A DNA stretch of 51,406 nt, filler included, from Porpidia crustulata (taxonomy: Eukaryota), in the NCBI GenBank assembly GCA_964255105.1. It is 3 parts of 3 records of this genome, joined end to end, with 100 filler letters (N's around TTAATTAATTAA, not from the genome) between each part and the next. Parts side by side here need not be neighbours in the genome. Positions count along the whole stretch, not along the records: positions 17,179 to 34,243 come from CAXUWE010000232.1; 2 more parts are not named here. The stretch is one strand, 5' to 3'. Position 1 is the stretch's first letter; every line of letters begins with the position of its first letter. Made by a program: the position numbers and the translations under genes. Shown piece after piece: positions 1 to 51,406 of the stretch. The notes beneath the pieces were generated by a model that was given only the letters and a program-made list of their open reading frames with translations, was not told where the DNA came from and ran no database searches.

Positions 1-3000
1 CCCCCATCACGCCCCGGTAATACTCCAAGCTCAGCTCCGTCGTCTTCTGCGAGTATCCGTCACGGGTAAGCGGCAAGCGCAGGATTTGAGAACGTTCGAT
101 GTCCTGTGTGTGATTGATTGATTAGCCTCCCCGTCCGGCAACATCCCATCCGTATCCGCAAAGTATGTATGTATAGGAAGACGCAAAAAAAAAAACGTAC
201 CATTTTCGCGCCCGCCTCGCCACTGACCATCCCGGCGACGAGCCCTCCCATCTCCTTGACCGCCACTTTTTCCAGGAATCCCTCTTCGCCCATGCCCCTC
301 GCGCTTCCTTGGCCCTCGCCGAAGCTCGGCAGTGTGCTGACCATGCGCCGCAGCGCCGCGCTTTTTTCCGCGCCTTGGATCCCGCTCACCAAAGATAGAT
401 AATCCGCATACACCTGTCCTCCTGCCGGCCATTCGTCCAGCTGATCTTTCCCTTTGCCGAAGCCGTTGAGGAGGCCCTGCAGCGTGGTGTGATCCTGCTC
501 GACAACGCACCGGGGCGCGACGCTGTGGATCATGGTCTCGTGCGCCGCTTCCCAATTTGCCGCTTGGAGGAGGTAATGGACTTCTTTCGCGTGGTCCTGC
601 AGCACGGAACGCGCATGCAGGGCTTTGGCTTCCCAGATCCAGGCGGCGGGGATTTTGAATTCGGTCGTCAGGGTTCGAAAGGCTGGGGAACTGGGACCCG
701 CGATCTTGGCGGCGTGGTGCGCGAGGATGTCCTGCAGAGCGCGCTGGCGCTGTTCGCGGTCGGAAAGATGAAGCAAGGCGAAGACGGCCCAGAGCCATTC
801 GCCCGCTGCGTCGAGCTGGGTGGCAAAGTCACTGGCGAGGTGGTCTGCTTTCGTGGCGTCGGCGGAGCGTGGAAAACGGAGGGCGAGGGAATGGTAGAGC
901 TGGAAGCTAAGGCGGAAGTCGAGAGGATTTCCGGTGACGTTGTGGGGAAGGACTATATCTGCGATGGATATGGGTTGTAGGGCACCTCCGGAAGAGGCGT
1001 AAAGCTTAAGGATGCCCCAGAGTAGGTCGACGCGTTGAGGGCCTGCTGGATCATTCCATGGGCGATTTGCTGAAGATTGTTCGATAAACCAGGGAACTGG
1101 TTTTTTGCTTTCATCATTGGTGAGGTCTTCGGCGAATGTCTTGACAGCGGCTTCAATGGGTTCTTCGGCGAGAATGGCGTACCAGAGCCGTAGACCGAAA
1201 GTACGTTTCCAATCTAGGTTGAAACGGTCACTGATGGTGAAGGTTCTTGCTCTGTCTTCCAAGGCCCCCTTCTTACCCTCGCAGATGCAAGTATTCCCGG
1301 CAAGCAGTCCGTACAAAGCTCGAATCGGCTCGGTCATTTCAGACAGAACATTCAGTTCTCGCCATTCGTGGATCTGGGCAGCCATGTCTTCGCGCATGAG
1401 ACGATCGCCGCCAAGCTGCGCCACGAGTATGGCTAATCTGAAGTTCCTGCCCTGAGCCAAAGCATCGCAAGCTTCGACGACTTTGTTTGCCGAAAGATAA
1501 GCCAAAGCACGTTCTTCAGCATTTGGAGCTGCAGCCACATCGTTTTCGGCTGCATCTTGACACAACTGTTCCCAGAATCTGCTAAAGCGATCTTTGCGGG
1601 CACGACTGTAGAATTCTGCCATATCTAGGTCCGGCTTGTTTGAAATGCTTTCGGATTCAAATAAGTCAGTCAAAAGAAATATCAAATCCCAAGTGTGTCT
1701 CTCATAGCTAGAGTCCTGCAGTAAGACAGACGCAATGTCCTTTGACGAGATATGTTGCGCTTGTGCCATGGGAACTCCACCATCAAGTACGAACTTAGTG
1801 ACAGTTCGTTGCTTGTTTAGTGTTTCCGGGATGGGCTGGATATAGATTTAGCAGATGTTCTTTGTTGTTGACCGTGACGGTAGTACTGGTGTTCTTACCT
1901 GCGTCGTCACCGCGAACTTTGCGAAGTGGACATCTCGACCTTCCGATACAAAGGTTCCTTTAACATCGTTCATGATGGCATCTGTTTGGGTAGACTTCAT
2001 AGGAAGTAGGTTGACTTTACTTGGCATTGCGTACAGTAATGTGGCTTCTGGGCCCCACGACGGTTTATAAGACTCATGGTATTTCCGATCCATCTCATTC
2101 ATGTCGACTTCGTCAAGGTTGATCGAGGATTTTGTATATGGCCACTAGAAGGAACGTCTACTCAGCTTTGCAATTCTTTCAATTTGATTCTACATACATG
2201 GGTAGAGGCAATTACACAATATTGTCAAAATTTGCAACATGATGAACACCACTACCGTGAAGGGTTAAAAGGAAAGAATCAAACCTCAAAGCCGTTGGTC
2301 TTCTTCTCCGCTTGTTTGGTTCCCAGGCCGCTCCTCCGCACGTGGTCTTGGCCAAAAAGCGAATTCATCAAATCAATGCTCGTCGCAAGTACCTGCCCAG
2401 TGCCGTTTGTCGTATTGTTTGCTTTCGGCGTGTCGTTATCCACGCTTTCTCGTTCATTCATGAGATGTGCCTGACTCTCGCGAAGGGCCAAACGATCCTG
2501 CTTCCTCGGACTAATAGTATTTTGTAGTTGCTGTGCCCATTCGTCGCAGCCATGAAACTCTAGCTTTCCTGGTGTATTGTATCCAGCGTAGCTTTGCTGG
2601 TGAGACCTCATGATCGACTTGGGCGTTGCATTGCCATGCGCGTTGAAGAGCTCAGTATCATCACCGCCTGGGTGGGGAAATGATCCTGCCATTTCCAAAT
2701 CTTCATCAAGCACCGTAAGAGATTGGTCTTGGACACTGTCAGCCGGGTTCTGGATTTCGCTTGGCTCATCTTCACCACTTTCTGAAGGTGAGGCGGCCAA
2801 GCGCTCGTCTAAAAAAGACTGGTCTTGATAGGCGACTCCCTCCATCTCTAGATCATCTTCAAAGGCGGCAGTGTCATCGAAGGCGCCTGGTAGAGCCTTT
2901 TTCTTTCGAAATTCGAACGTGTCATCTGGACTTGAGCTTGTCTGCGATTGATCATGCGAAAGAAAAGAGGAGTCTTGTGCTGATGCACCTGGAGTTGGAA

Positions 3001-6000
3001 TACGATTGATCCTTGGCGTTCGAGAATGTGGCGTTGGTGTATCTGGAGGCTCGCTTAGACCGCCCGTATGTAGGCTATCCCCTTCATTTCCTGTGTCGTC
3101 ATAGTCCAATTCATAAGTGGTGAAATGGGGTACTTTGAAAACCCATGTGCCTGTATCTTTTTCGTATCCTACAAACTCCGTTCCAATGACTTTTCGGAGA
3201 CGGTCAACATGCTTCTGGAAGCGCGGGCCACTCTTTTCATGGGAGGGCGTCTTCCGATCTTTCTGCCTTGGCCAGGAATTCTCTAGATAAATGGTGGATG
3301 GAACATTGAGACCCTTGCCAATGGGTGGTTTCTGATCTGATTCTGGATACACTGTGAGGGAGCGGGTGACGATCACAGCGATCTTACCAAAAATGCCGTT
3401 CAGATCGACGGTTGTCAGATCTACAGGTTCGTCGAATACGACACGACCGCACCCTTCGCGACCAACGCAAAACGATGTCATACTCTTCAGCTGCTGCTTA
3501 GGCATTTTATTAAGCTCTTCTCGCGAGGGGATCATGTAATACGCTCCTGGCTGTGAATCGGCTTGCGGGACTTGTGAGTGGGGTGGAAGAGCTGAAGTGG
3601 CCGGTATTTCTGGAGCGCCATCCTCATGTACGATGGCGAGCTCATTGCCTTTCACTTGCTCCATCTCAGGCTGTGGTGGAGCTCCGTTTGCCCGAGATCC
3701 GTTAGGTCTGCCATTTGGACGCGATGAGGATCTGAGGAAACCCTGCTCTTGGGCGGTTGGGTGCGAGTCGCTATTTGTACTACCATTGATACCGTTCATG
3801 TCGGTATTTGGCCCAGTCCCATTACCACCAATAGTACTAGCATCAAAGCTGACCTTTTTCTTTAAAATACCCGGCTGCCGAGATTGATCGTACTTCTCAG
3901 CGCTTGGAGCTGACGCAACGTCTTGGGTACCGAATAAGTCTGTTCGAAGGCTGCGATCAATGGTCAATTTCTTCAAACTTCCTGAATTTGATCCTGTGCG
4001 CGAGCTGCCGGCTGAAAACGCGCCGGGCGTGAGGATACTCTCTCGATCATGATCAAATGTTCGCCGAAGATTGCTTGTTGACAGACTCTTACCGAGGCCT
4101 CGTCCAATACTACCGTAGAGCAGACTGCTACCGAAGCCACCAGGAGTGCTGACATTACTCGAAACGCTGGATGGTGTTCCGTAGGTCGAATATGAGAATC
4201 CATAACCTCGTTTCTGTGGAGTCGCAAGTCGAGAGGCGGTATTGGGGTTAATCTTATAATGCGGCAGGATTGCGCTTTTCCTCATCTTATTACCTGTGTT
4301 AATGGGAGTTGCAAGAGGACCCGGATTGGATTGTGGTGGCGGTGGGAGACCGTCGAAAATCGATGCGCTGCCGTATGGATAACGATCTGTCAAAGACGCC
4401 GTCATAGTCTGAGGAGGTTGCAATGCGTTCTGCTGCTGTTGGGTGTTGCCGAAAAGACTGGATGCATTGTTCGAATTGCCAAAAAGACTGTTGGATTGCG
4501 GTTGCTGATTGTTTGACCCCAGGCCCCCAAAGAGAGAATTGGCAGCTGGCTGCTGAGCATTGTTGTTGGTGCCATTACCGAATAAGCTACTCCCGGTCGC
4601 TGCGTTGGTATTGCCGAACAGTCCTCCACCAGGCTTTTGCTGTGACTGATTGGCAGCTCCGAAGAGTCCCCCTCCAGCGTTTTGCTGAGTCTGATTGTTG
4701 TTATTGTTATTATTGGTACCCCCGAAGCCTCCAAAGAGACCAGTAGCTGCGTTATTTGTATTACTCGGGCCACTGCCAAATAGTCCAGTGCCCGCAGTGG
4801 TAGGCTTAGATGTACCGAAGAGTGAGGTTGTTGTGGGCTGGTTACTAGCCCCAAAGAGGCCTCCATTGGACGGCTGTTGTTGGCCATTAGCTTGGGTGTT
4901 GGAGCCAAATAGGCTGCCGCTCGTATTGTTCGCCGCCGTATTAGTCGCGCCGAACAGACCTCCCGGCTTTTGCTGTTGTCCACCAAAACCAGCAAAACCA
5001 GAGCCCGCCGGCGCCTGGGTTTGATTCTGCTGGTTGGAACCAAAAGCGCCGAAGGTATTCGTTGTTGCCGCAGGCTGCTGCTGCCCACCTCCGAACGCGG
5101 AGGGCGTTGAATTAGAGCCGAACAAGCCACCACCAGTATTGTTGGAAGTAGTAGCTGCTCCAAATCCTGCTCCAGACCCACCTCCCCCAAAGCTAGTACC
5201 TGAATTTCCACCTCCAAAAGGGAACCCGGAGGCCGGTTTCTGCTGTTGTGCATTACCACCAAACAGGCTTCCACCCGTACCAAATCCGGTGCCTGTGTTT
5301 TGTGCTCCACCGAAACCAGATTGCCCAGCAGTACCAAAGAGACCACCTGTTGTTTGGGATGTACTTGCAGGGGTAGCTCCAAATAGTCCAGGCGCAGCTG
5401 GCTTTTGGCCGAAGAGACTACCCCCACCAAATCCGGCACTCGCCGTTTGAGCAGCACCGAAAGGAGAAGCTGTGCTCGTAGGTTGACTCCCAAAAAGCCC
5501 TCCGCCTGTTTGTGCTGCGCCAAAAGGTCCAGACGAAGGTTGTTGGGCTCCAAAGCTACCAAATCCGCTACTGGTACCAAACGCTCCAGGCTGGCCGCTC
5601 GCATTACCGAAACGTCGGCCTTGGTTATAATCTGCAAGCCTCAGCTCCTACGATATATCAGCATTCGTTCTCACGGCCCGAACCGGAAAGACTTACTTCG
5701 AAAGAGAAGCTCTGGTAAGGCTGCATAAAACTAACGCTCTGAAAGTGATTGGTCTGATTGCCTGTGCCTTCTTTCTCGGTGAACGCCTGGAATGGAGTAC
5801 TGCCAGTGCCCTGGCATTCTGCGTTGGTGGTACTAAGGGCAGAGCTTACAGGCGCACCAAAAGCGCTAGTTGGCTGATTTGTCTGCGTTCCGAACCCTCC
5901 AGAACCCCCAAACAGACTCCCTCCAGAAGAGCTCTGGGCGCCGCCGAATGCTGGTTTATTAGCTGCACCAAAGAGGCCGCCAGGTGCATTGCTGGTAGTA

Positions 6001-6652
6001 TTCGATCCGAAGGCGCCAAACGTTGAGCTGCCAGCATTTGGCGTGCTGCCGAATAACGAGCCGCCTGTAGTGGTTCCAGCGCCGAATGCAGGTTTTGTGG
6101 CACCGAAAGGGGTAGGGTTAGAACCAGAGGCTCCGAAACCAGAACCTGATGACAACATTTAGCCGTTAATTCATTGATAGAGTAGAGAAACTCGAATTGA
6201 TTCGAGCATTTTTTGGCAAAGCTAGAAAAAACGGAACCACTACAGCGGATTTGAATAATCCACCATGGTCAATGAAATATGCGCAAGCTCCGATACACGG
6301 TCAAATTTCGTGACCGATACTACAAAGCCAATATTATAGACAGAAGGATGAGAGAAGCCTACCTGAAGTTCCAAAGCCAGTATTGGTGCCGCCAAACAAG
6401 CCACCAGCACTGTTCGACGTACTGCCAAAACCAGTATTTTGAGGCTGGCCAAAGCCTATAGGTAGTGAAGCCGCTCGAGTCAGCCTTTGAAGTCATATGC
6501 GTCCCACATGTAGTCGAATATCCAACATGGCGCAAGGTAATGGTCGCGACCCAAAGACCTGATGGAAACATACCTGATCCCGTATTGCTATTTGTGCCGA
6601 AGCCCCCAAAGCCCGTTCCCTGCTGTTGATTATTATTCTGTTGGCCAAACAT
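1..6652 (-). CDS. NUP98: Nucleoporin Nup98-Nup96 precursor (Nup145/Nup189/SonB orthologue); multi-exon, 3' end runs off the window
   Basis: N-terminal GLFG/FG repeats; GLEBS-like segment (GTGSTPFQAFTEKE...HFQSVSFMQPYQSFSFE); autopeptidase domain ending FKVPHF-TTY; Nup96 domain (LDWKRTFGLRLWY, KIPAAWIWEAKAL). GT-AG introns join the ORF pieces, and the last exon (DIERSQILRLPL...) reaches position 1 without a stop. Confidence 0.97.
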
Positions 6653-7247
6653 GATGCACGACTTCTCCTAGACAACGGCGAAATCAATCGAGGAGGTGAT
6701 CTTGTCAAATTGAAAGCGCATCAATCTTTCGGAGGGCGCAGTATGAGCGAACAATTCTAATTAATAATGCGCCAACGAAACGAATACCAAGGATAAACTC
6801 AGGCTACGTGAAGGGGCCCTTCTTTAGACCTCCATTCAGCGTAATCAGAGAGAGGAAATATTTCGAGTGGAACAGGCCGGTCCAAAGTTTGAGGTAGCGA
6901 ACGCGTAGAAGATAATGTTGTAGGTAGGTAAAAGTGGTGGAGTATGCCGTTGCTAGGTTCATAGGGCTGCTAGCTGGACTGAAATATTCAGTCATGTAGT
7001 GAATGTTTAGGCATCAACACCCGAGTCTGCCTATTCGGATTTCTCTACTACCAATTATGACTCCTACAATTGCACAAATTGATATAAAAATGGCTCAAAT
7101 TTTGTCATATGATAGAATCACAAGGATACACAGATTGCTAGTACTTCTGACTAATGACCTTTGACTGATGCCTAATCCCTTTTCAGAATCTGAACGGCTG
7201 CCTTCGAGCTCTGAGACCATATTGAAAAACATGCACCTATCACCCAT

Positions 7248-8349
7248 CTACCAAGGCAACTGCAAAGGAGTCGAAAGCCCCTTGCCTAGAACGGGTTCGG
7301 CAGTGCCAATGTCCCTTTCAGATCTGCATCAGACAAGACACAGGTACAAGGTCCTGAGGTTCGCTCACCTTGGCCCACGAGGTGCCCAATATTCTCCAGT
7401 CTTGCTAATATTGAAATTGGCGATGAAATCAACCAAAGACTTAGCCGCCACTTCAGGTGTGACAGCTGAGGTGTCATTGTTAGATGAGATTTGACTCAGG
7501 TGTTAAGCTTCAATTAACAGGATTACACATACCGCCGCCGTCATCCCAGAACTTATCAAAACCGACCCCTTTTGTCATTTCTGTTCGCATAAATCCTGGC
7601 TAAAAAATCATTAGCGGACGTTTAAGGTGTTGACTTTTAGAGACCCACATGTACTGTGCTGACGGCAATGCCCTTCTCCTTTAGATCTAAGCTAAGGAGC
7701 TTCCCCACCATCTGTACTTAGTCTCAGATTAATTATTTCCTAAAAATTTGTGAATAAAGGCTGATGGTAGTCTCGGCTTTCAGATATTTTGGAAGGAAAG
7801 CCCAATTTGTCTGAGACTTGTGCCTAAGTATCCCATACGAGAATTCAGGGGAGATAGAAGAACCCGGACTCTGCGCACATTCAGAGCGCTCTTACTAGCG
7901 TGATGCCCATAGTTGCCACCGCCTTCGCTCTCATGTCTCAATGTAATGCTGCCGCTCTCAGAACTGACTAGTATGATCTTGGCTGCCTTGGCTATCAAAC
8001 CTGCTTTGACCAGGTGATGACAGATGAATACAGGTGCGATACTACTTGTAGTGTACATCTTTACCTCTTCTTGCCACGATGGCTCATCGAAGGTCTCTGT
8101 TGCAAAGTAGCCGGCTGTGATGATGACTATGTCCAGAATTGCTCCAGATGCTTTGATTTGAGAAGCTAATTCTTGCCCGGCCGTCTCCTCAGAAATGTCA
8201 ATTCCTGGAATGTAAGTCACACGGGAGATGGAAGCTGGGGCTGCGGATCGACTCGTAGCAAAGACAAAGTTACTGTCGAGTGCTGCATATTCTTTCACGA
8301 GAGAAGCGCCTAAGCCTCTTGTGGCTCCCACAACCAGGACCTTGGGCAT
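7248..8349 (-). CDS. Short-chain dehydrogenase/reductase (C-factor/CsgA-like), 5 exons
   Basis: Rossmann motif VVGATRGLG; NYGHHASKSALN|MVGKLLSLDL; HPGFMRTEMT; spliced C-terminus ...PLQLPW* with stop at 7248-7250. Confidence 0.9.
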
Positions 8350-8644
8350 CTTGGCTTCGTTATCCCGACAGGCCGAAAGATGTTTTGGTGATAGGTGGAT
8401 CTTCAATTGACAAAGATTACCAGGCGAAGATGAATAGCATTAAATCTAAGCTTTGAGGTGATCGATAACACTGCACCTTTGACATTTTGGGAAACGTCAC
8501 GTTGCATAAAAAACGGGCCGAACCGAATCGCAAGAACGCGTCGCGTATCCTTGGGTCTATGGCTGCATGGGTCCCCCTCCTACGATCAGTCACTACAAAA
8601 GTTCGAAATCTGTATAAACACGCATACCCTAAAATCCTGCAATT

Positions 8645-9360
8645 ATGGCAGCTTCAGCGCATTCTGCCTTTCCTCCGAGAACTTATGGCACAAATCAATT
8701 AGGGAAAATGCCAGACCGATCCCTCGGAGGGCCCTTTGGGGCATCGACGACACAGCAGGCGCGTGAAGCTCAACGAAAAGAAAGTGAACGCGAAAGGGCT
8801 GAGAAGGAGCGTATGGAGCGCGAAAAGCTAAATGGCCTTACGGAGGAGCAGAGAGAAGAAATTAAGGAGGCTGTGCGGTGACCACCTCATTGGTATCGGA
8901 ATGAATACTAATATTACGATATGCGTAGTTTACGCTATTCGACCTCGACAAAGACCAGAAGATCGATTATCATGAGCTCAAAGTTGCTATGAAAGCCCTC
9001 GGCTTTGATCTACCTAAATCAGACATCCTTTCTATTCTCCAGATGTACGGAACACCCTCCGACTCGCCATCTGCCAATGCACCTCATCAAAGCCGCCTAC
9101 TACTTTCATTCGCACAATTTCAAATCATCATGGCCGAGCGTATATCAGACCGGGATCCAGCGGATGAGATCCTGAGAGCCTTTGAGCTTTTTGATGAGGG
9201 CGGAAAGGGAAAAATCAATCTTCAAGATCTAAGGCGGGTGGCACGAGAGTTGGGCGAGGGTTTGGAGGAAGAGGAGCTAGCAGCTATGATCGATGAGTTT
9301 GATATGGACGGGGATGGGGCTATCAGCAAAGAGGAGTTTCTTGGAATATGCTTGCAATAA
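8645..9360 (+). CDS. CDC31: Centrin (EF-hand spindle pole body protein)
   Basis: [38 protein letters not shown]...[14 protein letters not shown]...[18 protein letters not shown]; one intron ending at 8928. Confidence 0.95.
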
Positions 9361-9650
9361 TGACTTATCTAGGCAAAAGGAAACCCTTGCAAATAGGAGG
9401 TATGATGGTTTTATGCATGGCGGATGGGCGTCTCAATTAACCTATGAGACGCCTGTTGAGCCAGGAGGATCTTTTGTTCGGCGTCTCGGTATTTTTTACT
9501 TACTTATTGCACAAGCCGGATAAGGGTCTCAGCCCCTCGCGAGTGCATGACTAATCACTACCCGCGATCTCGAGCTCCAATTCTTCAAGTTGCTTCTTCC
9601 ATTAAAACTTATTTTGCATACGTGGATTATTACACTCTCTTCGACTATTC

Positions 9651-11328
9651 ATGGCGCCCAGTCTGGTGCACCTACCCAATGGCCAGACAATGACAGTCTC
9701 TCCCATTTTTGGGGGGCTGTCTTTCAAGGCCAACGATCTTAACATCCACCATTCAATCTTCCCACCTGGCTGGACCATTATCCTCGAGAGCGAAGACGGC
9801 GATGAGGATCTAGACGACCATAATGCGACGAGCCAGCCTAAAAAGCATCAGACTCATCGTTACCGGATGCCGACTCTCAACAGAGACAATCTCTTTATAT
9901 CCTCCATCTCCAATCCAAGTAGTACCGACTTCAAGCCTGCGACCTCTCCTACACGGCAGACTGCTATGATGCTGTGGGCGACCTTGTGGTGGTATTTTCA
10001 CCAGGTACTTATACAAAATGATCTAGCAAATCTCCAGCTGATTTTGGAAGCAAGCCTAAACCGAACCCTCATCTCAGCGCCGGTATCAGCTCCAAGGTAC
10101 CAGAGGAAGCCAGACCAAAGGGCGAGTGGAGAATCAATATCAAACGAGAAGGAATCTTCAAGGGAAGACATCTATTGCAGAAGCTTGAGCGCATGGGTCT
10201 TATAAGCAGTGAGGATTCCTGTGTGGGAACAAACACCGACGAAAGAAGTGGAGAAGGCTGGACGGAGATGTTCATCAGTCAAAGATCGTTTTGGCAGTTA
10301 GACCCGCGGATATTTCTTTTTACGCTTTCACCCACCATGAATTCACCTTTCCCAGGTAGCTCGCCATTTCCGTCGCGGCCAAGCTCGCCTAATAGGGAAG
10401 GCAATGTATCGCCTAGACCTGATCTTCACGGAGATATGTCGCACGGATTGTGGTCGCCACATTCTCCAGGACCTTTTGCCTCTGGAAGCCATCTTCCAAC
10501 GTACTTCCCTCCGCCGCCACCGCAGTATACGTACACAAACTCCATCAGACATCCTATCCGGCCAAAACCCCCAGCCCAAGGCGAAACATTCTATACACGT
10601 TATATTCCCAGCCTCGGTCAGTACCTGTCATTCAGGACGGCCTCGTTATCCTCGAAGTCTCCCACCTACCGTGGGCCTGTGTCCGATCCTACACCCTCCT
10701 TTCTTCCTCCGAACTCGGGTGTTGCATCTGCCGGATTACCTTCTCTTGGTAATTTGAACATCTGTCCGTGCGACACTGAGCTTTTGCACACCTGGATGAA
10801 CGAGCCCCGTGTCTCCGCTGCCTGGGGCGCTTCTGGCCCCCTCGCCGTTCAGGAGGCATTCCTCAAATCGGCTCTGAAAAGTAAACACAGTTTTCCTACC
10901 ATCGGCTGTTGGGACGGAAAGCCGTTTGGATACTTTGAACTATATTGGGTAAAAGAAGATCAGCTTGGACGGTTCGTTACCGGTACAGAAATCGGCGACT
11001 GGGATCGAGGTTTTCACGCTCTAGTAGGCGAACAGGAATTCAGAGGTGAGCACAGAGTCAAGGTCTGGCTTAGTGCACTGGTTCACTATCTCTGGTTGGC
11101 GGATCCGAGGACGGAAAGAGTGCTGGTCGAGCCGAGAGTGGACAACCAAAAGTGAGTCATGTTCAACGCCAATATCTACGTGTTGCTAAGAGCTAACGAC
11201 ACCTTGACAGATTCATATCTTACCTACATACTGTGGGATTCTATAAGAAAAGGGAAATCGCTTTTCCTTTCAAACAGGCCGTGCTTATGAAAATAGCCCG
11301 AGAGTCCTGGGATGCGCCAGCGCTCTGA
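9651..11328 (+). CDS. GNAT N5-hydroxyornithine/N6-hydroxylysine acyltransferase (SidL/IucB-AlcB-like), 3 exons
   Basis: [59 protein letters not shown]|..[14 protein letters not shown] are typical of the siderophore acyltransferase domain. Confidence 0.88.
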
Positions 11329-13077
11329 GAGGTAAGCCTCGGATCCTCGATCACCACCTCTTTCGAGCCTTGCTGAGACCTGGTTTGGATTTTCGTGGCT
11401 GCTTATGTAAAGGTCCACCTCTCAACCCAAATTATGTACAAACTGCACTGTCTTCTGATGCTGATTTATGCATACGATATCCAAGTTTCTCATGATTAGT
11501 CCTATTCTCGTCCATAGCTCGATTAACCTCTGGACTTGAAGTGAATATGCGCGGTTGGATAGAAACTCTAAGTAGATATAAACTTTTGACTAGGTACACA
11601 ATGCATACAAGCTGACGATATTTTGCAATCTCTTCCTTTTCAAGTTCTCCGATGCAGCCATCTACAATTTTGTGATTAAAGCTCATGGACTCCACTGTCT
11701 GCATCCGAATATTTGGAGAGAATACTGAGAAAGGTCTACACTGTTCTCGTAAAGCTAGGGGCTCTCATTTGTCTTTTCATCTCCCAGCCGGCCCAAGCAG
11801 TCTCATCTACAGCTTCGAATTCTGCCAGTTCCAGCGGTTGGTCAGGGTGTCTCCTGTGGAAGAATTGCTGTCATATTTCAGTTGTACTGGCGATATAGGT
11901 GTTGATAGATTGGATTCGGAACACTCAGCTGCCTGCTTTGAGCAAGGAGAATGACGAGGGCGTCTTCCGTTGGTGCTACAGGCGTCTTGAGAGCACTTTG
12001 AAGAACAACAGTTTTAAAGTCTTGGCCCATTCATTCAACCTGCATCTACACCAAATTGACTAATTTGCCGTCAATTAATGCTCAATTAAGGATGCACGTC
12101 ACCATTTCTCCTGTTCACAGTTGGAAACATTCTGTTTAGGTCATTCATTCTTACGGACTCTCACCGAGCAGTAAGATTCAATCCACGTGCAACCTACGCA
12201 GAATTTGGCTTCGGCTCCGATGAAGCGCAATTCGCTGACTAGCATCGAGATTCTCTGTTCTTCGGTGCCATCAAAACGACAACAATATACACGGCAATGA
12301 CTTGGATGAGGCTGAGATCAGGCCGGAAAGTTCTCACCGCAATCCAAAAAGTGATGTCGAGTCATGGGTGGAATGTATTTCGTAGATTTATTGTTAGTAT
12401 GCAAAGCTATTTCTCGCCAATGGCATAGGTCTTGTCTACGAAACAGATAGATTACCAGGTCCTCTACGAATAGGAAGGGCTCTTTACTCTTCAATTGTAT
12501 CGCAACTAGGATTAAAAAAGATTCCATCGTCTACTCGGCAGGAGGTGGTTTTAGGACTTGCCAAGGTTGCCAATTCGCCATGTAGTTGATTCCAGTGTTC
12601 TCCATGGATGTGAAGTCTATCGGTCTATACAGTGCAGTTGGTGACGAAGTTGTATGATGAGCACTGAGTTCGAATCAAATGGGTATATGAAGGCCATGGA
12701 ATGCGCCGCTTCTGTGCCACTGTCTCTTGATAATAAGCCTCCGAAACGGCCTTAGGACAAGATTCTTGAGACGTGCGCGTTGCAACGGTATTCCCAGAGG
12801 CTGTCTGTTCCAACGTATAGTCCAAGTCGTAAATCATTATCCCTGGGTGACCTCCTCTTGTCGAGAAGATATCTGGTAACACTTTATTTCTTCAGCCTTG
12901 TGAGATTAATCAGCGAGAGGGCCAGGCTGAGCGTGTAGGGAAAGGTAGCTTTGATTCGTTGAATTGTCGATGATAGCCTGACCTATCATTCTCTGACGGC
13001 AGCCTAGAGTCCGATATATCTACCTCGAAGCTCAACTGCTGGATCGACGATGCGGCTATATTCAAGCATGCAGCAAC

Positions 13078-14049
13078 ATGAGCATCAGATACAAACTTGT
13101 TCGTAAGTGGCTCATCATCATCGGCTGTTCAATACCATACGGGGTTTTTATAGCAGTTGACAAGTCTCACTTGTGGGCCAAAAAAGCGGCCAGTAGGGCA
13201 GCCGAGGCCCGAACGAAGCGCGCCAACAAACCAAAACCTTTATCGCAAAAGCGACGAAGACTTTCTGGCTGTACTCCAAAATTCCCAGAGTCAACGTTTT
13301 TGCAGCAGCTCCCTCTCGAGATTCGCTTGGAGATATACAAATACGTTGTCGGTGGAGAGGTTTTGCACCTTGGCCATCTTCCCGGACGCATCGGTCACAC
13401 TCGTTGCATCCCATCAGAACATCAAGACTTGAGGTTCTTATCTGGGGGAAAGCCTTTATACGATGCTCCACTAGCGTGCTTGCCAGGACAACTCTCCTCA
13501 CATTACCAGAGATACTTATTCCTGCATCCACAATCCAACCAGCTGCTTGCGCTGCTCAAGGTCTGCCGGCAAGTTTATGTCGAAGCCGTTGGAATACTGT
13601 ACTCCACCAACAAATTTGCTATCGAGCACGTGAATGTGTTGATTTGGTTTTCTCGCTCAATCGTCCCTCGCCGTCTACAGATAATTCGAAATCTCCGGGT
13701 GGCCTTTGCTACCGGATTCTCGGGTACCTTTCCGCGTGATATATATGCTTCGAAATTCATGAGGCAATGGAAACGATTCTGGCACATTATTGCTGTTGAA
13801 ATGACCGGTCTTTTACGTTTAAGCTGTTATTTGGATTTCCGAGATCCTTATGGTATTGACAGCCATTGGCTGGATCAAGAAGCTGGATGGGTGCAGCCAA
13901 TGTCACACGTCCGTGGACTGGCCGATGCCGATGCAGCAATCTTGGTCAATTTAAACGACAGCCAGTGGCCCGATCACCTTGCTCGCGCCGAGAGATTGGG
14001 ACAATACCTGCAAAGAAACTGGAAAAGGCCGAGACTGGAGATTGAATGA
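13078..14049 (+). CDS. DUF7730-like (F-box-like) fungal hypothetical protein
   Basis: STFLQQLPLEIRLEIYKYVVGG...LLALLKVCRQVYVEAVGILYSTNKF motif; 323-aa ORF. Confidence 0.75.
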   Translation: MSIRYKLVRKWLIIIGCSIPYGVFIAVDKSHLWAKKAASRAAEARTKRANKPKPLSQKRRRLSGCTPKFPESTFLQQLPLEIRLEIYKYVVGGEVLHLGHLPGRIGHTRCIPSEHQDLRFLSGGKPLYDAPLACLPGQLSSHYQRYLFLHPQSNQLLALLKVCRQVYVEAVGILYSTNKFAIEHVNVLIWFSRSIVPRRLQIIRNLRVAFATGFSGTFPRDIYASKFMRQWKRFWHIIAVEMTGLLRLSCYLDFRDPYGIDSHWLDQEAGWVQPMSHVRGLADADAAILVNLNDSQWPDHLARAERLGQYLQRNWKRPRLEIE

Positions 14050-14286
14050 ATGCTCAACCGGGTAGACCGATAAATTGTAGCTCAACGGTCAAGAATTCAA
14101 GACTTGATGATTATGATAGATGAAGAATCTACCAGTACACGCAAGAAAGAATGGACTCCTGTGAGTCCTTGTCTAATCTTGGCCTTTACACGTAGCCAAT
14201 CTCTACATCATTTATCCCGTCGCTCGCAACCATGACTCCACCAATACCTTGAATTTTGTCATTACAATTAGCCCCGAAACCCTATG

Positions 14287-15581
14287 TTATACTCGGTTCT
14301 CGGAGATGTAATGCATATCTTTGTCGCTATTACGGAGTTCCGCAGAATTTCTTGAGTTTTTATGGCTGCTGTCCTCACTATCCTCAACGTTGGTCCACTC
14401 ACGCTTCTTTGGATATGATCTGAGAGGGTTACTGTAGCCGCCGCTGCTCTTCTTCTTATCCAGAGCACCCACGAAGAGAGGTCGCAACACCGGAAGACAT
14501 GCACAGACAATAGCCACGGCGGGCTCAATGGTCCAGATTGGTAAGGTGTCGATCGTACTGTCTGTGATGGACATGGTAAGCTAATGAGTCTCATTTGGGC
14601 TCCAGTGCTCAAATAGCTTACAACTGAGATCAGCATTTTGTAAAACGGCTTCAGTGATTCTCATCGCGCTCATGATAGTGCCTCTGCAGAAGTCAGCAGA
14701 CGTTCGAAAGTAACTAAGGTTTTCCCAACATACATCAAACCAAGCAGGAATATGCCAGATACAGCAATCTTCTGCTTCCGAGGCATCTGAAGGCTCCACA
14801 CGGTCCGAATTGGCAAGATCAATAATGTCAAATCGATCGAGGCGTTCCAGGCTCCAAAAATAGCCGGCCGCGCGATTCCCGATGGGTGACACGGTATTTC
14901 TGGATTCCAAAAATGGCTGATTGACTGGGGTGCACATTGAAGGAATGTTTGAATATATATGCCAACGAAAAAACTTGCGATGAGCCCAGCGTTGACCAAC
15001 CAGCCGATTTTGAACCATCTAGCTCTGAGCGAGAAGACTCGACGATATAGCATGAGGACTGATGCCTTTGCCATGGTCATCGTGGCATAGTAGGTCAATT
15101 GTAGCGCGAATTCGAGCTTTGTCTAGTCAGCTGAAGTCCATAACGGAATTGTGCCAGGATAGCTGAGGGCAGACCTTAGCGATAGCCCTGAACATGTCAA
15201 GAGTGACGCCGATACCGCCTCTTCCGATACCATAATGTACCACTGCAGCAAGCCTTAGATGTTGCATCTGGACATTGCGCTGCACAGGTATATTTACGGC
15301 AAAAACATTCAATTGCGACACCCCAAAATAGAACCTAGCGGCCCCGTGTGAGCAGTGTCTCTTAATCGCGAACCGGATTTTCTTACATATGCCGCAACGA
15401 CCAGGTAATCATCAGCTTCCAGATCAACCTTTCTTATTCGCCTGGCCCAGAACCGGCCAACGAGCACTGCCGAGCATATCACTAGAAACATGCACACGAT
15501 GCCAATCGTACGAGGGCCTCCAGTTTCATTGATGAACGAGTTTTCGAAGCCGCTTTCTGTTAGGGATAGAGAGGCCATCAT
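14287..15581 (-). CDS. PTH11-like (fungal rhodopsin-domain) integral membrane protein, multi-exon
   Basis: GRFWARR..LEADDYLV, AKASVLMLYRRVF, NASIDLTLLILPIRTVWSLQMPRKQKIAVSGIFLLG and WTIEPAVAIVCACLPVLRPL across exons. Confidence 0.9.
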
Positions 15582-17078
15582 TCCAGCAGAATTATAAACA
15601 GAGGTGAAAAGATTTACAAAACGGAAAAATAATGGCGAAACCAAGCTGATAGTATTTAAGGAAACATGAACGTATAAGAATGAGTTGACAGTGGCTATCC
15701 ACAGCCCAAGTACGTCGTACAGCGATGTAGGGTTGAAAGTAAATGTTCATCACATCAATACATTGCAATGCACGATGTGGTAGCACAAGGCCTGTTTCAG
15801 TGCGAACGGGCAATGCTGATCGGCGACCACATTTTGCTTTGAGGCACAGTGCAGGGATTCTCACAGCGTGGAAACTCGCACTCGGCTTTTACGAAATCGC
15901 GTCGCCAGACGTCAGTCCTTTGAATCCAGTCGACAGTGGGACCAAGTTGAGCACGCTCAAATGTCAAGGTGGCAGCAATGGCTATAATCTTTTGGGGAGT
16001 TTTTCTGTAAAACTACCAACGTCGATGCTTCCTTCATTGCATCGTCCGTCATGAGTCAGGACATTCACAGATTGTTTTCCATTCTGTGGCGTAAGAAACC
16101 GTTGATACCCCCTTGGTAAAAATTTTATGAGGAAATTTGGAAAGACGCTACAAGGATTAATGTCCAATCACATGGAAGACTATTTGACGTTATATGGACG
16201 CCGTCTACTCATCTGCAGCGGTCCGACCCCGGTAGATGGGCCGTCAATGATCGCCATAGCGGCACGTGCATAATCAATGACGATCATGGCGAATGGCGCA
16301 CGTGTGGATTTCATCCACATACCTGGTCTGTGGGCCATGTTATCGTGATGAAACAGTTGTGGGTTGGGTGTGCAGATTGAGCAAGAGTGCTCGCGCGAAG
16401 TGGTATTCGCATTTGATGGCTTGAAGCAGCGCCACAGACTAAGCTGAGCAAGACAAATAGACAAAAAGGCAAAAAGACAAAAAGACTAAAGCCATATGTT
16501 CTTATCTTTTTGAAATCTTTTACGATAGGTATCCAGGAGTCATGACCAAGCACCTCGTCACAAAACCTTCAACTCCCGAATCTCCACATAAATCCCAGCA
16601 TCTATTTGCATCTCAACAGCACTAAATTTGATAAGGAAGCATATCCCATATGAAAGCCGTTAGTCAATGTGAAGTTGCATTACAAAAATTGTACTTTTCA
16701 TTTCTTCGACATTCTGTATTCTCCATGTAAGACCTCCCTCATCACCCTCCCTATCCAAACTACTATCCTATCAACCCCTCTCCCAAACCCTCACGTCCCT
16801 CGTGTAAACACACATCATCGCTCCATTTCACCCTCTCTCCCTCCCATTCCCATTCTCCCCTCCAAAGATACCCAAACTTACCTTTCCGCCGCACCTCATC
16901 CCCTCCTTCACGCTCAATTGCCCTACTGCTATATATCGACTTGCCTCATTGCTTGTATTTACGTGAATGTTGAAGGCGGTGGACGGTGTGGGAGAAAAGA
17001 GAAGAGGAGAGAGAGGGGAAGCGGTTGTAGGATAGGAATCGAGAGGGTTTGAGCGGGGGGGAAGCGCAAGGATATATA

Positions 17079-17178
17079 NNNNNNNNNNNNNNNNNNNNNN
17101 NNNNNNNNNNNNNNNNNNNNNNTTAATTAATTAANNNNNNNNNNNNNNNNNNNNNNNNNNNNNNNNNNNNNNNNNNNN
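17079..17178. other. Scaffold gap with synthetic TTAATTAATTAA six-frame-stop linker
   Basis: N run with embedded TTAATTAATTAA, 100 nt in total; same structure as the second gap. Confidence 0.97.
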
Positions 17179-17601
17179 GTGTTTGGTTGTCGGGCTTGGG
17201 TTGGGGTGGTGAGGGTTGGTGGCGGTGGTGGTTTGGGATGCGTTGGGAGTGTTGGTGTTTGGCCTGGGTTCGATCGTGATTTTTGAGAGATGACGTCTAG
17301 GTTTTTTGTTGTCGCGGCTCTTCAAAATACGGAGGCGATCGATGAGATCTTGAAGCTTCGTTAGGGAAAGGGTAGCGTCGTCCTCGCTAGAGGAAGCTGA
17401 TTCAGGGGGCGAGACGGTGCCGGACAGTGACCGCGCCGATATCTTATTATGGTCTTCTCGCACTTTGGGTTTTAAGCTTTCTGTTTTATGCTCGATAGGA
17501 GCCTCGATCGGAGACAGCGCAGAACTTTGCGGTCGGGGGGAAGCTGTTGGTTGGGTAGAGAAGCCGGGGAGGTTGAGTCGAATCTTCGGGAAGTAGTCCA
17601 T
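17179..17601 (-). CDS. Hypothetical S/P/T-rich protein, truncated by the gap
   Basis: Open frame from ATG (MDYFPKIRLNLPG...) into the N gap; no recognisable domain. Confidence 0.4.
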
Positions 17602-18156
17602 AGTCGTTGGCGAGGCTGTGCTGCCGGAGCGCAGGTAGATATGTGGGCTTAAATTATCGGTCGGGTTTGTTGAAAAAAGTAAACTGGTTTTCACTAAGTG
17701 GAATGTGAGAAGTAAAATCAAAGGCTGGGGGAGAACTTTTGATAACTTGGATGATTCATCGTTGTGTATCCCAGGCATGTGTTTGACAGATAAGACATCC
17801 GTCCATGATGTGAAAGTTGGTCACTTGACTGTTGTCAAAGACGATGTGCTGAGCCATTTGTAGCATTCACTCCTCATCAACTTGAAATCCCCTTCTCGCC
17901 TCTGACGTGTTAGCCAGATTTGTGAATAGAATTTTGGGTGATGAAAATAATGCAAAGGGACACAGATTGAAAAGGATGGCACCGGGACTGCAGAGTGCGG
18001 TTCCATAAGTTCCAACTAAATCGCAAGCTTGAGGACGGCATGCACTCCCTTATATTGTCCAACAAAGCCCTAAAAATCCCACCTCACCATATCCATCCCA
18101 ATATCTAATCATTTGCTTTCTTCCATCTTCGTTCCTGTTCTACAACTCCTCACACT

Positions 18157-18585
18157 TCATTTTCTGCAGTCTGCTACGTCCAACTCAGCCTTTAATCCTT
18201 CCTGTCCCGCCGGCATGTGGCTCCGGACCTTCTGCCTAGGCCTTCCGTCCAGATTTTCCCCCTTTACAAACACCCACTGCGTCAGATCTTGCTTGTGACT
18301 GTGCTTCGAGGAATCCGTGGAGTTTCCATTATTGACAAGATGGGTGGTTCCCTTGAACTCATCCGTGGTCCAAGGAGCACTCGTGACGTTGATCCACCCT
18401 TTGTCAGATCTCGGGTCCTTTAGGACTTCCCATTCCTCCATCAGCTCTTCATTGCCAGCATCAATGGCAGTCGGAGAGAGCTTCGTATTCCTATCTTGGG
18501 TAGTACGGTGGGTTGACGGTTGCTTATTTGATTGCAAATTGTCCTTGGCGCGAGGGTCTCTGGGTAATCCGACTGCTGGAGGCAT
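18157..18585 (-). CDS. Small hypothetical protein
   Basis: About 142-aa ATG-initiated ORF with protein-like composition (EEWEVL, QWVFV); no family recognised. Confidence 0.4.
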   Translation of the reverse strand: MPPAVGLPRDPRAKDNLQSNKQPSTHRTTQDRNTKLSPTAIDAGNEELMEEWEVLKDPRSDKGWINVTSAPWTTDEFKGTTHLVNNGNSTDSSKHSHKQDLTQWVFVKGENLDGRPRQKVRSHMPAGQEGLKAELDVADCRK

Positions 18586-19692
18586 CTTGGTCAATGCTAG
18601 TTGCTGTAATTGATAAAATCTTAGGGACTTTGAAAGTTCGTTGTATCAGACTTGAGTGAACCAGAATGTGTATGTCAGATCAAGGATGCTATTGCAAAGA
18701 GACCAGAATTGAAAGTGTTAGGGGAAGGCTTTCTGTATAATGGATGATTGTAGAATGTCCTAATTCTTTGTAACTGGAGACAATGAGTAATGACATTGAG
18801 CGTGAAACAATGAAGGTAAAATAATGGCTTTCGTTTACGAATAAAACATGAATAGAGGAGAGCAGCTAAGCCTAATCGAGGTATATAGAGGAGGATTAAT
18901 AGCTAAAAGGATAGCACAGGCCTAATGCTCATATAGCGACGTAATTTTCAAAGGAAGTTGTGATCTGAATAAGGGGAGTACAGCCTACAGTCGACATTAA
19001 TTGAACAGGCCAGACACTTCACCAGAACTAAGTAGATACTCCTGTTCACCCTCGACAATGAACTCCGACAAACTGTAAGCCAAAATCGGGCATCGAAAAT
19101 GTGCACGATGCTGTCGCTCGATAAGATGGCGAAATTGTGAGATGATTCGCCGCAAAAAGGACATGGAAAGAGCCGCGTGATGCGCGAAAGCCTTGAAACA
19201 ATGAAAACTCGTTCGTAACTCGATCTGTAACCACTTAGTATTGGTCTTCCTGGCCTGTTTCCAACGGTTGAGCAAAAGGCTTTCTTGATGGGTTTTTCTT
19301 CTAGGCTGAAGATGACATATCTACCAGCTCCTACGAGCTTTTGGGCCCAAATTAATTAACCATGTTCCTATTACTTTAAAGTACTCTTAAGTATGAACGT
19401 AGCTTTCCTCGGCAGACTGCTAACAGAATGGTCCGCGCTGCTTTTACAGCCATGCGGTCTGCTCTGAGTCCCTCCAACACCTTTTGGCGTTGTATCCCAG
19501 AAAGCTTCTGGCCAGGTCGAACCTCATCCATTTTATGCGCCGACGACTGGGGTAGTGGTAGAAAGCTGCCAGGCGAGATCATATGCCATGGCTCCGAAAG
19601 AGACCCAACAGTCATGTACACAACCCAAGTTGATAGAATAGTCAAGGACGGCCATCCCTTGTATAAATCAACCCTTCAAGTGCTTAGAAATC

Positions 19693-20266
19693 TTATGCCA
19701 TCGTCGCCCAAGCACCTACTGTTGCTCCCAGTAGTGGCAACAAACCTCTACCGAGATTCAGGGTGGCCCACCAGTCAATCAGCTCTTTTGCGGACTCATC
19801 TCCTTTGTCCTCCTCGGCGACGATTTTATCAAGACTCATAGCCTTTGTGTTGTCGGCTTTGCTCGTCAATTTGTCGTTCACACCCTTCATCATAAGAAGA
19901 GTATATGGTATGATACTAAGCGTGGAGAAGGCCGCCAAGCCATACAGCTCGCCTTTCGTCTGATTCAAGGTCTTAGACATCTTGTAAGATAGATATGCGA
20001 AAGCTAGGGACGAGATCATGGCAAGTGGAGGCGCAGCAGCTTTCCCTCGAAGAAACAATTTGTGCCATTGTCGAGCTGCAAGGAGGCCTGGAGCGAGTAG
20101 AATTGATGGGATAGAGATGAATGAGATAGATAGTATGGCGCCTAAATAGTGCTGTTAGCTTACGGAGATCTAGATACAGCCTAGAAGCCTAGATTTACGC
20201 ACCAGATAGAAAGGAAGAAACGGTAATCCCCAATGCTTGAGCCACACGAATGGAAGTCTCTGGCAT
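19693..20266 (-). CDS. DUF1772 / anthrone oxygenase-like membrane protein, 2 exons
   Basis: MPETSIRVAQALGIT..|..ARQWHKLFLRGK..IIPYTLLMMKGVNDKL..ELIDWWATLNLGRGLLPL; GTGCGT...GCTAAC...TAG intron. Confidence 0.88.
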
Positions 20267-22908
20267 ATTTAAGTATGAGCACCCTGTCCAACCTAATCTG
20301 AAGCAGCGCTCCCAGACCCAATCTCTTACAGTGGAGAGATGGACTGTCTTTCAGCGGACTCGATCCCAACGTGCGGTGAGACAGAGATTAAGACACAAAC
20401 TGAGCGTACCTTGTTACCAACTGTGTGTGCTGCGCAGACCTATTAACTAAGCGTGCACACCTAGCACTTAGGTACGTCATTGAAATAAAAAATGGAAATG
20501 GTTTTCGTGTAAATTTGGGTAGATTACACGAGGTCCATTTCCATTTTTTTTCTTCAACCGCGTCCAAGATACCTTCCTATGTAGGAACGAGGGAGAGAAA
20601 AACCCCAGTTACGGAGGTATCGAGAGGCGTCGAAGCTTTTTACTGACACGATGATGCCCCGCGAAGTACTTACGACCCTTTTCATCATCCTAGAATCCTC
20701 ATTAGTCCTTCCGCAATTGCTCTTGCTTCGGCAGACCACCATTCCTGCTGTCATCGACTCATTCTATTGTCTCACGCTTGCCTTCAATCGAGCGTATGAT
20801 ATAAATCAATTACTGCATGCCTTGGAGCGCCACTTTGAGCCTAGAGTAACAATTTTAGTATTGTTTAGATAGCACTTTACGTTGACCATGTGTGGATCTG
20901 ATGGTATGGTCGACTCCCGATTTGGTTTTAATTAACAATTTAGGATTCGGATCCTTCTATTATATTCTAGTCACCACTTGGTAGAATTTGAACGAAGCTC
21001 CGGAATTATTGGACTACGGGTCGCGGTTTGGTTTTATACGTCCGAAAGCAAAATTGAAGCTCCACTACAAGACTCTTATTCGAAAACATAGCCCCAAGGT
21101 TTCTTAAGTGTCTCTAGAGTGAGCAAGCGTCTCGTCGATCGTGTTCGATACATTGGTGAGACTTGTGAAGGGTCGATGCAAAAATAAGATCATACGGAGC
21201 GTGGGAGCACAAGGTAGACAATCACTTTTCGGGCGCAGTGTGACATCGAATTAATTGAGCGATTTTGAATCCTTCGTGCTCCTCCGTGGCGTTGTTTCAG
21301 AAGGTGCACTGCCTTGAGCGTCATTTGAAACGGACGATAAACGCCAGAGACTAGGATCAGAATCCTAGAACGACCATGCGAAGCGAGCCGAAGGAATCAT
21401 CCCGCTCAATGTACATACGGTGATAAGTTGGAGATTGACCGAAAGCGGTGGTTATTAATAGTATTTCGCGTCGGGGTGCAGAGTCTATACTCTTTATTCT
21501 CGTCGACCATGGCCAAAGGTCCATTTAAAGACAGTTAATTATGGCTCAATAAATCACTAGCTAAGATTCATGCACGATCCTAACCGTTTTGGATGGGCTT
21601 CATCAAGTCAGGGTGTCAGGGTCAATCTCAATCTTCAGGCTTACCGCTTGCTGATTATTTAGGATGCATCAGCTTCTGTCTCACTACACCTTACCTACCG
21701 GTTCAACGCCACAGAGTACCCTATCTGACTAGAGCACTACCGAAGGCTGAAAGCATGGAATCGGAAGCATATTTGTTCTTACGAGTCGGAAGAAAGTGCT
21801 GAGCCTCCATTGTCTGAAGACAATCAATCTCGAGGAAAACTTTTCCCGTCCAAATTGATCATCTAGTTCAGCAACGAAGCACTTGTCCAAGCGATGCTGC
21901 ATACTAAAAGTGGAATCTTGAAATCCAATCTGAACTCAACATCGACGCATGTTGATTGACAATCCATGGGTTCAAGGGTCGCAAATCATCAACATCAAAT
22001 GTGTACGAACAGTATATATCTCCTCTCCAATTTCTAAAGACCTGATAAGTACTGCCATATAAGCCAGTCATCTTCAACAGGAGTCGAGCTTCAAGAGGGT
22101 GTTGAGGGTGTTCAAAGCTACTACTCTAGTAGTCACATAGTTTAGAACTCCCACATGGCATTTACTAGGGTACCACGGCTGTGGATCTGATGGGTTCATA
22201 TCGGTAGCTTCCGATAGGTAGGTCTTCGAACGATGTGTCGTTATTCTCGACTTGGACCACTACCAGCCAAGCATCCAGGCGCTTAAACGTTGTACTCCGT
22301 GTCTCTCCCGGTTCGGGACTTGGATCTTTCCGCCTATCATGATTCTTATTTTTCGGCCAGTCTGACCTGCCTTGCAATCGCTTGTTATCTCTCTCTCTAC
22401 CTCTTCGACCCAGCAAGCCTTGCGAGAAGCCAGGTTTTGTCATTATGGCACGGTTCAAGCTAATCCTAAGGTTCCCCAGGAATCCTGAAACAGCTATAAC
22501 TAATCACACTAGCCACGCTGGCCTCGATGACAAGCGAATCCTTGTTTGGATGCATCCTATGCTTTGTCGTTGTAATATAGGTCTGTCGTGCGCAGCACCT
22601 GACATAGTGGCCGAGTCCGTACTCCGTATAAACCTCTGCAAATCCTTTAATCTCTGGTTACACACAGCCTACTATTGCTTTCTATTTACTTGCTTTGTGT
22701 AACCTCCCAGATCAAGCTCCTCACATGGTTATTTGACTGCAAGTCAACGGCACTCGAGACGTCTTACTGACCACGCGTTCTTGAGCACACTACTGCGTTC
22801 CATTCATTCCTCCATGACACTCCTTCCTCCCCGTTACCTTTTCTGATTCTAGATCACCTTGCACCCCTGGTCTTTCCTTCATTGGCTGCAAACATTTCTT
22901 TAGTCTTC

Positions 22909-24059
22909 ATGCCTTTGGATCAATTCTACGGTGGAACTGGTCTTGACATTCTCTATCCCGTACCAATTATGAACAGCCATGATTTCTCGGAGTCTGAATG
23001 GGACTCCTCACATCTTGTAAGTGCATCCGTCTTCACCATACAAGCTTTCGCCTGCTTTTATTTATTGGTCTGGCAACCAGATACCTATCCATCCGAGCCA
23101 GTATGAGACGCCCTATCCTGCCCCGAGGGTTCCTCCGCCAATAGAGATCACACCGCTGCCAGGCCATGTAATGGCGTATCCGAGACCCAAAAGCAGTCCC
23201 AGCACCTTCGGCCCTAACGTGGAAGACCTCGTATTTACAGAGAACCCTTTCAGGATGAAGAATGAAGGCTACCCAGCCCCAATGTACTCAATGTCACCAA
23301 TGCCAACCACCAAGGTACCGAGCCCCTACCTCGGAGGGGAATATCCAGTATCCAATCCGAGCATATCCCCAAGCAGACAAGGAGGCCTGATTCCAATTGC
23401 GCCGGATCCAGTTGGTCTTCGACAGATGAATGCTCTGAAGCGAATGCGAGAAGAGGAAGAGTACTCCGAGTACGGTCAGAGGAAACGAAAGCGAACGCCA
23501 TCTCAGTCTGGCCCGGTCGAGCTGAACGAAGAAGAGCAGCTGTTGCTCAGATTGAAGGAAGAGGAAAATCTACCATGGAAAGACATTGCCGTACGCTTTC
23601 AGATAGATCTGGGTAAAACGTATCAAGTTCCAGCGTTGCAGATGCGGTTTAAGAGACTGAGAGAGCGTATGCGGACATGGAGCGAGACTGATGTGAGCTT
23701 TTTCATCTCTTTTGTTCCTCCCTGTCATCTTTGATCTGATTCTGAGAAAGGTTCAAGCTCTCGAACAAGCCTACGAATACTGGGAGAAGTTCCAATTCGA
23801 CATTATCGCCGCAAAGGTACATCTGTCCCGACGCTCTACCACATTCTTCACCGAAGCTCACTGACACCTACTCAACCAGATGCTGGACTTCGGGGCCTCC
23901 GAACGATGGCCAGCCAAGTATTGCGCCCGCAAGTGGGAGGAGATACATCCAGGAAGATTACCCTTCCAGACACAATCCAACTTCCTCCAAGATCCATGGG
24001 ATGTCGAACACGCAAGCCCCGTGGAATCAACACTAAGCCGCAGTCCACGCCCACTGTGA
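22909..24059 (+). CDS. Myb/SANT-like DNA-binding protein, 4 exons
   Basis: LNEEEQLLLRLKEEENLPWKDIA..YQVPALQMRFKRLRERMRTWSETD|VQALEQAYEYWEKFQFDIIAAK|MLDFGASERWPAKYCARKW. Introns 23017-23080, 23693-23750 and 23817-23879 keep the frame. Confidence 0.88.
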
Positions 24060-26119
24060 CCCCTAATCGCCCAAGGCCCGCATCAAAATAATATTTGTCT
24101 TTAGGCGCACTATCAAGCAAATTGGCGACAGCATCATAGTCCGGAGTTAGCGGGACGCTAGGTACAGGAGCACGAGCATCTTACGAACGCATCATCAGCG
24201 GTCTGAAATTTACAGGAGTCAATTTTGGATACGGGAACCTTAATGAGTCTCGACACGTGGGTATAGAATGGATTACGGCGTCTGGGAATTACTAGAAGTA
24301 TACCTATTTTTACCCATCCTGATTTGTTGTACATGGCGTGCATCATTGGGATTCAGATGCGGTCAGTCATGCGATGGATAAGTGTATATTGGACATGGAA
24401 CATAAGGCAAAAATCAAGCGATATAGTTGTAGCCAGAGAGAGTCTTCTATTCCCAGGAAACTCTGGGTCGCAGCAAGCCTTCGCAACAGAAGCCAAATCG
24501 AGACAACCCCTATAAAGCGATACACTAAGATTTCTCTCCAGCTGCGGCGCCCCGTCAGAGATTGGCTTACTCAACTCGGTCGGACATGACCGAAAAGTGC
24601 CTCATCAGCGAAGTAATCGCCGCAGTGGACTTTTCATGCTGTCATGCGAATTAACACCAGTCGGCTTGACTAGACATTTGCGAAAGCGATCCAAGATATC
24701 ATCAACAAGATCCACCAATTTACCTGACTCAACCGCCTAAGGCGCTGAGGCAGTACGAAACCCCCCACACCACACGATGCGAATCTCCGACATGAGGCTC
24801 CAGACTAGCCATGCAAGTCGTCCAGCACATGTACTGATCGGCTGCATCAGACCAGACCCGTTCGTGACCCTGCGAGCGACCTGCGCCGTGAGCCATGAAA
24901 TTTTTTTAATTTTCTGGAGATTGAGCAGGTTGACTGCACCGCGAGGCTGTGCGGTGAGTATCCGGGGGGTTGGAGGCCTAACTGGCTGACAATTTTAGGG
25001 CCGCGACTGGGTGGGGGGAGAAACTAAGGCAGGCTTAGCACACGAGGATTTGTCGTTCGTAGGCGAGAAATTCGCAGGTTTCAGGGTCGAAAGGGGAAAA
25101 GTTCATGCGCTGATGGGTTTCAGAAGCGTCTGATGTAAGGCAGGACGAGCGTCATGTATATATGTTGTGATGAGTCATTAAGGGGATCAGACTATTGATG
25201 GACGCTTCAAGATCATCTTGATGGTTGAGGATCGAACGATTGACGGCCGAGCAAAAAGCGACCGCAATGGTGCCAAGACTTTTTCCCCGCCGCAAAGTAT
25301 CCGCCCCTAAGATGCATCCTGATCAACCCGCCTGCTTGGTCTTGGAAACCAGTATTCCCCTCCATTACCCCCCCTGGGTGCCGTTACGGAGGTGGATCTG
25401 ACAGCATCGTGCGTGGTTGGCTTGTTCGTAAATTTATTGACCTCGTACAAATGTCATTAAAACTCACAGAAATATAACAACCTAATTAAGGAAGATTTGA
25501 AACCCCAGAGGAACGCCAACTACCACGACACCGAATATTATTCCAAGGATCAATCCTGTCAACTGCAAGATAATTGCTCAGGCAGCCTCTGATTTTATTT
25601 GTGATCGTGGCTTAAATCTTATACATGAGTGTGTCTTCACAGGTATTTGGAGTAACGCGATTGGCTTCCAAATAATCGGCAAAAATGACCGAGCCAGAAC
25701 CCTTTCAGGGTCTTCGACCTCTAAGTGGACTAACTACAAGACGAGTTTGAGTGCCTGTGAAGCGGCCGTCAAAATGGAAAGCTTTTGCCATTCTTTAGTG
25801 TGACCTTCCCACAATCTGTGGTCCTTGAGAAGCTGTTTTTAGCTTCTCCACCCTTTACGGCGCTCTCAACTTTGCAAGCCATCACGCCCGTGATATTGCA
25901 ATTACTTGCACCTGCTACCCCCCAAAAACAATGGCCTCCGTTTGACGGCATAGAGGCACTTAATGCAAAGATGGCTTTTCAAAATGACCCACCTCCATCT
26001 CCACCCCTCTATCTTCTCTCCACGTCCTCCTTCTCTCGCTCCTCGTGCGACGATTGCAGTGACCTCGCTAGCCGCTTCTCGCGCCTCTACTATCTATGAC
26101 TACGAAGCTCATCTTTCGC

Positions 26120-26420
26120 CGGATTCATGCAGTGGAAGATGTTGTAAAACTCTTCAGATTCGCGAAGCGCGAGAAGGAGCTTCGATCGAAAGACAATCGC
26201 TTTTCTCGATTGCTCACGAGCGTTGCACGGCAAGAATCTACGGTCATTGTTCTGTCATTGACGGGAAATAGTTTACATTCTATCGACATCTCATTCGAGA
26301 ACTCAGTTTCACGAAACCGAATGACAAGGAGGGATCAACGACGTACAAGTTCACGGAAAATATCTATGATACATGGATGCTCACTCACTTCGGTAGAATT
26401 TGCTATGTTATTGATCCCAT
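26120..26420 (+). pseudogene. Relic of a DUF7924-like fungal gene (C-terminal part)
   Basis: AVEDVVKLFRFAKREKEL / FSIAHERCTARIYGHCSVIDGK*FTFYRHLIRELSF...YKFTENIYDTWMLTHFGRICYVID matches the family pattern as I recall it; has a frameshift and an in-frame stop. Confidence 0.75.
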
Positions 26421-26983
26421 GTTATCTTTGAGCTTTCACAGCAATCCGAGCTTGAGTTTTCCAAGGTGTCTTGTCTTTCGCAGGAGCTAGAAGGTCACCT
26501 TTCTCATCACAATCAATTGCCAAGTCCGCGTCCCTGCTAGCTGCTTGAGGAACATGACAGTCAGTCAAGCATTGTTGATTTACCAAATAGTATTCCAAGT
26601 ACTTCTATATCTACAAGAGCCGAGCCGGAAACATCCAAAGTACCGAAGAAAAGGCGTACTACCGCATAGCAACGCAGAGCTGTGCAAAGTGGAAAGCTTT
26701 GCCTAGGATGGTCCAATTTCTTCTGTTTCTGTGCCTTATCCTCAATTGTGGTTATTCCTTCGACGTTACCGAGCCATAGTATCCTGGCAATCACTTGTTC
26801 GAGTCGGCATAACATTGGTAGGATACATTTTGACTGTGACAGCTTGATCCATCAGAAGTACCGGCTCAGCGAGATAGCTGCACCCGCCGAAGTCGCAAAA
26901 TTAATAGTCGAATGGCACAAAGATTACCTAGCCCATATCCATGTTGACTGCGCTGCCAGAAGACATGGCTTGGTATTTGAGCA

Positions 26984-28477
26984 TCAGGACTCGTGCGCGC
27001 AGGTCTTCAAGTAATTAGGCTCCACGACGTCTACTGTCAAAGGATTGTGCGACGACCATCCCGTGTAATCTAATGTTTGCGGATCCCATGGGTACGAGTC
27101 TCGAAGATCAAAGCATGGTAATTTGAGAGCGCCCAACCATACAGTCAAGATTGCCTCTGCTAAAGTAACCGTCCTACGCACGTCGAGCACGTCCACATTT
27201 TCAGGACTGTCCATCCTCATGGTCATGAGAGTGATGGAACGGCCAGGTGTTATCAAGGCCCTTGTCCTGATGTTTCGATGTAATCTTGTTTCATCGTCAC
27301 GACTTCTCTCCCTGATGTGCTCGTAGACTCTCCCGTTCAGTCCACTATCGTACTTGCTGGCCGAACCGACGTACACGTACCGGTCATTAGCTGCCTGAAG
27401 CTCATAGCGAGAGGTTGTTAGCCTAGCGTACACGCCAGCATCAGTGGAATCAACTGAGGATAAACATTCAAGATCGTCATAGGTGGGAGGTTGCAAGCCC
27501 CCGAGGATCCTTTTGACATCTTCTGGGATACCCTGAGAAATGGTGGAAAGCCACCTTTCACTTGACTTCTCCGAAAGCGCATCTCTCCAAGTTGGAGTCA
27601 TATCGGACTTCAGAAGTGCTAGCCAAACGTTGACCAACCGTGTACTAAAAAGTGACTGTCGCAGCCCAGGTGGCATTTCTTGAGGGTCCTCAACCACCGT
27701 CGATTCAAATATCATGTTTCCAAGCTGTCGAAGCGTTTCCTCCACGCGTGGCTTCGTTCTCCGGAGCAACCTGGCGACCTTGGTCAGCGGTAAACCTCGC
27801 TTTCGTCGCAAAATCAGCCACTGAGTCTCGTCATCGGAGTATTGCTCTTTTTTTCTCCGCGTCACCAGCTTCTTCAACTCTTCTTGCTCAAAGACGCGTT
27901 TGGCTTCGCGGAAGATGAATTCGGCAGTCAGGTTGAAACACGACGCTAAATCCACGAATGACTGCCCCTGCCGGAGACCTCGCTTCAGCTCTTCGTCTCT
28001 CGCACCGCCGGGCGCTCTTCTTGCAGGCACAGGAGCTTTGCCCTGTCTTTTACGACTCTGGGGTTTAATGGCTAGAAGTAGCCTTTGTACGACTAGTTTC
28101 GTAATAAACCTTTGAAATGCGCTAGCGTACTCGTCTGTTTCATGTCTCATGCTGGATGCAAATGCCTCCATAACGTCTATTAAATCTTCCCCGACGGGAA
28201 TGGCGAAGGTCCATGCCACATCCGCTGGTTCGCCATCTTCACAAAATTCACAAGTGATGTATTGGTGTTTCTGATCTGTATTTGGTTCTTTCGGAGGGTT
28301 GAATAACACTCGAGTCGAAGCACGCGGGTTACGTTCCATCTCCAATCCGGAAACAGAGACCATGGACGCGGCTTGCGCACCTGCAAAAAGTGATTGCTGG
28401 AGGGTAGGTTGCCTCAACCGTGCAAGTACCGTCTGACTTGTGCGCAACATAATGGCTGAGGATCTGAGGAACATCAT
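26984..28477 (-). CDS. Intronless protein with a Myb/HTH-like repeat and a C-terminal GIY-YIG nuclease-like domain
   Basis: YSDDETQWLILRRKRGLPLTKVARLLRRT (Myb/HTH-like); AGVYAR...YVYVGSA...GLNGRVYEH...LAEAIL...HNPL. The start could instead be at 28561. Confidence 0.65.
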   Translation of the reverse strand: MMFLRSSAIMLRTSQTVLARLRQPTLQQSLFAGAQAASMVSVSGLEMERNPRASTRVLFNPPKEPNTDQKHQYITCEFCEDGEPADVAWTFAIPVGEDLIDVMEAFASSMRHETDEYASAFQRFITKLVVQRLLLAIKPQSRKRQGKAPVPARRAPGGARDEELKRGLRQGQSFVDLASCFNLTAEFIFREAKRVFEQEELKKLVTRRKKEQYSDDETQWLILRRKRGLPLTKVARLLRRTKPRVEETLRQLGNMIFESTVVEDPQEMPPGLRQSLFSTRLVNVWLALLKSDMTPTWRDALSEKSSERWLSTISQGIPEDVKRILGGLQPPTYDDLECLSSVDSTDAGVYARLTTSRYELQAANDRYVYVGSASKYDSGLNGRVYEHIRERSRDDETRLHRNIRTRALITPGRSITLMTMRMDSPENVDVLDVRRTVTLAEAILTVWLGALKLPCFDLRDSYPWDPQTLDYTGWSSHNPLTVDVVEPNYLKTCAHES

Positions 28478-29012
28478 CTTACAAGTGTGCGAAGCGTCGA
28501 AGACTTGCGGAGCTGTCAAGGGTGGATTCTGAGAGTCCGAGTCTCCCCTCTGATCCAACATCAAAAAGGGTGGGCTTGCGTGAGTGTTGATGCAGGAAAA
28601 TGATTGACTACAGAAGGCTTGGCAATAGAAGGTGACAAAAATCTGTCTCTCGCTCACTCGACGCTCGCCCAGACGCTCCCGCTTTAGCGACATCAGCGTC
28701 TCTTCAATGTCAACACATTCCCTTTCGCCATATCTGACAATCAGTCTTACTTTCAACAGTTCAGGCTGCCTCTGAGACTGTACAAAACATCACACTCTCT
28801 CCAATCTTTTCGATCCACTTCACATCATCCACTTTAGGGCCCAGCTCATGGTCAACTTGGATCTCACGAGCAGGAGACAACTTAACGCAGCTTCGATATC
28901 TAGAGTGATTTACAAAGCGTCCAGATAAACCCAATCCAGCAGTCAAGGGATGCCAGTCGTTCAAGTGCAACATTGTCTAGCAGCTATATGTCATTACAGA
29001 GAATCCCAGTCT

Positions 29013-30530
29013 ATGCAAGATGCATTAAACAGAAGTTCAGGGGAAGAGATAAGTGACCCACTGTCGAACGACATCATTGGAGGCCAGGTTGCAGTTTCAC
29101 TAGCAAAATCAGCATGTGGTCATCTCAGTCAAAATGAGTTGACACAATTCATAAATTTCTTCTTATATCCCGAAGTAGAAGCCTCAGACGAAATTGTTCA
29201 ACGCTTTCACGAACTTAAACAGGAATTTTACTCCTTGGAAATCCAGGAATCATCAGAGCGCTTGGATCGTCTAGCACAGCCATCAGGGCCTTTGGACGCA
29301 TCATTAGGATTGATCATGCACTGTCAGTCCAAAGAAGGCCCAGGTGGCCCCTTTTGGGATATGAAAAGTCCCACCATCCAGGCCCTCGCTACCAAGGGAG
29401 TTAGTGACGCCTTCGCATTTGGATTTGACTGGCATTGGAGGGGCAGAAGATTCTCCGATAGGTCGAGGTTCATGCCCCACGACATCATGGAAGAAGTCTG
29501 TCAAAGCGTATGCACGACAAATTTTCTGCAGACGTACTTGCACTTTTACCCCTACCATTCAACGTTGTTTTTGGAGAATGTGCTCGAAAGCATTACGAGC
29601 GCGCTCCCATTCAAGGACAACGCAGACTCTTAACGGTTCCAGTACTTCCTGGCTCAAATCCAGATTTCGATTTGCGCTTTAAGGCCGGCAACATGAAGCG
29701 CATGACCGTATTCATCGAGCACCCTGCCGCGGTATTCTTTGGGCGCCCAGCCGGTGCGAATCACTCGGTCCGAATAGACGCTGCTCTCACGTTCTTGCTC
29801 TGGCGCTTGAGGAAGGAACACGATCGGTGTGCCTTTCAGAAATTGTCATCTCGGCATTGGCGTGGTCTACCCCCTCTTGTTGCCCCCATAGGAGAGATCC
29901 TTCATTATAGCCAACTTGAGAAAGCAGGCCAGCGGATTCTGACAAGAGATGACTATACAGTGAGGTTCAGGTTCTGGGCTGAAGGGTTTCTGCAGGTGTC
30001 ACCGACGACAGTTCTGGAGAGTGGCAAGTCTGCCGTTGCGGCCGTGCAGGAGCAGCTACGATTCAACTCCAGTCTCCTTCCTGGCAATGCAAAATTCAAC
30101 GTGGATCTTCGACAAAGACTTCTTTCCAGCGCCCTGTTCCACTGTGGCAAGCTCAAGAATGGCTCGGATAAGGGAAGGATATTCTTCCGTGGCGTTACGA
30201 TCTTTGTTCCGGAAATGGCAGAATTCAATGCTGTTGGTGTGCTCTGCGATTTGCTCCCTGAAAGTTCAGAACATGATCAGCCTTGTTCGATCCAGGCATT
30301 ACGTGGCGATCCTGCTAGACGTTTGGGCATAAATAACATACCTCGATAAAGCCACCAATTCAGTGCAATCAATATGGTGTCAGCAGAAAGGGGAACAAAA
30401 CACAAAGAAATTCAATTCGTTGGTGGATTTTCTCTCAAGCGAAGACGAAGGGTACACAGAAAGCCAGCCTCGACGTTATCTCGCCAGAAGCGAGATATTT
30501 GGGAGATCGAAGATCACTTACACGTCATAG
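29013..30530 (+). pseudogene. Frameshifted gene, possible uracil-DNA-glycosylase-like fold
   Basis: A coherent protein is restored by three frameshifts (about 29441, 29507 and 30331): FDWHWR/AEDSPIGRGSCPTTSWKKSVK/MHDKFSADVL..VVFGECAR..VFIEHPAAVF..DPARRLGI/ITY..W..KGEQNTKKFNSLVDFL..PRR. Confidence 0.55.
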
Positions 30531-31640
30531 AGAGAGCTGAGACTCCCTTAGTGAGACGATTAAGCACTTCGCAAATTCAAACGAAAGGGAACATCAAGGG
30601 TGCGCTCTTTTCGATACCTGGGAACACTTGACCATGCAAATTTGCGCTCCAGATTCAGCTTCGCGTTCGATCTCGTCTTCCAATTTCCCTTCAAAGTTTG
30701 ATATCTTAGTCGCTATTCGCGCTTTTTCCACCGTTCTAGCAATAAAACCTCAGAATGCCGGACATCAGAAACCAGGCTGCTTGAGAGTGTGTATTACATT
30801 ACGGTAGTGCTGAGCGTTGTTGGTTTTACATGTACAAAGGACAATGATGCGATATGGCCCCACGCGTTGGCTGTAGTATCTTATGAAGCTCGAGAATCAG
30901 TGCTGAACCATCGTTGTCCTTGAAAAGAGAGAAGCATTTTGCATTCCCTCCTTCGCTCTTCTGCGTCCCATCTTGATCATCTTGACAGGTCGTCTACTTT
31001 GTTGATGTACCGTTTTATTTTACCAATAACACATGGCGACTCCCAACCTACTCGAGAAATATGCCTCTAGAACGATTGACAATAGACTATGCATTGTCAG
31101 AGAATGCTTCATCTCCAAAGCAATCTCTGAAGCGGTTGCCCCTGCCATCCAATAGCCCAGAAGACTCTCTGGGTGGTATGCTTGATCTTTCGCACCTTGA
31201 TTTCAGAAAATAAGCAGAAAATCAGAAATCTTCGAAGTTGGCCATGACACTAGAAAACTTTTGGTTTACTGTTTGCGATTTTTGAGTAGTGCGAGTGCGC
31301 CGAGAAGGCCTTTTGGGGTTTTGCCACGCCTGCGATTGATATCTCAGCAGACGGACTCCCCCCCGCAGTCCCCGATCGCGCATCACGGATATACCTTTGT
31401 AGAAGTTCTAGAACGCAGAGCAAAATTGTGGTCAATTTGTGGTCAATTTGTGCGTACAATTTGCGGTAATATTGTTGTGTAGAAATGACCGCCGCGAAGT
31501 ATTCCGTTGCCAGCCAGACCTGGGCCTTCTGCACTGCTTGTGCAAGAAAATAATTCCAGATCGAAAAGGCAAGTGAAATCGCAATTAGATTTGTTTTAAA
31601 ATAGATATATATTTACGGTATGACTCTTATTTTCACATTT

Positions 31641-31785
31641 GCGGCGATAGCTCAGTTTGGGAGAGCGTCAGGTACGATTGTCATCTTGCAGGGTGTTTGC
31701 ATTACTAATAATTCGTAGACTGAAGTCAACTTCGGTAATATTGAGCAAAATCTGAAGGCCGAGCGTTCGATCCGCTCTCGCCGCA
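31641..31785 (+). tRNA. tRNA-Phe(GAA): tRNA-Phe(GAA) with two introns: a 47-nt GT-AG spliceosomal-type intron at 30/31 (31672-31718) and a 24-nt canonical intron at 37/38 (31726-31749)
   Basis: Acceptor GCGGCGA/TCGCCGC+A; D stem GCTC/GAGC; anticodon stem TCAG^A/TCTGA; loop CT-GAA-G^A; T stem GAGCG/CGCTC with loop TTCGATC. Removing both inserts gives a 74-nt cloverleaf with all four stems Watson-Crick paired. Confidence 0.93.
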
Positions 31786-31798
31786 TTCAAAACGTTAA

Positions 31799-31805
31799 TT
31801 TTTTT
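31799..31805 (+). terminator. Pol III oligo-T terminator of tRNA-Phe
   Basis: T7 run 13 nt after the discriminator base; it is the first run of 4 or more T from the tRNA start. Confidence 0.8.
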
Positions 31806-32022
31806 CTCTATTTCAGATGATGATCAATAAGCAGAATTCCCCATCGTCTTTCTATGCGCGAAACTTGGCATTGATTGAAATGACCAGATTAGGCATCTCT
31901 TCGTCTACTTGCTGCAGAAACTGGGGGGCGCTAGGACAGATTACACGTGATCTGAATTAGCAGCGATTTTATCGGCAGGAAAAACTTCCCTAGGCCTAAG
32001 ATACGATCTTGTTCCCAAGAAC

Positions 32023-33619
32023 ATGCAATTGGGGGTTGAAAGCGCTGGAATCTTCAAATATGCATATTTCGACGTTTCAGCTCTTTGTCGTTGGCGAGTG
32101 AGCTGCGCGGAGGGCAATCTTGCTTTTGTAATTTATCTCAGATCCCAACAAGCGGCAGCCTGAATTGGACAGTTATTATTTCGTTCATTGACGGAGTGGA
32201 GTGGGTGCTCCGGTCCCCACGAGATGATGGTGCAATCCAATCCGATGAAACAAATCTCATTCTGTTGGCCAGTGAGGCCGCCACTCTCAAGCTCATCCGA
32301 GCTCAAAGTGCAGTCCCCGTACCGAATGTCTTCGCACACAGGCATGGCATCCTCTTGCTCTCTTTCCTCTGAGCATACTAATAATCAACAAGCTATTCCA
32401 GGGACAACGATATCGGGATACCGTATATCCTAATGAGCAAAGCTAACGGCTCCCCTCTCCGATGCACATGGAAATCTTCCTCCGGAACACAAAAAGCTAA
32501 AGTCATGTTTCAGCTTGGAGGCATAGCATGGCGCTTGTCAAGGCTCCGTTTTAATCAGATTGGATCACTCTTTGAGGAGAACGGAAGCTTCCGAATAAAG
32601 TCGTATCTCTCGCGTGGACTGCTCATGAACGTAAGAAACTCGCTCGAAGATTTGCATCGTGGCCCTTTTGTCTCCGAGACGAATATTACGATGTACTTGT
32701 CTCAGCATTCCGTCAACAAGCCAAGTGTCTTCCTTTAAGCCATCACTGCTTCTTTGCACCGATTCCGGCACAGAGCGAGTACGGCGATAGTTCTGGATAT
32801 CAACGGGCGGCCAGCCGATGGAGTGATTTCGTTACCCTAGGCTCCAAGATCGACGGGTCAGATAATAGGTCGGACTACGTTATTGCGGGGGACGCCCTTT
32901 TGGACATGTTGTCAAGGTGGGTTCATAATACATCAAGGCTTAATGTGGATGACTGTCGGGAGCGTTTCCCGATCCATCACCCAGATCTCAGTGTGAATAA
33001 CATCTTCGTTGACGATGAATATAATATCACATGCATTATCGACTGGACGTTCTGCTCCTCTGTCCCCTTATCCGTACTTCTTACACCGCCCGGCTTACCA
33101 CAGTCTCGAAACGAGGCTGAACCGTCGCTTTTATCCATGTTTGAATGCGGATTTCTTCAAGCACATTGTGAAAACAGTCGGCAAAAAGAGCTCAAGAAAG
33201 ATACTGGGCTTTACCAGATACTGAAACAGGTCCGTTCAATGTGGCTATTCTCTCGTCACATAAGCTTTGACTCCACCAAGGACTATGACCTCTTCAGAGA
33301 CCTTTGGAATTCAAACGGTCCCTATGATCAGGATATTTCCGGGCTTTTCACTTCGAGGCAGTGTTTACAGCAATACGTAGTATTACGTGATGAATTGAAG
33401 GAAGAGGACGCCCCAGCGGAGCAAGTGGCTCTATCGGAGCGACAATATTTTCGTGAAGATGTTTGCGGACTGGCAATATCAAGAAAGCTGACTTTGATTT
33501 CTGAGTGGTCTTCACGGTACGGGAGACCGCGTGCTTGCGGGATCAGAAGGAATGGCAGCATTTTTGTTGCGGACAGGAAACTATGGCTGTGGATTGACAA
33601 ATGCCTAAACCCACTTTAA
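32023..33619 (+). pseudogene. Aminoglycoside phosphotransferase (APH) / kinase-like gene, frameshifted
   Basis: GSLNWTV..FIDGVEWVLRSP, SEAATLK..VPVPNVF, IGIPYILMSKANG, FPIHHPDLSVNNIFVDDEYNITCIIDW. Frameshifts near 32092 and 32681, and a GC donor at the intron 32342-32392. Confidence 0.8.
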
Positions 33620-34243
33620 GGCATCATTCCTTCTCCATTTCCCGTAATGATACCACTTGCAGAGCGAATTAAGACATTTAGTCTGCACTATGTTTACATT
33701 GGAATGTGCTGCTATAAAAGCGGATGATAATGAACATACTTTGAACCACTTTAAGGACAGTAAGATACGTGGAGTCCAACAAATTACTAAATTATCTGTA
33801 TCCTGACATAACAAAAAACCCCAATCGGTCAAATATGTTCACGAATATATTCAGCATTGACGTTTTCCTCCTCTCCGGTAGTGTCATCTTTTATTTTGAG
33901 TTATCATTGCCCTTTAGCAACTATACGAGACATGAGATCCAAACAATGACATACAACATGGAGCTGAGTGCTTAATGTTCCATCACTAATTGTGCCTGTT
34001 CGCCACTCACTACTTAATGATGTTTTAATTTCTGCAATGATAAACAGAATTTGTGGTATACTCACCACCCCTACGACAATAATATACCTTGTTTCCAGCA
34101 GGATAATAGGCCTTTTTCCTCGAGTTTGAAGGAACGGCCGGCAGGTCTGGAGGCGTTGAAGGCTGAGGTCGGCGTCTTGGCATTGTTGTGTTAGCATCAG
34201 CTTACTAAGGTATCAGAAATACGCCGGGATAGCGTACCCCTCA

Positions 34244-34343
34244 NNNNNNNNNNNNNNNNNNNNNNNNNNNNNNNNNNNNNNNNNNNNTTAATTAATTAAN
34301 NNNNNNNNNNNNNNNNNNNNNNNNNNNNNNNNNNNNNNNNNNN
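34244..34343. other. Scaffold gap with synthetic TTAATTAATTAA linker
   Basis: 100-nt N block with embedded linker. Confidence 0.97.
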
Positions 34344-35829
34344 ATCTTCCTCCTCCGCTTCCTCGTCCGCGTGCCCGCCGTTGACAACGGCTGTCCCGTT
34401 TAGCCGGGGGCCGCTACCACCCGGACCTTCCGCCCCGTCGTCGTCGTCACCAGCCGCGGGCCCGGAGCCGCGACCCCAGCCTTCGAGGATGCCTTCTTCC
34501 CAACCACCCATGACGGCCTTGACAACCCCCGGCATCTGGCCGAGCTCGGCGGCACCGACGCGCAGGGCGATGCGCAGGTCACCCATGCCGAGCGCGCGGC
34601 GGCCACCGGCCTCGCGGGCTTCGACAGGAAGGAGGCCGGAGCCGACGCCACGCAGGACTTCGCCGCGCTGGTAGCCGTCTTCTTCGCGCTCGAGCTGCTT
34701 GCGGTACTTGCGGGTGACGATGCCGTTGGTCGCGATGGTGTTGCTCCGGGTGCGCACGAGGATGCCGGTGACGACTTCCTTGATGAATTGTTCCGTGGCG
34801 GTGGCCATGAATTCGGCGCAAGCGTCGGCGCAGCCGTTGGGTAGGGCTTCTTCGTAGCAGATAGGGACCATGCGGCCGTGGATGGCGTCGGTGTCGGGGA
34901 ATTCACCGGTTTCGGAGGCGAGGGGTTGGGAGTAGCGTTTGCGGATTTCGAGGTCCCAGTCTGTGGGTAACCAGAGATTAGTAAAGAATCTGAGCGTTGG
35001 AGGCAAACTGGGTAGATGGATTGGAATTACTTGTCTTGTTGAGGCCCCCAGCGCTGGCAGGGACAGTGTCGGGCAACTTGATTTGCTTGGCTAGGTGGTA
35101 CTCCATCATTTCGTTGGCGACTGCTAGGGTGATGGGATCGATGACTTCGACCTGAATATAGTATACACTTCGTTAGGAATTTGCATTCGTCTTCCTCGAT
35201 CCATGATAGTGTTTCCATCCGGCTCGACAGAGTAGACCCCACACCACTTACATCAGGAACCTCTTTCAGCCGCCTTCGATCTCTCGCCGGTAATTGCATG
35301 ACCTCCGTCTTCAATCTCTGCTCCGCTGCATTTCCTGATACCGGTTTTGACAAAACCAGTGGCTTGTCATTTGCAGAAACCCAGGGCGCCACACCTTGAT
35401 CTGGAAGGTCGCGCAAGACGTTCCCCTGTATTGCGCACATGAGCTGGTTGTGGAGATGGACTGTCGAAGCATCGGCTGAAAAACATTGATCGATTCGTTC
35501 CGATAGCTCACTTTGGTTGAGTTGGCCTGGGACGCAGTCAGTCTCACATTCTAGCTACCCAATTTCACCCTAGCTTTGACGTAACATGACTTACCAATCA
35601 CCAGTAAGTTGATTGCCTCCTTGTATGCACCCCACTGGTCACCAATGGCAGCTTTCAAAGCCGTATATAACGGTTCAATGTCTATACGCTGGGCGGTATT
35701 GGCAGGTTTTGCGGTCTTCTGGGATGAAGGCACAGAGGAGCCATTGAGCTTAGTTGTCGTCAGAGGCGCCAAGGTAGGCTGAGAGATAGTGTCTAAACGG
35801 CTGAGGGCAGCTGGGTCAATGTCCGGCAT
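34344..35829 (-). CDS. ADA1: SAGA complex subunit Ada1/Hfi1 (Tad1 family), 4 exons, 3' end in the gap
   Basis: [74 protein letters not shown]. Exons 35829-35595, 35526-35252, 35151-35031 and 34960-gap. Confidence 0.9.
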
Positions 35830-36369
35830 GGCGTCGATTGGGTTGCTTCAGCGGAGGCGGAGGCCTGGTAATTCTAAGGCCGTGGACACCGCATCACCAT
35901 AAGTGTAGCTATAGCAGTACGCAGAGCGAGTGACAAGGCGCAAGGAGAGGAAAGCGAAGAGAATCCAAAAATGACTGCGATGGATAGTCTGATGGTTCTG
36001 GTAATCTAGTGTCTAGTGTAGGGCATGGGGGGGGGGGTTAGATATATTGCGGCTCGTGCCTTATCCGCACTGCCCGACAGATCCGCCAATCCGCAATTTA
36101 TCTAGCTTAGCGTTTTGATATTGCAGCCAATTCGGTTTTTGATAAACTGGAAAGCCTGACCATACGAGGTTTACAGTTTTGAGATTTCGTGGGTAAATAT
36201 AGGCTAGAAATGCGCACATCTCCAGCTCCCGTATATATGCCTTTTAGCTAGCTGCTGCGCAGTGGCTGGCTTGCACATGATGGCAAAATATCTGGGCGTG
36301 TGATGAGGTGCTCTACTATGCTCCAAATAGTCTGTTGGCGTCAAGAGACGAGGAAGAAGCTCATCTCGC

Positions 36370-39287
36370 TCATTCCAAAAGTCCGACTACCTTCCTCAAC
36401 ACCTCCTCCACCCCCTTTCGTTGATTGTCCGGATCCTTCGCAACCCCCTGCCAAACCTCTCCATGCCTCGGCTCACTGATCACGCACTTCCCTATCACGT
36501 CTTCCCTCTTCTCCTCCATCCCGTGCTGCACCAGGAATTTGTAATACCACGCCCACGTATCCCCGTTGTCCGCATCTAGAACAATCGCCTTTTCAAACCA
36601 ATTCGCCGCCTTCTCCAACCGGCGCTCACCCCAGAACACCCGCGCCACGGTCACGAATAGTATTGGATCGTTATCGCACTTCTTGATGGCTTCAAGGGAT
36701 CGCGGTTTGCGTTGTGTGCGCGGCTCGAGGTGCCAAATGCTTTCGCTCCAAAGGAGGCCGCTGTTGGGGATTTCCTGGAGCGCTTTGGCCATGAGAACTT
36801 TCGCTTGCGCTACATTCTTGGCCCGGCGCTCGACACGCACACTCTCAGTCCAGAGTTCGGGACTCTTAGGTACAGCGAGGCGGGCACGATCTAGCATGCT
36901 TCGGGCCTTGACCACAACCCCAGCGTTTTCCTCGAGGCGAGAGGCAAGCAGCCAGAGTGGGATGGAAGTGGGGCAGGCACGCGTACCGGTGTTGAAGGCT
37001 TCGCGGGCTTGGGGGAGCTTATTAAGGGCTGAATAGATTTGGCCTTTGATCATCCAGAGTTTTGCGGCTTTGGGGTAGAGTTGAAGGCCTTGATTCACGA
37101 GGTCGAGGGCGACGTCGATGTTGCCGAGTTGTCGCTCAAAGGCAACGGATTTGATCCAGACGCGGTCGGTGCCGGCGGCTTGGCGGGCGGTTTGGAGAAG
37201 CTCGCGGGCTTTGGCGGTCTGATCGTTGTCGGCTTCAAGTTTGACGGCGGCAAGCCAGATGTTCTCGGAATTTGGATTCTGGGCAAAGGCGTCGGAAAGG
37301 ACTTTGCGGGCATCATTAATGGAGCCGGATTGAAGCTTCTCCTTTGAGAGGAGCATCCATAATTCTTCGGATTGGGGAACTGCTTCAACCGCTTTTTGAA
37401 GCACTTGTAGAAGCGCTTCTTTGGTGCCGTGATTTCGTTCGAGGTCTGCGGCTGCTGAATAGACTGATTTGCTGGTGACGAAGATTCTTAATGCGTAGGC
37501 GTAGATGGCTCTTGCCGTTTCGTACTTTCCTCGGCCAATGCTGGATTTGGCATCATCTACCCATATGGCTTTCCTATCGTCTTCTTCTTCATCTAGACCG
37601 TAGCCAAGTGTTTCCTTGACGATTGCTCCACACGTCAAAATTGCGCCCTCTTCCTCGCACTTCTCTGCCTCTGTGATCCAGTCTTCTCTTGGTAACATAG
37701 CGCCCTCACGAACCAGCGAAGCGACAGCGCGGCGCATCACGTTGACTTTGCCAGCATTCCCCATCTGTTCCTGCAATCTTGCTCCAGCGATCCATATTTC
37801 ATGACTGGTGGGGATTTTTTGGCGGCCCTTATTGAGTACTTTTTGCGCATTCTCTGGTGTTTCAAGTCTCGCCAATGCAAGCACTAGGTCGACTGACATT
37901 GGTACCTCTTCCGTAGCTTTTGCAAGCAGCAAACGAGCATCTGCAGGATCTTCCTCTAAGTTTACCGCCTCCTTCCACAAAGCAGCGGAATGCGGTAGGA
38001 TGTCAAGAGCTCGACGCAAGACTCGTTTCTTTGCCTTCAGGTCTTCTTCAAGTTTCATAGCTTCAACCCAGAGCCGGATTGATTGTGGGTTATTCGATAT
38101 TGCATTTGCTGCGATGATCTTTGCATTATGGTTCTCGTTCAGGCGCATGGACTCCAGCCATGCGTCTTCCGACTTGGGGCAGATTATGACAGCTTGCGCC
38201 ATGATTTTCCTCGCCGCCACAATCTTTCCTGCAACTTCCTCTAATCGAGCTGCAGCAATATGGCCTGGTGCATGTTTGGGGTTGGTCTGTATTACTGAAG
38301 ATAACAAAGCCCGTACCCGATTGATGTCGCCCATCTCTGCCTCCCCAACTTTAACTTCGGATTTCGAGAGGCTGGTGAGATAGCCTTTTGGGTCGATGTT
38401 CGTGGCAGTCCCCGCCGTAGATTCTATCCCCGAACCCTGGGCTGCTTGGTCTAATCGAACCTGTAGTACTTTATCTCGCGCGGCACCAATATCTGCAAAA
38501 TTTGTCATTGTGCCGTCCGCGCTATCCCCCGATCCGTTCGTCGCAGCTCCATCATCGTTCACACTGGTATCAAATTGTGTCGAGTCTCTTGCACCGGCAA
38601 TAACGCTATCTGGGACTGCGTAGAATCGTTGCCGCAGATTCTGCTTGGTTCTTCTGTTCTTCCCAGTAAGATCCCCAACCTCAGGTATGTTCGCCCAATC
38701 TTCGTCCGACACGCTTGCAAGACTTCGTTTTAGGTCGGCAAATTGCTGTTGAATTTTTGGATTGTTGGCCTCATGTTCCTTCCGTTCCTGAGCTTCGCGC
38801 GCTTCCCTATACGTGATCGGCTTCAAGTCGGCAATCTGTGCTTCCAAAAACAAAGTATATGATAAACCATCTGCTTCAACAACGAGAGGATGATTAGGGT
38901 GGGGACCATGAGAAGGGAGACAAACCTTCTAATTTTACGCCGTCTGTCCATTTTCTCATCCACCTCCTGATATATCCTGTCGGCCTCATCGTCATCTCGG
39001 TCATAGGCACCATTAGCGAAAAGTCCGACCTCGTTCTCGGGGTCTTGGAAGCGTTCGTCATCATCATCGGGCTCTTCCTTCTTCTCCGGTGCCCCGTATG
39101 CGGTTGGTGGCGCTGCTCCAAGCTGCGCTGCACGTTTAGAAAGAGCTAACTTGATTTGTTCTTCACTTGGGCCTTCTCTGGCTGGTCCAAGATCTGAACG
39201 TGTGGTGAAACCGGTAGCACCTCTTCCCAGTCCAGCCACGTAGTTCTCTGGCGCTTGCTGCGACAAGAAGTCCTTGCGCCCAGACAT
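36370..39287 (-). CDS. PRP6: U4/U6.U5 tri-snRNP splicing factor Prp6 (S. pombe Prp1)
   Basis: PENYVAGLGRGATGFTTRSDLGPAR N-terminus and HAT/TPR repeats; intron 38807-38925. Confidence 0.97.
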
Positions 39288-39570
39288 TGCTGGTAAATGT
39301 ATGTGAGGAAGAATGAGCTGAGACTAATTGGATGGGAACGCGCACTCGTAATGAAGGTCTGGCTATTACGTGAAAACACTAAAAGAGGGGCTAACGATTC
39401 TAGGTTGGCTCGTAAGCTAGTTTACCCTAGGGTATGTGGCGCCGCGAGTACTAGTAGCCATAAGCTTGTCAATTAGCCGCACTACCCGACTATCGATAAA
39501 TTATTTTTATCAGTTTGAGCTTTCTCAAGTACCATACCAAAGGACTTGGACTGCTTATGATCCGATCAAA

Positions 39571-40832
<1,262 letters not shown>

Positions 40833-41033
40833 TATGTGGATATGCTGAGGCTGGGATCCGACTTTAGCACGGCGTTCAGGTTGATGGCTGGGAACTCCAT
40901 GATAGAATGTGAGAATCTTACCGACTTGATACGCAAGTGTAAATAGCAGGGTTTTTGATTAGGGCATTGGGAAGTGGAAATATCAGTGGGTATCTACAGC
41001 TGACCAAAAAGTAGGTATTAATGTGCAACAAAA

Positions 41034-43057
41034 TTATTTGAGATGGGCGCTAGATCCTCTGAAGAGGCTCTGCCATATATAAGCCTCGCTCAGTAGGAGC
41101 TCAATGTCTTTTTCGGTCCAGTCCCGGGTAGGCAATGCTTGCAAGAACATCATAATCTCCTTTGATAATGTTAAGCTTATCCGTCTGAATGAGCATGGCA
41201 ATGACTGACCTGAAAATCCATCTTTACAAGTTGCTCAGACCATTTAACCAGAAATGCCGCACAAACATACAAATGGAACTCCGAAAATCCCTGTTCTTCA
41301 GCCATATATGTGTCCCACATGCGAATTGTATTCTTTACCGTCACTTCTCGCATCAACAAACAATTCATCCACCGAAAGCTAAATTGCATAAACTCGACGC
41401 CCTCATTCTCGAGGTGTTTCGCCAAGCCGGAGTCGATGCGTGTCGTGAGGTCGCGGAGCGCTCCAACTTGCCGCACAATCCCAGGTTGAGCGCATATGTA
41501 ATTGTCTTGGATGCCATCTAACAATTTAGTAAGACACCAAAACGCATCTGCTTCTACAGCATCAAGTACAGGTTTCGGTAGTTGCCCAGGGTCCATGCCG
41601 GTTTCAATATTGGCGTCGGTAATATAGTTGCCAAGGAATACCTGCCAGAATGGGGTTACAAGGTCATTTATTCCCTGAACGTAGCCACTCGCAGGGTGCC
41701 TGATCGCCCAGACATACAGAATTCGTTCTAACGAGCGTTGAGTCGCCTCATATCCATACAATTTAAGATGAGGGCTTGTCCTTGGCACGTCGATTGAAAT
41801 TTGGTGCCACAGAGCTTCGTCAAGCCCCCGACCGCGCGACTGATTTATGGGGGGAGATTTAGCACCGGTTGCAATCGAGACAGTCATTCCTCGCTCGAAA
41901 GCCTGTCTGACCCCATCCAGGTACTCTTTTCTTTTCCTTTCTAAGGTGGCTACACGCCGCTCGCTGCTAGTGGGCATGTAGCCCAGGAGTAGTTGCCAAG
42001 ACATTGCTCGTACTTCTGCAGGTATACCGGACCATGACGAGTCTCTCAGCTCTGACAATGATATTGAGCTTGCCTGAAGTATACGCTTGAATTTATTGAT
42101 GCGCGATATCCGTGTTGAATAGGCTTCGACTTCCTTTGGGGTCGCACTCAGCGACAGTGAGGGATGGCTGATAAGGTGGAGCGAATTCGCAGGATCTGAC
42201 GCAGAAATACCTCAGCGTTGATTTCCAAACAGCGGTGAAAAAACAAACCACGAAGAATGTCTTTATATTGAGGTCTTAGAATCTTGCCTTCACTTTGTTT
42301 AGCAGTAGGATAGCTCGGTGGACCTCTTTCTTCCGCAATATCAGAACTGTCCGCTATGCCCTTGCCAGTAAGAGACTCCGCACTGAAATTAGATAAGCTG
42401 TTGCTACCCGTGCTTCGGCCCCCGCCAGGATCGTTAATCTTCTTGGTCTGTATCCTTCTGGCTTCCCTTCGCATGCTCATTACACTGGGAAGTCCAAACT
42501 CATCTTCTTCTGGGTCCTCATTATATAGATACTCTTGATCCGCGTCTTCGTCTTCATCTTCAGCGGTCCAATCATTGTTCGTGTTAGACATGAATTGAGT
42601 GTAGGAACGTCGAGGAGGGGATGAAACGGTGGAACTAGGCCTCGGAGGGGGTGTGTGGGCGCTGCGGGCACTGCTTTTCGATGATGCGTTTGGAGTATGG
42701 GACCTTGATGCAGAGGGTGTCAATGATCTATGTCTTCGATTAGCAATGATAGAGACCAACCAGGCCGGGGAGCTTGCAGGGAATCAAATTTAAGCATGTC
42801 CGCGTGTGAATACGATGCGCCAACCACGATATTGGGGTCATAAGCTTTGGGAGAGGCATGTCTGATGTTGCCTGGACGATTACGCCAGAAGGCGGACGAT
42901 TTACTGCCTGCTGTTCAGTGGTTTGGCCTATGAGATAGCACTCAAGGCTGTTTGAGCTACGTACTCAGAGGAGTCTAGTCGTACACAGCTGTCAGTCAGC
43001 TATACACAAGCTCGCGAGGACAACTTCAACATCAGGATACGAACCAACCTGCACCAT
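41034..43057 (-). CDS. GYP1: TBC-domain Rab GAP Gyp1/TBC1D22, multi-exon
   Basis: QISIDVPRT, HPASGYVQGINDL, EADAFWCL, FMQFSFRWMNCLLMRE, RMWDTY, IELLLSEAYIW. The 5' exons (MVQV|DSS|DKSSAFWR) are inferred. Confidence 0.92.
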
Positions 43058-43519
43058 CTCCTTCATTATCGACGCCGTCAGCCCCCGTGATTGCACCATT
43101 GTAAAAGAATGCAAGGCTACCTACCTGTTGAAAAGGCTTCTTGGAAGCCATCGTGGCAAGCACTGGTCCGTCGATCAATGGACCATTGGCTTTGACAACT
43201 GGTGAGCCAACAGCCAAGTCTTGTACTGCGTACGAGGCACATCCGAAAACGGACTAGCGGCCTTCACACTTAGCCGCAGCCTGAACCCTGAGCTGAACCA
43301 TCTGTGTCCCTTCCACCATTCTTACCTCCACCCCAACACAGCTGTGTATCCTACGTAAACGTCAAACCGTCAAATCGAATTCACAACGTTCCTTTACTCA
43401 TCCTAATTCTAGCCTAACTTGCACCATATGCTTAGGTTGCAAATTTGACGTGTGCCGCTGACCCTGCTTCGAAGATTCTTAATCCCATCTTCCAATTTCA
43501 CCAGCTTGTTACAGCGACA

Positions 43520-46500
43520 ATGACGGAGCCTGAAGAACTCGACGAAGATCTCTTTGCTGATCTGTAAGTTTTTCTAACGAGACCTCTTAACGCCTCCCCT
43601 GTATCTATCATTGACCTTTCATCATTTCCCTTCTAAATTATTCACAGCTACGACGGAGATGAGAACGCAATCAAGGATTTGGCATCGACTCAAATCGAAG
43701 TCATATCTGAACCCAAGCAAGCTATCATAGCCAACGGGAGTACCGAAAACTACGAGCAAGTGAAGATCGAAGTAGAGGCACAGGAACAAAACGAAGTTCC
43801 TGACCACGAGCAACGCGCAAATAACAGTGACCACAACGGGAACATCGGATCATCTTGGAACGATGGACATACTACTGGAGCCCAGGGTAGCAATAACTAT
43901 GGTGACTCAGTCGTAGAACCGGAACAACACGCTATTGGTATAAAAGAAGATGGGTAAGTTCACGTTAATTAGCTCTTTCTGTCTGTTGTGTGATCGTACC
44001 CTCCTTCACGTGTTCGTTGTTTCTAGTTCCCGCTTTGGGACTTCTGTTCTTCATACATGGAAGACCATCTTGCCCATCGTAAGTGTAAATTGAGATTGAG
44101 AGCGTCCCTTGGCCTCAAGGGTCGTTCGTCCTATGCTTGGGATGCACGGGCTCGGAATTGGACAATCACAATACCTTATGACCAATCTACTTGATTGTCT
44201 GAGATAAATCCACGTTGGAGATCTTGGGTTCACTGATCGGGTCTTTGGAGAAAGCAAGGGAGTGAAGGGAATGAGGTAAAGAGGCGTTGGATGAGAAAGT
44301 CGAATTTTGGACCAATGGGTACGGAGCAGAGGGGACAAATATACCCCTGTCGCTCGGCTTTTTGATTGGGCTATCGTATGAAAGCAAATTCAACAACACA
44401 AAATTCGAGGAACAGCTGAGCTTGACTGGTCAATGGGGGTTAGCTCTGTGGACGAAAGACAAAATGGATAGATTATCACCCTACATACCACCTAGGAAAG
44501 CGACCATAGTACTGCTGCTACTCCATAGCTTATTGTCGATATCATCTTCATAGAGCAGGGCAGGAGACAAATCTCTGTCACACTAAGCCTTCAGCATATT
44601 ATGGTACTCGAGCTAGCATACGACTTTATAGCAAAAGACGAATCTTCTATACGCACTTTGATCAGTTCTTGTACATACATCTGGTGCATGGTATCGCGGG
44701 CTGCCGTCCGCTCCATGATTCAGATAGTAAATGGAGGATCATTGCCGACGAAATTCTCGCTGGAGACCCTACGATGATGTGCACAGCATTTCATTGCACG
44801 ATTCAGATAGCACACACGATAAATGCCGTTGATTATCTTACGGAGTGCCCTGCGGTCTACATACAACTCATACAACTTGCTTCTGAGAGTCTGGACCATT
44901 ATGAAAGACTACAATTGCGCTTGTTAAGGACCACACTACTAATACTTACAAATTAAAAACGATGGATGATTCTGTTTTGCTGCTATCCAATAAGGAGCTT
45001 CACAAACAGTCAAAATCATCTTGCTGACATGTATATTTTGTTGACTCCCTACTTTGTTTTCATAAATCCATTCACCTAGCAAGAATACATGTTTCCAAGG
45101 CTGATCGTTTATTGTGACCATCTAGGAAAATGTTTATAGGTGGACTGAACTGGGAGACAACTGATCGTGCGTCGTCCCCTGTCCAATACTCATCTTATGT
45201 CTCACTCAGCAGCATGCTAACACCATGTTATGTGATAGAATCCTTGAAAGAATACTTTTCGAAGTTTGGCGAGGTGCAGGAATGCACAGTCATGAGGGAC
45301 GGGGCTAGTGGACGTTCTCGTGGCTTTGGTTTTCTCACATTTAAAGACCCCCGGACTGTCAACGTGGTGATGGTCAAGGAGCACTACCTGGATGGCAAGA
45401 TTGTAAGTTTACCAACTTCAACCTCGTTTTTTCGCGAATATCCTTGCAATCTTCCACTCAGTAGTTCTGATTGCTTACCTTCTCTGCCCTCATGAAGATC
45501 GACCCTAAACGAGCAATTCCCCGAGACGAACAGGAACGCACAAGCAAGATTTTTGTAGGAGGAGTGAGCCAAGACGCAAACGAACAAGACTTCAAAGAGT
45601 ATTTCATGCAATTTGGAAGAGTTGTTGATGCCACACTTATGATTGACAAAGATACTGGAAGACCGCGCGGCTTCGGTTTTGTGACATTTGACAGTGAAGC
45701 AGCAGTAGATGCTACTCTCCAAGGCGATTTGCAGATATTAGGAAAGCCGATCGAAGTCAAGAAAGCCCAACCTAGGGGTAATATGCGAGATGAGGAGGAA
45801 GCGGCAGGTAGAGGGGGGCGAGGCGGTCGACGCGGCGGTAAAGACAACGACAGATTTCGAGACAACGATCGCGGCAATTTCGAGAGTGGTAGTGTAAATA
45901 ATCAGAACCAGAATCAAAATCAGCAAGGCGGACAAGGAATGTACAATGGCATGACTCCTCAGATGATGGCACAATACTGGCAGAAAATGCAACAGTATTT
46001 CGCCACTATGCAGCAACAGATGGCAGCCGCTGCCGCTGTGCAAAATGGAGGAATGGCCGGTCAAATGGGGATGAATCCAGCCATGATGCAGCAGATGCAG
46101 CAAATGCAACAAATGAAGGCTATGCAGGCTATCCAACAACAAATGGGTCGAAGCCAAGGCTCGCAGAGCCCGCTTCCGCAGAGCCCTGGAGCACAAGGCA
46201 TGAACCCGGCCATGATGCAACAAATGCAACAATTTCAACAAATGCAGATGCAACAGCAGGCACAGGGCGGAGCGGGATTTGGTGGACAGATGAATGGCGC
46301 GCCTGCAATGAATGCTAGTCCGGTAGCCGGAGGATCGGCCATGGGTAATTTTGGCAGTGGTGGAAGCGGAGGTGCAGGGCGTAGAGGTACCCCTGGATAT
46401 AACGCTCAAGATCAACTTCTCTTCGAGCAGCAGAAATACGAACAGCAGCAAGCTCGCCGGGCGGCTCAAGAGGTACAGCAGATGCAGAATTTCCAGCAAA

Positions 46501-46760
46501 ACGGACCGACCTCATGGGAGGGCATGTATGACGACGTACCACAGCCGAATCTAGGAGCCCAAGGAGGGATGGGTCGAGGAGCATCTAACGCCGGAAATAA
46601 GGGGGCACAGCAGAACCGCGGCTCCCAGGGCCCTCAGAGCGCACCTCCAGCTAATGCACCTACTGGACCCAAAAACGCAGGGAAACCTGGAGCCAACTAT
46701 AGGGGCGGGGGTCGAGGTGCTGGAGCTCACCGTGGATTCCATCCATATGCAAGGAACTGA
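43520..46760 (+). CDS. HRP1: Two-RRM hnRNP A/B-type protein Hrp1/Nab4-like, with a Q/G/M-rich tail and PY-NLS
   Basis: [39 protein letters not shown]-terminal RGFHPY. Exons 43520-43563, 43648-43953, 45126-45166, 45239-45402 and 45498-46760. Confidence 0.9.
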
Positions 46761-48726
46761 TCAGCGCAGATAGGCTTGGGTGCGGGCTTCAGCTTGGTTT
46801 TCATCTAGCGCACACGGGAGCGACTGTCTATTCGCTTTGTAGTCCACCACACATACGGCTGTTCGAGGGGTTATGGTGCGTTCGGCGTCAAATAGGTTGT
46901 TCATGGAGCTGCCTTGGCAGGTTGCACTTGCCATCTGACTCGACAAATGATTCAGTAGGCGCTTCTCAAATGTATACTAGATCAATGCAATGCAATTATT
47001 CGTTTTGACTATGTTGTGGCCATGTTTTCTGGGATATAGCCGATATATCAGGTAGAGCATGGGGGGATTACCATGCAGCCGAAGAGGATTGTAGTACCCA
47101 CGATGTATTATTCTAGCTACAAGTATTAATAATTTTAAAATTTTCATTAGATGCATAGGACAATTACGCCGCTTCAGCTGGAAGCTGACACTCAAGGTTA
47201 TAAATTAACCAAGTTGGGTTTCTCTCGACAACATCGACAGATCTAGAAAATCCCAAGGCATTCTTGAGCGAAGAGCGTGCCCGTACAGCTTGAACCAGCT
47301 AGTATATCTAGGCGTCGTTTACGCTGTGGAGCAATATTTATATTCACTACCGTGTCTGAAGCAGCAGAGGAGACGCTTTCGCACCTGCTCCAAATATTGA
47401 AAGGCACCAATCAACGAAACGCAGCGTGTAGAAGAGGGCATGGAAGGGTACAATGAATATTCTATATAACCTAAGGAGGGTAACTTCTATCGTCGCTTTT
47501 GGTTTTTCAGTTTCTATTTATCAGTACTTTCGTCGTCGCATAAAGAATCTCAAAAGTTGCAGTCAGTGGCCAAGAGGTATGGACCTTTGCATTTTCTAAC
47601 ATCTTTGTCTGTCTGTCTGAATCAATTGTCGATTTTTTCCAGTGTTGCGGTAGTCTGGTTGCACCGAATTTTGGTTGGTGGGAAGCAAGACTTTGTGGGA
47701 GGTTGGTGCTGCATGTACGGATTCATATCTCCAAGAGTTATCGATCCGAATGGTGGCTGGCTATATCTTCGGGATTGCCTTAATCAGGTAGATAGATCCT
47801 CATCAGTATAGTGGTGTAGGGCAGCGATCTGACTTTTGCCTGAGAGCCTGGGCGGATTGAGGGGCACAGGGATCTCGAGGCGAATTTGACGGTGTGCTTG
47901 AAATTGTTCGCTACTCCGCTAATGGAAGCCTCTCACCCACTCAAGTTGCCCTGGGAGTCGTCGGAAACTCAACATCAGGTATTCTTCTCCTTTGGGTGTT
48001 TGACCAATTGAGGTGGGGTTTGAGCTGCCTGTACTCTTTCGGCCCCGTCTCAGAAACAGACTAAGAGGCGGAAGAGCACACGATCTATCGGCTGAGGCTG
48101 GCGGAAGGGCCTGCCATTCAAGGGAATGGTGGACCGAAAAGACAAGGGAAAAGCTATGATCCCTAGCGCACCTTCGCAGATACCCTCCCTATTAATTATC
48201 ATGCTTTAGGGACACACGATACAGCATTACCATTCGGCTAAGCATGACCGGGGGCGATCGAGATTGGGGCCCGTTACACTGGCTACCCAAACCACCTTCC
48301 TTAACGGATGGGGCAACTCTGCATATATGTCATAGACGAGGTTGGGCGCCAAACCCTTTCGAGTTGCGGTTCACCTGCAAGACGTTCGGATTACGAGAAG
48401 GTGTGCATGTCTAGCGGGAAACCACATTCGGATCAACTAACACTATCCTATGAGATTTTGCGGAGAAGAAAGCTCAAAAGAATGTCTTCTAGAACAAGTG
48501 TTGTATTCCCCACTTTCTTGTCCAATAGGTGCCTTCCATTGACGATCTTGTCTTCCCATATCCGAAGCTAGGGGTATGGCTATCAAGATAACGATGCTAT
48601 GGTTACAACGGTGCACTGTGTGTAGGGCGGCATATAGCTGCAGCGTATACCCCCCTATGGCATGATTTCAGATCGTGCAGCGCAATATTGCTCGATTGTC
48701 CTCGTTGCAGTGGATACATACTGAAG

Positions 48727-51059
48727 ATGGCGAACGAACGTACGACCACGATTGCAGAGTATTTCTCTACCGTATCCCTTGCTGGGAAATGGTTACTGAT
48801 CACTTGATAGATTTCATGCGACGGAGGTTGCGCCTCGGAAGATGAGTATGCAAGACGCGGCGGGAGGAATGACTGAAGGCAAACCTTCGATTGAAATGCC
48901 CGTCGCTATGCAGGAGAAAATTCATGAGACCACCAGTCTGTCGTCATTTGAACCTACCGGCGACGAACCGACGGAGGAAGAGCGAGCCACTTTACGCCAC
49001 GTCTCAGACAAGCTCCCTTGGTCGGCTTTCCTTGTAGCAATCATCGAACTTGCTGAAAGATTTACCTACTATGGTTTGTCCGGGCCTTTTCAAAACTACA
49101 TCCAGAACAAGTATCACCCACATGACCACAGCAAGCCCGCCGGGGCAATTGGTATGTCGATACTCCTCCTTAACTCTGATACATAGCAGTCAAGATGCTG
49201 ATTTTGGACAGGCCTTGGGCAGGTGGGCGCTACGGGCTTATCCGATTTCTTCCAGTTCTGGTGTTACGTGACTCCTATCCTAGGCGCCATCGTCTCCGAC
49301 CAGTACCTTGGGAAATACAACACCATCTTCTACTTCGCACTCGTCTATCTTGTGGGCGTCGTCATCCTCTTTCTCACGTCACTGCCGGTATCTATCGAGC
49401 ATGGAGCTGCATTGGGAGGTATCATTGTTTCCATGATTGTCATTGGTCTCGGTACGGGAGGCATCAAGTCGAACGTCAGTCCCCTGATCGCAGAACAATA
49501 CCGTAATACCAAGCAAAAGATACGTGTTGAGAAGAACGGTGAAAGAGTCATTGTTGATCCTGGAGCAACGATCCAAAGAATCTACATGGTAAGTAAATCG
49601 ATGTGTAATCTCGTTAATGAAGTCTGACCCGGGCACCAGATCTTCTATTTATGTATTAACGTGGGCTCATTATCTTCAATCGCGACTACTGAGATGGAGA
49701 AATGGATTGACTTCTGGGCCGCCTACCTTCTCTGTCTTTGCATGTTTGTCATTGGAATAGCCGTCTTGATTGCAGGCAAGAAGTACTACGTTGTCCGCCC
49801 ACCAAAGGGCAGCGTCATACCCAATGCCTTCAGAGCGCTGTGGATTGGTATTATAAATAAAGGCAATATGAGTATGTTTTGGGTGTCTCCAATCTGGGCT
49901 AGAATGATGTGTTGAGCACTGACGATTTCTACAGATGCTGCGAAACCATCATATCAGGAAGAATATGGCCGGAAACATAAGACGCCGTGGAACGATCTGT
50001 TCGTTGATGAACTCAAGCGTGGGCTCGTGGCTTGCAGAGTCTTCGTATTCTACCCAATCTACTGGGTTGTCTATTCTCAGATGTTGAACAATTTTGTCTC
50101 TCAAGGTATGCGTTCCCAGTCCTCACCCTTTGCTCGCTGTTTTTGACTCCAAGACATTTAGCTGCCACCATGGAACTTCATGGAATACCAAACGACATTA
50201 TGCAAGTAAGACATCCCTAGAATTGAAAGCTCCTTCAGGCCCAGCATACTAAATTCAAGATAGAACATTGATTCTTTGACTATCATCATCTTTATTCCTA
50301 TTTGCGATCGCCTATTCTATCCCTTCCTCCGAAAAATAGGCATCCCATTCAGACCCATCACTCGTATCGCCATGGGCTTCTTTCTCGGTTCTCTTGCCAT
50401 GGGCTACGCCGCCATTGTGCAGCACTTGATCTACAAAGCTGGACCCTGCTATGACGCACCGATGGCGTGCGACGCAGCTGGTCCCGATCAATCCATCCCG
50501 AACTCCGTCCATGTTGCCGTCCAGACGCCAGCATACCTTCTCATTGGTCTCTCGGAGATTTTTGCCAGCATTACCGGTCTCGAATATGCCTTCACGAAGG
50601 CACCGCCGAGCATGAAGTAAGACTTCGAGCACGACTCTGCTGCCGAACGCTAACGAGGCCACAGATCTTTCGTCATGGCCATGTTCCTCCTCCAAACCGC
50701 GTTCGGATCCGCTCTCGGGATTGCCTTGGCCCCCACCGCCAAAGACCCGAAGCTCCTATGGATGTACAGTAAGTTGACACTTTTCGCGCCCTCTCCCCAC
50801 GGATCCTACTGACTTGCATCCAGCCGGCCTCGCCGTCGCGACCTTTCTCACAGCAGTGATCTTCTGGTTCCTCTTCAAGAAGTACAACGCCACCGAGGAG
50901 GAAATGAACAAGCTCGAAGACGAGGGCGAAAAGGCCGTCCCTGCCGGCGAAATCGGCGCTCTCGGCGGCGTCAAGCATCACGCAGTTGACGACGGAGGCG
51001 AGAAGGGACATCGACGTGGGGCCGATAACGCTGGTACGGCCACCGGTACGGCTTTGTGA
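48727..51059 (+). CDS. PTR2: POT/PTR family di/tripeptide transporter, multi-exon
   Basis: ELAERFTYYG (ExxERFxYYG), GTGGIKSNVSPLIAEQ, EIFASITGLEYAFTKAP; first intron 48759-48810 inferred. Confidence 0.95.
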
Positions 51060-51406
51060 TTGCAAAGATGCCGAGCATCGCACTGGATTTTTAGGCGGCG
51101 AGTGAGCGTACAAGCGCGAGATGCCGAGATTTGTATAAGTAGACGGATCAATCATATCCGCCTAAAGGTTATTCTGCCATAACTATGGTAACTGTGTGAC
51201 AACTTTGACTGATACGATGAATGTATTTTGTGGATGAAACAATTTGGACAGGGTCGGACATAGATGTCATCGGACATCATCTTCACATTACCATCTTTTC
51301 ATTTTTGCGAAGTTATTCCTTTCATCCATTCTACATTCCTTACTATCTCTCACAACCTCCTCACCCCAACGCCCCACACAAGCTCAACCGTCAACAACTC
51401 CCCTAT

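Follow-up and report, generated by a model that had tools for sequence, protein, structure and literature searches.

A candidate spliceosomal-type intron beside the canonical tRNA intron in a fungal tRNA-Phe(GAA) gene

Introduction

How might a tRNA gene still deliver its product when its anticodon stem is split by an insert bearing the signals of an mRNA intron? The question is raised by a locus of Porpidia crustulata lying in the window, by which we mean the whole stretch of 51,406 nucleotides of DNA analyzed here. A first-pass annotation of this stretch had proposed that a tRNA-Phe gene in it is interrupted both by its normal tRNA intron and by a second intron of the spliceosomal, GT–AG type. 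Textbooks and current reviews, including PMC12530127 and PMC10275265 to the extent of their available text, keep spliceosomal and tRNA introns apart; the proposal brings together two processing systems in one small RNA. Here we dissect the gene, weigh the alternative origins and fates of the insert against the evidence that bears on each of them, and compare the locus with the known cases of introns in unexpected places.

Results

Read directly from the sequence, the tRNA-Phe(GAA) gene occupies positions 31641–31785 of the plus strand as a 145-nt unit with exons of 31, 7 and 36 nt. Exon 1 (31641–31671) furnishes the 5′ strand of the acceptor stem, the D arm and anticodon-stem positions 27–30, and ends in TCAG. 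It is followed by the 47-nt spliceosomal-type insert (31672–31718), which falls at tRNA position 30/31 in the 5′ strand of the anticodon stem. This insert opens with GTACGA (31672–31677), contains a branch-like TACTAAT (31703–31709), whose A at 31708 lies 10 nt before the insert end, and closes with a TAG (31716–31718) preceded by CG, i.e., CGTAG. Exon 2 (31719–31725) is a micro-exon of merely 7 nt, ACTGAAG, comprising positions 31–37 and thus the anticodon GAA. The second intron, of 24 nt (31726–31749), is the canonical tRNA intron at 37/38 and contains CTTCGG; its CTTC is complementary to the GAAG of the anticodon region, and in folding calculations GAAG and CUUC pair once the cloverleaf is enforced. 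Exon 3 (31750–31785) completes the gene with the 3′ strand of the anticodon stem, a 5-nt variable loop, the T arm, the 3′ strand of the acceptor stem and the discriminator A.

When both inserts are deleted in a script, ARAGORN recognizes a tRNA-Phe(gaa) of 74 nt whose four stems are completely paired: the cloverleaf has stems of 7, 4, 5 and 5 bp, U33, the anticodon GAA and G37, as is proper to a nuclear tRNA-Phe. With both taken out, the exons show no mismatch, and neither the promoter nor the terminator has a defect. The internal A box (31648–31660, within exon 1) and B box (31765–31773, within exon 3), assigned by consensus motifs, together with a downstream T run, correspond by sequence to the layout of a nuclear Pol III type 2 tRNA gene. 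The terminator-like run of seven T's (31799–31805) starts 14 nt past the 3′ end of the tRNA. On the other flank, a TATA-like tract, TATATATTTA (31606–31615, plus strand), is read directly at about 26–35 nt 5′ of the tRNA start and might serve Pol III as a promoter element. T's run to at most 3 in the 47-nt insert and 2 in the 24-nt intron; hence, neither reaches the run of 4 T's at which Pol III would stop. The tRNA-Phe gene sits between protein genes and is free of overlap with any long reading frame. Inspection of the sequence and the ARAGORN run thus bear out, in letters and coordinates, what the first-pass annotation had said of the gene's anatomy: the insert at 30/31 with GTACGA, TACTAAT and TAG and its want of a T run of 4 or more, the separate 24-nt intron at 37/38 with CTTCGG, the perfect pairing of every stem upon removal of both, and the intact A and B boxes, TATA-like tract and T7 terminator.

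That annotation had also warned that standard tools may overlook such a gene or call it a pseudogene; we found it overlooked or mislabelled. ARAGORN with default settings reports zero tRNAs in the entire 51-kb window, and Rfam at its gathering thresholds returns nothing for the window; when E-values up to 10 are admitted for 31400–32000, Rfam gives three weak unrelated matches and no tRNA. With introns allowed, ARAGORN assigns the wrong amino acid, labelling 31640–31786 as a tRNA-Leu(caa) with a single 71-nt intron at 34/35. Even upon deletion of the 47-nt insert alone, it still prefers Leu(caa) and misplaces the 24-nt intron to 34/35. We rejected this single-intron tRNA-Leu(caa) because it needs a G33 and a non-canonical intron site at 34/35, and has no long variable arm. 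The locus thereby exposes a blind spot of tRNA finders and calls for caution in automatic annotation.

One explanation of the insert would be an artefact, in which faulty assembly or sequencing, or else a chimeric join, had placed 47 foreign bases into a normal tRNA-Phe gene. The stretch is indeed known from a single sequencing run, X1, which is possibly the window's own source. Against an artefact, an independently assembled contig of that run from Logan (17,006 nt, depth 11.5) covers 31541–31885 with 0 differences, and over this range it has neither joints nor loose ends. If X1 supplied the source reads of the window, this agreement excludes a slip of assembly but does not amount to an independent sample. 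Two further runs of the same study from other organisms (X2 and X3) have no match to the stretch at 80% likeness, a result that does not bear on expression or absence. Moreover, precise splice signals are not what an artefact would be expected to produce, and we consider an origin of this kind scarcely credible.

The splice signals of the insert are far beyond chance. A signal set defined as GT, G at +5, CTRAY 6–35 nt from the end and AG occurs at a frequency of 9.0e-5 among 2,000,000 random 47-mers and of 5.8e-5 among the 102,718 real 47-mers of the window. The boundary of the insert can be drawn at 30/31 or, if slid, at 29/30 or 32/33; once two or three such registers are allowed for, the chance is about 2e-4. 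A search of the window for a second copy of the insert, as might be left by a repeat or an introner, returned only the insert itself at up to 3 mismatches. Further, we deleted in turn each of 7,598 GT(G+5)…AG segments of 30–120 nt on both strands of the window and reran ARAGORN: all 7 of the resulting tRNA calls were at this locus. Thus, deletion of such segments does not by itself create spurious tRNAs, and the window holds no further case.

We next compare the insert with the mRNA introns of the same genome. A heuristic bridging open reading frames yielded 173 overlapping intron candidates, from which plausible ones were chosen by eye from their signals; among the candidates, only the intron of the centrin gene is frame-verified. 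That gene is split over the frames 8633–8881 and 8929–9360, which join across an intron of 56 nt (8873–8928, plus strand) of the form GTGCGG…TACTAAT…CGTAG, with an unusual 5′ site. Donors of the GTRCGR type are, therefore, in use in this genome, as the frame-verified centrin intron attests, and the likeness in TACTAAT…CGTAG to which the first-pass annotation had drawn attention is correct. Aligned 5′ ends read GTACGAT in the tRNA insert, GTGCGGT in centrin and GTACGGT in a second tRNA gene, L077, described below. Of the 173 candidates, those chosen by eye as plausible measure 49–68 nt and have a CTRAY motif 7–17 nt upstream of the acceptor. The branch motif of the insert falls inside this 7–17-nt range and its TAG is a YAG acceptor, while at the other end it has the 5′ GT, the G at +5 and the complementarity to U1 that are expected of a U2-type intron: by our own count against the U1 5′ end, the CAG|GTACGA junction is complementary at 7 of 9 positions. 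Two features are less typical. At 47 nt the insert is slightly short against the 49–68 nt of the introns chosen by eye, and GTACGA is not the commonest 5′ hexamer among the candidates, where GTAAGT and GTATGT lead.

The insert might instead be an ectopic intron of the tRNA type, whose removal would fall to a protein endonuclease, be it that of tRNA splicing or another, and a ligase. Precedents, as far as the available text of PMC3728597 describes them, are a cryptomonad nucleomorph and the multiple-intron tRNAs of Cyanidioschyzon merolae, among them a two-intron nuclear tRNA-Phe which is handled wholly by the endonuclease pathway. For every pair of cut sites we scored the strict or relaxed bulge–helix–bulge (BHB) structure, in which 3-nt bulges containing the cuts flank a central helix of 4 bp. 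At the boundaries of the insert the central helix forms only 0, 1 and 2 of 4 pairs in the three registers, and at the L077 insert 2, 0 and 2 of 4; thus, these scores rule out a BHB or relaxed BHB at the insert ends, in any of the three registers of either gene. The same source, in its available portion, reports that most ectopic introns of that nucleomorph form no BHB, so that the absence of one is not absolute proof (PMC3728597). In the minimum-energy fold, also, a helix with UCAG/CUGA pairing at its flank joins the ends of the insert. This predicted UACGA/UCGUA pairing of the insert ends would partly hide the 5′ site, and the fold has a z of −1.0 against shuffles; as a whole, the minimum-energy folds of the precursor and its intermediates are not better than those of shuffled sequences and contain no cloverleaves, and hence carry no information. 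Position likewise argues against an endonuclease-cut intron: the eukaryotic enzyme, including that of fungi, is held in the available text of PMC3728597 to depend on the 37/38 intron position, measured from the mature domain. The 24-nt intron lies at 37/38, whereas the 47-nt insert lies 7 nt nearer the body of the tRNA. Finally, the conjunction of GT, G at +5, TACTAAT and TAG would be left unexplained, as would the GT…AG of L077. Accordingly, removal of the insert by a protein-only pathway is unlikely, and we assign an ectopic tRNA-type intron a low probability.

The surroundings of the gene point to its host. Window proteins, namely Nup98-96, a DUF7730 protein, a RabGAP and Prp6, are those of a Pezizomycotina fungus. 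Prp6 (36373–38853, minus strand) is 92% identical to a JGI protein (P0001), 79–80% identical to its counterparts in lichen-forming fungi (Pleopsidium, Pseudocyphellaria, Lobaria, Sticta, Xylographa and others) and 75–77% identical to those of other Pezizomycotina. By this approximate measure of protein similarity, the host appears to resemble lichen-forming fungi and would belong to the same or a neighboring lineage. Rfam detects no rDNA or snRNA genes in the window. Several side observations concern the neighboring genes. The Prp6/Prp1 splicing-factor gene is colinear with its 828-aa homologue P0001 and intronless over that length; its neighbors are intron-rich. The distance from the tRNA-Phe gene to Prp6 is 4.6 kb in the window. 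The Nup98-96 gene (autopeptidase S59 plus Nup96; 60–5604, minus strand) runs through at least 3 reading frames, implying several short introns, and one candidate for such an intron (5648–5696) reads GTAAGT…TGCTGAT…CGTAG. Right after the tRNA terminator, 31811–31880 on the plus strand is a weak C/D-box snoRNA-like stretch, which scores 17.2 bits against Rfam SNORD101 (gathering score 47, E = 1.8). It has a C box ATGATGA (31817–31823) and the complementary ends TTTCAG and TTGAAA, with TTGA where a D box CTGA is expected; it may be a tRNA-linked snoRNA or a product of chance.

Is the insert without parallel? We scanned metagenome contigs for the end of a tRNA-Phe D arm, a gap of 35–65 nt after position 30 and ACTGAAG, a pattern that does not require GT or AG. 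At least 120 loci matched and, among the matches listed, filtering and ARAGORN left one tRNA-Phe, L077; of the other 119 listed, one holds an unrelated tRNA-Ala and the rest have no ARAGORN tRNA. As a control of specificity, the same type of pattern yielded 0 tRNA-Phe genes from 116 loci, 5 in prokaryote genomes and 111 in viral contigs. The L077 tRNA-Phe(GAA) gene (382–489 of its contig, plus strand) carries a 35-nt insert (412–446) exactly at 30/31 that starts with GTACGG, ends with AACAG and is otherwise unrelated in sequence to the insert of the window. Its exons are intact, its acceptor and T stems are quite different from those of the window gene, it has no intron at 37/38, and it is followed by runs of five and seven T's as a terminator. 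The flanks contain no frame longer than 94 aa. By eye, its insert has no T run of 4 or more and no CTRAY or yUnAy branch motif. A GT…AG with G at +5 is expected by chance about once in 1,000. As the L077 insert is only 35 nt and is devoid of a branch motif, it makes a poorer case for a full spliceosomal intron than for a recurrence of GT–AG at 30/31. The first-pass annotation had suggested looking for other tRNAs split by GT–AG inserts: among the matches listed, L077 has such an insert at the very same site, but one without the branch motif. Beyond the listed metagenome loci there may be tRNA-Phe genes with inserts at 30/31 that are not of the GT–AG form.

L077 bears on the most serious alternative, namely that the window gene is a dead copy. 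To elaborate, if there are several tRNA-Phe genes, one of them could have received intron-derived DNA at an AG|A site, for instance by reverse splicing into the tRNA, with reverse transcription and recombination to follow, or by repair-mediated insertion. It would remain unspliced, leaving the anticodon stem broken, and would be neutral since other genes supply tRNA-Phe. An insert that truly descends from an intron would have perfect signals even if it were never removed; therefore, the rarity of the signals does not separate a dead copy from a functional intron. The failure of default ARAGORN and of the Rfam tRNA model to find the gene is what a broken gene would produce, and intact exons are compatible with a recent insertion. 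On the opposing side, the gene has neither an exon mismatch nor a promoter or terminator defect, and T's never run to 4 in either the window or the L077 insert. Furthermore, the very divergent L077 has a different GT…AG insert at the same site, with exons and terminator equally intact, which is unlikely for two independent dead copies. We hence hold an unspliced dead copy to be a genuine but lesser possibility.

Discussion

Taken together, the rarity of the signal combination, the frame-verified centrin intron, the lack of a BHB, the failure of the finders and the GT…AG at 30/31 of L077 support the label "spliceosomal-type" that the first-pass annotation had given to the insert. The explanation we favor, with confidence that is evenly balanced, is that of a live nuclear tRNA-Phe(GAA) gene with two introns of different kinds, the 47-nt one being spliceosomal. 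What we infer here extends to transcription, dependence on the spliceosome, a two-step order of processing and function of the gene. Briefly, we advance the following plausible course of events. Pol III would transcribe the gene from the A and B boxes, possibly helped by the TATA-like tract, and stop at the T7 run. The 47-nt insert would then be removed by the spliceosome as a U2-type GT–AG intron: CAG|GTACGA would pair with U1, A31708 of TACTAAT would form the lariat, TAG| would serve as the acceptor, and G30 would be joined to A31. The route would be the same as that of the mRNA-type intron of fission-yeast U6 and of the ectopic spliceosomal introns of lichen rDNA. Removal of the insert would rebuild the anticodon stem, giving an ordinary intron-containing pre-tRNA-Phe, from which the tRNA splicing endonuclease and ligase would take out the 24-nt intron at 37/38. 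We propose this order because the insert interrupts the stem along which the endonuclease measures. In budding yeast, nuclear steps come first and the tRNA endonuclease works afterwards, in the cytoplasm. Counting against the proposal, Pol III transcripts of animal cells are poor splicing substrates. The lineage of the host, as far as protein similarity places it, fits a spliceosomal reading of the insert because lichen fungi carry ectopic spliceosomal introns in their Pol I-transcribed rDNA.

Should the insert really be spliced, no tRNA before this one would have been found to depend on the spliceosome. The tRNAs would join the non-coding RNAs with spliceosomal introns and become the second kind of Pol III transcript seen to be handled by the spliceosome, and the pre-tRNA would offer a natural case of a substrate requiring the two splicing systems one after the other. 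Intron gain through reverse splicing into abundant RNAs would also find support. A spliced insert would further fit the idea, put forward in the available text of PMC8527467, that lichen fungi use ectopic introns to slow their ribosome and translation capacity. A bolder extension, which we regard as rather doubtful, is that spliceosomal introns at 30/31 are an overlooked recurrent or ancient class in distant eukaryotes, and that every tRNA-Phe(GAA) gene here carries one. If it were true of every such gene, the decoding of phenylalanine would depend on the spliceosome, with one tRNA passing through two machineries in a fixed order; genes of this kind would be invisible to tRNAscan-type tools, and the tRNA repertoires of whole lineages would be mis-annotated.

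As to precedence, the first-pass annotation knew of no described spliceosomal intron in a tRNA, a claim that has survived a search of the full-text literature and two large reviews, as far as their available text reaches. Within that full-text scope, outside of which most subscription journals lie, no description of a spliceosomal intron in a tRNA gene was found, and the available portions of PMC12530127, PMC5855946, PMC10275265, PMC13578239, PMC4033280, PMC3728597 and PMC8527467 make no mention of one. The non-coding RNAs named with spliceosomal introns in the accessible part of PMC5855946 are U6 (transcribed by Pol III), U2, U5, U1 and rRNA.

Against this backdrop, the two introns of the gene have different affinities. 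In yeast pre-tRNA-Phe, the 37/38 intron pairs with the anticodon region. The 24-nt intron matches this canonical fungal form in its position at 37/38 and its CTTC pairing, whereas the 47-nt insert, which lies 7 nt farther upstream and within the stem, does not. The closest parallel to the latter is the mRNA-type intron in the U6 snRNA gene of S. pombe and other fungi (Tani & Ohshima 1989, 1991, as cited in the available text of PMC5855946). Both are short GT–AG introns with a branch site in a small structured Pol III RNA gene of a fungus, spliceosomal removal would be needed before the RNA functions, and an origin by reverse splicing has been proposed. The two differ in that the host of the present insert is a tRNA rather than a component of the spliceosome at its catalytic center, and in that it is accompanied by a second intron of another class. 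Further, the splicing of U6 has been experimentally shown, whereas that of the tRNA-Phe insert is proposed from its sequence.

A second parallel is furnished by the ectopic spliceosomal introns in the nuclear rDNA of lichen-forming ascomycetes (Bhattacharya et al. 2000, as cited in the available portions of PMC8527467 and PMC5855946), one of which, according to the former, budding yeast spliced out of Pol I transcripts. These resemble the insert in being small (e.g., 57 bp), in residing in a non-coding RNA gene that is not transcribed by Pol II and, by protein similarity, in coming from the same or a neighboring lineage; unlike it, they belong to Pol I transcripts and rRNA with no second, tRNA-type splicing system, in place of Pol III and a tRNA. 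From the side of the tRNAs, the nuclear tRNAs of C. merolae have multiple and ectopic BHB introns, including a two-intron tRNA-Phe(GAA) whose ectopic intron is removed first, as the available text of PMC3728597 relates. That gene likewise has one intron at 37/38 and another elsewhere, with the ectopic-first order described there being the one proposed here. As far as that text goes, however, the C. merolae introns are of the BHB or relaxed BHB type and cut by the endonuclease, whereas the insert of the window has no BHB and bears spliceosomal signals. Thus, while introns of this type are known in other RNA genes not transcribed by Pol II, what appears to be new here, judging from these signals, is a spliceosomal-type intron in a tRNA, side by side with the canonical tRNA intron.
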